DNA of 64,000 nucleotides from Candidatus Pampinifervens sinense (GCA_037927135.1 JAXSPP010000007.1:15494-79493); one strand, 5' to 3'; positions 1 to 64,000 are shown, counted from the stretch's first letter. Translations and numbers: made by a program. The notes: generated by a model not told the origin, from the letters alone.

Positions 1-7
1 AGCAAGT

Positions 8-3000
8 TTGTTCAAAGGCCTTTGTCCCAACTGTGGAGGAGATATTAGCGCAGAAAGGCTCAGTCTAGGCCTTCCTTGCGAGAGGTGCATGCCAAAGGTG
101 GAAAAGGATTACTGTAGGCATATGTTAAGGGAGGGAGAGCTCAGCAAAGTGTGCCACATGGAAGAGGAGCTAAAAAGGTGGGAAAAGCACTTTGAAAAGC
201 ATCTTAGGTCCAAGCCTTGGAGCCTTCAGGAGAGCTGGGCAAAGAGGGTGTTCCTTGGAAACTCCTTTGGCCTTTTGGCACCCACCGGCGTGGGTAAAAC
301 CTCCTTTGGTGTATCTATGGCAAGCTATTTGGCAAAGAAGGGCAAAAAGTCTTACATAATACTTCCTACCAAGGTATTGGTAGATTTGACAGTCCAAAAA
401 CTAAAAGGCTTTGGACTAAAGGAAGAGGACATACTTTACTTTTCCGATGATAGTGCAAAGCAAAAAGAGATAAAGAAGGCAAGACTGCAAGAGGGGGACT
501 TTAAAGTTCTTGTTAGCACCTCCATGTTCTTATACAAAAATCAGGAGATCATACCCAAAAACTTTGACTTTATCTTTGTGGATGATGTGGACTCCTTCTT
601 AAAGACGGCAAAGAACATAGACAAGCTTTTACTTCTTCTTGGCTTTGATATGGAAGATATTGATCTTGCCATGAGGCTCATAAGGCTAAAGGAAAAGAGG
701 AACAAGGATGAAGAAGATTGGGAGGGGCTAAAAGAGCTTGCAGAGAAAGTAAAGGAGGTTTCCAAAAAGAGAAGGGGTGTGCTTGTGGTATCTTCGGCCA
801 CTTCCAACCCAAGGTCAAGCAGGATAAAGCTCTTTAGAGAACTCCTTGGCTTTGAGGTGGGCACACCCACCTTCTACCTTAGGAATGTGGTGGACCTGTA
901 CGAGGATATAAACAAAAGGCCTTTGGAGGAGTGGATTAGACTCCTTGGCAAGGGTGGGTTGCTCTTTATACCTTCAGATAGAAAGAAGGAGTTTGTGGAT
1001 GAGGTGGTCTCTTACCTTCAGGAGAAGGGCATAAGGGCTGTCTCCTATGAGAAGCTTGACGATGAGGTGCTAAAAAGCTACGAAGAAGGTGAGATAGACA
1101 TACTTGTGGGCATATCCTCTTACAGGAATCCTCTTGCCAGAGGCATAGACCTGCCCCATGTGATAAGGTATGCCATCTTTTACGGAGTTCCGAAGATAGT
1201 CATCTCTTTGAGGTTTGAAAACAACCTTTCTCACCTCTTGTGGGCCCTTATGTCTTTGAGGAGCCTTGTGGCCAAAAGGCTACCGCAAAGGCTAAGAGAT
1301 ATAGATAGATGGCTTGAAAGCTTGCAAAGGTACCAGTATTTGACGGAGGAGTTTTTAAAGGACAGGCCAGAGCTTGCACAAAGGATAGAAAGGCTAAAGG
1401 AAGAGGTGGGAAGCTTTTTAACCTCCCAAGAGGTGATTGACCTTCTTATGAGCTCTGAGGAGATAACCCTAAGGAAGACGGAAGAAGGCTACCAGATGGT
1501 AGTATCGGACGCCACTGGCTATCTGCAGGCAAGCGGCAGAACTTCGCGCATGTTCGCCGGAGGCATCAGTAAAGGCCTTAGCCTTCTTCTCGTTGATGAC
1601 AAAAGGGCCTTCAAACACCTCATAAGGAAGGTAAAGTGGTTCAATGAAGATATAAACTTTAAAGGCTTGGAAGAGGTAAACCTTGAAGAGCTATTAAAAG
1701 AGGTGGACAAAGATAGGCAGAAGATAAGGGCCTTTTTACAAGGGGAAGAAAGGCCACAAAACAAAGAGGTTCTAAAGCCTGTGCTTATAGTGGTGGAGTC
1801 TCCAAACAAGGCAAGGACCATAGCCAACTTCTTTGGCAAGGCTGTAAGGAGAAGGGTGGGGGACCATGAGCTTATGGAGACCTCAGCAGGAGATAGATAC
1901 ATAATGATCACCTCAAGCTTTGGCCATGTTTTGGACCTAAACAAGGAAGAGGGCTTTCACGGTGTTTATGTGAACGGCAAGCCTGTGCCTGTGTATGAAG
2001 TCATTGAAGGCAAAGACAGGATTGTGGAAAGCCTAAGGCGTATGGCCCTTGAGGCACAAGAGGTGCTCATAGCCACAGACCCAGACACGGAAGGGGAAAA
2101 GATAGCATGGGATCTATCAGAACTACTAAAGCCCTACAATCCAAACATAAAGAGGATGGAGTTTCATGAGGTCACCAGAAAGGCTATAGCCAAGGCTATA
2201 AAGGAAACGAGGGACTTTGACTATAACTTGGTAAAAGCCCAAGTTTTAAGAAGGGTTGCGGACAGATGGGTAGGCTTTGAATTTTCAAGGCTTTTGCAAC
2301 ATGCCTTTGGCAAGCATTGGCTCTCTGCGGGTAGAGTTCAAACACCTGTTTTGGGATGGATCATACAAAGGGAAAGAGAATACAGACAGAAGATATACAA
2401 GGTGGTCTTTCCTATAGATGAAGAGGGAAGGTTGAGGGTAGAGTGGGTCTTTGAAGACAAAGAGTCTGCCCAAAGCTTTTATGAAAGACTTTCCAAGGTG
2501 CAAGTGGAGCTTTTAGAAGAGAGGGAAGAGGATAGGAACCCTCCACCACCCTTTAGCACAGATACTATGCTAAAGGCTGCAAGCGATGCCTATAGGTGGT
2601 CTTTGCCAAAGACCATGAGCCTTGCCCAAACCCTCTTTGAGCTTGGTTATATAACCTACCACAGGACAGACTCCACAAGGGTATCGGACTACGGTATAGG
2701 AGTGGCCAAGGAATACATAAAGGAGGAGTTCGGAGAGGAGTATTTCCATGCGAGGGTGTGGGGAGAGGGAGGAGCCCATGAGTGTATTAGGCCTACAAAG
2801 GCCATAGAGCCGGAGGAGCTAAGGGCCTTGGTCTTGAGCGGTCAGGTGGAAGGGCTAACGAGGGATCACCTTTTGCTCTATGGTCTTATCTTCAACCGTT
2901 TTATGGCAAGCCAAATGAGGCCTGTAAGATTAAAGGTTTTGAAGCTAAGGGTTGAGGCTTTGGATAGAAGTCAAGAGGTAGAGGTGCCAGTGCAGATATT

Positions 3001-3433
3001 GCAAGACGGCTTCAACAGGCTTTTGCCGGTGGAAGTTTATAGGCCCTTGCTTGGCACTCTGGATGTGTCTCAAAGGAAGAATATGCTCTCAAGGCCAAAG
3101 GCCTACCTTTATACCCATGGAGAGCTTGTTCAGGAAATGAAAAGAAGAGGCATAGGAAGACCATCAACCTACGCCAGCATAGTGGAAAAGCTCATAGAAA
3201 GGGGCTATGTGATAGAGAGGAAAAGCTTTCTTATCCCTACCAATCTTGGCAAAGAGGTTTATAACTACCTTAACAGTAGAGAGGAGATAAAACACTTTCT
3301 TGAAGAAGAGTTCACAAGGAGGCTTGAGGAGCTTATGGACAAGGTAGAGGCAGGTGTAGAAGACTATGTAGATATACTTATGAAGCTCTATAGAGATATA
3401 ATAGAAGTTGATAAAAAATTGGAGGTGTTGTGA
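8..3433 (+). CDS. rgy: Reverse gyrase (helicase-topoisomerase IA fusion); 5' end possibly outside the window
   Basis: 1141-aa ORF. N-terminal Zn finger CPNCGG..PCERC. Helicase Walker A APTGVGKT and FVDDVD box. C-terminal topo IA module with VESPNKA, DPDTEGE and ITYHRTDS. The ORF starts at TTG nt 8 and stays open to nt 2, so the true start may be upstream. Confidence 0.95.
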   Translation: MFKGLCPNCGGDISAERLSLGLPCERCMPKVEKDYCRHMLREGELSKVCHMEEELKRWEKHFEKHLRSKPWSLQESWAKRVFLGNSFGLLAPTGVGKTSFGVSMASYLAKKGKKSYIILPTKVLVDLTVQKLKGFGLKEEDILYFSDDSAKQKEIKKARLQEGDFKVLVSTSMFLYKNQEIIPKNFDFIFVDDVDSFLKTAKNIDKLLLLLGFDMEDIDLAMRLIRLKEKRNKDEEDWEGLKELAEKVKEVSKKRRGVLVVSSATSNPRSSRIKLFRELLGFEVGTPTFYLRNVVDLYEDINKRPLEEWIRLLGKGGLLFIPSDRKKEFVDEVVSYLQEKGIRAVSYEKLDDEVLKSYEEGEIDILVGISSYRNPLARGIDLPHVIRYAIFYGVPKIVISLRFENNLSHLLWALMSLRSLVAKRLPQRLRDIDRWLESLQRYQYLTEEFLKDRPELAQRIERLKEEVGSFLTSQEVIDLLMSSEEITLRKTEEGYQMVVSDATGYLQASGRTSRMFAGGISKGLSLLLVDDKRAFKHLIRKVKWFNEDINFKGLEEVNLEELLKEVDKDRQKIRAFLQGEERPQNKEVLKPVLIVVESPNKARTIANFFGKAVRRRVGDHELMETSAGDRYIMITSSFGHVLDLNKEEGFHGVYVNGKPVPVYEVIEGKDRIVESLRRMALEAQEVLIATDPDTEGEKIAWDLSELLKPYNPNIKRMEFHEVTRKAIAKAIKETRDFDYNLVKAQVLRRVADRWVGFEFSRLLQHAFGKHWLSAGRVQTPVLGWIIQREREYRQKIYKVVFPIDEEGRLRVEWVFEDKESAQSFYERLSKVQVELLEEREEDRNPPPPFSTDTMLKAASDAYRWSLPKTMSLAQTLFELGYITYHRTDSTRVSDYGIGVAKEYIKEEFGEEYFHARVWGEGGAHECIRPTKAIEPEELRALVLSGQVEGLTRDHLLLYGLIFNRFMASQMRPVRLKVLKLRVEALDRSQEVEVPVQILQDGFNRLLPVEVYRPLLGTLDVSQRKNMLSRPKAYLYTHGELVQEMKRRGIGRPSTYASIVEKLIERGYVIERKSFLIPTNLGKEVYNYLNSREEIKHFLEEEFTRRLEELMDKVEAGVEDYVDILMKLYRDIIEVDKKLEVL

Positions 3434-3831
3434 TGCTTCTACTTCATCCATTCTTTGCCTACCCTACCCTCATCCTAGCCCTTTTTGTTTTTGGTCTACA
3501 GATGGCCTTAATCGTGAAATCAAGGAGTGTGCCAAGGTATGGTGTATATCTTAATGGCCTTCTTGTCATCTTTGCCCTCCTTTCTGTGGTTTTTGGCTTT
3601 GATGTTTCAAACATACCTCTTGTGCAATCAAAAGCACCCTTCATATGGACCTTTCCTCACAAGTGGGTAGGTATCCTTCTCTTCCTCCTTTCATTGCTCA
3701 GCTTTATAGTCTTTTGGTTTAAGGGAGAAGGGGTAAGCAGGAAGATGGTATTGCTTCCATCCATAGGCTTATTACTTACCCTTTTCCAGCTCTTTACAGG
3801 CTGGATGCTAAGACTTGTCTTTTTCTCCTAA
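3430..3831 (+). CDS. Hypothetical integral membrane protein (about 4 TM)
   Basis: 133-aa ORF. GTG 3430 / ATG 3433 overlaps the rgy stop (GTGATG). It has four hydrophobic stretches. No family recognised. Confidence 0.5.
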   Translation: MMLLLHPFFAYPTLILALFVFGLQMALIVKSRSVPRYGVYLNGLLVIFALLSVVFGFDVSNIPLVQSKAPFIWTFPHKWVGILLFLLSLLSFIVFWFKGEGVSRKMVLLPSIGLLLTLFQLFTGWMLRLVFFS

Positions 3832-3851
3832 TTGGCATAGCTTTATAGACT

Positions 3852-5747
3852 ATGCTGGAAAGGTATGAGCTTTTAAGAGAGTATGAGGGGCCTGCCTACC
3901 TTAAAGAGTATGACTATGAAAAACTTCAAAGGCTTGCGGAAGAGGTAAGGGATTACATAATAGAGGTTACCGCTAAAAACGGTGGCCATGTGGCACCAAG
4001 CCTAGGTGTTGTAGAGCTCACCATAGCCCTTTTGAGGGTCTTTGACCCTCCAAAGGACATAATAGTCTGGGATATAGGCCATCAGGCATACCCTTGGAAG
4101 ATCTTAACAGATAGGAAAGATCTGTTTCCAACCCTCAGACAGTACGGTGGTATATCGGGCTTTTTGAGAAGGGAAGAGAGCCCCTTTGACGCCTTTGGTG
4201 CAGGTCATAGCTCCACCTCCATATCGGCAGCCCTTGGCTTCAGAAAGGCCCTTGACCTTATGGGAGACCAAGAGAGGTATGTGGTAGCAGTCATAGGCGA
4301 TGGTGCCATGACGGCAGGCATGGCCTTTGAGGCTCTCAATAATGCAGGACACTTGAGGCCAGACAGGTTTATTGTGATACTCAACGACAATGAGATGTCC
4401 ATATCTCCTAATGTGGGAGCCATTTCCACCTATCTTAGCAAGATAATAAGCGGTCACTTTGTTCAAGAGACAAGGCAAAAGATAAAAAGGCTTCTTGAAC
4501 ACTTTGGAAGCCCAACCCTGAGGGTTATGAAGCTCACAGAGGAGTTTTTAAAGGGGCTTATCTCTCCCGGCGTTCTCTTTGAAGAGCTAGGCTTTAACTA
4601 CATAGGTCCAGTGGATGGCCACGACCTTCCAGCCTTAGAAAGGACCCTTGAAAACATAAAGCATATAAAAGGGCCTGTGCTTTTGCATATATACACGAAG
4701 AAAGGTAAAGGCTACAAGCCTGCAGAGAACGATCCCGTCACTTGGCACGGTGTTGCTCCCTATAAGAGAGATTCGGGAGAGTTCATTAAAAAACCTTCTC
4801 CACCCACATGGTCCTCTGTCTTTGGAAAGGCCATAGTAGAGCTAGCAGAGAAAGATCCAAGTATAGTGGTTATAACTCCCGCCATGAAGGAAGGCTCAGG
4901 CCTTGTGGAGTTCAGTCAAAGGTTTCCTGATAGGTTCTTTGATGTGGGCATTGCAGAACAGCATGCTTGCACCTTTGCAGGTGGCCTTGCGGCAGGAGGT
5001 CTAAAGCCTGTGGCATGCTACTACTCTACTTTCCTTCAGAGGGCCTATGACCAAGTTATACATGACATAGCCCTTCAGAACCTTCCTGTGGTCTTTGCCA
5101 TAGATAGGGGTGGCCTGGTGGGCGATGATGGACCAACCCATCATGGAGTCTTTGACCTCTCTTACCTCAGGTGCATTCCCAACATGGTAGTGAGCGCTCC
5201 GAAGGATGAGCAGGAGCTAAGGGACCTACTTTACACAGCCCTACAGCACAATGGGCCCTTTGCCATAAGGTATCCAAGGGGTCCAGCCTACGGCGTGCCC
5301 ACAGAGGGCTTTAGGCTTCTGAAGGTAGGAAGCTGGGAGGTGCTAAAGGATGGAAAAGACGGTGTTATACTGGCTGTGGGCTATCCTGTCTATCAGGCCC
5401 TGGAGGCCTCTCAGGAGCTCCTAAAAGAGGGCTTGGACTTTGCCGTTGTAAACGCAAGGTTTGTAAAGCCAATGGATGAAGATCTTCTTGAGAGGCTTGC
5501 CCAAAGTTATGAGCTTTTTATCACAGTGGAAGACAATGTGATAATGGGGGGCTTTGGCTCCGGCGTTCTTGAATGGCTTGCTCAAAAGGGCTACATCAAA
5601 AGGGTTTTGAACATTGGTATTCCAGACAGGTTTATAGAGCATGGAAACCAAAATCTTTTAAGGAGCCTTGTGGGAATAGACGCAAAGGGCATAAAGGAGA
5701 GGATCTTGGAGTTTGTAAGAGGAGAAAGGCTATCTTTGAGATACTAA
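3852..5747 (+). CDS. dxs: 1-deoxy-D-xylulose-5-phosphate synthase
   Basis: 631-aa ORF. It has a DXS-type N-terminus (GGHVAPSLGVVELT), the TPP-binding block GDGAMTAGMAFEALN...NDNEMSI, and transketolase-like middle and C-terminal domains. Confidence 0.95.
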   Translation: MLERYELLREYEGPAYLKEYDYEKLQRLAEEVRDYIIEVTAKNGGHVAPSLGVVELTIALLRVFDPPKDIIVWDIGHQAYPWKILTDRKDLFPTLRQYGGISGFLRREESPFDAFGAGHSSTSISAALGFRKALDLMGDQERYVVAVIGDGAMTAGMAFEALNNAGHLRPDRFIVILNDNEMSISPNVGAISTYLSKIISGHFVQETRQKIKRLLEHFGSPTLRVMKLTEEFLKGLISPGVLFEELGFNYIGPVDGHDLPALERTLENIKHIKGPVLLHIYTKKGKGYKPAENDPVTWHGVAPYKRDSGEFIKKPSPPTWSSVFGKAIVELAEKDPSIVVITPAMKEGSGLVEFSQRFPDRFFDVGIAEQHACTFAGGLAAGGLKPVACYYSTFLQRAYDQVIHDIALQNLPVVFAIDRGGLVGDDGPTHHGVFDLSYLRCIPNMVVSAPKDEQELRDLLYTALQHNGPFAIRYPRGPAYGVPTEGFRLLKVGSWEVLKDGKDGVILAVGYPVYQALEASQELLKEGLDFAVVNARFVKPMDEDLLERLAQSYELFITVEDNVIMGGFGSGVLEWLAQKGYIKRVLNIGIPDRFIEHGNQNLLRSLVGIDAKGIKERILEFVRGERLSLRY

Positions 5748-6335
5748 AGGGTTAAAACACTCCCCCGTAGCCACCACTATCTTCCCATCTTTTCCAGAAA
5801 GGATTAATGCCCTATTCATAAGGTAGCAAAGGCCCGCAAGCCAACAGGCTATAGCATCCAGCTCATCCTGAGAATAAGGTCTTTCTTCCAGCTCAAAGGG
5901 CAAGCTTTTATAAAAGCTAAGGATGGCATCCTTGTTCTTCCTGGCTATTCCCCAAAGGTCATACATGGCACCCGGAAAGGTCTCTAAAACTTCCAAACCT
6001 TCTGATCTTAAGATACTCGCAAGCCTCATACCCCTTTCTGTAAGCATCCTCATAGGTCCAAGGCTTATTGGAAAGAACCTGTGTCCACTTTTCTTCAAAA
6101 GGAGGTCGCATTCTCTAAAATGAGGTCCTCTGTCCTCTATGCTTTTTCTTCCCTCTGGCAATGAGAGAGGAGCGTCTATCATTACAAGCTTAAAGCCCTT
6201 TGAAATCTCCAGTATTTCCTCATCTGTATACAGTGTGCCCACTACAAGCTTTTTATCCTTTAAGAAGGCATAGCCCGTTTTCCTCTTTGGACTTCCTGCA
6301 AGGTCAAGACCTAATACTCTCTCCCAGTCTTTCAA
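5730..6335 (-). CDS. DUF429-like (RNase H-fold) hypothetical protein
   Basis: 201-aa ORF with a TTG start. The N-terminal LGLDLAGSPKRKTG motif and the length resemble the DUF429 family. The 3' end overlaps the dxs 3' end by 18 nt. The 5' end overlaps the hldD 3' end by 32 nt. Confidence 0.55.
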   Translation of the reverse strand: MKDWERVLGLDLAGSPKRKTGYAFLKDKKLVVGTLYTDEEILEISKGFKLVMIDAPLSLPEGRKSIEDRGPHFRECDLLLKKSGHRFFPISLGPMRMLTERGMRLASILRSEGLEVLETFPGAMYDLWGIARKNKDAILSFYKSLPFELEERPYSQDELDAIACWLAGLCYLMNRALILSGKDGKIVVATGECFNPLVSQR

Positions 6336-7236
6336 GATAATCCCTTATCCCATCCTCTAACCTATACTTTGGCCTGTAGTCCAAAAGCCTTTCCGCCTTT
6401 GATATATCTGCTTGAGTGTGCTTTTGATAAAAGTCATAAGGACAGTCAAAGTATTCCACCTCATAGTTTGTGCCAAGGTATCTGTTTAAGATATCCACAA
6501 TTTCATTAAAGCTTCTTGCCTCTCCTGTAGCTATGTTAAAAATGCCTGAAATATCTTTTTCTAAGGCTAAAAGGTTTGCCTCAATAACGTCCTCTATGTA
6601 GACAAAGTCCCTCTTTTGCTCTCCCCATTTGAAAAGCCTTGGCCTTTTGCCTTCCTTCATCTGCCTGTATAGCTGGTATATCATGCTGGCAGTCTTCCCT
6701 TTGTATTGCTCACCCGGTCCATAGACGTTAAAGTATCTAAAGCCCACCACTTGAATGTGTTTGTTCTCTTCCATAAAAGATAAGGCTATGCGATCCATCA
6801 TAAGTTTGGAAAAGCCATAGATGTTCTCTGGCACCAAGCCTTCTTCTTCCCTCATGGGAGGAGGGCTGTTCCCATAAACGCCCGCAGAGGAGGCATATAT
6901 TAGCTTAGCATTCCAATAAAGGCATGCACTCAATATATACCTTAAGCTGTCCGCATTTACTCTTAGCATCTTAAACTGGTCCTGCACCGTTGTGTCCGTT
7001 ATGGCACCTTTGTGAAAGACCACATCAAAGGTAAAGTTATTTTTTAGCCATTCCCAAAGCTCTGGGTCTGAGAGGTCTCCCGTTATCACCTCTCCTCTAA
7101 AGCCCAGAAGGTTTTTAAAGTGTCCTGAAGAGAAGTTGTCTAAGACATAGACCTTTGCCTTGGGGTAGCGCCTTTCAACGGCCTTTGCCAAATTGGAGCC
7201 TATAAAGCCCGCACCGCCAGTTATCAAAACCCTCAT
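6304..7236 (-). CDS. hldD: ADP-L-glycero-D-manno-heptose 6-epimerase (SDR epimerase family)
   Basis: 310-aa ORF. Rossmann motif TGGAGFIGSN, catalytic YGFSK, and the blocks VGFRYFNVYGPGE..KG..AS, KRDFVYIEDV and TQADISK. These match my memory of E. coli HldD, which is also 310 aa. Confidence 0.75.
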   Translation of the reverse strand: MRVLITGGAGFIGSNLAKAVERRYPKAKVYVLDNFSSGHFKNLLGFRGEVITGDLSDPELWEWLKNNFTFDVVFHKGAITDTTVQDQFKMLRVNADSLRYILSACLYWNAKLIYASSAGVYGNSPPPMREEEGLVPENIYGFSKLMMDRIALSFMEENKHIQVVGFRYFNVYGPGEQYKGKTASMIYQLYRQMKEGKRPRLFKWGEQKRDFVYIEDVIEANLLALEKDISGIFNIATGEARSFNEIVDILNRYLGTNYEVEYFDCPYDFYQKHTQADISKAERLLDYRPKYRLEDGIRDYLERLGESIRS

Positions 7237-8732
7237 CTTCTCTTACCTTTTTTCTTGGCAGGTTTTTCTTCCTTAAAGGTTAGCCTCTTTATCACATAAG
7301 TTTGACCAAGGTTAAAGATGTTGTTGAGTGTCCAATAGAGCACAAGGCCAGCGGGGAAGTTGGCAAAGAGGAAGGTAAAGAAGACAGAGCTTATGATCAT
7401 TATGTAGTTTTGGGATTTTTCTGGGCTTGGGCTTATGAACTGCTGAGCTATCATAGTAATGCCCATGATCACAGGAAGTATGTAATATGGATCCTTTTGG
7501 GCAAGGCTTTGTATCCAGAGGAACTTGGCAAGCTGTAGGTCTGCCGTTATGGTAAGCACCTTATACAGGGCAAAGAAGATGGGTATCTGCAAAAGGATGG
7601 GAAGACATCCAGACATGGGGTTAAAGCCCACCTCTTGGTAGAGCTTCATCATCTCCTCTTGGAACTTAACAGGGTCGTTCTTGTACTTTTCCTTTAGCTC
7701 TTGCATCTTTGGTGCAAGCTCGGCCATCTTGCTCATGGCCACAGTGCTCTTGTATGTGAGGGGGAACATGAGAAGTCTAACTATTAAAGTGAGGGCAATA
7801 ATGGAGAAGACCCAAGAGTGAAGATGTTCGTATATCCAATACATAAAGATAAATAGGGGCTTTACTATAAGCCTTAGAGTGCCAAAGTCTATGGTGTCGG
7901 AGAGACCTATGGCCCTTAGCCTTGAGTACTCTTTGGCACCGGCGTAGAAGAGAAGCTTGCCATCTGGCTTTACCAAGGTAATTGTGTTTTTATTTTCTAT
8001 CTTATAAATTGCTACCGCCGAAATGGGGCCAGAAAAACCCTTAAAGTAATACCTGCTTTCTTCTCCAGCAAACTTAATATCTCCAGTTATAAGCTGTTTT
8101 CCTTCCACCTTTTCCACATCTATCCTCTCCACACTGTCGCCTATCTTCACTATAGGACCCGCATGGGTGAAAAACTCATCCTCTTGAACCCTCATACCAG
8201 CGGAAACAAATACAGAAGGAAGGCCTGAAGATTCTATGCTTAGAGAAAAGTAATCACCTTTATACTCCAATATCTTTTTAATCTCAAAGTTTTCGGCCTT
8301 TAGCCTTGCCACTATCTGGTTATTTTGGGTATAGACCTCGTAGCGCGAAAAGTTAAGAAGGTAGTCTATCTGTGGGTCTCCTGTGAAGACTTCAAGTGGG
8401 TATAAGTTTAGCCTTTTTTCCTCTTCCGTTATAAGCTCCCTTTTATACTTTTTATCCGTCAAGCTTACTACCTTTGCACCCTCCTCTGAGAGCACCAGAC
8501 TAAACCTTTCAAAATCAAAGGTTCTCAAGTTTCTAGGTTTTTCTTTTTCTCTTGAAGTTCCAAGGAGCAAAGAGGGCACATCCTTTATAGTTTCTTTGAC
8601 TTGTCTTTGAACCTGCTGTGAAGTTTCTTGTGGTGCAAACAGGATAAGGTAGGCTTGATAAGCAAAAAGAAAGAGGGTTATGACTACAAAGATGATAAAG
8701 AGCTTTTTAAGGTCCAGATCGTGTCTTTCCAT
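7233..8732 (-). CDS. yidC: Membrane protein insertase YidC
   Basis: 499-aa ORF. N-terminal TM, large periplasmic domain, and a C-terminal 5-TM core (IVRLLMFPL, GCLPILLQIPIFFALY) with a basic tail. It sits in the conserved rpmH-yidD-yidC context. Confidence 0.93.
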   Translation of the reverse strand: MERHDLDLKKLFIIFVVITLFLFAYQAYLILFAPQETSQQVQRQVKETIKDVPSLLLGTSREKEKPRNLRTFDFERFSLVLSEEGAKVVSLTDKKYKRELITEEEKRLNLYPLEVFTGDPQIDYLLNFSRYEVYTQNNQIVARLKAENFEIKKILEYKGDYFSLSIESSGLPSVFVSAGMRVQEDEFFTHAGPIVKIGDSVERIDVEKVEGKQLITGDIKFAGEESRYYFKGFSGPISAVAIYKIENKNTITLVKPDGKLLFYAGAKEYSRLRAIGLSDTIDFGTLRLIVKPLFIFMYWIYEHLHSWVFSIIALTLIVRLLMFPLTYKSTVAMSKMAELAPKMQELKEKYKNDPVKFQEEMMKLYQEVGFNPMSGCLPILLQIPIFFALYKVLTITADLQLAKFLWIQSLAQKDPYYILPVIMGITMIAQQFISPSPEKSQNYIMIISSVFFTFLFANFPAGLVLYWTLNNIFNLGQTYVIKRLTFKEEKPAKKKGKRR

Positions 8733-8938
8733 CAGGGATAATCCACACCACCCTTAGAAAAGGGGTTGCATCTTAGCACTCTCCACACAGCCTTGATCAT
8801 ACCCTTAAGAACTCCATGCTTTTCCACAGCCAATATGGCATACTCAGAACAGGAGGGGTAATACCTACAGCTAGGAGGGTAAAGGGGAGATACGAACATC
8901 TGCCAAAACCTAAGTAAGCCTATAACCACCCTCTTCAA
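8732..8938 (-). CDS. yidD: Membrane protein insertion efficiency factor YidD
   Basis: 68-aa ORF with the YidD signature [20 protein letters not shown]. The TTG start overlaps the rpmH stop. The stop overlaps the yidC start. Confidence 0.85.
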
Positions 8939-9078
8939 GGTGCCAATCTCTTCCTTCCCTTTTTCCTTCTTCTCTTTATTATAGCCCTTCCACTCTTGGT
9001 AGCCATACGGGCAAGGAAACCACTTTTTCGCTTACGCTTCAGATTGGAGATACGCGTTACATTCCTTTTGGTAGCCAT
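8935..9078 (-). CDS. rpmH: 50S ribosomal protein L34
   Basis: This gene is below the ORF-track size cut-off. Hand translation gives [47 protein letters not shown], which carries the L34 signature GF.ARM.T..GR...RR..KGRK.L. GGAGG lies 6 nt upstream of the ATG at 9078. Confidence 0.9.
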
Positions 9079-9092
9079 ACTATACCTCCATT

Positions 9093-9112
9093 AAAAAGGG
9101 GCAAAGAGCCCC
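9093..9112 (-). terminator. Putative intrinsic terminator or attenuating hairpin after atpE
   Basis: The minus-strand RNA reads GGGGC-UCUUU-GCCCC followed by UUUUU. It starts 1 nt after the atpE stop and ends about 3 nt before the rpmH Shine-Dalgarno. Confidence 0.5.
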
Positions 9113-9113
9113 A

Positions 9114-9422
9114 TTATTTTACGAATAGAAGTATTATAGCTATAAGCAAGGCATAAAGAGCCAAAGTCTCTATAAAGGCAAGGCCTATAAACATTATGGT
9201 TTGCAATCTTCCACCAACGGTGGGGTTCCTGGCCACACCTTCCTGTGTGCCCCTTACCGCATGACCCATGCCAATACCTGTTCCCAAGGCTGCAAGCCCT
9301 ATGGCAAGGCCTGCACCAAGGAACATAAGTCCCTGTTTAAGAGAATCCCCCTGACCAGGTTCTGCAGCAACAGCCATAAAAGGCACCAACAGCGCCAAGG
9401 CGGTCATAAGCTTCCTTTTCAT
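9114..9422 (-). CDS. atpE: F0F1 ATP synthase subunit c
   Basis: The track ORF is 9114..9440. An SD-supported ATG lies at 9422 (AAGGAGG, 8 nt, ATG). It has a glycine-rich helix 1 (GLAIGLAALGTGIGMG), an RNP loop and a helix-2 carboxylate (FIETLALY). A hydrophobic N-terminal extension of about 25 aa precedes these. Confidence 0.9.
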   Translation of the reverse strand: MKRKLMTALALLVPFMAVAAEPGQGDSLKQGLMFLGAGLAIGLAALGTGIGMGHAVRGTQEGVARNPTVGGRLQTIMFIGLAFIETLALYALLIAIILLFVK

Positions 9423-9451
9423 TTTATCAACCTCCTTCAATGGATTTATTA

Positions 9452-10150
9452 TTAGTGTTCCTCATGGGCTACAGCACCAGCAAGATAAACCACAGAAAGT
9501 ATCATAAATATGTAGGATTGTATAAATACGGCGAGGAACTTGATGGCTATTATAAACAGTAGGAAGACAGGCGAAACGGCCATAGTGAATGGGTTTTGGA
9601 CCACAAGGCCCACCAAAACTACCAGAAGCAAGGCGCCACCCTTCATGTTGGCAAAAAGCCTGAGGGTGAGGGTTATGGGCCTTGCAAGATGGGAAACTAT
9701 TTCTATTACAAAGAAAACGGGGGCAAGGTAGGGATTGGGACCCATAAAGTGCTTGAGGTAGCCAATGCCATGTAGCCTAAAGCCTTCTATGTTATAGAGT
9801 AAGAATACCACTAGAGCCATGGCAAGGTTTGTGTTCACGTTGGCTGTGGGGGCTTCAAGGCCTGGCACCATACCAAGGAGGTTGGAGAAGAAAACAAATA
9901 GCCCTATACTTGCTATAAGGGGCACATATCTTAGGCCTTCATGGCCTATGTTTTCAAGGACCATACTCCTTACAAACCTAACATAGCCTTCCCAAAGGGC
10001 CTGGAACTTTGTAGGCTTTAGAGAGGGCCTTCCTGCCAAGGCTATCAGCCCAAGGGAAATGCCCATGGCTACCAAGCCTAAATACACATGACTCAGGCTT
10101 ATCTCTTGCATGGCAAAAAGATTATACCATAAAATTTCCACATGCACCAT
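9452..10150 (-). CDS. atpB: F0F1 ATP synthase subunit a
   Basis: 232-aa ORF with multiple TM segments and the essential-Arg motif LTLRLFANM. An alternative ATG at 10111 would remove the 9-nt head-to-head overlap with the neighbouring P-type ATPase. Confidence 0.9.
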   Translation of the reverse strand: MVHVEILWYNLFAMQEISLSHVYLGLVAMGISLGLIALAGRPSLKPTKFQALWEGYVRFVRSMVLENIGHEGLRYVPLIASIGLFVFFSNLLGMVPGLEAPTANVNTNLAMALVVFLLYNIEGFRLHGIGYLKHFMGPNPYLAPVFFVIEIVSHLARPITLTLRLFANMKGGALLLVVLVGLVVQNPFTMAVSPVFLLFIIAIKFLAVFIQSYIFMILSVVYLAGAVAHEEH

Positions 10151-12631
10151 AAAAGCGTTGAAGAGAGCCTAAGGGACCTAAATACAAGTCTGAGAGGTCT
10201 TACCGAGGAAGAGGCCAGAAAAAGGCTTTCCTTCTATGGCAAAAACACCCTTGAGGAGGAAAGGGAAAGCAGGATAATGGTCTTTATAAGACAGTTTACA
10301 AGTCCCTTTATTCTTATCCTTCTTGTGGCGGGCCTTATAGCCTTCCTTTTGGGAGATGTGAAGGATGGCCTGTTGGTCTATGGCATTGTGCTTATAAACG
10401 GCCTTTTGGGCTTCTATCAAGAGCTAAGGGCTATAGCCTCCATAGAGGCTTTGAGGTCCTTGACCGCTTTGAAGACAAAGGTGATAAGGGATGGTAAAGA
10501 GGTTGAGGTTGACAGCAGAGAGCTTGTGCCGGGAGACATAGTGCTTTTGGGTGAGGGTGATGTGGTGCCTGCGGACATAAGGCTTTTGGAAAACGTTGGC
10601 CTTTTGGTGGATGAGGCCTTGCTAACGGGTGAGTCCTTGCCGGTAGAAAAGGATGCGGACCTTTTGCTTTCTGAAGACACACCCCTTCATGCGAGGGCAA
10701 ACTGTCTTTATAAGGGCACGGTGGTTTTGCGTGGCAAGGCCTTGGGTGTGGTCTTTGCCACTGGAAAGAATACGGAGCTTGGGAAGATAGCCCAAAGGGT
10801 TCAAGAAAGTTCTCCAGAGAGCCCACTTACCAAAGCCTTGGGAGTCTTTGGAAAAAGATGGATATTTATACTCCTTGTGCTTCTTAGCCTTCTTGTCCTT
10901 GTAGGCATAATGCAAGGAAGAGAGCCAAAAACCATTATCTTCTTTGCCATAGCCCAGCTCATCTCCGCAGTGCCAGAGGGCCTTCCCATAGTGGTCACCC
11001 TTGCCCTTGTGGTGGGAGCCATAAGGCTCTCAAAGGAGAAGGTGCTTGTAAAATACCTGCCCGCTGTGGAAACCTTGGGAAGTGCCACCTACATATGCAC
11101 AGACAAGACTGGCACCATAACCCTTGGAAGGTTAACAGTTCAAGATTATGTGGCCTATGACAAAAGGAAGCTACTTTTGGCCTCTGCCCTCTGCAACGAT
11201 GCGGACGGCATGAGGGGAGACCCTTTGGAGATGGCTTTGCTTGAATGGCTAGAAAAAGAAAGGGTAAACTGGCAGTTTTTGAGAAAAGCCTACGAAAGAG
11301 TGTGGGAGCATCCCTTTGATACAAAGAAAAGACTTATGGCCGTTATTGTATCCGATAGGTCTGGCAAGCTGGACTTCTATGTAAAGGGTGCCTTGGAGAG
11401 CCTCTCTAATATGTGTGAAAGGGAATGTCCCAAAGAGGTTTGGGAGGACCACAACAGGATGGCACAGGAAGGGCTAAGAGTTTTGGCCTTTGGCCATGCG
11501 AGACTTGACAAGATTCCAAAGGATGTGGAGGAGGTAAAGATTGAAGTTGTGGGACTTGTGGGCTTTTTGGACCCACCAAAAGAGGGAGTAAAAGAGGCCG
11601 TAGAGACGGCAAGGTCTGCGGGCATAAGGGTAATAATGATAACCGGCGATAACCTTCTTACGGCCAAGGCCGTGGCAAGCATGGTAAATATATATGAGGA
11701 GGGGGATATAGCTCTTGAGGGGAAGGACCTTGAAAGGTATAGCGATGATGAGCTTTATAACTTGCTTAAAAAGACTACCGTGGTTGCGAGGGCTACGCCA
11801 GAGGACAAATACAGGATAGTAAAGGTTTTGCAGTCAAGGGGTGAGGTGGTGGCTGTAACAGGTGATGGTGCCAACGATGCACCCGCCCTGAGGGTGGCAG
11901 ACCTTGGCATTGCCATGGGTTCTGGCTCTCAAGCGGCAAAGGATGCAAGTAAGATGATCATTCTGGATGACAACCTTGCCATCATAGTAAACGCCATAAG
12001 GCGTGGAAGGCTCATAGCAAAAAACATAGGCAAGGTTATAAGATACCTTCTTTCTGCCAACTCCTTCCAGATCTTTTACAACTCCCTTGCCATCATCACA
12101 GACCTTCCCTTGCCCCTATACCCTACACAGATACTCTGGATAAACTTGGTAACGGACGGCGTTCAGGACAAGGCTTACCCCTTTACCAAGTATGAAGGAA
12201 ACCCCATGAAGGAAAAGCCCAAAAGCCCCATAGAGACCTTTATAGGAAGGCATCAGATCATCACCGTAATCTACAACGGCCTTCTTATGGCCATAGCCCA
12301 CTACTTCCTTTTCTTATATATGCTTAAAAACTATCCTTATGAGATAGCCTTAACAGTTAGCTTTACTTCGGCAGTCATAAGCCAGTGGGCCGTTGGCATA
12401 CAGGAAATTTCCGACAGACCCTTTTTAAGGAATCCAATAGAACATATAAGGCTAAACCCTTATGTATTCTTGGGCATCTCCATAGGTGCAATCCTCCAAG
12501 CTGTTGCCGTATACCTTCTCTCCGATTACTTCCATGCGGTAAAACTCCCCTTAGATATGCTTCCCTACGTGTTTTTCATACCAATTTTGACCTTTTTGGG
12601 GATAGAGGTGAGGAAGTGGGTGTGGAGATAA
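10142..12631 (+). CDS. P-type cation-transporting ATPase (P2, Ca/Mg-ATPase-like)
   Basis: 829-aa ORF. Motifs are TGES (LTGESLPVEK), phosphorylation site CTDKTGTIT, MITGDN and GDGANDAPAL. TM segments flank the cytoplasmic domains. Confidence 0.9.
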   Translation: MHHKSVEESLRDLNTSLRGLTEEEARKRLSFYGKNTLEEERESRIMVFIRQFTSPFILILLVAGLIAFLLGDVKDGLLVYGIVLINGLLGFYQELRAIASIEALRSLTALKTKVIRDGKEVEVDSRELVPGDIVLLGEGDVVPADIRLLENVGLLVDEALLTGESLPVEKDADLLLSEDTPLHARANCLYKGTVVLRGKALGVVFATGKNTELGKIAQRVQESSPESPLTKALGVFGKRWIFILLVLLSLLVLVGIMQGREPKTIIFFAIAQLISAVPEGLPIVVTLALVVGAIRLSKEKVLVKYLPAVETLGSATYICTDKTGTITLGRLTVQDYVAYDKRKLLLASALCNDADGMRGDPLEMALLEWLEKERVNWQFLRKAYERVWEHPFDTKKRLMAVIVSDRSGKLDFYVKGALESLSNMCERECPKEVWEDHNRMAQEGLRVLAFGHARLDKIPKDVEEVKIEVVGLVGFLDPPKEGVKEAVETARSAGIRVIMITGDNLLTAKAVASMVNIYEEGDIALEGKDLERYSDDELYNLLKKTTVVARATPEDKYRIVKVLQSRGEVVAVTGDGANDAPALRVADLGIAMGSGSQAAKDASKMIILDDNLAIIVNAIRRGRLIAKNIGKVIRYLLSANSFQIFYNSLAIITDLPLPLYPTQILWINLVTDGVQDKAYPFTKYEGNPMKEKPKSPIETFIGRHQIITVIYNGLLMAIAHYFLFLYMLKNYPYEIALTVSFTSAVISQWAVGIQEISDRPFLRNPIEHIRLNPYVFLGISIGAILQAVAVYLLSDYFHAVKLPLDMLPYVFFIPILTFLGIEVRKWVWR

Positions 12632-12636
12632 GTTAG

Positions 12637-13449
12637 CTACTCAGACTTTATTATCCCCACTATCCCCTCCACATTTAAACCCTCCAAGGCCTTAATCCCA
12701 TAGGGCCTTTCTGCCTCTTGAACCTTTATAAAGTCTCCCTCCATGGACCTCCAACGGTTTAAAACTATATACACCCTCATATCTCTTAAGGACCTTTTTA
12801 TCTCTTGGGCTTCTTCCAAGGACAGAGGATCTTCGTTGGCCACGGCAAAGACCAAGCTTTTTTCTTTTAAAATATCCAAAAGTCTTTCTACTCTGCTTTT
12901 TCTCTCTTCTATCAAACTCAAAAGACTATCTTTCTTGCCCATAAAGGCTTGCACCTTTTCCCTTTCTCTTGCCAAGCGTGTCAAAAAGTCAAACCAGCCC
13001 TTTACCATGTGGGCCGTCTCAAAAAGCCTTAACATCTGGCCTGTGGGCGCAGAGTCCACTATCACATAAGCATAGTCTTGGCATAGGTCCAAAAGGTGGT
13101 CCAAGATGGCCGTCTCAAGGGCTGTGGGTGAGTGCTTCAAATACTTGGCATACTCCTTTAGTCCAGACCTCACATGGGGCAAAAGGTCCCCAAGGCTCCT
13201 TAATACCCTTTCCGTGTATTCTTCCACAAGCCTTTCGGCGGAAAGTTCCAAGGCATAGAGATTTTCTCTTATCTTTTTTACCTCATGGCCTATGGGCATT
13301 CCAAGTATGCCAGAAAGAGAATGGGCCGGGTCTATGGAAACCAGAAGGCTTTTATCTTCTTTTGAGAGCCTTAAGGCCACGGCGCAAGAGAGAGTGCTTT
13401 TGCCCACTCCCCCCTTTCCACCAAAGAAGATAAGCCTTTTTAACAACAC
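12637..13449 (-). CDS. ArsA/GET3-family P-loop ATPase (single domain)
   Basis: 270-aa ORF. Deviant Walker A GGKGGVGKST, DPAHSL, and a DSAPTGQ switch motif typical of the ArsA/Get3 family. The 5' end overlaps the upstream 78-aa ORF by 10 nt. Confidence 0.8.
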   Translation of the reverse strand: MLLKRLIFFGGKGGVGKSTLSCAVALRLSKEDKSLLVSIDPAHSLSGILGMPIGHEVKKIRENLYALELSAERLVEEYTERVLRSLGDLLPHVRSGLKEYAKYLKHSPTALETAILDHLLDLCQDYAYVIVDSAPTGQMLRLFETAHMVKGWFDFLTRLAREREKVQAFMGKKDSLLSLIEERKSRVERLLDILKEKSLVFAVANEDPLSLEEAQEIKRSLRDMRVYIVLNRWRSMEGDFIKVQEAERPYGIKALEGLNVEGIVGIIKSE

Positions 13450-13676
13450 GGCAGGAAGTCTAAACCGCTTTTTTCTAGGCCAAGGGTCTTGTGCCAGAGG
13501 TGAAACTCTTCAAGCAAGTAGGGATATAGGTCCAAAGCGTATATGCCCAGGGGGTTGTCAAGGCCAAAGTAGTCTAAAAAAAGAGATAGGATGAGGAGGT
13601 CCCTCCCATAGGACTGGGAGACCTCCACAGGCTTTTTAAAGTGAACCTCTAAAAAGGCTTTGAAAAACTCCCTCAC
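13440..13676 (-). CDS. Hypothetical small protein (78 aa) coupled between cytochrome c and the ArsA-like ATPase
   Basis: The ORF overlaps the cytochrome c stop by 4 nt and the ArsA-like start by 10 nt. No family recognised. It ends in CC. Confidence 0.4.
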   Translation of the reverse strand: MREFFKAFLEVHFKKPVEVSQSYGRDLLILSLFLDYFGLDNPLGIYALDLYPYLLEEFHLWHKTLGLEKSGLDFLPCC

Positions 13677-14143
13677 TTTAGGCTAAGCACCCACTTGGCA
13701 AGTTCCCTTGCCTCTTGTTCTGTCACATTCTGAGGAGGCATTGGCACATTGCCCCAAGTGCCCACACCACCGTTCTTTATCCTCTTGGCTATCTCCTCCT
13801 CTGCACCAGGCTGTCCTGCAAACCTCTTTGCCACATCTTTAAAGGCTGGGCCTACCTTCTTTGTGTTTATATCATGGCAAGCAAAACAGCCCTTCTGTTG
13901 GGCAAAGGCTTGCATATCCTTTGCCGGTGCCTGAGAGCCTTTCTGTTCAGCAGGCTTTTGTTCTTGTGGCTTTTGAGGCTGTTCTGCTGGCTTTTGTTCT
14001 GTCTGCGGTTGAGCGGGCTGTTCTGCGGGTTTTTGTTCAGCCTGTGGCTGTTGTTGTTGAGGTTGTTGTTCTGCCGGCTTTTGCTGGCAGGAGAAGGCAA
14101 AAAGGGCTCCTATGGCTATTGTTAAAAATAGATACTTCTTCAT
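13673..14143 (-). CDS. Lipoprotein-anchored monohaem cytochrome c (c551/c552 family) with a Pro/Gln/Glu-rich tether
   Basis: 156-aa ORF. Signal peptide plus lipobox (LFAFSC), a PAEQ-rich linker of about 50 aa, then a c552-like domain with haem site CFACH and distal ligand region VPMPPQNV. The C-terminal 80 aa closely resemble Hydrogenobacter thermophilus c552 as I recall it. Confidence 0.85.
   Translation of the reverse strand: MKKYLFLTIAIGALFAFSCQQKPAEQQPQQQQPQAEQKPAEQPAQPQTEQKPAEQPQKPQEQKPAEQKGSQAPAKDMQAFAQQKGCFACHDINTKKVGPAFKDVAKRFAGQPGAEEEIAKRIKNGGVGTWGNVPMPPQNVTEQEARELAKWVLSLK
13940..14086. repeat. Imperfect tandem coding repeats (EQKPAEQ units) in the cytochrome c linker
   Basis: Repeated ctgttctgc(t/g)gg(c/t)ttttgttc-like units on the plus strand. 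They generate long spurious antisense ORFs. Confidence 0.8.
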
Positions 14144-14232
14144 GCCACACCTCCTTGAGAAGAATTATAAGATGAATAAAGTTAAGCCTTTATGAAGTTT
14201 TGATGAAAACTTTGTAGACTTATAATTTTACT

Positions 14233-15606
14233 ATGCAAAAGCCTTGGGAAGGCCGTTTTAAGGAAAGGACGGAGGAATTCGTAGAAAGGTTTACTCAGTC
14301 AGTAAGCTTTGACAAAGAGCTGGCACCTTGGGACATAAGGCAGAGCATAGCCCATGTGAAAACCTTGCTAAAGGCTGGGCTGTTAAAAGAAGAAGAAGCG
14401 CAGAAGCTAATTGAGGGTCTTGAGGCCATAAAAAAAGAGGTCCTTGAGGGAAGCTTTGAGTTCAAAGAGGAGCTTGAAGATGTGCATATGAATATAGAGG
14501 CCGATCTTATAAACAGGCTTGGGGACCTTGGGGGAAAGCTTCATACTGCAAGGAGCAGAAACGACCAGGTGGCAACGGATGAAAAGCTCTACATAAAGGA
14601 TAAGCTTTTGGAGGTCATAAGGGCCTTAAAAGAATTAAGGAAAAGCCTTGTGAGGCTTGCAGAAAACAGCCTGGAATTTGTTATGCCCTCTTACACACAC
14701 CTTCAGAGGGCCCAGCCAATAAGGCTCTCTCACTACTTTTTGGCATACAGAGAGATCTTTCTAAGCGATGAGCAGAGGTTTTTGTTGGCCTACAGGTCTT
14801 CCGACTGCCTTCCCCTTGGCTCCGGTGCGGTAGCTGGTCTAGACTTCCCCTTAGACAGATTCTACACGGCAGAGCTTTTAGGCTTTGGTAGAGTATGTAG
14901 AAACTCCATGCAGGCTACTGCTGATAGGGACTTTATCTTGGATGTGCTATATGCTTGCGCCATGTGCGGTATGCACCTCTCGCGCCTGGCAGAAGACCTT
15001 ATCCTCTGGTCCACAGAGGAGTTTGGCTTTGTGGACCTTCCAGACAGGCTATGCACGGGAAGCTCCATAATGCCTCAGAAGAAAAACCCAGACGTGCTTG
15101 AGCTCATAAGGGGAAAGACAGGAAGGCTCTATGGAAACTTGATGAGCCTTCTTACCACCTTAAAGGGCCTTCCCATGGCCTACAACAGGGACCTACAAGA
15201 GGACAAGGAACCTCTTTTTGATAGTCTTAAAACTATAAGGGATTGCCTTGAGGGCATGAGGCTTGTGCTTGAGGGCATGAGCATAAGACCAGAGAGGCTA
15301 AAAGAGGCAAGCGGTGACTTTACTCTCATGACGGACCTTGCCAACTACCTTGTTATGAAGGGCATTCCCTTCCGTCAAGCCCACAAGATAGCTGGGTCCA
15401 TAACGGCCTACCTTTTGGAAAAGGGCAAAAGACCAGAGGAGCTCACCCTTGAGGAACTAAAGCAGTTCTCGAACCTTTATGAGGAGGATGTGCTTGATCT
15501 TTTGAGCGCAGAAAAGGTGGCAGACAGGAGAAAGACCTTTGGAGGAACGGCCAAAGAGGAGCTTTTAAAGAGGATTGAAGTGGCAAAAAGGGAGGAAGGA
15601 TTATGA
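14233..15606 (+). CDS. argH: Argininosuccinate lyase
   Basis: 457-aa ORF in the fumarase/aspartase superfamily. It has the signature GSSIMPQKKNPD and the ArgH-type N-terminus WEGRF..RTEEFVERFTQS. Confidence 0.95.
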   Translation: MQKPWEGRFKERTEEFVERFTQSVSFDKELAPWDIRQSIAHVKTLLKAGLLKEEEAQKLIEGLEAIKKEVLEGSFEFKEELEDVHMNIEADLINRLGDLGGKLHTARSRNDQVATDEKLYIKDKLLEVIRALKELRKSLVRLAENSLEFVMPSYTHLQRAQPIRLSHYFLAYREIFLSDEQRFLLAYRSSDCLPLGSGAVAGLDFPLDRFYTAELLGFGRVCRNSMQATADRDFILDVLYACAMCGMHLSRLAEDLILWSTEEFGFVDLPDRLCTGSSIMPQKKNPDVLELIRGKTGRLYGNLMSLLTTLKGLPMAYNRDLQEDKEPLFDSLKTIRDCLEGMRLVLEGMSIRPERLKEASGDFTLMTDLANYLVMKGIPFRQAHKIAGSITAYLLEKGKRPEELTLEELKQFSNLYEEDVLDLLSAEKVADRRKTFGGTAKEELLKRIEVAKREEGL

Positions 15607-15827
15607 AGATGTTTTTCGGCTTTTTGATTTTGATTGGGGTGGCTGGCCTCTCTGGCATGCTCTTGTTTTTAAACCAAGAAAAGGTAGCCTTTGTTCTTAC
15701 ACCAGCCTTCAGAGGTGTATACTATATGCTTCCAGAGATGCCTTTGGGCCTTTTGGTGGTTTTGAGCTTCCTCCTTGGTGTATTGGTGGGCTACATAGGC
15801 GCTTTGATCTCAAGGTTTTTCAGATGA
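15603..15827 (+). CDS. LapA/DUF1049-like small membrane protein
   Basis: 74-aa ORF with two TM helices. It has an ATGA overlap with the argH stop and another ATGA overlap with the downstream permease start. Confidence 0.55.
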   Translation: MKMFFGFLILIGVAGLSGMLLFLNQEKVAFVLTPAFRGVYYMLPEMPLGLLVVLSFLLGVLVGYIGALISRFFR

Positions 15828-16804
15828 GAGGGCTTATCTTCCCCCTTACTATAATAGGGCTTTTTGTCTTCTTTGCCCTCTTTGCAGAGCTTGTGGCACC
15901 CTATCCTTACGCCTTGCAAAATAGGCAGGCACCCTTTCATCCACCTACAAAAATACACCTCTTTAAAGAAGGGAAGCCCACCTTTCCCTACGTACATCCC
16001 TACAAGATGGTAGACCCCCTTTTTAAGGTCTATGAAGAAGATAAAAGCGTATCATGCAGGCTTAGGTTTATGCATAAGGGTGAGTATGGATACAAGCTTT
16101 TGTCTGTAGAAGAGCCTTGTAAGCTATACCTTTTGGGAACAGACAAGCTTGGCAGGGACATCCTTAGCAGGATAGTTTATGGCGCAAGGGTCTCTTTGAC
16201 GGTGGGGCTTGTGGGAGTTGTCATAACCTTCTTCCTTGGAAGCTTGATAGGTGGCATAGCGGGCTATTTTGGCGGAAGGGTAGATGCTTTAATAATGAGG
16301 ATAGTGGAAGTCCTTCTTGCCATACCCACCTTTTACCTTATGCTTTCCTTGAGGTCTGTCTTTCCTCTGACTATGGAGAGCTTTTATGTGTTTATTATGG
16401 TTATATTCATCCTTTCCTTCCTTGGTTGGGCTGGGCTTGCCAGGGTGGTAAGGGGCATGGTGCTTTCCATCAGAGAAAAGGAGTTTGTCCAGTCTGCAAA
16501 GACCTACGGTGCTGGAACCCTTAGAATTTTGAGGGTTCATATACTACCCAATGCCTACTACTACCTTATAGTGTCTGCCACCCTTTCTTTCCCGGGCTAC
16601 ATACTGGCCGAGGCCTCTTTGAGCTTTTTGGGCCTTGGCATACAAGAACCTTACCCAAGCTGGGGCAACATGCTTTCTGATGCAAGAAATGTAAACCTAA
16701 TCTCCGCCCATCCTTGGATACTTTCTCCCGGTGTAGCTTTATTTTTGGTAGTTCTATCTTTTAATCTTTTGGGAGATAACCTTTTAAAGGGTGAGAAAAG
16801 ATGA
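15824..16804 (+). CDS. ABC transporter permease (oligopeptide/dipeptide OppC/DppC-like)
   Basis: The track ORF starts at 15575, but its first 83 codons overlap argH and the LapA-like ORF. The ATG at 15824 gives MRGLIFPL... with a BPD-transporter core (SAKTYGAGTLRIL..HILPN). Confidence 0.85.
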   Translation: MRGLIFPLTIIGLFVFFALFAELVAPYPYALQNRQAPFHPPTKIHLFKEGKPTFPYVHPYKMVDPLFKVYEEDKSVSCRLRFMHKGEYGYKLLSVEEPCKLYLLGTDKLGRDILSRIVYGARVSLTVGLVGVVITFFLGSLIGGIAGYFGGRVDALIMRIVEVLLAIPTFYLMLSLRSVFPLTMESFYVFIMVIFILSFLGWAGLARVVRGMVLSIREKEFVQSAKTYGAGTLRILRVHILPNAYYYLIVSATLSFPGYILAEASLSFLGLGIQEPYPSWGNMLSDARNVNLISAHPWILSPGVALFLVVLSFNLLGDNLLKGEKR

Positions 16805-17547
16805 AGGATATATTGGCCCTTGTGGAAGAGAACACGTATATATCTGGAAGGCTCTACCTTTTGAAGGTTTTGGCTCCAGAGATAGCAAAAGATATAAAGG
16901 CTGGGCATTTTGTAATGGTAAAGGTCTCCAACAGTCTTGACCCTATGGGCAGAAGAGCCTTTGCTGTGGCCGATGTAAGAGGTGATAGTCTTCTCATCTT
17001 TTACGACCTTGTGGGAAGAGGAACAAAAATACTTTCGGAGTTAAAGAAAGGAGAAAGGCTCTGGATTCTTGGACCTCTTGGAAAAGGGCTTTTCTCATAC
17101 GAGGGTGATAGACATCTTCTCTTAGGTGGTGGCGTGGGCCTTGCGGGCCTCACTTTGCTTGGAAAAGAGCTAAGGAATATGGGCAAAAAGGTCCTCTTTG
17201 TTTATGCGGGAAGGTCAAAGGAACATCTTGGTATGGAAGATTGGCTAAAGGAAGAGGGCTTTGATTATATCCTTTACACAGATGACGGAAGCAAGGGTAA
17301 AAAGGGGCTAATAACGGATGTGCTAAAGGAGTTTGATACATCTTGGATAGTCCATGCCTGTGGTCCAAAGGCTATGCTAAGGGCCCTAAAGAACATGAAG
17401 ACGGGCCACAGGATGTATTTTTCTCTTGAAAGCAGGATGGCCTGCGGTTGGGGTGTTTGTCTGGGCTGTGTGGTCCAAACTAGGGAGGGCTACAAGAGGG
17501 TATGCTATGAAGGTCCAGTCTTTTCTTCCGAGGAGGTGATCTTCTGA
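16801..17547 (+). CDS. pyrK: Dihydroorotate dehydrogenase electron-transfer subunit
   Basis: 248-aa ORF with a ferredoxin-reductase-like fold (RAFAV, GGGVGLAG) and a C-terminal 2Fe-2S cluster motif MACGWGVCLGC.....C. Confidence 0.85.
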   Translation: MKDILALVEENTYISGRLYLLKVLAPEIAKDIKAGHFVMVKVSNSLDPMGRRAFAVADVRGDSLLIFYDLVGRGTKILSELKKGERLWILGPLGKGLFSYEGDRHLLLGGGVGLAGLTLLGKELRNMGKKVLFVYAGRSKEHLGMEDWLKEEGFDYILYTDDGSKGKKGLITDVLKEFDTSWIVHACGPKAMLRALKNMKTGHRMYFSLESRMACGWGVCLGCVVQTREGYKRVCYEGPVFSSEEVIF

Positions 17548-18170
17548 TGTTTACTGGCCTTGTGGAAAAGGTAGGTGTTGTAGAGAGTTTAAGGAGTGGA
17601 AGGCTAACAGTTAGGGCTGGCTTTGATGAGGTGAAGGTAGGTGATAGCATAGCGGTAAACGGTGTGTGCTTAACAGTTGTAAAGATAGAAAAAGATAGGC
17701 TTTCCTTTGACCTCTCTGAAGAGACGCTAAGCAGGAGCAATTTAAGGCTCTTAAAGCCTGGAGACTTTGTGAATTTGGAAAGAGCTTTAAGAGCTTCCGA
17801 TAGGTTAGGTGGCCACATACTTCAGGGCCACGTGGACTTTACAGCACCTATAGTGGAGCTTATAAGGAGGGGAGAGCATTGGTCCCTAAAGGTGAGGATA
17901 AAGGAGGGCTACGAGGTTTATTTTGTAGAAAAGGGTTCTGTTGGTATAGATGGTATTAGTCTAACGATAAACAGAATAGAAAGTGGCATTATCCACATAA
18001 ATATAATCCCTCACACCTATGAAAATACCAATTTAAAAGTGAGAAAGCCTGGAGATATGGTGAACGTAGAAGTGGATATTATAGGGAAGTATGTTGTAAA
18101 TTATCTGAGAAGTATTGGCAAGGGTAATTTGCAAAGTTTATTGGAAGGTCTTTATAATATAGACCCATGA
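17547..18170 (+). CDS. ribE: Riboflavin synthase
   Basis: 207-aa ORF. It has the N-terminal MFTGLVE signature, an internal duplicated lumazine-binding barrel (GDSIAVNGVCLTV and GSVGIDGISLTI), and PHT. Confidence 0.92.
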   Translation: MFTGLVEKVGVVESLRSGRLTVRAGFDEVKVGDSIAVNGVCLTVVKIEKDRLSFDLSEETLSRSNLRLLKPGDFVNLERALRASDRLGGHILQGHVDFTAPIVELIRRGEHWSLKVRIKEGYEVYFVEKGSVGIDGISLTINRIESGIIHINIIPHTYENTNLKVRKPGDMVNVEVDIIGKYVVNYLRSIGKGNLQSLLEGLYNIDP

Positions 18171-19381
18171 ACGTAATTTGTAAGCAAGCTATTTACAATA
18201 GAGAGGGGAAGGTGGCCTTCTATGAGATATTTCTGCAAGATAGAAGAACTGGAAGATATCCTGAAAACTTTGACCCTCTTAAGGCTACAAGCATAGCCAT
18301 AGATGTATTGGTGGAGATAGGCCCGCAGAATGTGGGTGGAGGTAAGCTGGTTTTTGTTAATGTTCCAGCCATATTCCTTGAAGCTTCCATGTTTGACCTT
18401 CTTTCTCCAAAGTATGTAGGCATTGAACTTGTAGAAAACAAAAGGCTGACCAATACGCTGTTAGAGGCCATAGAGGTGCTTGTAAAACGCGGTTTTAAGT
18501 TTTGCATAGACGATTTTGGCTTTGAAAAGATTGACTATCTGCCGCTTTTAAATAAATGTCATTTTGTAAAGATAAACATAAAGGACAATCCTTATAATCA
18601 AGAGGAATTAAAAGAGGTTATAAGCATATTAAAAAGCCTTAAAAAAGGTATAATAGCTAAAAACATTGAATCAAAGGAGGATTATGAGAACGCCTATCAG
18701 TTAGGCTTTGAATATTTCCAAGGGAATTATCTTTCAAGGCCTGTTATGGTCAAGGATACACGCACCATATCTTTCTTAAAATCAACCATAATAAAAATAT
18801 ACGATGCTATAAAAGCAAGAAACATTAAAAAGGTGATTGATATAATAGAAAAGGATGTAGGAGTAACATATAAACTGCTTAAGTTTGTAAATTCTGCATA
18901 TTTTCCCAAGATAAGGGAGTTTAGTAATGTGGAGGAGGCTGTAGTTTATTTAGGCCTTGAGAATGTGGCAAAGTTTGTTATAGTTTTGGCTTTGTCCGAT
19001 ATGTTTGCCGATGAGGAAGAAAAGAAGCTGTGGAAAAGGGCACTATTTAGGGCAAGCCTTGGAGAAAAGATTGCGGAAATATATTCAAAGGAGGTAAAGG
19101 ATAAGGCTTATCTTATGGGGCTATTTTCCCTCTCATGGGAGATCTTTGGTCAAAAGCCAGCAGACCTTGCAAGGGCTTTAGCCCTAGATGGAGAGATAGT
19201 GGAAGCTTATGAAAACAGGCTTAGCTTGCTGGGTTTTATACTTTCCCTTATAGAACTTTTGGAGGAGAGTGGAAACGAGGATACGATAGGGAAGGTAGCT
19301 AAAGTTTTGGAAACACAGCAGGATAAGGTAAAAAGAATGATTGAAGAGGCTAGGATGGAAGCGGAAAGGTTTATAGATTAA
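18167..19381 (+). CDS. EAL-like plus HDOD domain signalling protein
   Basis: 404-aa ORF. The N-terminal EAL-like domain has IELVE, CIDDFG and FQGNY. The C-terminal HDOD-like domain has KLLKFVNSAYF. Several canonical EAL catalytic positions appear substituted. Confidence 0.7.
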   Translation: MNVICKQAIYNREGKVAFYEIFLQDRRTGRYPENFDPLKATSIAIDVLVEIGPQNVGGGKLVFVNVPAIFLEASMFDLLSPKYVGIELVENKRLTNTLLEAIEVLVKRGFKFCIDDFGFEKIDYLPLLNKCHFVKINIKDNPYNQEELKEVISILKSLKKGIIAKNIESKEDYENAYQLGFEYFQGNYLSRPVMVKDTRTISFLKSTIIKIYDAIKARNIKKVIDIIEKDVGVTYKLLKFVNSAYFPKIREFSNVEEAVVYLGLENVAKFVIVLALSDMFADEEEKKLWKRALFRASLGEKIAEIYSKEVKDKAYLMGLFSLSWEIFGQKPADLARALALDGEIVEAYENRLSLLGFILSLIELLEESGNEDTIGKVAKVLETQQDKVKRMIEEARMEAERFID

Positions 19382-20295
19382 TCTGTTGCATAACTATGAA
19401 GTCCTGGGAAGAAGAGGTTTACCGCAAAGAAGCATATGAGCACGGTTATAAATCCGAAGACCACCATCCAAGCCGTTCTTTTACCTCTCCAGCCAAGCAT
19501 CTGCCTTGCATGTAGATAGGCCCCGAAAAACAGCCATACTATAAGGGACCAAACCTCTTTAGGATCCCAGCTCCAATATCCTCCCCACGCTTCATTGGCC
19601 CATGCAGCACCAAAGATTATGGAAGCAGTCCATATGGGAAAGACTATGACTATGGATTTATAGGTTATCTCATCAAGTATCTCCTTAGAAGGCAAAGGAA
19701 GTTTAGGAAACTTATCCTTTAGAAGATAAAGAAGGGCTCCACCAAAACCTACAGTAAAACCAGCATAGCCTGTAAAGGCGGTAACCACATGAAGATAGAG
19801 CCAATAGCTCCTTAGGGCGGGCACTAAAGGTGTTATCTCCTTTGAGGCGTAAAAGATGGCAAAGGCTGAAAGGAACAAGATTATTGGAACAACAAAAGCT
19901 CCAAGAAGTCTTATTCCATACTTTCTTTCAACGATTAGATATATAAAGCCTACTACAAAGCTCCAAAAGGTCAAAGCCTCAAAAAGGTTGCTCCAAGGTG
20001 GATGGGGGACACCGAGCTCATAAGTCTGTATGGTCCTTCTTACCATACCAGCAAGGTTAAGGATAAGGCCAGCATAAAGACTAAAAGAAGCCAAGCTTTG
20101 GATGAGTCTGTCGCGCAAAAGCACTGTGCTAAGGTATATTATTGCAGATAAGGCATAGGCTAACGTGGCAGACTTATACCAGAAGGTATTCTCTACCTTT
20201 AGAAGCCCTAGGCCTGCGCCTGCAAAGAATAAAAAAAGCCAGTAGAAAAGACCGTTTATCTTATAGGAAGCCTTTTCAACAAATACCTCGCGCAT
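19378..20295 (-). CDS. ccsA: Cytochrome c biogenesis protein CcsA/ResC
   Basis: 305-aa polytopic ORF with the Trp-rich haem-handling motif WANEAWGGYWSWDPKEVWS and flanking conserved His residues. Confidence 0.85.
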   Translation of the reverse strand: MREVFVEKASYKINGLFYWLFLFFAGAGLGLLKVENTFWYKSATLAYALSAIIYLSTVLLRDRLIQSLASFSLYAGLILNLAGMVRRTIQTYELGVPHPPWSNLFEALTFWSFVVGFIYLIVERKYGIRLLGAFVVPIILFLSAFAIFYASKEITPLVPALRSYWLYLHVVTAFTGYAGFTVGFGGALLYLLKDKFPKLPLPSKEILDEITYKSIVIVFPIWTASIIFGAAWANEAWGGYWSWDPKEVWSLIVWLFFGAYLHARQMLGWRGKRTAWMVVFGFITVLICFFAVNLFFPGLHSYATD

Positions 20296-20313
20296 AGTAT
20301 CTATAAATATAGT

Positions 20314-20766
20314 CTACTTTTGTGGTTTTACATCCACTTTTATAAACACGCTCACCTCGGGATGAAGCTTCAACTCTACAGTGTATATGCCTATCTCCTT
20401 TATAGGGTTCCTTAGCATAACCTTCTTCCTATCCACATCAAAGCCCTTTTCTTGCAAAGCCTGCGCTATGTCTTGAGTTGTAACAGATCCAAAGAGCTTT
20501 CCCTTTTCTCCCACCTGCTTGAAGATCTCCAACACCATACCCTCCAATCTTTTTGCAAGCTCCAGCGCCTTTTCCTTTTCTCTTTGTAGTTTTCTAGCCT
20601 TTTGAGCCATTATAGTTCTTACATGTTTTAGGTTGCTTTCAGTAGCGGGCAAGGCATAACCTCTTGGTATAAGATAGTTTCTTGCAAATCCATCCTTTAC
20701 AGTTATGACATCTCCAAAGACACCATAACCCTCTAGATCCTTTATGAGCACCACCTTCATGGCCAA
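20314..20766 (-). CDS. rplI: 50S ribosomal protein L9
   Basis: 150-aa ORF. N-terminus MKVVLIKDLEGYG..GDVITVKDGFARNYLIP. It is the last gene of the rpsF-ssb-rpsR-rplI cluster. Confidence 0.93.
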   Translation of the reverse strand: MAMKVVLIKDLEGYGVFGDVITVKDGFARNYLIPRGYALPATESNLKHVRTIMAQKARKLQREKEKALELAKRLEGMVLEIFKQVGEKGKLFGSVTTQDIAQALQEKGFDVDRKKVMLRNPIKEIGIYTVELKLHPEVSVFIKVDVKPQK

Positions 20767-20772
20767 ACCTCC

Positions 20773-20994
20773 TTAGATTATTAGGTAAGGCAACAAAGCT
20801 AGCTGTCTTGCCCTCTTTATCTCTCTTGAAAGTAATCTCTGGTGCTTTGCACACACGCCAGTCTGCCTTCTCCCTATTATCTTACCCCTTTCTGAAAGGA
20901 ACTTTCTTAGCTCTTCGTATTCCTTATAGCTTGGATTCTTTTTAGCCTCACAAAAGGGACACACCTTTTTAGCAGGCTTCTTAATTATCTCCAT
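20773..20994 (-). CDS. rpsR: 30S ribosomal protein S18
   Basis: 73-aa ORF with S18 motifs ([32 protein letters not shown]...IKRAR.LALLPY). Confidence 0.93.
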
Positions 20995-21005
20995 GATACA
21001 CCTCC

Positions 21006-21434
21006 TTAAAAGGGTATTTCATCATCCTCCGAAGTAAAAGGCTTTTCTGGAAGCTCCTCTGGAAAGGGCTCCTCTTCCTTTAAAACTACCTCCTCCGTAG
21101 GCCCTTCCATTTTGGGCTTATTGATTATCCTAACACCCTCCGCCACTATGCGCACCTTGCTTTGCAGCTTTCCTTCCTTATCAGTCCACCGGTCCTGCAC
21201 AAGCCTTCCTTCTACCACCACCGTATAACCCTTTGATATACGCGTTCCTACGCTTTCTGCAAGCTTTCCATAAGCCTTAACTTCAAAAAAGTGGCTTTCC
21301 TCCTTCCATACCTCTCCTACCATATACCTTCTGTTGTAGGCAAGAACAAACTCCGCTATCTGCGTTCCGGACGGTAGGTACCTTATGACAGGATCCTTTA
21401 TAAGCCTTCCTATTATTATTACCCTATTGAGCAA
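21006..21434 (-). CDS. ssb: Single-stranded DNA-binding protein
   Basis: 142-aa ORF. It has an OB-fold N-terminus ([14 protein letters not shown]) and an acidic C-terminal tip DDEIPF. Confidence 0.93.
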
Positions 21435-21762
21435 CTTGGCTTACCTCAGATTTCTTAAGCTTCATATTTAGCCAGCGTATGACATCGTCGTTGATCTTAT
21501 AGTAGAAATCAAGATCGTTGGGAAGGTCGGTATTTTCCGATCTTATCAAAAGGATAAAGTACCTTCCATAGTGAAAGCGCTGTATCGGATAGGCAAGCTG
21601 TTTTGTTCCCCAATCGGTAATGTTGAGCACCTCTCCACCCTTCTTCTGTATAAAATCTTTAAGCTCCTGAAGCCTTCTTTGGACCTCTTCTTCCGTAAGG
21701 GTAGGCTTAAAGACCACAACGCTCTCATAATAGCGTTCCGTTTCATAATACCTTCTTCCCAT
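21424..21762 (-). CDS. rpsF: 30S ribosomal protein S6
   Basis: 112-aa ORF (YESVVVFKPTLTEEE...WG.KQLAYPI). It is the first gene of the S6 operon. Confidence 0.93.
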   Translation of the reverse strand: MGRRYYETERYYESVVVFKPTLTEEEVQRRLQELKDFIQKKGGEVLNITDWGTKQLAYPIQRFHYGRYFILLIRSENTDLPNDLDFYYKINDDVIRWLNMKLKKSEVSQVAQ

Positions 21763-21827
21763 ACTTCACCTCCTGGGCTTTAATGGTCCCCGCCCTAAGG
21801 GCGGGAACGAGGTGATATATCATTATA
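21763..21827 (-). promoter_or_regulatory. Candidate rpsF promoter (-10 TATAAT) and structured 5' leader that sequesters the SD
   Basis: Three elements on the minus strand. TATAAT lies at 21827..21822. UCACCUC (21815..21809) is perfectly complementary to the SD region GAGGUGA (21772..21766). An inner 7-bp GC hairpin, CCCGCCC-UUA-GGGCGGG, lies at 21805..21789. Confidence 0.4.
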
Positions 21828-21833
21828 ACATAA

Positions 21834-23501
21834 CTAAGCTTCCAAAACGGCACCCTTAGAAGCAGAGGTTACAAGCTTCATATACCTTCTTAGCCATGGA
21901 CTTTTTACTTCCTTCTGTATGGGCTTGAAGTTCTCCATTCTCCTTTTGAACTCCTCCTCTGGTATGAGAAGCTCTATCCTTCTGTTTGGTATGTCTATGA
22001 GTATCTCATCTCCATCTTGGACTATACCAATGGGACCTCCGCTGGCCGCTTCTGGAGATACGTGCCCCACACAAGCTCCCCTTGTGCCACCTGAAAACCT
22101 TCCATCGGTTATAAGGGCCACCTTGTCCCCAAGACCCATTCCCATTATGGCAGAGGTGGGAGAGAGCATCTCCCTCATGCCGGGGCCACCCTTTGGCCCC
22201 TCATACCTTATGACCACCACATGGCCTGGCTTTACCTTCCCACCCAGTATACCCTCTATAGCCTCCTCTTCAGAGTTAAAGCATATGGCCTTTCCTTTGA
22301 AGACAAGCATTTTAGGATCTACTCCGGCCGTCTTTACCACTGCACCCTCTGGAGCCAAATTGCCAAAGAGTATGGCTATACCACCTTCCCTTGAGTATGG
22401 GTCTTCTATCCTTCTTATCACCTCTCCGTCCGCATCCGGTGCCTCTTGAGCTATTTCCCTCAAGGTCTTTAGGCTGACCGTTAGTTTATCCGGATAGGGC
22501 AAGTACCCACCCCTTATGAGCTCTTTAAGAAGGGTGGGAATACCGCCTACTCTGTCTAGGTCTTCTATATGATAGGATGAGGCTGGTGAAATCTTACACA
22601 AGGTTGGTGTCCTTTTTGATATCTCGTTTATCCTTGAAAGGTCATACTCAATGCCCGCTTCCCTTGCTATGGCCAAAAGGTGGAGTATGGTGTTGGAAGA
22701 ACCTCCCATGGCAATATCTACAGCAAAGGCATTATCAAAGGCCTCCACCGTGAGAATGTCCCTTGGTCTTATGTTCCTCCTTAAAAGTTCCATTATCTGC
22801 CTTGCTGCCTTCCTTGCCAAAATCTCCCTTCTTGGGTCCACCGCAGGTATGGTGCCGTTGCCGGGAAGGCCAAGGCCAAGCACTTCCGTAATACAGTTCA
22901 TAGAGTTAGCAGTAAACATACCAGAACAGCTACCACAGGTAGGGCAAGCTTGCTCTTCTATAAGCTTTAATTCCCTTTCTGTGATCTTTCCAGCCTTGAG
23001 CTGGCCAATGCCTTCAAAGACGCTGATTAGGTCCACTTTTTTGCCGTTGATCTCTCCTGCCAGCATGGGCCCACCGCTTATAAAGATGGTGGGTATGTTT
23101 AGCCTTGCGGCGGCCATGAGCATGCCGGGCACTATCTTGTCGCAGTTAGGAATGCATATCAAAGCATCAAGCTGGTGGGCCTCCACAACCGTTTCTATGG
23201 AGTCAGCTATTAATTCCCTTGAGGGTAAAGAGTAGTGCATACCATAGTGGCCCATGGCAATGCCATCGTCCACGCCTATCACATTGAACTCTATAGGCAC
23301 ACCACCAGCCTTACGAATTTCTTCTTTTATGGGCTGGACAAACTCCCTAAGGTGCACATGTCCAGGAATAATGTCTATGTAGGAGTTGGCTATACCGATA
23401 AGAGGCTTGTCAAAGTCCTCGTCGGAGAGGCCGCAGGCCCTAAGCAGAGCCCTATGGGGAGACCTTTCTATGCCCTTTTTGACCTTATCGCTTCTATACA
23501 T
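21834..23501 (-). CDS. ilvD: Dihydroxy-acid dehydratase
   Basis: The track ORF runs to 23525. The ATG at 23501 ([10 protein letters not shown]..) is preceded by GGAGGTGA. IlvD/Edd motifs are CDK(IV)PG, GPGMREM and [10 protein letters not shown]. Confidence 0.95.
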
Positions 23502-23502
23502 T

Positions 23503-24153
23503 TTAATCACCTCCTCTGGACTCAAAAACCTTCATCTCAAGCCTTTGTATCCTTATAAGCATATCATCAATTATCTCTTTTTGAGATAAAGCCCTGTTTA
23601 GGTCTCCTCTTATCTTGGAAACCTCTATATAAAGGTAGTCAATCCTTTGGGTGTTCTGGGCAATCTCAGCTTTTAGCTCCGCTCTTGTCTCATCAATCCT
23701 TTTATTCACATCGTCAATTCTTTTGTTTGTTTCATCAAGCCTTCTGTTAAGCTGGTCAATCCTTTGGGTGTTTTGGGCTATCTCAGATTTTAGTTCTATC
23801 CTAGTTTGATCAATCTCAGCTTTTAGTTCCGCTCTTGTTTTATCAATCTTTTCGTTTGTCTCGTCAATCCTTTTATTTACATCGTCAATCCTTTTGTTTG
23901 TATCATCAATCCTCTTGTTTGTCTCATCTATCCTTTGGTTGATGTATTCAAGCATCCTTTTTATCTCTCTCATCTCCGCCTCAAGGCTTTTCTGCCTTGA
24001 CTCAAGGGAAGCCATCCTTTGATTTAAAGATTCCACAACGAGCCTAAAGCCCGCAAGCTCTCCGCTAACGGTGGCTTTGAAATCTCTAAATTCCTCCTTT
24101 AGCTCACCTACTATAAGGTCCTTTAGTTTTTCTGCAAGCTTGTCTAAGTCCAT
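23503..24153 (-). CDS. Heptad-repeat coiled-coil protein of unknown function
   Basis: ORF of about 216 aa between the nuoH stop and the ilvD start. Candidate starts are ATG 24153 and GTG 24159. The core is repeated [14 protein letters not shown] heptads and duplicated blocks [17 protein letters not shown]. It is predicted to be almost entirely alpha-helical. Confidence 0.6.
23640..23945. repeat. In-frame 21-bp tandem repeats and longer duplications inside the coiled-coil gene
   Basis: Plus-strand units resemble catcgtcaatccttttgtttgt, repeated at least 6 times. A block of about 100 bp (gtcaatcctttgggtgtt.tgggc.atctcag.ttttag) is duplicated. Confidence 0.85.
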
Positions 24154-24155
24154 AA

Positions 24156-25163
24156 TCACATAATATAGGCCACTATAGCCGTTACTACCACATTAACAAT
24201 GGATATAGGCAACATGATCTTCCAGCCTATCTCTGTTATGTCCCTTGCTTGAAACCTTGGCAGGGTCCAATGTAGCCAAAGGACAAAGAAGACAAGGGCA
24301 AACATCTTTATAAGGAACCAAAGGTAGGGGGAAAGGGGTCCAAAGATGGGTGGTCCAGACCAGCCACCAAAGAAGAGAACCACCGCAATGGCAGAAAGGG
24401 CCATCACATTCAGATACCACTCGGCCAAGGGAAAGACTCCAAACCTCATGCCTCCGTATTCCACGTTATAACCGGTTACCAGCTCCGCTTCCGCCTCCTG
24501 TATGTCAAAGGGTACTCTTCCCGATTCGGCCAGCATACAGAAAAGGTAAAGGACAAAGGCCACAGGCTGGTGGACTATAAACCAAACTCCTCTTTCTATC
24601 TGAGCCTGAACAATGCCAGTGGTGCTCATGGTGCCAGCCAATAGGATAACTCCAAGGACAGAAAAGCCAAGGACCACCTCATAGGAGATTATGACGGCAG
24701 ACTTTCTTAAAGAGCCTATGAAGGCATACTTGGAGTTGGAAGCCCAACCTGAGAAGATGGTGCCATACACAGCCAAAGATCCAAAGGCAAAGACCAAAAG
24801 CAAGGCAATGTTTACATCGGATATGATGGGCTTTATCTCATAGCCAAAGAGTTTAAAGCTTGGGCCAAAGGGGATTACAGAGAACAAAAGTAAAGATGGA
24901 GCCAAGGCCATGACAACGGCCAAATAATACACGGGCTTATCTGCATTCTGGGGCACTATGGACTCTTTGGTAAGGAGCTTGATACCGTCAGCCAAAGGTT
25001 GCAACAGTCCAAAAGGACCTACAAGCTTTGGCCCCATACGGGCCTGAATATGTCCCGCCAGTTTTCTTTCAAACCATGTAAGGTAGGCACCTAAACCTAA
25101 GAAGACACCAAGGACAACAAGTATTTTTATGAGGGTTATAAGTATGGAAAGCCAGAGCTCCAT
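24156..25163 (-). CDS. nuoH: NADH-quinone oxidoreductase subunit H
   Basis: 335-aa polytopic ORF with NuoH/ND1 motifs (ERK..G..Q.R.GP, PFD..EAE.ELV.G...EY). Confidence 0.95.
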   Translation of the reverse strand: MELWLSILITLIKILVVLGVFLGLGAYLTWFERKLAGHIQARMGPKLVGPFGLLQPLADGIKLLTKESIVPQNADKPVYYLAVVMALAPSLLLFSVIPFGPSFKLFGYEIKPIISDVNIALLLVFAFGSLAVYGTIFSGWASNSKYAFIGSLRKSAVIISYEVVLGFSVLGVILLAGTMSTTGIVQAQIERGVWFIVHQPVAFVLYLFCMLAESGRVPFDIQEAEAELVTGYNVEYGGMRFGVFPLAEWYLNVMALSAIAVVLFFGGWSGPPIFGPLSPYLWFLIKMFALVFFVLWLHWTLPRFQARDITEIGWKIMLPISIVNVVVTAIVAYIM

Positions 25164-25174
25164 CTATAACCTCC

Positions 25175-26944
25175 TTACCTGTCCGTTTCTCCCACCACTG
25201 GGTCCAAACTACCAAGAAGGGCTATAGCATCCGCTATAGTTCCGTCCTTTATAAGCTTTGGAAAGATGGAAAGGTTGTAAAAGGCTCCAGACCTGATCCT
25301 TAGTCTGTAGGGCTTGGAGCCACCTTTAGAGTATATGTAGAAGCCTAGCTCTCCCCTTGGGTTCTCTCCGCTGGCGTAGACTTCTCCCGGTGGTGCAGAC
25401 TCTCCATGAACCACTATACGGAAGTTCTTTACCATATCCTCAAGGGCCATAAAGACATCTTCCTTTGGTGCCATTACGGCAGGATGTTCCTTGTTTATGT
25501 ATGGTGCAGACTTTGGAAGCTTTTCAAGCTTTGCCACACACTGCTCTATGATTCTCAAGCTTTGCACCATTTCTTCCATACGCACCAAGTATCTATCGTA
25601 CACATCCCCCACCTCTCCCACTGGAATGTCAAACTCCACCTCATCGTAGGCAGCGTAAGGTTCAAGCTTTCTTATATCGTAAGGCACACCAGAGCCTCTT
25701 GCCACAGGACCTGTAAGGCCGTAATTGAAAACATCCTCCCTGCTTATAACTCCTATATCTTTGGTCCTTCTGAGCCATATACGGTTCCTCGTAAGAAGGT
25801 TGTGGTATTCTTTTAGCCTGTTTGGAAAGTCTTTTATGAAGGCCTTTACCACATCAAGGGTTCCTTCCGCAAGGTCATAATGCACTCCTCCGATCCTCAG
25901 AAAGGCAGAGGTGAGCCTAAAGCCTGCGTTTCCTTCTATTATGTCCATTATCTTCTCCCTTTCTCTGAAGGCATAAAGAAAGACGGTCAATGCTCCAAGG
26001 TCCAAAGCTCCTGTGCCAAGCCAAAGAAGATGGGAGTTTATCCTCTGTAGCTCTGCAAACATGGTTCTGATGTATCTGGCCTTCTCTGGAACTTCTACAC
26101 CTAGAAGCTTTTCCACAGCCGTCACGTAAGAAAGCTCATTGCATATAGCGGAGATGTAATCCATCCTGTCTGTGTAGGGTAAAAACTGGAAATAATAAAG
26201 GTTTTCCGCTATCTTTTCCATTCCCCTGTGGAGCTGTCCGAGGATGATGTCCGATTGGACTACCCTTTCTCCATCCAAGTCAAACAGAAACCATATGGTT
26301 CCATGTGTTCCCGGATGTAAAGGCCCCCAGTTTAAAACCAGCTGTGCCTTCTTTTGTAGCCTTGATTTTTCTGTTCTTTCTAGGTCCTCAAGGGTAGCTA
26401 TGCGCGTGTGCATCACCTCATAGTCATGGCTTGGTGGCTCCGTCCTTCCTGCATATAGTTCTGTCAAGGATGGAAGCTCCACTTCTGGAAAGCCTTCAAG
26501 GGGAAAGTCCTTTCTCAAAGGATGGTAAGGATAGCCCTCCCACATAAACATCCTTCTTAGGTTCTCATGGCCTTCATACTCCACTCCAAACATATCGTAG
26601 GCTTCCCTTTCGGCCCACTTTGCACAGGGCCAGAGCTTTTCAATAGATGGGAGCTTGCCATCCTTTGCCCAAGTTTTAACGATAACCCTCTCGTTTGTAT
26701 CCGGGTTATAGAGTATGTATATGCCCTGGAATCTTTCCCTCTTCTCCGGAAAGTCTATGCATGTGTGGTCTATAAAATGTCTGTAGCCTTCCCTCTCCTT
26801 TAGATGTTTGAGGAGGTCTATCAACCTTTCCTGTTTTACATGCAAGTTAGTGGTGTGCTTTGTAAATTCAATCTCCACATCCTTGAACTCAAACTTTATC
26901 CTGTCGGCGGTAGCTCTGTTCATCCAAGGCATAGCATACCTCAC
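25175..26944 (-). CDS. nuoCD: NADH-quinone oxidoreductase fused subunits C/D
   Basis: 589-aa ORF. The N-terminal 30-kDa (NuoC) part has EREAYDMFG. The C-terminal 49-kDa (NuoD) part has [11 protein letters not shown] and ends in VVGETDR. Confidence 0.93.
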
Positions 26945-27477
26945 ACGGCTATTTCTCTAGGAATAAGTCCTTGGCGTTCTAAATCCCTCCTAAACTCCTC
27001 AAAGGCTTTATCGTACTTTTTGACACCCTTTTCCTTTATCTTCTTCTGTAGCTGTAGTATGCCGTAGAGTAGGCCCTGTGGATGAGGTGGACAACCAGGT
27101 ATGTAGACATCCACGGGTATTATTCTGTCCACACCTTGAAGGGTTGCATAGGTAGGGAAGGGTCCACCTGCCGATGCACAGCCACCCATTGATATACACC
27201 ACTTTGGATCGGGCATCTGCTCCCACAAAAGCTTTAGCATTGGGGCTACCTTGTTTACCACCGTGCCAGCCACTATTAAAAGGTCTGCTTGCCTTGGAGA
27301 GGCTCTAAAGATAACGCCTAGCCTGTCAAGGTCAAACCTTGAGGCCGCTGTATGCATCATCTCTATAGCACAGCAGGCAAGACCTATTGTTAAAGGCCAA
27401 AGGGCATTACGCCTTCCCCAGCTCAAAAGCTCATCTACTGTAGTCAAAACAAAGCCATTAGAATTTAACATAGCCAT
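26941..27477 (-). CDS. nuoB: NADH-quinone oxidoreductase subunit B
   Basis: 178-aa ORF with N2 cluster ligand motifs [15 protein letters not shown] and IPGCPP. Confidence 0.95.
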
Positions 27478-27500
27478 GTTATTACCTCCTCAATATAAAT

Positions 27501-27857
27501 CTAGAACTGCCATTTTAGAGCTCCCTTTTTCCATTCATAGGCAAGGCCTAGAGTAAGTATAAAGATAAAGATAAGCGCACCTATCAAACCATAAAGACCT
27601 ACCTCATTGAAGACAACGACCCATGGAAACAGAAAGGCTACCTCTATGTCAAAGAGTATGAGGGATATGCCGAGAAGATAGTAGCCTTGTTTGAAAACAC
27701 CCCTTGCCTCTGGGTCATATACTGGCACACCGCACTCATAAGGATAGCCTTCCATCTTTTCCTTCGTTCTTGGGCCAAGAAGATCGTTCAGGAAGCTAAA
27801 GGCCAGACCCACAAAGAGGGCTATCAAAAAGAAGAACAATATGCCCAAATACTCCAT
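27501..27857 (-). CDS. nuoA: NADH-quinone oxidoreductase subunit A
   Basis: 118-aa ORF with three TM segments and the NuoA/ND3 motif YECG.......R..F...YY....LFL.FD.E..FLFPW. Confidence 0.93.
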   Translation of the reverse strand: MEYLGILFFFLIALFVGLAFSFLNDLLGPRTKEKMEGYPYECGVPVYDPEARGVFKQGYYLLGISLILFDIEVAFLFPWVVVFNEVGLYGLIGALIFIFILTLGLAYEWKKGALKWQF

Positions 27858-27917
27858 GTCTTAATTTTATCACTTTGAAAAGATAAAGTAAAAGTTTATG
27901 ACTGAAATCAATAAAAA

Positions 27918-29120
27918 TTAGGCCACAGGATAAAGCCCTTCCACAAAGCCCTTCCAGATTTCGGGCATGCGATCAAGCTCCTCCTTAGCTATCTTCCTTA
28001 CCAATTCTTCAATGGCTTTTATATCCTTTTTAGTCCTCACACTCACATCAAGCACCTGGGGCTCATTTATTGGCTTTCCTATCTGAGAGACTATATAGCA
28101 GTAAGCTTCCTCCACTTCCTCCACCTCTTCTACAACCCTTTGGGCAATAAGGTTTGCCACCCTGTTGTATATCTTCCCTATGTGAGAAACTGGGTTTTTA
28201 CCCGCTGCCGCCTCAAGGCTCATAGGCCTGTAGGGAGTTATAAGGCCGTTGACCCTGTTGCCCCTTCCTACTTGTCCATCATCGCCCTGCTCTGCAGAGG
28301 TTCCAGTCACAGTTATATAAACGGAGTTATCTTCCTTGCTGTCTGCAGTGTTTATAAAGACTTCTACCTCTTTGCCCACCACACCTTCTACCCTCTCCTT
28401 TACCTTCTTTAAGATGGCCTCCTTCCTTTGGAAGTAGTCCTCTATGTCTTTTATGTATTTGCCTACAAAGGCCAAGGCTATGGTAAGTCTGTATCTGTCC
28501 TTTATGCGCACACCCATAACCTTTATGTCCTCTCCTATCTCAGGGTGTTCTTTTTTCATCTCTGGAGAGTTCAAAAACCTTTCCGCCTCAAAGACGGCCC
28601 TTTCTAAGCTATCAAGGGGAGCATAGCCCACACCAAAGGAGGTGTCATTGGCCAAAGGCACTTCACCCTTCTTTTGAAACCTTTCAAAGAGCTCCACAAG
28701 GTCCTTGCTACCTGGCTTTATCCTTGTATGTATCCTTACATGCCTTTCCACATCAAGGTTTCTTATGTTCTCCTTTAGCCACCTTTTGGCACTCTCTACC
28801 GCAAGCTCGTGGGCATCAAGCCTTTTGCTGTCCTTTTCCAGTATGGCCCTACCCACCAGATATATCTCTATAGGCTCTATTACCTCACCACCACCAAACT
28901 CCGCCCTTGCCACACCACCCACAAGCAGGGCTTTATCTACGTTGTGGTGCATGATGGCACCATATTCGGATATATACCACTTGCATAGCTCTCTTGATAA
29001 ATTTTCTGCAAGGTAATCACATATGGTATCTGGATGGCCTATGCCTTTGCGTTCCACAATCTCCGCATCCAATTCATAGACAGGCTTAAAGGTCATGGGA
29101 GTGATAACAATGTTAGCCAC
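27918..29120 (-). CDS. mat: Archaeal-type S-adenosylmethionine synthetase (methionine adenosyltransferase)
   Basis: 400-aa ORF with a GTG start preceded by GGAGGTG. The N-terminal block EIVERKGIGHPDTICDYLAENLSRELCKWY matches the archaeal MAT class as I recall it from Methanocaldococcus. It lacks the bacterial MetK motifs. Confidence 0.8.
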   Translation of the reverse strand: MANIVITPMTFKPVYELDAEIVERKGIGHPDTICDYLAENLSRELCKWYISEYGAIMHHNVDKALLVGGVARAEFGGGEVIEPIEIYLVGRAILEKDSKRLDAHELAVESAKRWLKENIRNLDVERHVRIHTRIKPGSKDLVELFERFQKKGEVPLANDTSFGVGYAPLDSLERAVFEAERFLNSPEMKKEHPEIGEDIKVMGVRIKDRYRLTIALAFVGKYIKDIEDYFQRKEAILKKVKERVEGVVGKEVEVFINTADSKEDNSVYITVTGTSAEQGDDGQVGRGNRVNGLITPYRPMSLEAAAGKNPVSHIGKIYNRVANLIAQRVVEEVEEVEEAYCYIVSQIGKPINEPQVLDVSVRTKKDIKAIEELVRKIAKEELDRMPEIWKGFVEGLYPVA

Positions 29121-29202
29121 CGGCCACCTCCTTAAAAAGTTTAGCTATTAAAGTATAGCACAAGGCATATAATTAAAAGGATTATACAAAAAGGAGGAAA
29201 AA

Positions 29203-30303
29203 ATGGACTTTAACTTTTCACAGCTGAGCGACCTAGTTCAAAGGGCTCTCAAGGACATGGACTTTGAAAGGCCCACACCAATACAAAGGGAAACCATACC
29301 CTTGGCCTTGAAAGGCTACGATATTATGGGGCAGGCTGCCACAGGAACAGGCAAAACGGCAGCCTTTGGCATACCCATAGTGGAAGGAAGCAAAAAGGAG
29401 GAAGGAACCACAGCCCTTATAATGACACCCACAAGGGAGCTGGCCCTTCAGGTAAAGGAACAGTTGCAACAGCTATCCAAGTACAAAGGCCTTAAGGTCT
29501 TTAGCTTTTATGGTGGCACGCCAGTGCAAAAGGACTTAGAACTACTTTGGAAGGTCACACCAAACATAGTGGTTGGAACGCCAGGAAGGCTAAAGGACCT
29601 TATAATGAGAGGCCTTTTTAACTTTGATAACCTCAAATACTTTGTGCTGGACGAAGTAGACAGGATGCTTGATATGGGCTTTATAGAGGATATTGAGTGG
29701 ATAATAGCCCAGCTACCAAAGGAGAGACAAACCTTTCTCTTTTCCGCTACCATACCAAGGGAGGTGGAAAGCCTCGCCAAAAGGCACCTGAGGAAGGACT
29801 ACAAGTTTGTAAAGGTTATAACGGAAGAGCTAAAGCCAAAGATAGAAGAGAGGTTTATAAAGCTTAACTCTTCAAGACAAAAGCTTTCCGAGCTTGAAAA
29901 GATACTAAGAGAGCATCTCCTTGAAAAGGTCATAGTCTTTGTAAAGACAAAGAAGGATGCAAGAGAGATAACAGAGGAGCTAAAAAGAAGGGGCTTTAAT
30001 GTGGTCTCCTTGCACGGCGATATGACGCAAAGACAGAGGGAAAACTCTTTGAGGCTTTTTAAGGAAGGAAAGGTAAAAATAGTGGTGGCCACCGATGTGG
30101 CCTCAAGGGGTCTTGATATAAAGGGCGTGAGCCTTGTGATAAACTACCACATACCGGAGGACCCAGAGGTGTATATACACCGGATAGGAAGGACTGGAAG
30201 GATAGGCTCCTACGGCAAGGCCTATAGCTTAGTGACGCCAGAGGACAGCAGGGCCCTTATAAGAATAAGGAAGCTAAAGGAAAGCTATAAAGATGGACCT
30301 TAA
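29203..30303 (+). CDS. DEAD-box ATP-dependent RNA helicase
   Basis: 366-aa ORF. Q-motif (F.....PTPIQ), motif I AATGTGKT, motif II DEVD, SAT, and HRIGRTGR. Confidence 0.9.
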   Translation: MDFNFSQLSDLVQRALKDMDFERPTPIQRETIPLALKGYDIMGQAATGTGKTAAFGIPIVEGSKKEEGTTALIMTPTRELALQVKEQLQQLSKYKGLKVFSFYGGTPVQKDLELLWKVTPNIVVGTPGRLKDLIMRGLFNFDNLKYFVLDEVDRMLDMGFIEDIEWIIAQLPKERQTFLFSATIPREVESLAKRHLRKDYKFVKVITEELKPKIEERFIKLNSSRQKLSELEKILREHLLEKVIVFVKTKKDAREITEELKRRGFNVVSLHGDMTQRQRENSLRLFKEGKVKIVVATDVASRGLDIKGVSLVINYHIPEDPEVYIHRIGRTGRIGSYGKAYSLVTPEDSRALIRIRKLKESYKDGP

Positions 30304-30814
30304 AGAGAGGGCTTTAAAAATCAGGCTTTTGGTCCTTGATGTGGATGGTGTGCTAACCGATGGGAGGCTATATTACACTTCAAGGGGGGAGGAGATAAAG
30401 GTCTTTAATGTGAAGGATGGCTTTGGTATAAAGATGGCGCAGATGGCTGGCATAAGGGTTGGAGTCATCTCTGGAAGGAAGAGCAAGGCTTTAAGGAAGA
30501 GGCTTGAGGAGCTTGGCATAGAAGAGGCCCACCTTGGCTTTAACGAAAAGCTTCCTGTTTTGGAAGATATGTTAAGGAGGCTTTCCCTTGGCTTTGAAGA
30601 GGTAGCCTTTATTGGGGATGACTATGTGGACCTGCCCATCTTAAAAAGGGTGGGCTTTCCCATGGTAGTTTGCGATGCACCAGAGGAGATAAAGGCCCAT
30701 GCCCTTTATACCACAAAGGCAAAGGGCGGAGAAGGGGCAGTAAGGGAGGCCATAGAGTTCCTTCTGAAGCTAAGGGGACAGTGGGAAGAGATAATAAGTA
30801 AATACCATGCTTAG
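30293..30814 (+). CDS. kdsC: 3-deoxy-D-manno-octulosonate 8-phosphate phosphatase
   Basis: 173-aa HAD-family ORF with LLVLDVDGVLTDG and GDDYVDLP. It sits upstream of lptC/lptA-like genes, as in the canonical kdsC-lptC-lptA arrangement. Confidence 0.85.
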   Translation: MDLKERALKIRLLVLDVDGVLTDGRLYYTSRGEEIKVFNVKDGFGIKMAQMAGIRVGVISGRKSKALRKRLEELGIEEAHLGFNEKLPVLEDMLRRLSLGFEEVAFIGDDYVDLPILKRVGFPMVVCDAPEEIKAHALYTTKAKGGEGAVREAIEFLLKLRGQWEEIISKYHA

Positions 30815-31298
30815 GAGCCTTCTTATAAGCCTTATGATAATACTCACCTCTTACATGCTAAGGGCCTATGTGGATAGCTTTGGACCCACTGGAGGAGAGG
30901 AGAAGATAGTAAATAGACTGGAAGGTGTGACCATAAGGTCCTACAGCAAAGGTGGTATTGAATGGACCATAAGGGGCAGATCCTTGGAGGTGGTAGGCAA
31001 AGACGTGCTTTTGAAGGGGGCAGAGCTTATATCTGAAGAGGCCACCATTAGGGCTGGAGAGGTTTATATAGATAGGAATACTGGAAAGGGTGAGCTTTTG
31101 GGAGGCATTGAACTCATATCAAAGGACCTTGTGGCAAAGAGCCAAAGGGCCTATATGGACCTAAGGGAAGGAAGGTTTTATGGTGATGGCAGGATAGAGC
31201 TAAAGGAAGGAGACAAAAGGGTGGAAGGCTATGGCTTTGAGATAAGGCTAAAGCCTGTGAGGGTTATAATTAGTAAGGCGAGGGTAAACATAGAATGA
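30807..31298 (+). CDS. lptC: LptC-like LPS export protein (membrane-anchored)
   Basis: 163-aa ORF with an N-terminal TM anchor and a beta-rich body. Its position between kdsC and lptA supports the call. The sequence is weakly diagnostic. Confidence 0.55.
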   Translation: MLRSLLISLMIILTSYMLRAYVDSFGPTGGEEKIVNRLEGVTIRSYSKGGIEWTIRGRSLEVVGKDVLLKGAELISEEATIRAGEVYIDRNTGKGELLGGIELISKDLVAKSQRAYMDLREGRFYGDGRIELKEGDKRVEGYGFEIRLKPVRVIISKARVNIE

Positions 31299-31753
31299 GA
31301 AGGGTTCTATTTTTCCTTTTATTGATTGCTTCCTTTGCCTTTTCACAGCCCATAGTGGGTGAAGGAGACCAGCTTACTTACGAAAAGGACAGGATAATCT
31401 ATACGGGCAATGTAAGACTCACAAGGGGCAACGCCCTTTTGACAGCCAACAAGGTGATCATATACCTTGATGAAAACAGAAAGGCAAGGCTTATGGAAGC
31501 GGAAGGGAATGTAAAGTATGTGGAGGGAAACAGAAGGGCCTTTGCGGACAGGATGACCTATGACCTGAGGGAAGAGGTTATAACCCTTAGGGGTAGGGCA
31601 AGGGTGGAGGAGGGTCCAAACTTTGTGGAGGCAGAGGAGATAGTTTACTATAAGAAGGAAGATAGGGCTGTGGCCACAAGCAAAGGTTCAAGGGTGAGGA
31701 CCTTTTATGTGGAGGAAAAGGATGAAAAGGGCAGACCTAATAGAAAGCCTTAG
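31295..31753 (+). CDS. lptA: LptA/OstA-like periplasmic LPS transport protein
   Basis: 152-aa ORF with a signal peptide and OstA-like beta-jellyroll repeats (Y.GNV.L..G...L.A.KV.IY). It has an ATGA overlap with lptC. Confidence 0.7.
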   Translation: MRRVLFFLLLIASFAFSQPIVGEGDQLTYEKDRIIYTGNVRLTRGNALLTANKVIIYLDENRKARLMEAEGNVKYVEGNRRAFADRMTYDLREEVITLRGRARVEEGPNFVEAEEIVYYKKEDRAVATSKGSRVRTFYVEEKDEKGRPNRKP

Positions 31754-31997
31754 AAGGGAGTTTAGGCTTAGCAGGGAAGAAGCAAAAAGGTTTGTAGATT
31801 GCTTTTTTGAAGAGTTGGTAAATATGGTGGTAGAAAAGGGAAGGGTGGAACTGAGAGGCTTTGGTGTTTTTAAGCTAAAGAGCCTTAGCGGTAGGTTTAT
31901 AAAGAATCCAAAGACGGGCATTGAGATGTATGTGGAAGAAAGACACAGCATAAGCTTTAAGCCTTCAAGCCTGTTTAAGAAGAATGAGAAAGGTTGA
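31722..31997 (+). CDS. HU/IHF-family DNA-binding protein
   Basis: The track ORF starts at 31707. The ATG at 31722 has GGAGG 6 nt upstream. The sequence MKRADLIE...V.LRGFG.F......R...NP.TGE....E......FKPS is typical of IHF/HU. Confidence 0.85.
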   Translation: MKRADLIESLRREFRLSREEAKRFVDCFFEELVNMVVEKGRVELRGFGVFKLKSLSGRFIKNPKTGIEMYVEERHSISFKPSSLFKKNEKG

Positions 31998-33024
31998 TGT
32001 GCTTATTGTAGGTGGTGGTCCTGCAGGTTCTACATGTGCTTATGAGCTTTCAAAGAGGGGCCTGAGTGTGATCTTTGTGGATATAAAGAGGAAAATAGGC
32101 ACGCCGGTGCAGTGTGCCGAGTTTGTTCCCATACAGCTATACCACCAGTTTAAAGACTTCTTTCCAGAGGAAGCCATAGCCCAAAGGGTGGAGAATATGG
32201 TACATTTTACACCTTGGGGGGAGGTGGTCAGTATGTGGTCTGAGGGCTTTGTTTTAAACAGGGAGGTCTTTGATTACCATATAGCCAAGCTTGCCACAGA
32301 AATGGGTGCTGAATGCTTACTTAGGACACAGTTTATAGGCTTTGAGGATGGAAAGGTCTGGCTTGAAAATATAGACAAAAGGGAAAGGTTTTGCATAAAG
32401 GCCGATGTGGTGGTGGGTGCGGACGGACCAAGGTCCAAGGTGGCAAGGCTTACAGGAAAGGGAATAGAAAACTTCCTTACTACAGCGCAAGCCACCATGC
32501 CCTTAAAAGAGCCAATAAAGGACCTTTTGATATACTTCAGAGATTACATACCCGGTGGCTACGGATGGGTCTTTCCGAAGGGAGAGGTGGCCAATGTGGG
32601 CGTGGGCATTGACCCTTCCTATCCTATCAATGTGATGGAGAGCTTAAGAAGGTTCATAAGGGAGGTATGTAAAGAGGGCATTGTGGAAGAGAGGATACTT
32701 AAAAGGACTGGTGGGTGGATACCGGCTGATGGTCTTTTGCCTTTGGTAAGGGGAAGGGTGGTCCTTGTGGGGGATGCGGGGGGCTTTTGCCATCCTATAA
32801 CCGGTGCGGGCATAGCCAACGCAGTCCTATCTGGTAGTATGGCTGGTAAATACATAGCGGAAGGAAACCTTGAAGAATACCAAGAGGAGGCAGAAGACAC
32901 CTTTGGAAGCGTGCTATGGAGAGCATCGGAAAAGAGGAAAAAACACATGAAAAGCTGGGACAATCTAAAAGAGATAATACCAAAGACATGGATAGCCTTT
33001 GAAGACTATTGGTGTATAATTTAA
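31984..33024 (+). CDS. Geranylgeranyl reductase-family FAD-dependent oxidoreductase
   Basis: 346-aa ORF. FAD dinucleotide fold DVLIVGGGPAGSTCAY, VVGADGPRSKVAR and GDAGGF.HPITG.GI. Confidence 0.8.
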   Translation: MRKVDVLIVGGGPAGSTCAYELSKRGLSVIFVDIKRKIGTPVQCAEFVPIQLYHQFKDFFPEEAIAQRVENMVHFTPWGEVVSMWSEGFVLNREVFDYHIAKLATEMGAECLLRTQFIGFEDGKVWLENIDKRERFCIKADVVVGADGPRSKVARLTGKGIENFLTTAQATMPLKEPIKDLLIYFRDYIPGGYGWVFPKGEVANVGVGIDPSYPINVMESLRRFIREVCKEGIVEERILKRTGGWIPADGLLPLVRGRVVLVGDAGGFCHPITGAGIANAVLSGSMAGKYIAEGNLEEYQEEAEDTFGSVLWRASEKRKKHMKSWDNLKEIIPKTWIAFEDYWCII

Positions 33025-33040
33025 AGCTAGGAGGTGGAAG

Positions 33041-33889
33041 ATGGACTTTTTAGGAAAAGAACAATCACCCTTAACCTTTGAAGAGTGGAACCAGCTGGAG
33101 AAGGCTATAATTGAAGTTGCGAAAAAAACGCTTGTATGTAGAAGGTTTATGCCCGTTGTTGGCCCAATAGGTGTGGGCCATCAGGTAATATCTTATGATG
33201 TTTACCTTGGTGTGGAGCCAGGTGTATGTGAAGTAAGACCTGGGGAGGAAAGCGAACAGTGTGAGCCTGTAAGGACTGGAAGAAGAAGGCATATAGTCCT
33301 TCCAACCATATACAAGCCCTTTAGTATAAGCTGGAGGGATTTAGAATACTACAGGCAGTTCAACCTTCCCATAGATACATCTCAAGCTGCTGCGGCAGCC
33401 TTTGCCACAGCGGTGGCGGAGGACACTCTCATAATACATGGAAATCAAAAGCTGGAGATAGAGGGCCTTTTGACGGTGGAGGGAAGGCAAAGTATGTCCA
33501 TGAGCGATTGGGATGTGGTGGGCAATGCCTTCAACGATATATCCCTCGGTATAGCCAAGCTTTCGGAAAAGGGCTTTTACGGAGACTACTACCTTATACT
33601 AAACCCAAAGGACTACTTTAAGCTAAACAGGGTATATCACAACACGGGCCTTTTGGAGATTGAACAGATAAGAAAGCTTGTAAAGGATATATACTACACG
33701 CCCATAATGCCAGAATCAAAGGCATTGCTTGTATCGGCAGGACCACAGAATATGGACATAGTCATAGGCCTGGACTTTAGCCTTGCCTATGTGGAATCTA
33801 CCAACATGGTGCATCACTTTAGGGTTATGGAGATAGTGGCACCGAGGATAAAGAGGCCTGGGGCCATACTGGTGATAGGGGAGAAGTGA
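33041..33889 (+). CDS. Family 1 encapsulin nanocompartment shell protein (Linocin M18-like, HK97 fold)
   Basis: 282-aa ORF with AGGAGG upstream. Several blocks align with my memory of Thermotoga maritima encapsulin: N-terminal SPLT..EW..L......A...L..RRF....GP.G, EDTLIIHG, GDYYLILNP.DY, and C-terminal IVIGLDFSLAYVE......FRVMEI.APRI..PGAILVI. Confidence 0.85.
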   Translation: MDFLGKEQSPLTFEEWNQLEKAIIEVAKKTLVCRRFMPVVGPIGVGHQVISYDVYLGVEPGVCEVRPGEESEQCEPVRTGRRRHIVLPTIYKPFSISWRDLEYYRQFNLPIDTSQAAAAAFATAVAEDTLIIHGNQKLEIEGLLTVEGRQSMSMSDWDVVGNAFNDISLGIAKLSEKGFYGDYYLILNPKDYFKLNRVYHNTGLLEIEQIRKLVKDIYYTPIMPESKALLVSAGPQNMDIVIGLDFSLAYVESTNMVHHFRVMEIVAPRIKRPGAILVIGEK

Positions 33890-35733
33890 AGGAAAAGTGG
33901 AAGGTAATAGAAAGGCTACTTTCTGAAGAGTATGATATTGAGGTACAGGGAAGTTATGAGGGGTGGGGTGCGGGCTACGACCCTAAGTTTTTACCCCTTA
34001 CGGAGATGTGGGCAAAGGGGGAGGTGGAGGATGTGCCGGAGGTGGTAAAGAGGCCAGCGGGGGTGGTCTTTCATATACAAGAGCTTTCAAAAAAATCGGA
34101 AGAGGAGGCCATAAACACCATAAGGCATGAGATTGAATATCTCTTTTCCACAGACCTTTATCTTTGGAGGCTTGGCCAGAGAGAGTTTTACAAGTTTGGC
34201 TTTACCCCCACCTCCTTCCTTGTGCTTTACTCTGTGCTTGAGTCCATAAAGACAGACTCAAGGATAATAAACAGCCATCCTCAAAACCAGTCAACAATCA
34301 TAAAAAACTACGAAGAGATTCTAAAAGAGATAGACACCTACTATCCACATCACAATTTTTCCCTTAGCCTTTTGAAGTCATGGCTTGGAAGGGAAGCCCT
34401 TCCCAAAGATACGGAAAGGATACTCTATGAATACTTGAACTCAAAAAACAGAGAAGCCTACGACATACTTATGGAAGACCTGCTTGGAAAGTATATAGCC
34501 CATATAGAAAAGGCACAAGAGATAAACTATATAGACCTCCTTTTGGATGAGGCGAGGGGAAAGGTAAGAAAGGATGCCCACAAGGGCAGGATAATGACGG
34601 ACCTTCTCAAAAAGCTTCCAAAGGCTTTGCAAGAGGTCATAATAGAACACAAGGAAAAGAGGGCTATAGATATACCGGAGGAGAAGAGGAAGGAAATAAT
34701 AAAGAGCCTGAGGAACATGCCCGACTGGATGAGGGACTACTTAAAACAGATGTCCTACTTGGATATGATAGAAAGGGATGTGGAGTTTATAAGGCACTTT
34801 TTGCCAAAGACCTTGGAGGTGGATATAGAGCATAGGGGTTTCCTTAGCTTTTTGATAAAGGGGTGGGAGGAACAAAAGAGCACAGCTTCCAGCGGTTTGA
34901 GCCTTGGGGGAAGGTCCGAAGAGAAGTCTCAAGAGGACAGGCTGTATGAAAAGGCCTACGGGATGAACAAGGAGGAGTTTAAGGCCTACAGGAGGATGAT
35001 ATCAAACATATTGCCCTATGTGGAGGCACTAAAGAGAAGGCTTAGAAAGCTAATGCCTGAGGAGGAGGAAGGCTGGTCTGGAAAATACTTTTATGGAAGA
35101 AGGCTTAACCACAAAGTCCTAAGCTTGGAGGCTTCCATAGGAAGGGGGAGGATGTACATGAGGAGGGAAGAAGGCATAAGAAAGGAGCTTGCCTTTAAGC
35201 TTCTCATAGATATATCCACATCCATGAAGAGGGAGGAGAAGATAAGGAAGGCTATAGAGGCCCTTCTTTTGTTCTCTGAAGTCATAAGCACTCTGAGGAT
35301 GCCCTTTTCCATTGATGTGTTTAGCGACAGGGTGTTTAGATTGAAGGAATTCCATGAAGATTACAAGCTTGTAAGGTGGAGGATTTTGGAGCTTTTTAAC
35401 ATGCTTGGTGGCGGAACAAACCTTGAAAAGGCCCTCCTTTACGCATATGAAGATATACAAACCTTTTGTAAGAAGAACAACATAAGAGGCTGTATCCTTG
35501 TCTTCTCCGATGGTGAGCCCACAAGGGGCCTAAAAGGAAAAGAGCTAAAGGACCTTATAAACCAGATAAAGGCCATCACACCCATAATAGGCATAGGTGT
35601 AGGACTAGAAAAGAACTATGTGGATTACTACTTTGAAGGCACTGGGATAAAGATAAAGGATGTGTCTGAGCTTACCTTAGCCTTTACAAGGATAATAGAA
35701 AATCAGGCAAGGAGGCTTCTGGCCTTTCAATAA
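33886..35733 (+). CDS. NorD/CbbO/CobT-like protein with C-terminal von Willebrand factor A domain
   Basis: 615-aa ORF. The GTG start overlaps the encapsulin stop (GTGA). The C-terminal vWA domain has a full MIDAS set: DISTS at nt 35209-35223, GGGTN, and FSDGEPT. It is preceded by a GRRLN.K.L...........MRRE segment typical of NorD/CobT-type proteins. The N-terminal 420 aa or so are unassigned. Confidence 0.75.
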   Translation: MKEKWKVIERLLSEEYDIEVQGSYEGWGAGYDPKFLPLTEMWAKGEVEDVPEVVKRPAGVVFHIQELSKKSEEEAINTIRHEIEYLFSTDLYLWRLGQREFYKFGFTPTSFLVLYSVLESIKTDSRIINSHPQNQSTIIKNYEEILKEIDTYYPHHNFSLSLLKSWLGREALPKDTERILYEYLNSKNREAYDILMEDLLGKYIAHIEKAQEINYIDLLLDEARGKVRKDAHKGRIMTDLLKKLPKALQEVIIEHKEKRAIDIPEEKRKEIIKSLRNMPDWMRDYLKQMSYLDMIERDVEFIRHFLPKTLEVDIEHRGFLSFLIKGWEEQKSTASSGLSLGGRSEEKSQEDRLYEKAYGMNKEEFKAYRRMISNILPYVEALKRRLRKLMPEEEEGWSGKYFYGRRLNHKVLSLEASIGRGRMYMRREEGIRKELAFKLLIDISTSMKREEKIRKAIEALLLFSEVISTLRMPFSIDVFSDRVFRLKEFHEDYKLVRWRILELFNMLGGGTNLEKALLYAYEDIQTFCKKNNIRGCILVFSDGEPTRGLKGKELKDLINQIKAITPIIGIGVGLEKNYVDYYFEGTGIKIKDVSELTLAFTRIIENQARRLLAFQ

Positions 35734-36043
35734 GGAGGCTTATACCTTCTTCAGGCTTTTCTATCAAAAAAGCGTATTGAGTTATCTTTGGATAGCTTTT
35801 TGCTTCGTTGAAGAACTCTTCACCTTGGGACCTTTGACCGAGGGCATAGTTTATAAGGGCCAAAAGCATATACTTCTCTTGGCAGTCCTCTGCCAGCATG
35901 AGCCACTTGGTGGCCTCCAAATACTTAAACTCTACCACATACCTCATGCCCACATAAAGGGGATCCCTATTCTTTAAAAAATGTTCCTTCCCAAGCCTAT
36001 TTCCTTCCTTATCCACTATCCTTATCCTGAACCTGACCCTCAT
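35684..36043 (-). CDS. Hypothetical protein (about 119 aa)
   Basis: ORF with GTG 36046 / ATG 36043. The 3' end overlaps the vWA gene 3' end by 50 nt. No family recognised, so coding status is uncertain. Confidence 0.3.
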   Translation of the reverse strand: MRVRFRIRIVDKEGNRLGKEHFLKNRDPLYVGMRYVVEFKYLEATKWLMLAEDCQEKYMLLALINYALGQRSQGEEFFNEAKSYPKITQYAFLIEKPEEGISLLIERPEASLPDFLLSL

Positions 36044-36094
36044 CACAAAGAACTATCATGGAGTAAGTTTTAGTATGTTTTTAAATTAAAGCAC

Positions 36095-36307
36095 ATGAGA
36101 GTATACTTCAAGGATGAGCTAAAGGAGAAAAACATACTTTTGGCAAAGTCTGGTGAAGTTCCGGAAAAGATAGAGGTAGGGGAAGACACGATAAAGGTCT
36201 ACGCAAAAGATGAGGTATATCATATACCTACCTCCTCTTTAAGAGGAAAGGTCATAATGGACAGGTTAAACTACAAGGGAGAACTTACACAGGAGATATA
36301 TATTTAA
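36095..36307 (+). CDS. Hypothetical small protein (70 aa)
   Basis: ATG ORF upstream of bioB. No family recognised. Confidence 0.3.
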   Translation: MRVYFKDELKEKNILLAKSGEVPEKIEVGEDTIKVYAKDEVYHIPTSSLRGKVIMDRLNYKGELTQEIYI

Positions 36308-36332
36308 AACAAATTAAGCCAAGGAGGTTTTT

Positions 36333-37337
36333 ATGGATAGGTGGGAATCTTTTCTTTTTGAAGTGGCGGAAAAGGCCATAAACTACCAAAAGCTTACAAA
36401 GGAAGAAGCGCTAAACATACTGAGAACACCCGATGAATATGTGGCCCTTATGGTCTATCTTGCACAAAAGGTTAAGAACCACTTTCATCCACCCGATAGG
36501 ATAGAGTTCTGTTCTATCATAAACGCCAAGAGTGGTGCATGTTCGGAAGATTGCAAATTCTGCGCCCAGTCTAAGTTCTATAAAACACCTATAAACGTCT
36601 ATGGCCTTGTGCCAAAGGAAGAGATAGTGGAAGGTGCCTACAGGGGTGTGGAGTTTGGAGCAAACAGATACTGTGTGGTTCTGAGTGGAAAGTGTGCCAC
36701 AAGGGAAGAAGTGGAAAGAATATGCGAAGGTGTAAGGGAGATAAAAAAGGAAGGACTTCCCATAAATGTGTGCGTTTCTGCCGGAACCCTTGATGAGGAG
36801 TCTTTAAGAAAGTTAAAAGAGGCCGGTGTGAGACGTGTAAACCATAACCTTGAGGCATCGGAAAATTTCTTTCCAAAGATAGTGTCCACCCACTCTTGGA
36901 GAGAAAGGTATGAGACCATAAAGAGGATAAAGGCTGTGGGCCTCTCCACCTGTTGTGGTGGCATATTCGGTATGGGAGAAAGCGATGAGGACAGGGTGGA
37001 CCTTGCCCTAACTTACAGAGACCTTGAGGTAGACTCCATACCCCTTAACTTCCTTATGCCCATTGAAGGAACACCTTTGCAGAATGCACCGGGCATATCA
37101 CCCATAGAGGCCCTAAAGGTCATAGCCATGTTTAGGTTTACAAACCCAAAGGCAGAGCTAAGGCTGTGTGGTGGAAGGGAGCAAAACCTCAGAGACTTTC
37201 ACGGTATGGCTGTGCTTATGGCAAATGCCATGATGGTAGGTGGATATCTCACAAGGGCAGGAAGGGATATAAAGAAGGACTACCAGCTTTTAAAGGATCT
37301 AAAGTTTGAAAGGCTTGTAAAAATAGAACCTGTCTAA
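36333..37337 (+). CDS. bioB: Biotin synthase
   Basis: 334-aa radical SAM ORF with CSEDCKFCAQS, the auxiliary-cluster Cys pattern, and YLTRAGR near the C-terminus. AAGGAGG lies upstream. Confidence 0.93.
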   Translation: MDRWESFLFEVAEKAINYQKLTKEEALNILRTPDEYVALMVYLAQKVKNHFHPPDRIEFCSIINAKSGACSEDCKFCAQSKFYKTPINVYGLVPKEEIVEGAYRGVEFGANRYCVVLSGKCATREEVERICEGVREIKKEGLPINVCVSAGTLDEESLRKLKEAGVRRVNHNLEASENFFPKIVSTHSWRERYETIKRIKAVGLSTCCGGIFGMGESDEDRVDLALTYRDLEVDSIPLNFLMPIEGTPLQNAPGISPIEALKVIAMFRFTNPKAELRLCGGREQNLRDFHGMAVLMANAMMVGGYLTRAGRDIKKDYQLLKDLKFERLVKIEPV

Positions 37338-37880
37338 TTCTCCCTGTGAATTTCCTCTTTTTCTTTTTCTTTTTTTTATTTTTGTCTTCTATTTAATTAA
37401 ATTAAAAATAATAATAGGACCCCCCGAATTTCACACCCCCTTCGCAAGTGCTTGATTTTCAAGGATTTGCCGAAAAGAAATTTCACACCCCCTATGAAAG
37501 CCTTGATTTTTCTTGATTTTATGAAATCAGAAAGTCCTTGAGTATCAAGGATTTTAGAAGAATTTCACAATTTCACACCCTCTAATTCTAAGTATGGGTC
37601 TTTCTGAAATTTTTTGATTTTATACCCTGTAAAATTTTTACGGAAAATACAACACTTAGGATGGGGGGTGTGAAATTCCTTCACAGGGTGTGAAATTCTG
37701 TCCAAAAGGTGCATATACCCTGTGAAATTCTTTGTAAAAATTTTACGGAAAAAGCCATACTTAGAAACAGGGTGTGAAATTCTGCCGGGGGTGTGAAATT
37801 CCCCTGTGAAATTCTTTGAATAAAAATTATGGAAAAGGCCATACTTAGGAATAGGGTGTGAAATTCTTTTATGATTTATG
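37338..37880. repeat. Non-coding iteron-like repeat array between convergent bioB and comM
   Basis: Forward (G/C)TGTGAAATTC copies lie at 37667, 37687, 37719, 37771, 37790, 37803 and 37855. A variant is at 37343. Reverse copies (GAATTTCACAC) lie at 37426, 37478, 37560 and 37569. A longer 28-bp module, CCATACTTAG-N6-GGGTGTGAAATT, occurs 3 times forward and once inverted (37560-37597). There are three tandem units of about 83 bp (about 37625-37880). A second motif, CCTTGATTTT / AAAATCCTTG, occurs about 5 times (37451-37555). Confidence 0.85.
37355..37416. other. AT-rich tract (possible DNA-unwinding element) flanked by oppositely oriented repeat copies
   Basis: The tract tctttttctttttcttttttttatttttgtcttctatttaattaaattaaaaataataata is over 85% A+T by eye. 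It lies between the variant site at 37343 (forward) and the site at 37426 (reverse). Confidence 0.5.
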
Positions 37881-39407
37881 TCATAATGTGGGTGCCTTTT
37901 CGTTTATCCTGAACTGAAGGGCCTCTGCAATATGGTGGCTTGCTATCTTTTCTTCACCTTCAAGGTCTGCTATGGTCCTTGAGACCTTCAAAACCTTCAT
38001 ATAGCCTCTGCCTGTAAGGTTTAGCTTCTCAAGGGCACTCCTCAAGAGGTTTTTTGCCTCCTGCGTCATCACACAATACTTTTTCACCTCTTCATTGGTC
38101 ATACGTGAGTTATACTTTGTTTTGCTGTTTTTGAACCTCTCCCTTTGGATTTCCACAGCTCTAATGACCCTCTCCCTTATCTGAGCGGATGTTTCTCCCG
38201 AACTCATACTAAGAAGCTCCTCCTTTTCCACTGGGTTTACCCAGACCCTTAGGTCTATCCTATCCATTATGGGCCCAGATATCTTGGATTGATAGGCTTT
38301 TAGTTGCATTGGGGTGCATGTGCAGGCCTTGTATGGGTTTCCATAGTTTCCACAAGGGCATGGGTTCATGGCCACCACAAGCAAAAACTCTGAAGGAAAG
38401 CTCACCCTTCCTCCAACCCTTGAAACGGTAACCTTTCCATCCTCTAAGGGCTGTCTTAGAGATTCTATGGCCTTTCTGCTAAACTCTGGAAACTCATCAA
38501 GGAAGAGAACACCCCTATGGGCTAAGGAAATCTCCCCCGGCTGTGGTATGGTGCCACCTCCCACAAGGGCGGACTCTGAGGCGTTGGTAAGAGGATTTCT
38601 AAAGGGCCTTTTGGTTATTATGGGAGTCTTCTCATCCAAAAGGCCTGCCACGCTGTATATGCGTGTTATTTCTATAGCCTCTTCAAAGGTCAAGGGTGGC
38701 ATTATGGTTATGAGCCTTTTGGCGAGCATGCTTTTGCCAGCTCCTGGAGGGCCAATAAGCATTACAGGATGAAAACCCGCTGCCGCTATCTCCATAGCCC
38801 TCTTTGCTTGATGCTGTCCATAGACCTCGCTAAAATCCACATCAAAGCTTTCAAAGTTTGAAAAGACCTCTTGAAGGTCCACCCTTACTGGCTCTTTTTT
38901 TATATTACCCGCTAAAAAATCCACTACCTCTTTTAAAGATTCAAAGCCATAAACCTCCACACCTTCCACAATGCCAGCTTCCTTTGCGTTCCTCATAGGC
39001 ACTATAAAACGCCTATAGCCCAGCTCTTTCAAGGATAAAACCACCGGCAAAACGCCCTTCACAGGGTTTATCTTCCCATCAAGGGAGAGCTCGCCCATGA
39101 CCACATAATCCTCTGGGAAGTCCAAGCCTGTGGAAAGCCTTATGATGCCAAGGGCTATGGGAAGGTCGTAGAAGGTGCCTTGCTTTTTAAGATGTGAGGG
39201 AGAGAGGTTTACCGTTATCCTTTTTACTGGAAGCTGAAAGCCTGTGTTCTTTAGGGCTGACCTTACCCTGTCCTTTGCTTCGTTTATGGCCTTGTCTGGA
39301 AGGCCCACGATGGAAAACTGAGGAAGCCCGTTGGATATGTCCACCTCCACATCCACCTCAAACCCCTCTATCCCCAAAACCCCACCGCTTTTTATCCTAC
39401 AGAACAT
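37881..39407 (-). CDS. comM: YifB/ComM-family Mg-chelatase-like AAA+ ATPase
   Basis: 508-aa ORF with an N-terminal Lon-protease-like/ChlI domain, Walker A GPPGAGKS, Walker B VLFLDE, and a C-terminal helix-turn-helix-like region. Confidence 0.9.
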   Translation of the reverse strand: MFCRIKSGGVLGIEGFEVDVEVDISNGLPQFSIVGLPDKAINEAKDRVRSALKNTGFQLPVKRITVNLSPSHLKKQGTFYDLPIALGIIRLSTGLDFPEDYVVMGELSLDGKINPVKGVLPVVLSLKELGYRRFIVPMRNAKEAGIVEGVEVYGFESLKEVVDFLAGNIKKEPVRVDLQEVFSNFESFDVDFSEVYGQHQAKRAMEIAAAGFHPVMLIGPPGAGKSMLAKRLITIMPPLTFEEAIEITRIYSVAGLLDEKTPIITKRPFRNPLTNASESALVGGGTIPQPGEISLAHRGVLFLDEFPEFSRKAIESLRQPLEDGKVTVSRVGGRVSFPSEFLLVVAMNPCPCGNYGNPYKACTCTPMQLKAYQSKISGPIMDRIDLRVWVNPVEKEELLSMSSGETSAQIRERVIRAVEIQRERFKNSKTKYNSRMTNEEVKKYCVMTQEAKNLLRSALEKLNLTGRGYMKVLKVSRTIADLEGEEKIASHHIAEALQFRINEKAPTL

Positions 39408-39419
39408 AGGAAAATTATA

Positions 39420-40493
39420 TCAATCAAAAACCCTTACAATCCTATAATAGGTATCCCTCTGGGCTGGCACAAAGCCCGCAGACCTTATGGCCTCCACCAT
39501 ATCCTCCACCTTTGGAATGCTTACCTTGTAAGAAGTGGAAGATATCACATTCTCCTCAATCATCACGCTTCCAAGATCGTTGGCCCCAAAGTGAAGGCCT
39601 ATGATGCCTATCTGCATGGTTTGGGTCACATGGGAGCTTTGAATGTTTTTGAAGTTATCAAGATATATCCTTGATATGGCAAGAACTTTTAAGTAGTAGT
39701 TGGAAGAGGCCTCTTCCAAGTTGTCAAGCTGGGTGTTGCCCTTTTTGAAGGTCCAAGGTATGAAGGCTGTAAAGCCTCCCGTCTGGTCCTGTATCCTCCT
39801 TACCCTTTCTAAGTGTTCTACTATATGCCAAGGCTTTTCCACATGACCAAACATCATGGTGGCTGTAGAGGTCATGCCAAGCTCATGGGCCGTCCTGTGG
39901 ACCATCTCCCACTCTTCAACGGTGCATTTACCGGGGCTCAAAAAGCTTCGGACCTCTTGAGAAAGTATCTCTGCACCACCGCCGGGAAGGGAATCAAGAC
40001 CAGCCTCTTTTAACCTTTTTAACACTTCCCTTATACTCAGCCTCTCTATCTTTGCAAGATAGACTATCTCCGGTGCAGAAAAGGAGTGTATTTGAACCTG
40101 TGGAAATCTTTCCTTTATGGAGCTTATAAGGTCCTCATAGTAGCTAAGTGGTAGGTCTGGGTTTAGGCCACCTTGCATAAGAAGGGTTGTCCCACCCCAT
40201 TCTATAAGTTCTTCAACCTTTTTGAGCACCTCCTCTTTTGAGAGCACGTAGCCCTCTGGAGAGCCTACCTTCCTTTGGAAGGCGCAGAACTTGCACCCTG
40301 CCACGCATACATTGGTGTAGTTTACATTCCTATCTATGACAAAGGTGGCTATGTTTTCTGGGTGGTGCCTTTTTCTTACCTCGTTGGCAAGGTAGCCCAA
40401 AACTGTTATATCTTCCTCAAAAAGGCTTAAAGCCTCTTCTGGGCTTAGCCTCTCTCCTTCCAAAACCTTTTCATAGACCTCTGTCTGCACCAT
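39420..40493 (-). CDS. Radical SAM enzyme of the MqnC/MqnE (futalosine menaquinone pathway)/CofH family
   Basis: The track ORF starts at 40547. The ATG at 40493 (MVQTEVYEKV) avoids overlap with apgM. Motifs are NYTNVCVAGCKFCAF, GGAEIL, ATMMFGHVE and QDQTGGFTAFIPW. I cannot separate MqnC from MqnE by eye. Confidence 0.8.
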   Translation of the reverse strand: MVQTEVYEKVLEGERLSPEEALSLFEEDITVLGYLANEVRKRHHPENIATFVIDRNVNYTNVCVAGCKFCAFQRKVGSPEGYVLSKEEVLKKVEELIEWGGTTLLMQGGLNPDLPLSYYEDLISSIKERFPQVQIHSFSAPEIVYLAKIERLSIREVLKRLKEAGLDSLPGGGAEILSQEVRSFLSPGKCTVEEWEMVHRTAHELGMTSTATMMFGHVEKPWHIVEHLERVRRIQDQTGGFTAFIPWTFKKGNTQLDNLEEASSNYYLKVLAISRIYLDNFKNIQSSHVTQTMQIGIIGLHFGANDLGSVMIEENVISSTSYKVSIPKVEDMVEAIRSAGFVPAQRDTYYRIVRVFD

Positions 40494-40509
40494 GCTTAGA
40501 AAATTTATC

Positions 40510-41727
40510 TCAGGCTCCAAACTTAGCAAGCCTAAGAGAATGGGCAAGCATGAGGTTTATCAGCTTTTTGGCTGGAAAGATGCCAAGCTCACCCTTCAAA
40601 CACTCCCTTTCTGTAAACCTTTCAGATGTTCCACCAAGCACATAGGGAGAGTGCAAAAGCACGGGCACAGGATGCCAAGAGTGTCCCTTTAAAACAGAGG
40701 GTGTAGAGTGGTCCCCCGTTATCACAAGCACATCAGGCCTCAGGTCCAATATCTGTGGAAGGTTCTTATCAAACTCCTCTATAACCTTTATCTTACCTTC
40801 GTAGTTTCCATCCTCTCCGTAAGAATCTGTCTTCTTTATGTGAAGGAAGAAAAAGTCATAGTCCTTCCACACCTCTTTTAGAGCCTTTATCTCATCCTCT
40901 ATGCTTTGTCCTTCAAAGCTGATTAGGTCCATGCCTACAAGGCTTGCAAGGCCTTTATACATAGGGTATACCGCTATGGCGCAGGCTTTTAGACCAAATC
41001 TCTCCTCAAAGCTTTCCATCTTTGGCTTTTGAGAAAAGCCCCTAAGGAGCATGTAGTTGGCTTTATCTTCATCCTTCAGCACCTCTTCAACCCTCTCTAA
41101 AAGCCTTCTTACCACCTTTGCCACCCTTTCGGAAGCCTCCGTCTCACCCCTTGGCTCTATAGGTTCCAGCCCTTCCTTCTGCGGGTCCGTATCCCTTATC
41201 CTGTCGCTACCTTCTGGAAGTTCCTCTGGAAATCTAAGGAGTATGGCAACCCTGTGCTCCATACCCGGCGCAAAAAAGACCTTAACCCCGTCTATCTCCT
41301 TTATCTTTTCGGATAGCCTTGATGTTATCCTTCTGTTTTCTTCTGTGGGTATCCTTCCGGCCCTTCTGTCCTTTACTACAAGCCTTCCGTTTAGTCTTTC
41401 TACTGTGGCATAGTTGGCCCTTATGGCTATATCGGTGGACTTCACTTCTAGCCCAAGGCCCAGAGCCTCAAGTATGCCCCTTCCTATTTGGTACTTCAAA
41501 GGGTCATAGCCAAAGAGGGCAAGATGCCCCGGCCCACTGCCGGGAGTTATGCCATAATCTACAGGGATATGGAGGCCAAGGGCAGACCTTTTTGCCAAGC
41601 TATCAAGGTTTGGCGTGCTTGCAAGCTCAAGCTCCGTTTTTCCATCCTTTACAGGAAGACCACCTATGCCATCAAGCACAATAAGTAAAAGCTTTGTATT
41701 GTTCTTTTGAACCAGGGCCTCAAGCAT
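40510..41727 (-). CDS. apgM: Archaeal-type cofactor-independent phosphoglycerate mutase
   Basis: 405-aa ORF of the alkaline-phosphatase superfamily. Motifs are [15 protein letters not shown] and ITGDHSTP, with ApgM-like length and layout. Confidence 0.85.
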
Positions 41728-41745
41728 AAAAGTTATTTTAGCACC

Positions 41746-43164
41746 TTATGGCCCTATCTGCCTTAAGAAAGGTGGTATTTCCTCCGTCTTTAGCCATCCA
41801 CACTCTTCCAAAGCCCTCTCTACGGACTCTCTTGACAGCCTTGTCCTCTCCATCAAAAGCTTTACAAACTCTTCCCTCCTACCTTTAAAGCCCTCTATCT
41901 CTTCATAGCTCACCTCTGGGAATCTGGATACTATCCTATCCTTTACTATGTTCCAAGCTGCAAGGTTGGAGTATAGGTTAAACTCCTTATTTCTGACTGT
42001 TTCTTTCACCGTTAAAGATTTGAGGAATTCAATCCTCTCTGGCCTTATGGTTAAAATGGCCTCTGCCATAAGCGGGTCCACCGTATAGAAAATGCCAAAG
42101 AGCTTTCCAAGTATCCTCCTTTGAGTTCTTATCATCTGGTCCAGTATGTCCTGCACCTCTGGTTCCACCTTATCGTATATGAGCTCAAAGTAGTTTAGCT
42201 CTTCTAGTTCTAGGCCTCCTAGGTACCTTATAAAGTTGGCAAGCTCATGATAGCTTACAGATTCTCCTTTTATCTCTTCCTTTACCACTTCCTTTTTAGC
42301 TTCTCCGTAGTCAAGGACCACATCTGTGTGTATGGGTGGTATTATGTGGTAGGTTTCCGACTCCCATCCAGCCTTTCTAAGGATCTGCTCTGCCGCATCC
42401 ATAGTGATGTTATACTTCTGCATAAGAAGCCTCTTTAGACCTTCCCTGTCCTTTTTGTATTTGTCCAATTCTTCGTCCGGTATATCCACTTCCACATATA
42501 CAAGCTTTTCTTTTCCATCCTCCACAAGGATGACATTCTTTCTACCCTTTATATGCCTCTTTATAAAGCTCCAATCCTCATCGGTCATTATAGGCTCTGG
42601 ATGCCACTCTTTGGACATTTCCTCTTCAAGCTCAAGGTATGGCACGCTCTCATACCACGTGGCTTTGTTTAGCTTAGACTCTATCACCTCTTCACTTTCT
42701 CCAAGCCTGTCTTTTACATACTCTATAAACTCTCTTCTTTTGAACTTAAACTTCTCTATCTCATCTAAGCTAAGCTCTGGAAAGAGGACCTTCAGCTTAT
42801 ACTTTATAAAATCCCAGTTTCCAAAGAGGTTTTGTGGCTCAAGGGCTTCATAGCCATAGGGGTTTGTCCTCAAAAACTCAAAGTAATAGCCTATGAACTT
42901 CCTCACCCTTGGGTCTGTCAGCGCCAAGGTTTTTATAAAATCTGGGTCATAGAACTCTATTATGCTAAGTAGCCTTGCTATGTTTACCTTTTTAATGTTG
43001 TGAAGATGGCAGAGCTCTACAGCATACTTTTTGGGTATATTATCTACACCGCAGTATTCGTTGAGCACGTCCATCTCCGACTTTAAAAGGCTTCTAAAGA
43101 AGGAAAGCTTTTCCCTTTTGGATAGGTTTTCTTTCATAAGGAGCACGCCCAACATCCTTCTCAC
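41746..43164 (-). CDS. Hypothetical protein with three CsbD/YjbJ-like repeat modules
   Basis: 472-aa ORF. The modules are GNWDFIKYKLKVLFPELSLDEIEKFKFKRREFIEYVKDRLGESEEVIESKLNKATW, a split middle copy (DWSFIKRHIKGR...DEELDKYKKDREGLKRLLMQKYNITMDAAEQILRKAGW), and AAWNIVKDRIVSRFPEVSYEEIEGFKGRREEFVKLLMERTRLSRESVERALEECGW. Confidence 0.6.
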   Translation of the reverse strand: MRRMLGVLLMKENLSKREKLSFFRSLLKSEMDVLNEYCGVDNIPKKYAVELCHLHNIKKVNIARLLSIIEFYDPDFIKTLALTDPRVRKFIGYYFEFLRTNPYGYEALEPQNLFGNWDFIKYKLKVLFPELSLDEIEKFKFKRREFIEYVKDRLGESEEVIESKLNKATWYESVPYLELEEEMSKEWHPEPIMTDEDWSFIKRHIKGRKNVILVEDGKEKLVYVEVDIPDEELDKYKKDREGLKRLLMQKYNITMDAAEQILRKAGWESETYHIIPPIHTDVVLDYGEAKKEVVKEEIKGESVSYHELANFIRYLGGLELEELNYFELIYDKVEPEVQDILDQMIRTQRRILGKLFGIFYTVDPLMAEAILTIRPERIEFLKSLTVKETVRNKEFNLYSNLAAWNIVKDRIVSRFPEVSYEEIEGFKGRREEFVKLLMERTRLSRESVERALEECGWLKTEEIPPFLRQIGP

Positions 43165-43242
43165 CTCCCTTACCTTTTAAGTTATGATCTTAAGTTTTCA
43201 AGACAATAAAAGTTTCTTATGAGGCTATAATAACTTAGTGTT

Positions 43243-43935
43243 ATGGAATGTGTAGCTTCCTTTGATATTGAAACCTTCTGCCCCATTGAAAGACTCTCCC
43301 AAGAGGACCTTCTTTACCTTATAGGTAGGAAAGAACATGCATCAAAAGAAAAGCTATACAGAGAGCTCTCTACAAACCCCTATGTCTCTTACCTTATCTC
43401 CTTCTCCTTATTCTTTATAGACTCAAACAGGGCGGAGGTTTACTACATCTCTGATAAAGAGGAAAGGAAAAAGGAAGAATACAGTATAAAGGACAGGATC
43501 ATAAAGGTGGAATATTGCTCAGTGGTTTACCATCCGGAGATTTCCTTTGCAGAAAGGAAGATCCTTGAGATGTTTTGGGATAGACTTGGTGAAGTGCAAA
43601 GACTTATAACCTTTTACGGCGAAGATTTTGATATGGAGTTTATAAAGGTAAGAACCATAATACATAACCTAAAACCTCAAACCTTTCTCCTCTATCTACA
43701 ATCTAAACATCCACAAGTTTTGGATATATCAAAGTTTTTCAAAGTTGGGAAAAACCATTATTCTCTCAGTTTTATATCTACAAAGCTTAACATTCCCATA
43801 GATAAAGGTGAGATGGAAGGTTCAAAGGTGAGGGAAGCCTTTCTCAAGGGTAGATACAGGGATATAGCTGAATACAATCTTAGGGATGCTCTAATAACCG
43901 GCATGCTGTACGAAAGGATAAAGGAATACATTTAA
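43243..43935 (+). CDS. Stand-alone DEDD 3'-5' exonuclease-like protein (PolB-exonuclease/RNase H-like fold)
   Basis: 230-aa ORF. Exo I-like FDIET near the N-terminus, a mid-region YGEDFDMEF, and a C-terminal EYNLRD (Y-x3-D, Exo III-like). Confidence 0.6.
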   Translation: MECVASFDIETFCPIERLSQEDLLYLIGRKEHASKEKLYRELSTNPYVSYLISFSLFFIDSNRAEVYYISDKEERKKEEYSIKDRIIKVEYCSVVYHPEISFAERKILEMFWDRLGEVQRLITFYGEDFDMEFIKVRTIIHNLKPQTFLLYLQSKHPQVLDISKFFKVGKNHYSLSFISTKLNIPIDKGEMEGSKVREAFLKGRYRDIAEYNLRDALITGMLYERIKEYI

Positions 43936-43987
43936 AGCTTGTTTGGAAGGTTTAAAAGGCTTATATTTAAAGTTAAGGAGGTTTTGT

Positions 43988-45124
43988 ATGTCTTTGAAGC
44001 CTTTAAAGCTTAGAAACAAGGTTGTGCCCATACCTATAATACAAGGTGGGATGGGGGTAGGCATATCTTGGGAAAGGTTGGCGGGAGCTGTAGCAAAGGA
44101 AGGTGCAGTAGGCGTGGTTTCCGCCGTTGGAACTGGCTATAGATACCCTGAGCTTGTCAAAAGGGATAAGTTTGGAAGACCTATAGGTTCCATATACACC
44201 CATAATAAGGAGGCCTTAACGAGGATAATAAAGGAGGCAAAAAGGATATCAGAAGGCAATGGTGCCATAGCTGTAAATATACTCTGCGCCATAACAGATT
44301 ATGGCAGGGTGGCTGTGGATGCGGTAGAAGCTGGAGCGGATGCCATAATATCCGGTGCAGGCCTTCCGTTAAAACTTCCAGAATACGTAGGAGATGCGGA
44401 TGTGGCTTTAATTCCCATAGTGTCTTCAGCAAGGGCCTTAAACCTTATATGCAGAACATGGGAAAAAAGATATAAAAGGCTTCCAGATGCAGTGGTATTA
44501 GAAGGTCCAAAGTCTGGAGGCCATCAAGGCTTTAAATATGAGGAGTGTTTTATGCCCGAATACCAGCTTGAAAACCTTTTTCCTTCCGTTCTTGAGGAGG
44601 CAAAAAAGTGGGGTGATATACCTGTTATAGTGGCTGGCGGCATTTGGAGCTATAGGGATATAGTCTATTACATGGAAAGGGGGGCAAGCGGTGTTCAGAT
44701 AGCCACCCGTTTTATAGCCACCTTTGAGTGTGATGCGCCACCCATATATAAAGAAGTGCTTCTTAGCGCAGAAGAGGAGGACATCATACTTTTCAAGTCT
44801 CCAGTGGGCTATCCATTGAGGGTTGTAAAAACTCCCTTTATTGAAAGATTGCTTGCAGGCTACAACGGATGGAACGGGTGCGTTTCTCACTGCATAACTC
44901 CATGCAACAAAGGAGAGGAAGCAAAAAAGGTAGGCTTTTGTATAGCCGATAGGCTGGGTGCGGCCTGGTTGGGCAACTACGAAGAAGGTATATTTATAAG
45001 CGGAGCAAACGGACATCTTTTGAAGAAACAGGGTATAATAAGCGTAAAGGAGTTGATTGAGATATTAACAGGCAAAAGACCTGATCCTACATTAGAGGAG
45101 AGCAAGGAGGGGTGCCATGTTTAG
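43988..45124 (+). CDS. Nitronate monooxygenase / FabK-like FMN-dependent enoyl reductase family protein
   Basis: The track ORF starts at 43943. The ATG at 43988 follows AAGGAGG. TIM-barrel motifs are [19 protein letters not shown] and IPVIVAGGI. Confidence 0.8.
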
Positions 45125-45905
45125 AGCCTTATGGACATCGGCCTCAGGTATGATAGCTCAGCAAACAAACCTTGATGTGATATCCCACAACATGGCCAAT
45201 GTAAACACGGTAGGCTACAAAAAGATGAGACCAACATTCCAAGACCTTATCTATCAAACGATCAGAGACCCAGGGGCTCCAACCTCTCCCGCTACCCGTA
45301 ATCCTTCCGGATTCCAAATAGGCTTAGGAACCTATGTATCGGACACCTACGGTATATTTACCCAAGGTAACATAATTCAAACGGGGAACACCCTTGACAT
45401 AGCTATTCAAGGTGATGGCTTCTTCAAGGTGGTTATGCCCGACGGTACCATAGCCTACACTAGGAATGGTCAATTTAGGCTTGACGCGGATGGAAGGATA
45501 GTTAACCCCGATGGCTATCCTTTAGACCCGGAGATAACCATACCACCGGATGCCATAAGTATAGGCATAGGGCCGGACGGCACCGTAACCGTTCTCAGAC
45601 AGGGTGCCACAACGGTGGAAGAGGTTGGAAGGATAGAGCTTGCAAAGTTTGTAAACCCGGCTGGCCTTCGCAGGATTGGCAACAACCTATTTATACAAAC
45701 GGATGCCTCTGGAGAACCCATCGTGGACAATCCAGGAAACCAAGGCCTAGGAACACTGCTACAAGGCTATTTGGAATCATCCAACGTGAACATAGTGGAA
45801 GAAATGGTAAACCTTATAATAGCACAAAGGGCCTTTGAGTTTAACACTAAGGGTATAGTTGCGGCTGATGAAATGCTTGGCCAAACGGCCAATCTAAGAA
45901 GATAG
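45117..45905 (+). CDS. flgG: Flagellar basal-body rod protein FlgG
   Basis: 262-aa ORF. N-terminal [31 protein letters not shown] and C-terminal LESSNV...EMVN.I.AQRAFE.N.K. Confidence 0.9.
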
Positions 45906-45920
45906 TGTATAATTAAAGGC

Positions 45921-46394
45921 ATGGCTGAAGAAGCAAAGGAGGCCAGGGAGGAGAAAAAGGGGAAGTCAAAGCTAATCTTAATAGTAGGGCTTCTTCTGAT
46001 AATCTTGGCTGGTGCCTCTGGTACATACTTTTTCTTCTTTGTCAAAAAGGGTAAAAAGGAAGATAAAGTGCCATTGCCTTCCCAAGTAGGTGTTATGATG
46101 GAAGTGGGCACCTTTACGGTGAACTTGGCTGATAAGGATGTGGATGCTTATGCAAGGGTATCCATAACCTTGGAACTATCCGACGAAAAGGTGCGCCAAG
46201 AGGTAGAAAAAAGGCTCCCCATAATAAAGGATGCCATAATTGATGTTATAAGCAGCAAGACCTCTTCTTTTGTAAAGACACCGGAAGGAAGGGAAAGCCT
46301 AAGGTTGGAGCTTATAAAGAGGATAAACACTATACTCTTTGAAGGCGGTGTAAGAAACATATACTTTACAGAGTTTGTGGTACAGACCACATGA
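45921..46394 (+). CDS. fliL: Flagellar basal body-associated protein FliL
   Basis: 157-aa ORF with a charged N-terminus, a single TM and a FliL-like periplasmic domain (F.VNLAD.....Y....I.LE, ...R..I...I). Flagellar gene context supports the call. Confidence 0.75.
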   Translation: MAEEAKEAREEKKGKSKLILIVGLLLIILAGASGTYFFFFVKKGKKEDKVPLPSQVGVMMEVGTFTVNLADKDVDAYARVSITLELSDEKVRQEVEKRLPIIKDAIIDVISSKTSSFVKTPEGRESLRLELIKRINTILFEGGVRNIYFTEFVVQTT

Positions 46395-46666
46395 CAGACC
46401 TCTTCTTTAACCTTTTGCGCGTTCTTATCTCCTTAGCCATAGTGATAGTCCTTATACTAATCCTCTTGCCCTATCTTGTCCCTTTGCTACAAAAGTGGAG
46501 ATGGGCAAAGGAAGATAAAGATTCTAGCGTAAAGCTAAAGAGGATTATCCCAATAGGTAGAAACATGTTCTTAATTGAGCTTGAGATAAAAGGGAGGCTT
46601 TTTGTAGTAGCTATCAACGAAAAAGCTGTAGAGGTAATCTACAAAGATGAAGTGGTTTCTGATTAA
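46391..46666 (+). CDS. fliO: FliO/FliZ-like flagellar export apparatus assembly protein
   Basis: 91-aa ORF with an N-terminal TM followed by a short beta-rich domain. It sits immediately upstream of fliP and overlaps it. It also has an ATGA overlap with fliL. Confidence 0.6.
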   Translation: MTDLFFNLLRVLISLAIVIVLILILLPYLVPLLQKWRWAKEDKDSSVKLKRIIPIGRNMFLIELEIKGRLFVVAINEKAVEVIYKDEVVSD

Positions 46667-47378
46667 CCTTCTGATGATCAGCTTGGCCTTCTCCCAGCAG
46701 ATACTGCCAAATGTAGAACTGAGGATAGGAACAGGACAGCTTGATACTTCAATAAGGCTCCTTATACTCCTTACCATACTTTCTCTTGCACCATCCATAC
46801 TCATAATGACCACCTCTTTTATAAGGATAGTTATCGTCCTTTCATTGCTTAGGCAGGCCCTTGGCACACCCACAGTTCCTCCTAACCAAGTAATAATCTC
46901 CCTTGCCCTATTTTTAACCTTCTTCATCATGAAACCTGTGTTTGATCAGATAAACCAAGAAGCCCTTCAACCCCTTTTGAAAAACCAGATAACTGATAGA
47001 GAGTTCTTTGAAAGAAGCACAAGCATAATGAAGGATTTTATGATAAAGAATACACGTAAGGAGAGCCTAAAGGTTTTTCTTGATATGGCAAACCTCCCAA
47101 AGGAAGAAAAGGAGAAGATAAAAAGCCCTAAGGATATCCCCCTTAGCGTGGTAATACCAGCCTTTATGGTCAGCGAGATAACGGTAGCCTTTCAAATAGT
47201 ATTCCTTCTGTATCTTCCCTTCCTCATAATAGACCTTGTGGTAGCCTCCATACTCATATCCATAGGTATCCTCATGATACCTCCACAGATCATATCCCTA
47301 CCCTTTAAGATCATGCTCTTTGTTCTTGCAAACGGGTGGGAGCTGGTGGTATTATCTCTTGTAAGGAGCTACCAATGA
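46647..47378 (+). CDS. fliP: Flagellar biosynthesis protein FliP
   Basis: 243-aa ORF with the highly conserved FliP blocks (LLTILSLAPSILIMTTSF.RIVIVLS.LRQALGT...PPNQV, FKI.LFVL.NGW). Confidence 0.95.
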   Translation: MKWFLINLLMISLAFSQQILPNVELRIGTGQLDTSIRLLILLTILSLAPSILIMTTSFIRIVIVLSLLRQALGTPTVPPNQVIISLALFLTFFIMKPVFDQINQEALQPLLKNQITDREFFERSTSIMKDFMIKNTRKESLKVFLDMANLPKEEKEKIKSPKDIPLSVVIPAFMVSEITVAFQIVFLLYLPFLIIDLVVASILISIGILMIPPQIISLPFKIMLFVLANGWELVVLSLVRSYQ

Positions 47379-47644
47379 GCCCGGATATGGTTGTGTCCCT
47401 TGGACAAAAAGCCCTGGAGATGGCCCTAATCCTATCAGCACCAGTCCTTATCATAACTTTCCTTGTAGGTCTTGTAATCAGCATACTTCAGTCAGCCACC
47501 CAGATACAGGAGATGACCCTAAGCTATATACCAAAGATAATAGCAGCCTATATAACTGTGCTCTTGCTTGGAGCGTGGATGCTGAACAAGCTCCTTGATT
47601 ATACAAAGGAGATCATCATCAATATACCCACTTGGCTCCGATGA
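47375..47644 (+). CDS. fliQ: Flagellar biosynthesis protein FliQ
   Basis: The track ORF starts at 47336. The ATG at 47375 forms an ATGA overlap with the fliP stop. 89 aa with the FliQ motif LVGLVISILQSATQIQEMTLSYIPK. Confidence 0.9.
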   Translation: MSPDMVVSLGQKALEMALILSAPVLIITFLVGLVISILQSATQIQEMTLSYIPKIIAAYITVLLLGAWMLNKLLDYTKEIIINIPTWLR

Positions 47645-48399
47645 GCCTTGATATAAACACCCTTCTTACCCTCTTTATCATATATGTGAGGGTCCTCAGC
47701 TTCCTTATAATGGTTCCCATCTTTGGCAAGGAAACTCTACCACCTACCTTTAAGCTCTTTTTAGCAACGGCCATAAGCTTTTCCCTTTTTCTCTACTATG
47801 AGATAGAACCTTCCCATTTTCCAACGACTGCGCACCTTATGCTTGCCTTTTTGAAGGAGTTTATCTTTGGTTTTACAGCTGGCCTTTTACTTAGGCTCAT
47901 CTTTGATGCTATGCATATAGCCGGTGAGTTCATAAGCGTAAACATGGGGTTAGGTCTAGCAACAGTCTTTAACCCTCAACAGCCTCAAACTACTATAATC
48001 TCTTCCTTTTTTTCCCTCCTTGCCACATTGCTTTTTCTAGCCATAGGTGGTGCGGAGATAATCCTCCTTTCCCTTGGCAAGAGCCTTGAGAAAATTCCTC
48101 CTGGCTCTTTCAATCTTTACGATATAAACCCACAGCTACTACTGGACTTCTTTTATGAAAGCTTCCTTTTAGCCTTTAAAGTTTCCTTACCCATAATAGC
48201 CGTAATGCTACTTTTGAATATAGTGCTTGCTCTGATAAACAGGTTCATACCACAGATAAACGTTTTTATGGTAGGGTTGCCTATACAGATCTTCTTAGGG
48301 CTTTTGATATTAACCCTTGCCACACCTTTTATACTATGGTCCTTTTCCACCCATCTAAAGGAGTATATAATTAGGTCTATAGCCCTTTTGGGTGGCTAG
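47632..48399 (+). CDS. fliR: Flagellar biosynthesis protein FliR
   Basis: 255-aa polytopic ORF downstream of fliQ. FliR-like blocks include LA.R..P.INVF..G.P. Confidence 0.9.
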   Translation: MAPMSLDINTLLTLFIIYVRVLSFLIMVPIFGKETLPPTFKLFLATAISFSLFLYYEIEPSHFPTTAHLMLAFLKEFIFGFTAGLLLRLIFDAMHIAGEFISVNMGLGLATVFNPQQPQTTIISSFFSLLATLLFLAIGGAEIILLSLGKSLEKIPPGSFNLYDINPQLLLDFFYESFLLAFKVSLPIIAVMLLLNIVLALINRFIPQINVFMVGLPIQIFLGLLILTLATPFILWSFSTHLKEYIIRSIALLGG

Positions 48400-48401
48400 G
48401 T

Positions 48402-49448
48402 ATGGCACAGGAGAATAAGACGGAGAAGGCCACACCTTACAGGCGTAGAAAGCTTAGGGAGGAGGGAAATGTAGCAAAGAGCCCAGAGCTTGCTTCATCC
48501 CTTTTGGTATTCCTATCATCCATCATCCTCTTCCTCACAGGCGCCTATATCTTCTACGAAGTCTTAAAAATAATCTACCTTGTTATAGAAAACCCCTATT
48601 TAGGCTATTCTACCATCTTTAGCCTTTTGAGCAAAAGCCTACCATCGCTACTCTTTCCCTTCTTCCTGATAGCGGTGCTTACAGTAGTAATAGCTCATAT
48701 AGGGCAGTTTGGCTTCATCTTTACATTAAAGCCCTTACAATTCAAATGGGAAAGGTTAAACCCTGTTGAAGGAATAAAAAGGATCTTTTCCCTTAATGCC
48801 CTTTTTGAACTCATAAAGAACACTCTAAAAGTGTCTATCTTTGCTTTAGTTGCTTATTTTCTCATAAAAGGTGATATTGAGCATATATTGACAACACCCT
48901 TTTACGACGCGAAAAGCTCCACCCTTTTCCTTCTTAAATTTACCTTCAAGCTGATAATTATCCTTAGCCTTCTTGCCATATTTATATCAATCCTAGATTA
49001 CGGCTATAAAAGATGGGACTATGAGAGGAGGATAAGGATGAGTAAAGAGGAGGTAAAGGAGGAGTATAAACAGCATGAGGGAGATCCTCTCATAAAGAGC
49101 GCTATTAGAAAGAGGATGAGACAGCTTGCGCGCGGAAGGATGATGAAGGAAGTGCCAAAGGCAAGCGTAGTCATAACAAACCCAGTTCATATAGCCATAG
49201 CCCTAAGGTATGATCCAGAAAAGGGGGATAAAGCTCCGAGGGTTTTGGCAAAGGGTAAAGGATCTGTAGCAGAAAAGATAGTTCAGATAGCACAAGAACA
49301 TGGCATTCCAATAATTAGAAAAGAAGAGTTGGCAAGGGCCATGTATCCTTTGGTTGAAGTGGGTGAAGAGATACCTCCAAAGTTCTACAGAGCTGTGGCA
49401 GAGATAATAGCCTTTATAATGTTTAGAAAGAAGAGGGTGGCCGTATGA
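48402..49448 (+). CDS. flhB: Flagellar biosynthesis protein FlhB
   Basis: 348-aa ORF. N-terminal E.KTEKATP.RR.K.REEGNVAKS, four TM segments, and the autocleavage site NPVH (ITNPVHIAIAL). Confidence 0.93.
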   Translation: MAQENKTEKATPYRRRKLREEGNVAKSPELASSLLVFLSSIILFLTGAYIFYEVLKIIYLVIENPYLGYSTIFSLLSKSLPSLLFPFFLIAVLTVVIAHIGQFGFIFTLKPLQFKWERLNPVEGIKRIFSLNALFELIKNTLKVSIFALVAYFLIKGDIEHILTTPFYDAKSSTLFLLKFTFKLIIILSLLAIFISILDYGYKRWDYERRIRMSKEEVKEEYKQHEGDPLIKSAIRKRMRQLARGRMMKEVPKASVVITNPVHIAIALRYDPEKGDKAPRVLAKGKGSVAEKIVQIAQEHGIPIIRKEELARAMYPLVEVGEEIPPKFYRAVAEIIAFIMFRKKRVAV

Positions 49449-49672
49449 GTGAAATGGGAAAACTTTTAGTATTTTTAGGCTTTATCCTCATAATTCTAGG
49501 CCTTTTTCTGACCTTTTTTGAAAAACTGCCCTTTGGCCTTGGGAGATTGCCTGGAGATATACTCATAAAAAGGGATGGATTTACCTTCTATTTTCCAATA
49601 GCCACTTCCCTTCTTATCAGTCTCCTTCTTTCCCTCCTTCTTATGCTTCTAGTTAATATACTTAAAAAATAG
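49445..49672 (+). CDS. DUF2905-family small membrane protein
   Basis: 75-aa ORF with two TM segments and the characteristic GRLPGDILIKRDGFTFYFPI motif. It has an ATGA overlap with flhB. Confidence 0.7.
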   Translation: MSEMGKLLVFLGFILIILGLFLTFFEKLPFGLGRLPGDILIKRDGFTFYFPIATSLLISLLLSLLLMLLVNILKK

Positions 49673-49750
49673 TGGCGGAGCCGACGGGATTTGAACCCGC
49701 GCCCTCCGGCTTGACAGGCCGGCGTTCTAACCGGGCTGAACTACGGCTCC
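49673..49750 (-). tRNA. tRNA-Asp (anticodon GUC), CCA encoded
   Basis: Hand-folded cloverleaf: GGAGCCG-TA-GTTC-AGCCCGGTTA-GAAC-G-CCGGC-CTGTCAA-GCCGG-AGGGC-GCGGG-TTCAAAT-CCCGT-CGGCTCC-G-CCA. It has a 7-bp acceptor stem and a TTCAAAT T-loop. Confidence 0.93.
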
Positions 49751-49767
49751 TACAGATTTATATTATA

Positions 49768-50091
49768 TCATTTTCTTAATAAAAGGGAAGCTAATCTTTC
49801 TATCTCTGAAGCCAGTCCAAAATCCCTATCTGTGATGCCACCCGCTTCGTGCGTAGTCAGCTTCACTTTTACCTTTTTGTAGCTTACTTCTAAATCAGGA
49901 TGATGCCAATGAGCTTCTGCAAGACCCGCTATCGTATTAAACAGAAGAACCGTTTCCTTCCAATTCTTTGTATCATAGTCTCTAACCAGGAAATTACCTT
50001 CATACCTCCAGCCAGGAATATCCTTTAGCCTCTCCTCTATCTCTTCCTTGGAATAAGTTTTTAGCTTTCCTTCTGTTGACATTGCGGACAA
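49768..50091 (-). CDS. phhB: Pterin-4a-carbinolamine dehydratase
   Basis: 107-aa ORF with PCD/DCoH motifs (L..GW........L.R.Y.....K......N.I..LAE...HHPD........V...L.TH). The 5' end overlaps the fur 3' end. Confidence 0.85.
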   Translation of the reverse strand: MSAMSTEGKLKTYSKEEIEERLKDIPGWRYEGNFLVRDYDTKNWKETVLLFNTIAGLAEAHWHHPDLEVSYKKVKVKLTTHEAGGITDRDFGLASEIERLASLLLRK

Positions 50092-50489
50092 AGGCCATAT
50101 ATATGCACTGAATAGTTATAAACCTTGTATCCTTCCATATACTGTGGAAGATTCCAATCTATGCTAAACTCTACATCCTTTATAGCTCCACATTGCACAC
50201 ATATAAGATGATGATGGTCGCTCACATTAGCATCATAGCGCACAGACCCACCCCAGTAGGCCACTTTTTTCACAAAGCCCAGTTCTTCAAGCGTTTCCAC
50301 CGTTCTGTACACTGTCGCAAGAGATACAAAGGGATATTTCTTCTTTATCTCATTGTATATGTCCTCCACAGTAGGATGGTCATCCCTGCTTAGGAGCACT
50401 TCATACACCGCCATCCTCTGGGGCGTAATCTTTAGCCCCATATTCTTACAAGCATCTATAAACTCCTTAATCCTTTCCTCCTTAAGCAT
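50061..50489 (-). CDS. fur: Fur-family metalloregulator
   Basis: 142-aa ORF with a winged-helix N-terminus (KITPQR..V...L.....HP.VE.IY) and metal-site motifs HHHHLICVQCG and CPQC. Confidence 0.88.
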   Translation of the reverse strand: MLKEERIKEFIDACKNMGLKITPQRMAVYEVLLSRDDHPTVEDIYNEIKKKYPFVSLATVYRTVETLEELGFVKKVAYWGGSVRYDANVSDHHHLICVQCGAIKDVEFSIDWNLPQYMEGYKVYNYSVHIYGLCPQCQQKES

Positions 50490-50511
50490 AGGTATATAAT
50501 ATAAACCACAT

Positions 50512-50530
50512 GCTAATAATTTTCAATATC
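50512..50530. promoter_or_regulatory. Candidate Fur box upstream of fur (autoregulation)
   Basis: The minus-strand sequence GATATTGAAAATTATTAGC matches 15 of 19 positions of the classical GATAATGATAATCATTATC consensus. It lies 23-41 nt upstream of the fur ATG. Confidence 0.4.
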
Positions 50531-50539
50531 ATATATTAC

Positions 50540-51619
50540 CTATCTTAGCTTCAGTGTTGCCAAGGTCAATATACCAAGCAGGATAGATATGATCCACATC
50601 CTTACCACTATCTTTGACTCTGGAACTCCGGAAAGTTCAAGATGGTGGTGAAAGGGAGCCATCTTGAAAAGCCTTTTACCTTTCGTAAGCTTAAAGTATG
50701 CCACTTGAAGTATTACAGAAAGCGTCTCAAAAACAAAGATGCCACCAGCTATAGGAAGCAAAAGCTCTGATTTGGAAACCAAGGCTATAACCCCTAGTCC
50801 AGCACCCAAAGAAAGAGCACCTACATCTCCCATAAAAAGCTGTGCGGGAAAGGCATTAAACCATAGAAAGCCAAGCCCTGCACCCACTATGGCAAAGCAC
50901 AAAATGGTAAGGTCTCCAGCGTAAGGTACATAGGGAATGTTAAGGTAGTCGGCTATCTTCATATGACCTGTTGCATAAGCTACTATTCCAAGGCTTGCAG
51001 CCGTAGTCATAACAGGTCCAATGGCAAGGCCATCAAGCCCATCGGTAAGATTTACAGCGTTTGATGTGGCCACTATAACAAGCACTGCAAAAGGTATGTA
51101 AAGGATGCCTAAGTCAATCTGTAGGTTTTTAAACAGAGGAAAGTAGATCTTTGTGTCTATATCACCATACAAGTAGATAAAAAGGGCTGTTATACTAGCT
51201 ACGACCACTTGCGCTAAAAACTTCTTCTTTCCAGATATACCTTTTTTGTTCTTTAGCTTTACCACATCATCCCAAAGGCCAATGAGGGCAAAGCCAAGAA
51301 TGCAAAAGGTTATTATCCAAAAGTACAAAAGGTCAAGCCTCATAAGTAGGAAAGAAGAAAAGAGAACAGAGAGCACTATAATAAGACCACCCATCGTAGG
51401 AACATATCTCTTTACCAAATGTCCTTCCGGCGTATACTCCCTTATATAGCCTTTAAAAAGCCTTTGTATGGCTTTCATCTTCTTCATAAAGATGGGTGTA
51501 AGTATGAGCGTTATTGTAAAAGCTATAAACACTGCTAAAAAGGACCTAAAGGTTATGTATTTGAACACATTGAAGGCGAAGAAGTAATCCCTAAGGTAAA
51601 GGGCCAAATGGTATAGCAT
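50540..51619 (-). CDS. mraY: Phospho-N-acetylmuramoyl-pentapeptide transferase
   Basis: 359-aa polytopic ORF with MraY motifs ([33 protein letters not shown]). Confidence 0.95.
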
Positions 51620-51620
51620 T

Positions 51621-52193
51621 TTAGCACCTGTTCCTGCTTAGAAGTCTGTCAAGTATGATGGCAACGGCGTTCCTCACGGAAAGATGGTTCCAGTCTCCAG
51701 CGCCATATATGGGTTCAAGTATGTAATCAAAGGTGTTCATAAGGGATGGTGGAATGCCATAACCTGTACCAAAAACTATCAAAAAGTCCCTTTCTCTTTT
51801 ATGTATCTCCTCCGAGAGCCATCTGTAAGATATGGTATTAGGGTATTTTCTAGCGTCTGTGCCAACGATTACCGGCTTTTTTCCCCTTGTTGCTATTATG
51901 TCTTCAACCACTTCTTCAAAGGTATAGCATAGTTTTACAAGTCTTACCACTTCATTCCTTGTAGGGTTTGTCTTTTTCCCTTCCTCCGAAAGCCAATAGT
52001 CTATCTGCTTTTTAATTACCATCCTTTGACCATCAACCGGTTGGACTATATAGTAGGTATTTATCTCATAGGCCCTTGCAGGCCTTGCAATATCATGAAG
52101 GTCCATGGTGGTAAAGGAGGTTATAATGGTCCTCCCTTCCTTATCCATGGCTGGAAAGTGGAGGAGGGCGATAAAAACGTTATGGTTTATCAT
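51621..52193 (-). CDS. Predicted SAM-dependent RNA methyltransferase (Methyltrn_RNA_4 / SPOUT-like family)
   Basis: 190-aa ORF. The N-terminal ALLHFP...[22 protein letters not shown]...YYIV.P and the C-terminal YILEPIYG...[17 protein letters not shown] match my recollection of this family. Confidence 0.55.
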
Positions 52194-52211
52194 AGATCAT
52201 TTATTATAACA

Positions 52212-54050
52212 CTAAAACTCAACTCTAACCGCAACTCCATGCAACTTTCCATGGGGAAACCTATAGAATTCTACAAAACTGGGGGTAGAACGTTTAATCC
52301 AGCTAAAGATTTTCCATGGGAGTCTATCCGTATATATGTGTTCAACACCGTAGAAGATAACCCTTTCCCTTATTCCAACCTTTGAGAGTTCTTTATCAAT
52401 ATCCAAAACCTCCATATATCCATACCTTATCTCAACGAGCCTGAGGCCTTCAGCTATGCTTCCTTTTACAAAAGTCTCTGTACCAAAAGGTTCATCCTTT
52501 TTTATTAAAGAGAGAAATACATTATCCTCGTATAGTATGCCGTGGTCAAACATGGTTTGTATAACGTAGGGAGGTATAGCCTTTAAATCCCTTATCAAAA
52601 ATATAGCTGTGCCTTCTATCTTTGGCGAGCTTTTGTAAACATCTTCAAATTCAATAACAAACTCTTTAAATGGTTTAAATCTCATTTTTTTGTAAAGTTT
52701 TTCCTGACCTTTTATATAAAGCGTCATTACAGATAGAGGCACAGAAGCAAAGAGGATGGACCAGTATGCACCGTGAGGTATTTTTGTAATATTGGATAAC
52801 CAAAAAACTATATCTACAAGGAATAAGATGATGGAAATAAAGAAATGGAAAAAGGATTTTTTAAACAAGTAAATCATCATAAGGAAAAAACCAGTTATGC
52901 TCATTGTTGTTATAACAGCAAAGCCGTAAGCTGCAGCCATATTGTCTGAAGTTTTGAAGTTGAAATACATAAATATAACACCCAACATTAAGGCCCAATT
53001 TACCGCTGGTATGTATATCTGCGTGCTTATCTCTGTAGATGTGTGTTTTACATTAAGAAGTGGAGCTATCCTTGTGTTTATGGCCTGAAATACAATGGAA
53101 AATACACCGCTTATGAGAGCTTGGGAGGCTATGATGCCGGCTATTATTACGAGTAAAAGAAAAGGTACATAAAACCTATCTCCTAGCAATGCCTTTGCTG
53201 ATGCAAAAAATACGGACTGTCCCTCTACATTGTTGTTAAGTATGACAAAGGCCACCTGTCCAAGATAGTTTAAAGTTAGCATAAAAAACACAAAGACCCA
53301 TGCCCTTCTTATAGAGACTCTTCCAAGATGTCCCATATCTGCGTATAGGGCCTCTCCTCCTGTAGCTGCCAAAATAACCTCAGATAAAGCTATAAAGCCT
53401 TTCAGCGGGTTTGATATTAAAAACTCAATGGCGTAGTGGGGACTAAGGGCTTTTATGACCTGTGGTGCTTGTAAAATATAGTAAAGTCCTATTATACCTA
53501 TGGAAGTAAACCAAAGGACCATTATGGGTCCAAAGAAACTGCCTATCTTGCCCGTTCCCTTACTTTGAATGGAAAAGAGTGCTATTGTTATGATTATGGC
53601 TATGAGAATTACTTCCGATTGGGGCATGTTTTCAAAGCCAGGGATAAGCCTTATACCCTCGGAAGAGCTTAGGATGGTTATGGCTGGTGTGATTACACCA
53701 TCTCCCATAAGGAAGCTAAGGCCCAATACTATGAAAGCCCTATAAAGTTTTCTAAGTTTTTGGTTTTTTGTGAGAGACTTGGCTATTTCACCCAAAACTA
53801 CTATTCCACCCTCCCCTTTTATGCTCAGGTTCATGGCAAGCCATGCATACTGTACAGAAACCAGTATGATTAGCGTCCAAATAATGAGGGATGCTATGCC
53901 TATCATCTGATCCTTTTCTGGCTTTGTGAGTAGCATGAGGACTGTTAGTGTATATATTGGGCTTGTTCCAATGTCGCCAAAGACTGCCCCAATGGCCCTT
54001 ATAATATCCCTTATCTCTTTTAACATTCCAAACAGATACATTTTAAACAT
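52212..54050 (-). CDS. kup: KUP/HAK/KT-family potassium transporter
   Basis: 612-aa ORF. N-terminal signature GAVFGDIGTSPIYT, about 12 TM segments, and a cytoplasmic C-terminal domain. Confidence 0.93.
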   Translation of the reverse strand: MFKMYLFGMLKEIRDIIRAIGAVFGDIGTSPIYTLTVLMLLTKPEKDQMIGIASLIIWTLIILVSVQYAWLAMNLSIKGEGGIVVLGEIAKSLTKNQKLRKLYRAFIVLGLSFLMGDGVITPAITILSSSEGIRLIPGFENMPQSEVILIAIIITIALFSIQSKGTGKIGSFFGPIMVLWFTSIGIIGLYYILQAPQVIKALSPHYAIEFLISNPLKGFIALSEVILAATGGEALYADMGHLGRVSIRRAWVFVFFMLTLNYLGQVAFVILNNNVEGQSVFFASAKALLGDRFYVPFLLLVIIAGIIASQALISGVFSIVFQAINTRIAPLLNVKHTSTEISTQIYIPAVNWALMLGVIFMYFNFKTSDNMAAAYGFAVITTMSITGFFLMMIYLFKKSFFHFFISIILFLVDIVFWLSNITKIPHGAYWSILFASVPLSVMTLYIKGQEKLYKKMRFKPFKEFVIEFEDVYKSSPKIEGTAIFLIRDLKAIPPYVIQTMFDHGILYEDNVFLSLIKKDEPFGTETFVKGSIAEGLRLVEIRYGYMEVLDIDKELSKVGIRERVIFYGVEHIYTDRLPWKIFSWIKRSTPSFVEFYRFPHGKLHGVAVRVEF

Positions 54051-54819
54051 AGCCCAAAAGCTCCCTTAGCTTTTTGAAGGGATCTTGGCTTTTCATAAGG
54101 CTTGTGCCAACTAGGAAGGCATCCACTCCAAGGTTTTCCAGCTTTAGGATCTGCTCCCTATTTTCTATGCCACTTTCGGCGATCACAAACCTTGCACCCA
54201 TCTCCTTTATCTTTGGTGCAAGTCTTTCCGATAGGCTTACATCCACCTTTAAAGTATCAAGGTCCCTGTTGTTTATACCTATTATGTGTGCTCCTGCCTT
54301 TAGGGCCCTTTCTGCCTCCTCAAGGGAAAAGACCTCCGCTATATGGGAGAGGCCAAGCTCCTTTGAATAATCAAGAAGATCCTTCAAAAGGCTATCCTCA
54401 AGGATTCTTACTATAAGCAAAACTATATCTCCGCCGTAGGCCTTTGCCTCAAGCACCTGCACTGGATGTAAAATAAAGTCCTTTCTAAGCAATGGCAGAC
54501 TCACTGCCCTTCTTACCTCAAGGAGGTCCTCCAATGAACCGTTAAAAAAGCTTCTATCTGTAAGAACAGAAATGGCAATAGCTCCAGCTTTCTCATAGAC
54601 CTTTGCCTGGTCTGCTGCGCACACATCCTTTATCTTGCCCTCCGATGGCGAGGCCCTTTTTACCTCTGCAATTATCCTTGTCCTACAGGAGGTTAAGGCC
54701 TTCTCAAAAGGGTAGTAGTCTTTTCTCTCCTTTATAAGGCCTTCAAGCTCTTTTATATACTCTGAAGAGGTGTTTATCTCCTTCCTCTTTTGCTCAAGTA
54801 TCCTTTCTAAGACTCCTAT
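54043..54819 (-). CDS. trpC: Indole-3-glycerol phosphate synthase (start codon non-canonical or unresolved)
   Basis: The track ORF (193 aa, GTG 54624) is N-terminally truncated. The same frame stays open upstream and encodes RILEQKRKEI...IIAEVKRASPSEGKIKD, the conserved TrpC N-terminal half. There is no ATG, GTG or TTG between 54624 and the in-frame stop at 54895-54897. The proposed start is ATA at 54819, in an ATAG overlap with the upstream stop and with GGAGG 8 nt upstream. Confidence 0.8.
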   Translation of the reverse strand: MGVLERILEQKRKEINTSSEYIKELEGLIKERKDYYPFEKALTSCRTRIIAEVKRASPSEGKIKDVCAADQAKVYEKAGAIAISVLTDRSFFNGSLEDLLEVRRAVSLPLLRKDFILHPVQVLEAKAYGGDIVLLIVRILEDSLLKDLLDYSKELGLSHIAEVFSLEEAERALKAGAHIIGINNRDLDTLKVDVSLSERLAPKIKEMGARFVIAESGIENREQILKLENLGVDAFLVGTSLMKSQDPFKKLRELLGYV

Positions 54820-55403
54820 GGATAGACCCTCCTGTATCCCTTTCCTTCCTTCTTGTATATGGCTTCTACGCCAAAGCCTTCCCTTTTTAGCTCTTCATAT
54901 ATTTCCTTGGCCTTTCCAAAGCCATACACAGCCAAAACTACTCCACACCTTGGGTCTATCTCATCGGGTATGGGTATAAGCTTTGCTTTTCCTTTAAGGT
55001 GCTTTTCTGCCCTTGTGCCTTCCGATATTGCCGTAAAGGTTATAAAGTGGTCTGGCTTTTTGCTAAAAGGGTTTATCTGCATGAGTATATGCCTTATGTG
55101 AAGCTTTACACCCAGAGAGTGGAACTTTATCCAATACCAAAGACTCGGCTCTATAGCCTGAGACCTCTTCCTCAAAACTGCCACAACCTTGCCGTCCTCC
55201 TTTTTGAGTTTGACAAGCTCGTTGCCCGTTTGCATACACCAGCTCATAATGTCCCTTTCAAAGCCTGGGTCTGTAGAGATGACAATAAGAATTTGCCCTT
55301 CTTTCATCTTTCTCATCTTCTCCGATGTTATAACCACAGGTAGTGGGCACATAAGCCCAGTTAAATCAAGGTACTCTTCTTTCAATTCATCTACCACCCT
55401 CAT
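54816..55403 (-). CDS. TusA/SirA-like sulfur-carrier domain fused to a DUF3343-like domain
   Basis: 195-aa ORF. The N-terminus LDLTGLMCPLPVV...M...G..L.V..TDP is the TusA CPxP motif. The C-terminal 75 aa or so (F.S...A..AEK.LK......LIP.P..I...CG) resemble DUF3343. Confidence 0.65.
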   Translation of the reverse strand: MRVVDELKEEYLDLTGLMCPLPVVITSEKMRKMKEGQILIVISTDPGFERDIMSWCMQTGNELVKLKKEDGKVVAVLRKRSQAIEPSLWYWIKFHSLGVKLHIRHILMQINPFSKKPDHFITFTAISEGTRAEKHLKGKAKLIPIPDEIDPRCGVVLAVYGFGKAKEIYEELKREGFGVEAIYKKEGKGYRRVYP

Positions 55404-55412
55404 GGCTCCACC

Positions 55413-56258
55413 TCACACCGCTATAACCTTTGCTTTACGCCCTTCTTCAAAACCCTCTATGTACAAGCTTATAAATTTACTAGCCTTTTCAAGGTTTTTC
55501 AATAGTTCTTGATCATAAAGTTCCATAGGATTGTTCACATAAAAACTTACCCTTGCTTCTCCCTTTTCAAGCCTTATAGGCACATGAAATCCACCATTGG
55601 AAAAGTCTATCTCCTTTGAGGAATGTTCGTATAGGGGTGTGATACTTATAGCCTTTAGACTAAACCTCTCCTTTATAGCCTTTAGATAATCTTCAAGACT
55701 TTGACTTTCTTGAAGGGTATCCAAAAGCTCCGCCTGGGCTCTTAAAATGACCATTTCCTTTTCCAGCTTGCTGTAGTCTGCAGTTATCTTAGAGTAAGCC
55801 TTCCTTAGGTTCCTCACATAGAACCTTTCCTTTCTTAGTGCATCCACAAGGTCTGGATGTAAGGAAGATATATATAAGGCTATGAGAAATGGAAGTAGAG
55901 AAAGACCAAGCTTACCATAATGATAAAAGGAAAAACCGACTGTAAACCAAAGGAATAACATACCGTAAAATACTCTTCTGCTTGAGTAAAGAGATATGAA
56001 GGGTAGAAGGGCAAAAAAACCTTCCTTTTGCCCGGAAAATATGGCTAAGGCAGGCACAAAGATTATGTCTCCATAGTTTTTGAAAAGCTTTAATTTCCCA
56101 GGATAAAGGTAGTGATACATGCTGAAAAGGAGGTAGATCACAGAGGGAACTATAAGAAGTGCTTGTTTAGTTGGTGGTTTTCCCACAGATAAAGCTATAA
56201 AGTATACAAATACTAGAACTCTGAGTGCCAAAAAGATTAATGCCATGTCTCTAAGCAT
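55413..56258 (-). CDS. Hypothetical membrane protein (about 5 TM plus a cytoplasmic coiled-coil/alpha-beta tail)
   Basis: 281-aa ORF. The N-terminal half is hydrophobic and the C-terminal 130 aa are soluble. No family recognised. Confidence 0.5.
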   Translation of the reverse strand: MLRDMALIFLALRVLVFVYFIALSVGKPPTKQALLIVPSVIYLLFSMYHYLYPGKLKLFKNYGDIIFVPALAIFSGQKEGFFALLPFISLYSSRRVFYGMLFLWFTVGFSFYHYGKLGLSLLPFLIALYISSLHPDLVDALRKERFYVRNLRKAYSKITADYSKLEKEMVILRAQAELLDTLQESQSLEDYLKAIKERFSLKAISITPLYEHSSKEIDFSNGGFHVPIRLEKGEARVSFYVNNPMELYDQELLKNLEKASKFISLYIEGFEEGRKAKVIAV

Positions 56259-56265
56259 ATGCCTT

Positions 56266-56523
56266 CTACTCCACTTCTATTCTTTTAACCTTTCCCTTCC
56301 TTTCAACCTTTTCTATCTTCCCTTCCAACTTGCTAACCTCATGATCTACTATTGCTTTAAGGATCTTCCAGAAGGAGAGCTCTATGACGTAAAGGTTTTT
56401 AATCACTTCCCTTCTTACCTCCTTAGGGGGAAGGAGTATTTCAAGTACCTTAAAAAGATCCCTTCTTAACTCTTCTACCTGCTGTTCAAGGCTCTCTTGA
56501 TCTACCTTTTCCTTCCCTTCCAT
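56266..56523 (-). CDS. Hypothetical small charged/coiled-coil protein
   Basis: 85-aa ORF between pdxJ and the membrane protein. No family recognised. Confidence 0.35.
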   Translation of the reverse strand: MEGKEKVDQESLEQQVEELRRDLFKVLEILLPPKEVRREVIKNLYVIELSFWKILKAIVDHEVSKLEGKIEKVERKGKVKRIEVE

Positions 56524-56538
56524 GGCTTTAAATATATT

Positions 56539-57270
56539 CTACAACTTCATAAGCTTCAAGAATTCCTTCACAGCCCTTTCCATACCCCACAGTATGGCAT
56601 TGGATACTATAGAATGTCCCACGTTTAACTCTTCCACCACATCCTTTAACTCCCTTACAAGAAGGGGAGTATTTTTATAGGTGAGGCCATGACCAGCATA
56701 GACTTTTAATCCTAAGGATCTAGCCTTTATTCCCGCTTCTTTTAACCTCTCAAGCTCCCTTTTTGCCTCCTCTATAAGGTGAGCATTAAAGAGGTTCGCA
56801 TACCTTCCTGTATGAAGCTCTATAGCATCCGCTCCGACTTCCTTACTTGCATACACTTGATCTTCCTCAGGTTCTATAAACAAGGAAACCTCTAGGCCAT
56901 TCTCCTTAAAATCTTTAATATACTCCTTCAAATAATCCTTCATCTTGACCACATCAAGCCCACCTTCTGTAGTGATCTCTTCCCGTCTTTCTGGCACTAA
57001 AGTTATCCTGTTAGGCTTTACCCTAAGGGCTATTTCTTTCATCTCCTGTGTAGGTGCCATCTCAAGGTTTACAGGCACATGAACAGCTCTCTTAATTAAT
57101 TCTAGATCCTCCTCCTGTATATGTCTTCTGTCCTCTCTTAAGTGAAGGGTGATCTGGTGAGCACCCGCTTGCTGAGCCAAAAGGGCAGCAAAAAGGGGAC
57201 TTGGTTCAAAGGTTCTTCTTGCCTGCCTTACGGTTGCCACATGGTCTACGTTTACACCGAGCCTCATCAA
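56539..57270 (-). CDS. pdxJ: Pyridoxine 5'-phosphate synthase
   Basis: 243-aa ORF with PdxJ motifs (LGVNVDHVATVRQAR, ITLHLREDRRHI, NLEM, TLVPE...E.TTEGGLDV, ELHTG.YA, AGHGL.Y.N). Confidence 0.93.
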   Translation of the reverse strand: MMRLGVNVDHVATVRQARRTFEPSPLFAALLAQQAGAHQITLHLREDRRHIQEEDLELIKRAVHVPVNLEMAPTQEMKEIALRVKPNRITLVPERREEITTEGGLDVVKMKDYLKEYIKDFKENGLEVSLFIEPEEDQVYASKEVGADAIELHTGRYANLFNAHLIEEAKRELERLKEAGIKARSLGLKVYAGHGLTYKNTPLLVRELKDVVEELNVGHSIVSNAILWGMERAVKEFLKLMKL

Positions 57271-57286
57271 GGTTTATATTATAACT

Positions 57287-58165
57287 ATGCTGGAGCTAAA
57301 AGAAAGAGATCCCTTAAGCAACTTACTTTTGGAAGTGCTGGAAGACCCATCAAAAAAGGAAATGATCTATTATCTTATATGCTATCTACAGCTTGTAAGA
57401 AGGGAGGACAGTTTTAACATAGAGCTAAACAGGTTTCTATCCTGTGCTTACAAAAACTTTCAAAGAGCAAGAAGCTATTGGAAGGATCTGTTGGTTAGCA
57501 TGAACGTCTTTGTTATCTCAGACCTCTATGGAAACCTTTACATGGGTAAAGACATATATAAGGTGGAGGAGGAAGGGATATACCTGATAAGCTTAAGGCA
57601 CGAGTATTTGAATCAGGTTGATGAGATAGGTCTAAAAGCTTTAAAGTTGTGGAATATACTCAGTAAAACTGCTGTTTATAGAAAGTTTATAACAGCGCAG
57701 GATGCGGTAATCATATCCACTCTACTCTTTAACGAAGGACTCTACCAAGAGGTTATAAATTACTGTGAGCTTTGCATTGAGAGATATCCCTCCGAGGCTT
57801 CATACTTTAGAATACTTGATAGGCTTTCTAGATTGTATACAGAGGCTAAAGATGTAAAAGGGATAATTAGAGAGGTTCTAAAGGAGCTTGAAAGGCTGGG
57901 AGAGGTATTCTATGGTGTGAACCTTTTGAAGCTAAGGAGAGATATGGAGGTTATGTTAAAGAGGGTTGAGAGGGGGCAGAGCATTGGACCAATACGTATT
58001 GAATTTGTAAAGTACAGAGATAGGGGAAAGGGCCTACTTGGTAGAATATTTAGGAAGATAAGGGAGTTGGCCATAAGTATATTTAGAAGAAGGAAGGAGG
58101 GTTATAGTTCCTTTGGGGAGGTCTTATGTTCAAAGAATTTTCAGACCCAATACATCAGCTTATAA
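57287..58165 (+). CDS. Hypothetical protein (292 aa), first gene of an overlapping three-gene unit
   Basis: ATG ORF. It is helical with a basic C-terminus. A weak DUF309-like stretch (LLFNEGLYQEVINYCE) lacks the usual His. It overlaps the HD gene by 40 nt. Confidence 0.45.
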   Translation: MLELKERDPLSNLLLEVLEDPSKKEMIYYLICYLQLVRREDSFNIELNRFLSCAYKNFQRARSYWKDLLVSMNVFVISDLYGNLYMGKDIYKVEEEGIYLISLRHEYLNQVDEIGLKALKLWNILSKTAVYRKFITAQDAVIISTLLFNEGLYQEVINYCELCIERYPSEASYFRILDRLSRLYTEAKDVKGIIREVLKELERLGEVFYGVNLLKLRRDMEVMLKRVERGQSIGPIRIEFVKYRDRGKGLLGRIFRKIRELAISIFRRRKEGYSSFGEVLCSKNFQTQYISL

Positions 58166-59235
58166 AGGCCGATCCTTGTGAAACTAAAGTAATAAACAGC
58201 TTTCCAATGCAGAGGTTAAGGTTTATAAAACAGCTGGGTATAACTTACCTCGTCTTTCCGTCCGCACAACATAGCAGGTTTGAACACTCCCTTGGCACCA
58301 TGGAGCTGGCTGGAAGAATTTATGTAGGCCTTGGTCTCAAGGATGAAAGACTTTATAGCCTTTTTAGGCTTGCTGGTCTTTTGCATGATATAGGGCATGC
58401 ACCCTTTTCCCACACTACAGAGGTCCTTCTCGGAGACAAAAGTCACGAAAGCATAGGCGAAAGGGTTATCTTTGAAGAGGGTGTGGCGGACATTTTAAAG
58501 GATTGTGGATACACAGATGAAGAGATCAACATAATTGTGCGTATAGCCTTTAAGAAGGATAAGAGCCTTCCGATGATAATAACGGGAGAGTTTGGTGCAG
58601 ACAGGATGGACTATCTCAGAAGAGATGCCTACTTTTGTGGCACTTCCTATGGCTTTTTTGATTACAGCAGGCTTCTTGAGAATATACTTTTGGTGGATGG
58701 TAAAAAATGTGTTCATATTAGCGCCTTAAGGTCCTTGGAAAGCTTTATACTTGGCAGGTACTTTATGTACTCTCAGGTCTATTTTCATAAGGTTGTGCGC
58801 ATACTAAACATACATCTAAAAGAGGTCATTGAAGACTTTTTCAAAGAAGGTCTTTTGGATCCAAGAGATTTCCACAGGAAAACGGACCATCATGTCATAT
58901 CCCTTATGTTGGATAGACATAAGGAAGAGAAGGTAAGGAGAGTTTTGGGAAGGGAGCATTACAGAGAGGTTTTCTTCACTTCATCTAAAGATGTTTTTGA
59001 ATATGTAAAAGAGAGGCTTTTGGAGAGGTATGAGGAGGACCTTTTGCGCTTTGACCACATAAGCAAAAAAGTTCTGGATGAAGACATACCCTTATGGGAT
59101 GGGAGCAAGCTTAAAAGCCTCAGAGAAGTTTCACACCTCGTCTCTTCCCTAAGGGATATAGAATTTTACAGAATATACGCCCATCCTAAGCACAAGGATG
59201 ATGTAAAAAGCTATGTTCGCAAAATATATGGATAA
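58126..59235 (+). CDS. HD-domain metal-dependent phosphohydrolase (dNTP triphosphohydrolase/SAMHD1-like, COG1078 type)
   Basis: 369-aa ORF with DPIH..I........I.S..MQRLR.IKQLG, H.RFEHSLGT, LLHDIGHAPFSH and DRMDYL.RD. Confidence 0.85.
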   Translation: MFKEFSDPIHQLIKADPCETKVINSFPMQRLRFIKQLGITYLVFPSAQHSRFEHSLGTMELAGRIYVGLGLKDERLYSLFRLAGLLHDIGHAPFSHTTEVLLGDKSHESIGERVIFEEGVADILKDCGYTDEEINIIVRIAFKKDKSLPMIITGEFGADRMDYLRRDAYFCGTSYGFFDYSRLLENILLVDGKKCVHISALRSLESFILGRYFMYSQVYFHKVVRILNIHLKEVIEDFFKEGLLDPRDFHRKTDHHVISLMLDRHKEEKVRRVLGREHYREVFFTSSKDVFEYVKERLLERYEEDLLRFDHISKKVLDEDIPLWDGSKLKSLREVSHLVSSLRDIEFYRIYAHPKHKDDVKSYVRKIYG

Positions 59236-61138
59236 TTCCAGATTTATCACCCTTCTTTTGGTGCATCTTACTGCCCTTATAGGCATACTTTCCTTGTGGA
59301 ATGTGGCTGAAAGTCTCTACTTTTTTGTATTTCTTTTTGTCTATCTTCTTGGCGTTTATATGGATTTTAAGGGCTTTTATCCCATAAGAAGAGTTTTTCT
59401 AACCCTCTTTGGCTTTATACTTAGCCTCTACTTTTTGTCCTTTTTGAGCCTTGAAGACCTATTAAAGCCCTTTGCCCATGTGGTCCTTTTGCTTCTTTCC
59501 ATAAAAAGCCTTGAAGAAAAAAGGCCAAGGGACCTATACCAGATACTCCTTCTTGGCCTTTTTGCCCTCTCCATATCAACGGCCTATAATCTTAGCCTTA
59601 GCTTCCTTTTGGTCTTTTTGCTTTATAGCTTTCTTGGTCTTACTTCCCTTGTCTTTTTAAACCTCTATAGAAAGGTTGGAGAAAAAAGGCTTGGATGGCT
59701 TAGCTACAAGGGCTTTTTCTTTGTAAGCCTTGTTTTCTTTTTGTTTGTGCTTTTCCTTACTCCAGCCTTTTTCTTCTTTTTACCACGAAGCCAAGCGCCT
59801 CTTTTTGACCTTTTTTCCAGAGGTAGTGGTCTAAGGACTGGCTTGGCTGATAGCATAAGCCTTGGAAAGGTAGGAGAGATACAGGAGGACAACACAGTTG
59901 CCTTCAGAGTCTATGGACTTCCACCAAGCTTAAAAGAGCCATACTGGAGGGCTATAGTTTTTGACAGATATGAAAATCACACATGGCTTAAGGAAAGGGA
60001 GGTGCCACTGCCTCAACCAAGCGGTGTGGGAGAATACGTTTATACCTTAGTAATTGAGCCATCCTTTGACAACATCATACCAGCCCTTGATTACCCTTAT
60101 AGCATCCTTAAGGTGGAAGGCATAAGCGCCAATGCTTATATAACATTGGGAAACACTCTGCGCCTTGAGAGGGAGATAAACAGAACCATAAGGGTAAGGC
60201 TTAGTTCCTCAAGGGAGATGTATATAAAGGAAAGCCCAGAAAGGTACTTGGATGTGCCAAAGGATATTAGTCCAAACATAAAAAGGCTTGCAAGAGAACT
60301 TGAAAAGGGTGCAAAAGATGATATGGAAAAGGTAAAAAGGGTTATAAATTACTTTTCCAAAGGCTATAGCTATACTTTGAGGCTTGAAAAGTATGAAGGA
60401 GATCCTCTTGATTACTTCCTTTTTGTATCAAAAAAGGGCAACTGCGAATACTATGCCAGCGCAACCGCACTGCTTTTGAGAGTTATGGGGGTGCCAGCAA
60501 GGGTGGTGGGTGGCTATAAGGGAGCTTTGTGGAATCAATACGGTGGCTATCATATAGTTACCAACTCTATGGCCCATGTGTGGGTAGAGGCCTACGTTAA
60601 CGGAGAATGGATAAGGGTGGATACCACACCACCCTACATACCCCCAGCCGTCAAAAGAATATCCACCCTTGCCCTCATAAGGGACTACATAGTTAGCTTT
60701 TGGTATTCCAATGTGGTGGGATATTCTTCCGAAAAGCAGATAAGGCTTTTTAAAAACATTGGGGAAGGTTTAAAGTCTGAATTAAAGCTGGAAAGCCTAA
60801 GGAAGAGGTTTTTGCAAGCCTTTTATCTTTTGGTATTCACAGCCGGTCTTTATTTGACTGTCCTTTTTGTCCTAAAACAGAGAAGAACGCCGGAGAACCT
60901 ATACGGTAGGACAAAAGCCCTGCTTGTAAAAGAAGGCATAATAAAGGAGGATGCCCTCCCTGAAGAGATACTCTCCTCTTGCAAAGACAAAGAATACTAC
61001 AAGCTGGTCAAGTTTATCCTTTCCATATACCAAAGACACAAATACTCTCCCTACAAGGTCTATCCAGACGAGGTAAGGGAAGGCTACAATGCTTTGAGCA
61101 AGTTAAAAGATCTTATCCGTAGTTCTCGTCGCTCCTGA
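59213..61138 (+). CDS. Transglutaminase-like domain membrane protein
   Basis: 641-aa ORF. It has an N-terminal multi-TM region and then a transglutaminase core with the Cys-His-Asp triad context ([11 protein letters not shown]...[20 protein letters not shown]). A C-terminal TM follows. Confidence 0.85.
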
Positions 61139-61493
61139 CCCTTACAACCGTATGCACGTTTCCCCTTGGATTGAAATCTCCTATTACTTCCAAAAATCTG
61201 GGCTTTAAAAGCTCGTAGAGGGCTGAATATATCTCGTTTGTGGCCTGCTCATGAGAGATATACCTGTTTCTAAACTTGTTTAGCCAAAGCTTTAGGGACC
61301 TTAGCTCCACTATCTTTTTGTCCGGTATGTATCTTATCTTTATGGTGGCATAGTCTGGATAGCCAGAACGGGGACAAAGGCAGGAAAACTCTGGAAAGGT
61401 AATCTCAATCATGTAGTTCCTCTCTGGTGTAGGATTATCCCAAGCTTCCAGCTCCGCCTGCTCTATAGCAATCTCTCCATACTTCTTTTCCAT
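61113..61493 (-). CDS. queF: NADPH-dependent 7-cyano-7-deazaguanine reductase
   Basis: 126-aa unimodular QueF with EFSCLCP..G.PD.A...I.Y.P....VE.KSLK.....FRN..ISHE. The 3' end overlaps the transglutaminase gene by 26 nt. Confidence 0.92.
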
Positions 61494-61498
61494 AGGAT

Positions 61499-62782
61499 TT
61501 ATTTTAAGCCACCATTACACTCAAGCAAGGCATAAACTCCGTCAAACTCCTTGCCCTTTAGAAGAAGTTTGCAACTCGATAAATCTTTTAGATGGCTTTC
61601 CTTTGTTATGATTAGGCCTTTCGCCCGAAGGGGGTCTTCAAGCCTTTCTATGCATCTTTCTGAGTAATAAACCAAGGCTGAGTCTTCTGCCTTGTAAAAA
61701 TAGACTGGCCCTTGATAGGCTTTGACTATGGGGTATGCCTTAGGTGTAAACCTGTTGGACTGATAGAGGTATAAAAGGGGCAACAAAGAGAAAAGCACAA
61801 GTAGGGAGAGGGAAACAGCAAATCTCAAATAGCTTTTGCTTGCCACATGGGCCAGAAGGATGGCAAGGGGTGGGTAGGCAAAGAGTATGTAGTGGTGTAG
61901 CTTGTTGCTGGCAAGGCTAAAAAAGATAAGCACAAAGGAAAACCAAAGAAGTAGAGGGGTCCACTCCCTTTTAAAGCCTTTCAAAAGCCTTGGGTATAGG
62001 GGTAGGTACCAAAGGGTGCCTACGGCGAGGACAATAAGATAGTAATAAAAAGGTGCAGGATGGGTGGACCTCTGCCCTGTGTATCTCATAAAGTTCTCAT
62101 ATATGAAAAACCTATAGAAGTATTCGTAGCCATAATGGGCTATCATGAAGGCATATCAAGAGAAGCCAAAGACAAAGAAAAGGAATAAACCTTTTGGGTT
62201 GAGAAATCTAAAATCCCTTTTCCAAAGGAGATAAACACCTACGCATAGGACCACACCTACAGGACCTTTTGTAAGGAAGGCAAGGGACAGGGCAAGCCAA
62301 CCCAAAAGGAACCTTTCTTTTAAAAAGGCGTAAAGCCCAGCAAAGGTGAAAAAGGTATTTAGCATCTCTGGAACTACAGCCCTTGACTCTATCCAAAGAT
62401 GGGGAAAGGTAAGAAGTATTAAAGAGGCTTTTATGGCTATGTCCTTTGAGTAAAGGTCTCTTGCCAAAAGGTATGTTAGGACTGTTAGGCCTATGGCCGA
62501 AAGGCCTGAAACAAGTCTTGCAGAAAATTCATTTAAACCGAAGAGAAAAGAACTTATGGAAACAAGCCAGTATAGCATTGGAGGCTTTTCAAACCTTGGC
62601 TGGCAGTTATACATGGGGAAGATAAAGTCTTTACTTTTTAGCATGTGCTGGACTGCGCTCATATTCCTCCCTTCATCAAGGGAGGTAAAGGACAATATAC
62701 AGTTGCCAAGGAGGAAGTAGAGGAAGGATAAGATTAAAAGACCAAGTAGGCCACGAGAAAGCATAGCACTCCTATAAACCAT
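61499..62782 (-). pseudogene. ArnT/PMT-family (GT-C) glycosyltransferase interrupted by one in-frame TGA (two ORFs, 208 + 215 aa)
   Basis: ORF 62156..62782 carries the ArnT-like N-terminus (SLDEGRN......M......FP.....P.FEKPPMLYW, NEFSARL.S.L). ORF 61499..62146 continues the polytopic body in the same reading frame. The only interruption is a TGA at 62158..62156, followed 3 codons later by ATG. Confidence 0.55.
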
Positions 62783-63234
62783 CCTACCACCACATCAAGG
62801 GGAAAATGCACACCCATATAAACTCTACCATAGCCTATGAGAAGGGGGTATAAAAGAAGAAAGGGCCTTAGCCAAGGTGGGGAGACTTCTATAAGACATA
62901 GGGCAATGCTCATGGCCATGGCAGAGTCTCCAGAAGGGAAGGATTTTAGATGTAGGTCCTCTAAGGCATAAACCTTTGGAAGGACAGAGGGAGGCCTTTT
63001 TGCCCTTATGGTATACTTTAGTGCTTTTACGATAATAGTTTGTAAAACCATTACAAGAAGATACTTTGGAAAAGCCTTTTTTAAAAGGGTAAAGAACAGC
63101 ACACCCACTAAGGCACCAAACCAGCCCTTTCCAAGATGGTGAAAGTATCTGTAAAAGAGGTCCAAAAAGGCATGTCTGTTATGGTTTATAAGATAGAAAA
63201 GCCTATGGTTAAAAGGAATATTTTCTATGTCCAT
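62734..63234 (-). CDS. PAP2-family lipid phosphatase (LpxE/undecaprenyl-diphosphatase-like)
   Basis: 166-aa polytopic ORF with the tripartite PAP2 motif: K-x6-RP (KYTIRAKRP), PSGD in place of PSGH, and GR-x5-H-x3-D (GRVYMGVHFPLD). It overlaps the ArnT-like gene by 49 nt. Confidence 0.8.
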   Translation of the reverse strand: MDIENIPFNHRLFYLINHNRHAFLDLFYRYFHHLGKGWFGALVGVLFFTLLKKAFPKYLLVMVLQTIIVKALKYTIRAKRPPSVLPKVYALEDLHLKSFPSGDSAMAMSIALCLIEVSPPWLRPFLLLYPLLIGYGRVYMGVHFPLDVVVGWFIGVLCFLVAYLVF

Positions 63235-63650
63235 TTATAGACTATTTTGCCCCTACTTACCTCCTCTGGCACAAGTACCACTTTTTGATCGCTCATAAAG
63301 GAGACAAAGCCCTCTATCAGCCCTGCAAAGAAGTAAACCACTGGTGATTTCATAAGGTCGTTGCCTACTATGGCATCGGTGAATATGTCCTCCTCCGCTA
63401 TAACCTTGTCCCCTTCCATCTTTATTGATTTGGCAAAGCCAAGGTCCTCAAGTATGGCGCAGGACCTCCTTAGGGCCTCTTCCTTTTGCAAGACCTCTGG
63501 GAAATGTCCAATTAGACTCTCTAAAAGCCTTGGACCTGCTTGCTTTCCCGCATCGCGCATTACAGCCTTTGCCCCCTTATCACCTATGAGGCTCTTTACA
63601 CCCTCCGCCATATTTACAATGGCAAGCAGCAGTATGTCCGCATCAATCAT
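63225..63650 (-). CDS. Hypothetical protein, possibly V4R (4-vinyl reductase-like) small-molecule-binding domain
   Basis: 141-aa ORF. The pattern GDKGAKAVMRDAGKQAG......L, a hydrophobic core and the size suggest a V4R domain. This is a weak assignment. Confidence 0.4.
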   Translation of the reverse strand: MIDADILLLAIVNMAEGVKSLIGDKGAKAVMRDAGKQAGPRLLESLIGHFPEVLQKEEALRRSCAILEDLGFAKSIKMEGDKVIAEEDIFTDAIVGNDLMKSPVVYFFAGLIEGFVSFMSDQKVVLVPEEVSRGKIVYKWT

Positions 63651-63730
63651 GCTAATTACCCCCTTGTCATTATATCCTAAAATCTGATATGAATTTAATT
63701 AGTCCTCCTTATAAGGTTTATAAGCTTTCT

Positions 63731-64000
63731 TTAACCCACCACCTCATATACCCTTCCCCTAAACTTGGCACCAAGGGATCTGGCAAGCTCCTCCGTTTTT
63801 TTCATATCCACTCCATCAAAATCTACTGCCGTGGCTACCACTTCAAAGCCCTCCTTAACAGCTTCCTTTATAAAGTCTATCACCATTTCAAAGGCGTTGG
63901 CTTGGGCTGGCCTGCATACCCTATCATAAGTTTCCTTATCTGGCGCATTGAGGCTTACAGACCAAACATCCACCAATCCCTTTAGCTCTTTTAGCTTCTC
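63731..64000 (-). CDS. C-terminal part of a radical SAM-like protein (gene continues beyond the window end)
   Basis: The frame is open from 64000 down to the stop at 63731. The sequence VSLNAPDKETYDRVCRP......VIDFIKEAVKEG.EV.ATAV resembles the C-terminal half of the small TatD-associated radical SAM family. The N-terminal CxxxCxxC motif is not in the window. Confidence 0.4.
   Translation of the reverse strand, partial: EKLKELKGLVDVWSVSLNAPDKETYDRVCRPAQANAFEMVIDFIKEAVKEGFEVVATAVDFDGVDMKKTEELARSLGAKFRGRVYEVVG

Follow-up and report, generated by a model that had tools for sequence, protein, structure and literature searches.

A conserved array of DnaA-box-like repeats beside an AT-rich tract in the bioB-comM gap: a candidate replication origin in an uncultured Aquificaceae lineage

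The gap between bioB and comM, at positions 37338-37880, is the largest non-coding gap in the 64-kb stretch of DNA that was analysed as a whole (hereafter, the window), its 543 bp comparing with the 230 bp of the runner-up, which bears out the original prediction both on its size and on its place between two convergent 3' ends. The left flank is formed by bioB (36333..37337, + strand; TIGR00433, 385 bits) and the right flank by yifB/comM, the gene of the YifB/ComM ATPase (37881..39407, - strand; TIGR00368, 611 bits), so that both genes converge on the gap with their 3' ends towards the array, and the comparison of synteny across relatives identifies yifB/comM as the stable anchor of the array. 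The source lineage is an uncultured hot-spring member of the Aquificaceae, whose nearest named relatives are MAGs recorded as 'Aquificota/Aquificaceae bacterium' and Hydrogenobacter sp. Uz 6-8.

The gap contains 12 copies of a box of the family AATT(T/C)CACA (= TGTGAAATT). When the looser pattern WWWTNCACA is used, the whole interval of the candidate oriC (37338..37880), which has homologous arrays in six relatives, holds 12 boxes against 0.22 expected, and the maximum in any other 543-bp stretch of the window is 3. Similarly, the motif GTGTGAAATTC, allowing at most one mismatch, has 11 matches in the 64-kb window, all of them within 37426-37866, with an expectation of 0.72 and none of 100 shuffles reaching 11 matches. 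The first four of these matches are on the - strand and the following seven on the + strand, which is the succession of four reverse and seven forward copies that had been described from the sequence.

In what follows, the strand of a box is that of the TTATCCACA sense, in which box 1, AATTTCACA, reads on the + strand. This DnaA-box-like box (37427..37435, +) is invariant in alignment A1; box 2, also AATTTCACA (37479..37487, +), follows 52 bp after it, and boxes 3 and 4, which together read AATTTCACAATTTCACA (37561..37577, +), follow 82 bp after box 2 and are separated by 8 bp from start to start. The forward boxes are organized in three modules, all with their boxes in the - sense: module A (37669..37729), found by the box scans, has boxes TGTGAAATT at 37669, 37689, and 37721; module B (37733..37813), found by the repeat analysis, is made up of TTTTACGGAAAAAGCCATACTTAG, N5, and boxes at 37773, 37792, and 37805; and module C (37817..37865), which abuts the comM stop codon, is made up of ATTATGGAAAAGGCCATACTTAG, N5, and a box at 37857. 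A variant box, which reads TGTGAATTT on the top strand (37345..37353, -), is situated after the bioB stop codon and ahead of the AT tract; a variant copy across this tract had been predicted, and was found as CCCTGTGAATTTC at 37342-37354. A box at the same left-flank position is also present in three of the relatives described below (L332, L334, and L002).

Between this variant box and box 1 lies the AT-rich tract (37355..37417), a candidate DNA-unwinding element, whose top strand is rich in T over its left two-thirds and in A at the right. The tract had been described as having about 60 bp and over 85% A+T, and 88.7% was measured at 37355-37416. It also holds the least stable duplex stretch of the 64 kb (37357-37417), ranking lowest in stability for segments of 30, 60, and 100 bp alike (z = 3.9 to 4.4), and the AT-richest tract adjoins box 1 in all seven loci compared. 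At its right edge (37409..37417, +), the sequence TAA TAA TAG (top strand read 3'-GAT AAT AAT-5') forms a DnaA-trio-like run ending in an invariant ATAG, a run that is short, with only 2-4 clean trios, and that can also be described as plain low-complexity, AT-rich sequence. Alignment A1 has invariant columns for the ATAG and for the A's spaced 3 nt apart, and the same motif is present in L333. The 9 bp from the ATAG to box 1 are a G+C-rich spacer, GACCCCCCG (37418..37426), the length of which is exactly 9 bp in seven of seven loci, while its sequence varies and stays G+C-rich.

Other motifs are found between the boxes. The quasi-palindrome AAGTGCTTGATTTTCAAGGATTT, with a TTGA-N3-TCAA core (37446..37468; seen in the repeat analysis and in A1), is inverted in the window relative to L002, L083, and L001, and is probably the target of a second factor that acts as a dimer. 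Next come the direct repeat CCTTGATTTTTCTTGATTTT of TTGA-family half-sites (37499..37520), which is conserved in A1, and the palindrome TCCTTGAGTATCAAGGA (TTGA-N3-TCAA; 37535..37551), whose TTGAnnnTCAA is conserved in the same alignment and which is present where a second motif family including a palindrome had been announced. An inverted composite module, consisting of a box, N7, CTAAGTATGG, and then a T-rich TTTC(C/T)G motif (37569..37612, +), is conserved in A1 and A3, and precedes a central, moderately AT-rich spacer (37613..37649), towards which the two opposed blocks of boxes point.

The finer description of the modules in the original prediction had to be amended in part. It had a composite module with N6, three times forward and once inverted; the inverted copy is present, with N7, and only two of the forward copies are exact, given that CCATACTTAG is exact in just two forward modules (37755 and 37839), each with N5 and then GGGTGTGAAATT, and that the third forward copy, CAACACTTAG at 37650, is degenerate. 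The three tandem units of about 83 bp resolve into two clear units of 84 bp, which are 79% identical, and a third that is partial and offset by 105 bp, and a period of ~83 bp in the gap was not reported by Tandem Repeats Finder.

The array is single in the window and across all the Aquificaceae loci compared. The loose motif has only four matches in the remaining 63.5 kb of the window, the DNA of the relatives outside their arrays has 0-3 scattered matches, which are never clustered, and no box cluster was found elsewhere in ~160 kb of other Aquificaceae loci, including two dnaA loci. A genome-wide count of the motif had been proposed as a check; in the sequence covered here, all 11 matches of GTGTGAAATTC are in the gap, and the other loci of the relatives have no cluster. 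A dispersed REP- or MITE-like repeat was rejected on the grounds that the motif is clustered in the array alone, both in the window and in the loci of the relatives. In one further locus (L335), an apparent cluster of three boxes turned out to be a TnpB-like zinc-finger coding remnant. A search of metagenome and viral contigs with the triple-box pattern TGTGRAAWT x3 returned, among the matches listed, unrelated AT-rich repeats, none of them with the core, the pattern being too permissive.

The comparison of the bioB-comM region across relatives, which had also been proposed, recovered a homologous array downstream of comM in six of them, at 71-95% ComM identity. These are L083 (CP076324.1, a complete 1.72-Mb MAG with the array at about 263 kb; ComM 95%), L001 (an Aquificaceae MAG; 86%), L002 (Hydrogenobacter sp. 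Uz 6-8; 84%), the MAGs L332 (81%) and L333 (74%), and L334 (an SRA assembly; 71%). No comM-adjacent array was found in A. aeolicus, Thermocrinis minervae, or two lineages at 65-67% ComM identity. Alignment A1 presents the picture of a phylogenetic footprint, in which the boxes, the TTGAnnnTCAAG palindromes, CTAAGTATGG, and the ATAG are invariant or nearly so and the spacers diverge, and the inter-box palindromes are kept in five of the six relatives.

The positions of the boxes are conserved as well. The start-to-start spacings of boxes 1 to 4 (52-53, 82, and 8 bp) are shared by the window, L002, L083, L001, and L332, and the spacing of 52-53 bp between boxes 1 and 2 is found in these loci and in L333; the box arrangement of L333 and L334 differs from that of the other loci. 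Over the seven arrays, 86% of the 69 same-strand neighbour distances are at most 2 bp off a multiple of 10.5 bp, against ~38% by chance, in a set of homologous loci whose distances are not independent. The most diverged array, that of L334, consists of two opposed arrays with 9-13 bp from start to start, mostly 11 bp, and the low-affinity DnaA arrays of the E. coli oriC have a spacing of ~11 bp.

The layout around the AT tract is more variable. In the window, L002, and L332, a module block of ~170 bp made up of boxes and TTATGGAAAAAGCCATACTTAG is found towards comM; in L083 and L001, a colinear homologous block is found across the AT tract, towards bioB; and in L333 the tract has boxes to either side, all in one orientation. 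Given that the side of the module block differs between loci, the layout switches between unilateral and bilateral among close relatives. Engineered variants of the E. coli oriC work with both bilateral and unilateral layouts (PMC13643167).

The sequence of the boxes suggests that they are lineage-specific DnaA boxes. The recognition helix of the DnaA HTH reads 5'-TnCACA-3' in the major groove, and Arg399 reads the 5' TTA in the minor groove (PMC5742627). The box AAT-T(T/C)CACA keeps the TnCACA exactly (T4, C6, A7, C8, and A9), with the TTA replaced by another A/T triplet. On the side of the protein, the DnaA of the Aquificaceae keeps D433, H434, and T435 and a basic residue at position 399, and that of the Hydrogenobacter clade has H439Y and a variable P423. 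In L001 and L334 most boxes read TGTGGAATT, and TATTCCACA and TTTTCCACA occur in the arrays of L083 and L334; all three forms resemble the classical DnaA box more closely. As the classical DnaA box is TTATCCACA and the cyanobacterial one TTTTCCACA, the presence of TGTGGAATT, TATTCCACA, and TTTTCCACA in the relatives means that the box family grades into both.

The original prediction had the core sharing six of nine positions with the reverse complement of the E. coli DnaA box; the comparison of TGTGAAATT with TGTGGATAA gives five of nine, and that with the relaxed consensus TGTGNAWAA gives seven of nine. It had also called a DnaA assignment speculative, and we judge the link to be stronger than that, considering the TnCACA that is kept, the boxes of the relatives, the helical phasing, and the ATAG with its 9-bp spacer. 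The E. coli consensus TTATCCACA, with at most one mismatch, has no match in the gap and is not enriched there, and a standard origin finder would for this reason not flag the gap; a cluster of at least three DnaA boxes within about 100 bp, as is looked for in an oriC, is obtained only with the lineage-specific box. Elsewhere in the window, the E. coli consensus has a cluster of three matches near 35.1-35.6 kb, within a coding gene and at chance level.

The reading that we prefer, with a probability of about 0.68, is that an uncultured Aquificaceae clade related to Hydrogenobacter has its chromosomal replication origin (oriC) in the bioB-comM gap. What is observed here is the architecture of the array, its statistical excess, its uniqueness in the available sequence, and its conservation, and what we infer is the binding of DnaA, the unwinding, and the initiation at the gap. 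DnaA would bind the twelve 9-mers AATT(T/C)CACA, with the major-groove TnCACA half kept and the minor-groove TTA replaced, and the location of the boxes on one helix face, near multiples of 10.5 bp and in two opposed blocks, would allow its cooperative oligomerisation. Box 1 is held exactly 9 bp from the invariant ATAG at the edge of the 60-bp, 89% A+T tract, which would melt and provide the single strand on which the DnaA filament forms and the helicase is loaded. Accessory or regulatory factors would probably bind between the boxes, at the TTGA-N3-TCAA palindromes and the CCATACTTAG/TTTTCCRTA modules. The site had originally been described as one for an oligomerising protein, with several candidates put side by side; the evidence favours the origin among these, and leaves the centromere, the fork trap, the RNA, and the mobile element unsupported.

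As is expected of an oriC, a candidate AT-rich unwinding element (37357-37417) is adjacent to the boxes, and it is kept beside box 1 in seven loci. The cluster rpmH-yidD-yidC is 28.5 kb from the gap and rpsF-ssb-rplI 16 kb away, and clusters of these types are origin-proximal in many bacteria. The position of dnaA and dnaN, which was to be located relative to the site, is outside the 64-kb window, in which neither gene was found (dnaA by tblastn); the dnaA loci of H. thermophilus TK-6 and of another Aquificaceae lineage are without an adjacent dnaN, a box cluster, or a large gap, and the usual dnaA-linked location of the origin is therefore inapplicable in these two lineages.

A GC-skew analysis had been proposed as well and was run locally, with a weak signal of the wrong sign for an origin. 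In the GC and AT skew of the window, the cumulative GC skew has a local maximum at the gap, which is driven by gene strand. The strand-separated third-position GC skew is 0.124 and 0.061 (lagging if origin) versus 0.074 and -0.044, and its sign is terminus-like rather than origin-like by an estimated ~1.4 standard errors, which is not significant. The genes, too, converge on the gap, where an origin would have genes diverging from it; these points count against the origin reading, as do the missing dnaA and dnaN and the inverted box 1 described below. Signals of these two kinds, from skew and from gene orientation, are uninformative in the Aquificae, where purine- and pyrimidine-rich segments alternate and the leading-strand gene fraction is 0.52 (not significant), and since there is no strand-biased gene distribution in this group, skew and gene orientation cannot decide here (PMC4070872). 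In the literature searched, no paper was found on a cognate origin or DnaA box of the Aquificae or on the sequence of the gap boxes.

The same boxes could also serve DnaA without being an origin. In that case the gap would be a non-origin cluster of the datA, DARS, or B. subtilis DBC type, in which DnaA is titrated or recycled, and the true oriC would be elsewhere, which is compatible with the resemblance of the boxes to DnaA boxes, with dnaA and dnaN not being adjacent, and with a local skew and gene orientation that mark no origin. A candidate IHF-like site, AATCAAGCACTTG (matching WATCAANNNNTTR), is located between boxes 1 and 2 in L083 and L001, and IHF is used by datA and DARS. However, the gap has 12 boxes against about five in datA, no second box cluster was found in the Aquificaceae DNA compared, including the two dnaA loci, and the most meltable DNA of the 64 kb is kept 9 bp from box 1 in seven lineages, when titration sites need none, and this explanation appears to us improbable. 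An array for some other oligomerising protein, whether centromere-like on a chromosome, nucleoid-organising, or an opposed-polarity fork trap at the terminus, is given a similarly low likelihood. It would account for the two opposed blocks of an asymmetric site, for the convergent genes and the terminus-like sign of the third-position skew, and for a box with just five of nine positions identical to TGTGGATAA, but the adjacent genes include no par, rep, Tus-, or RTP-like gene, the skew effect falls short of significance in a group in which skew is uninformative, and the TnCACA that is kept, together with the drift towards TATTCCACA and TTTTCCACA, points to DnaA. The opposed polarity itself is not conserved, given that L333 has a single orientation and that in L083 and L001 the AT tract is flanked by blocks. 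Ter sites known from other systems are spread across tens to hundreds of kb, unlike the 11 sites in 450 bp seen here.

The plasmid-type centromere of the original prediction finds neither a par or rep gene nearby nor any plasmid similarity, and an iteron plasmid origin or plasmid centromere was rejected in view of the bioB/comM flanks, the conserved synteny, and the absence of a plasmid or phage match in the similarity search of the gap. A structured non-coding RNA gene, or else a decayed mobile-element end array or integrated plasmid origin, would be consistent with the strong predicted fold (z = -8.75), with weak sub-threshold Rfam matches of hairpin type, and with repeats in both orientations, and is nevertheless most unlikely. 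Inverted repeats of protein sites fold trivially, which explains the very negative folding z-score, and the covariation term in the alignment folding is unfavourable (+2.81); no Rfam family is matched at the gathering score, and the promoter and terminator counts of the scan are at chance level. Also against an RNA gene or a mobile remnant are the shift of the blocks across the AT tract between close relatives, the lack of dispersal of the motif, the absence of plasmid or phage similarity, and the syntenic housekeeping genes on the flanks.

Within the origin reading, the polarity of box 1 needs separate attention. In the canonical order of basal unwinding, a 5'-box in the TTATCCACA sense is followed by a GC-rich spacer, CTA trios, and AT-rich DNA (PMC8235120). 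The E. coli sequence 5'-TTATTAG-GATCGCACTGCCC-TGTGGATAA-3', which occurs once per chromosome in 5,419 E. coli genomes, agrees with this order. The top strand of the window reads 5'-TAATAATAG-GACCCCCCG-AATTTCACA-3', with the trinucleotides and the spacer in place and box 1 reversed; the left-flank box of the window is also non-canonical, and a canonically oriented box is found to the left of the AT tract in L002 and L333. The DnaA of T. maritima forms head-to-tail oligomers whatever the direction of the boxes, and requires TAG trinucleotides (PMC10316083), and it has a long III-IV linker, while Aquifex-type DnaA has been reported without one (PMC10721633). The elements and the fixed spacing of a BUS-type origin are thus present with box 1 in the opposite sense, and, because of this reversal and of the lack in Aquifex-type DnaA of the III-IV linker that is invoked for flexibility, the locus is not classed as BUS-type and its polarity is flagged as unexplained.

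One of the closest known systems is the E. coli oriC, which also has an AT-rich unwinding element at one end with two opposed arrays of asymmetric TnCACA 9-mers adjoining it, is also remote from dnaA, also holds sites for accessory factors, and shares its ~11-bp packing with L334. On the other hand, the 5' third of the box is AAT in the gap and TTA in E. coli, the AT-proximal box of the gap is opposite to R1 and its spacer has 9 bp rather than 13 bp, the gap is without GATC clusters, and its blocks point towards each other, whereas the arrays of the E. coli oriC point apart (PMC13643167). With the BUS of B. subtilis and H. pylori, the gap has in common the box, the G+C-rich spacer, the GAT/AAT trinucleotides, and the AT-rich tract, as well as a strictly kept distance between box and trios, but its box 1 has the opposite sense to the trio strand and its spacer has 9 bp instead of 4-5 bp.

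The oriC of Thermotoga maritima is likewise that of a hyperthermophile with a lineage-specific DnaA box and TAG trinucleotides at the edge of the unwinding element, and its boxes, like those we propose for the gap array, work irrespective of direction and depend on phasing; it differs in having five boxes of the 12-mer AAACCTACCACC. The datA, DARS, and B. subtilis DnaA-box clusters resemble the gap as intergenic box clusters far from dnaA, some of them with IHF sites, and differ in having fewer boxes and no conserved adjacent unwinding element. Finally, iteron plasmid origins and type Ib/II centromeres (e.g., parC) also present arrays of short repeats in two blocks with AT-rich DNA adjoining, unlike which the gap is without an adjacent rep or par, has syntenic housekeeping flanks on a chromosome, and has no similarity to plasmid records.

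It is a more tentative proposal, against which the odds lie to some extent, that the gap is a functional oriC in which the AT-proximal box is reversed with respect to the rule of E. coli, B. subtilis, and H. pylori, and in which relatives with up to 95% ComM identity alternate between unilateral and bilateral layouts. If so, the handover of DnaA from the double-stranded boxes to the single strand would follow a different geometry, and this could be caused by an Aquifex-type DnaA without the domain III-IV linker.

The usual predictors of origins fail in the Aquificae, where skew and strand bias are uninformative and dnaA is not adjacent, and the E. coli box finds nothing here. The conserved, phased AATTYCACA array with its strong unwinding element provides a testable candidate for both the origin and the DnaA box of this Aquificaceae clade. 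The natural polymorphism between unilateral and bilateral layouts and the inverted proximal box also bear on the flexibility of oriC architecture (PMC13643167, PMC10316083). Should the gap prove to be the origin, the DnaA family that is best known structurally would gain a cognate origin and box (AATTYCACA), with an unusual polarity and layout, and it is Aquifex-type DnaA that serves as the structural model for the bacterial initiator filament.

Between boxes 1 and 2 of the array of putative DnaA-box-like 9-mers in the bioB-comM gap lies a quasi-palindromic element of 23 bp (37446-37468 in the window; 11917-11939 in L083, the locus of the relative CP076324.1), which reads AAATCCTTGAAAATCAAGCACTT in L083 and in two further relatives' loci, L001 and L002. 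The window version, AAGTGCTTGATTTTCAAGGATTT, is a precise inversion of this form, around which the flanking boxes and their 52-bp spacing are the same in the window as in these three loci.

The spaces between the boxes also carry TTGA-N3-TCAA palindromes and half-site repeats (37451-37463, 37499-37520, and 37535-37551), which are kept in five relatives in the alignment of the arrays (A1) and, from their sequence, look like candidate sites for a second, dimeric factor. One copy in L083 and L001, where the sequence is AATCAAGCACTTG, also fits the IHF consensus WATCAANNNNTTR.

Another motif, TTTTCC(A/G)T(A/T), is present in each module on the minus strand (37745-37753 and 37828-37836), with equivalents in L083, L001, L002, and the further relative L332. 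The form TTTTCCATA matches the relaxed DnaA box TTWTNCACA at 8/9 positions, and the overlapping TTTTTCCAT of L083, L332, and L002 also matches the ATP-DnaA box of H. pylori, TYATTCCWT, at 8/9. The motif may represent a second, weaker class of DnaA site.

As for E. coli-type boxes, the highest density of the consensus TTATCCACA anywhere in the window, at up to one mismatch, is found within the VWA gene, where three matches fall in 543 bp (35101-35644), which is roughly the level expected by chance for 64 kb. This gene, encoding a 615-aa VWA-domain protein, overlaps the encapsulin (Linocin_M18) gene that precedes it (33041-35733 for the two), and the pair adjoins bioB in relatives too.

Elsewhere in the window, rpmH (8935-9078), yidD (8732-8938), and yidC (7233-8732), all on the minus strand, form a classical origin-linked cluster, directly followed by atpE and atpB, with rnpA absent between rpmH and yidD. 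At the window start, a full-length reverse gyrase (8-3433; TIGR01054, 1369 bits) is consistent with a hyperthermophile.

Among more distant lineages, no box array was found in the 431-bp gap downstream of comM in Thermocrinis sp. (L337 6531-6960; 65% ComM identity), which is G+C-rich and structured in appearance, and in which no Rfam family reached its gathering score. In L335, an uncalled 494-bp stretch (9903-10397) holds a run of N and the remnant of a coding sequence for a CxxC...CxxC zinc finger of the type characteristic of TnpB/IS605-family proteins, and its DnaA-box-like matches were rejected as mimics, being TGTGGATAT codons of this remnant.

In two Elusimicrobia loci (L029 3262-3822 and L041 3268-3825), a DnaA/Hda-like AAA+ ORF, with ~32% identity to domain III of E. 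coli DnaA, lies ~2.2 kb upstream of comM. In a Hydrogenobacter-type lineage (L335 1-6518), comM is ~5 kb from a PNP_UDP_1 gene, and H. thermophilus TK-6 (L087 1-7200) has a gene of equal length ~5 kb from dnaA; provided that synteny holds between these two genomes, only ~11 kb would separate comM from dnaA there.
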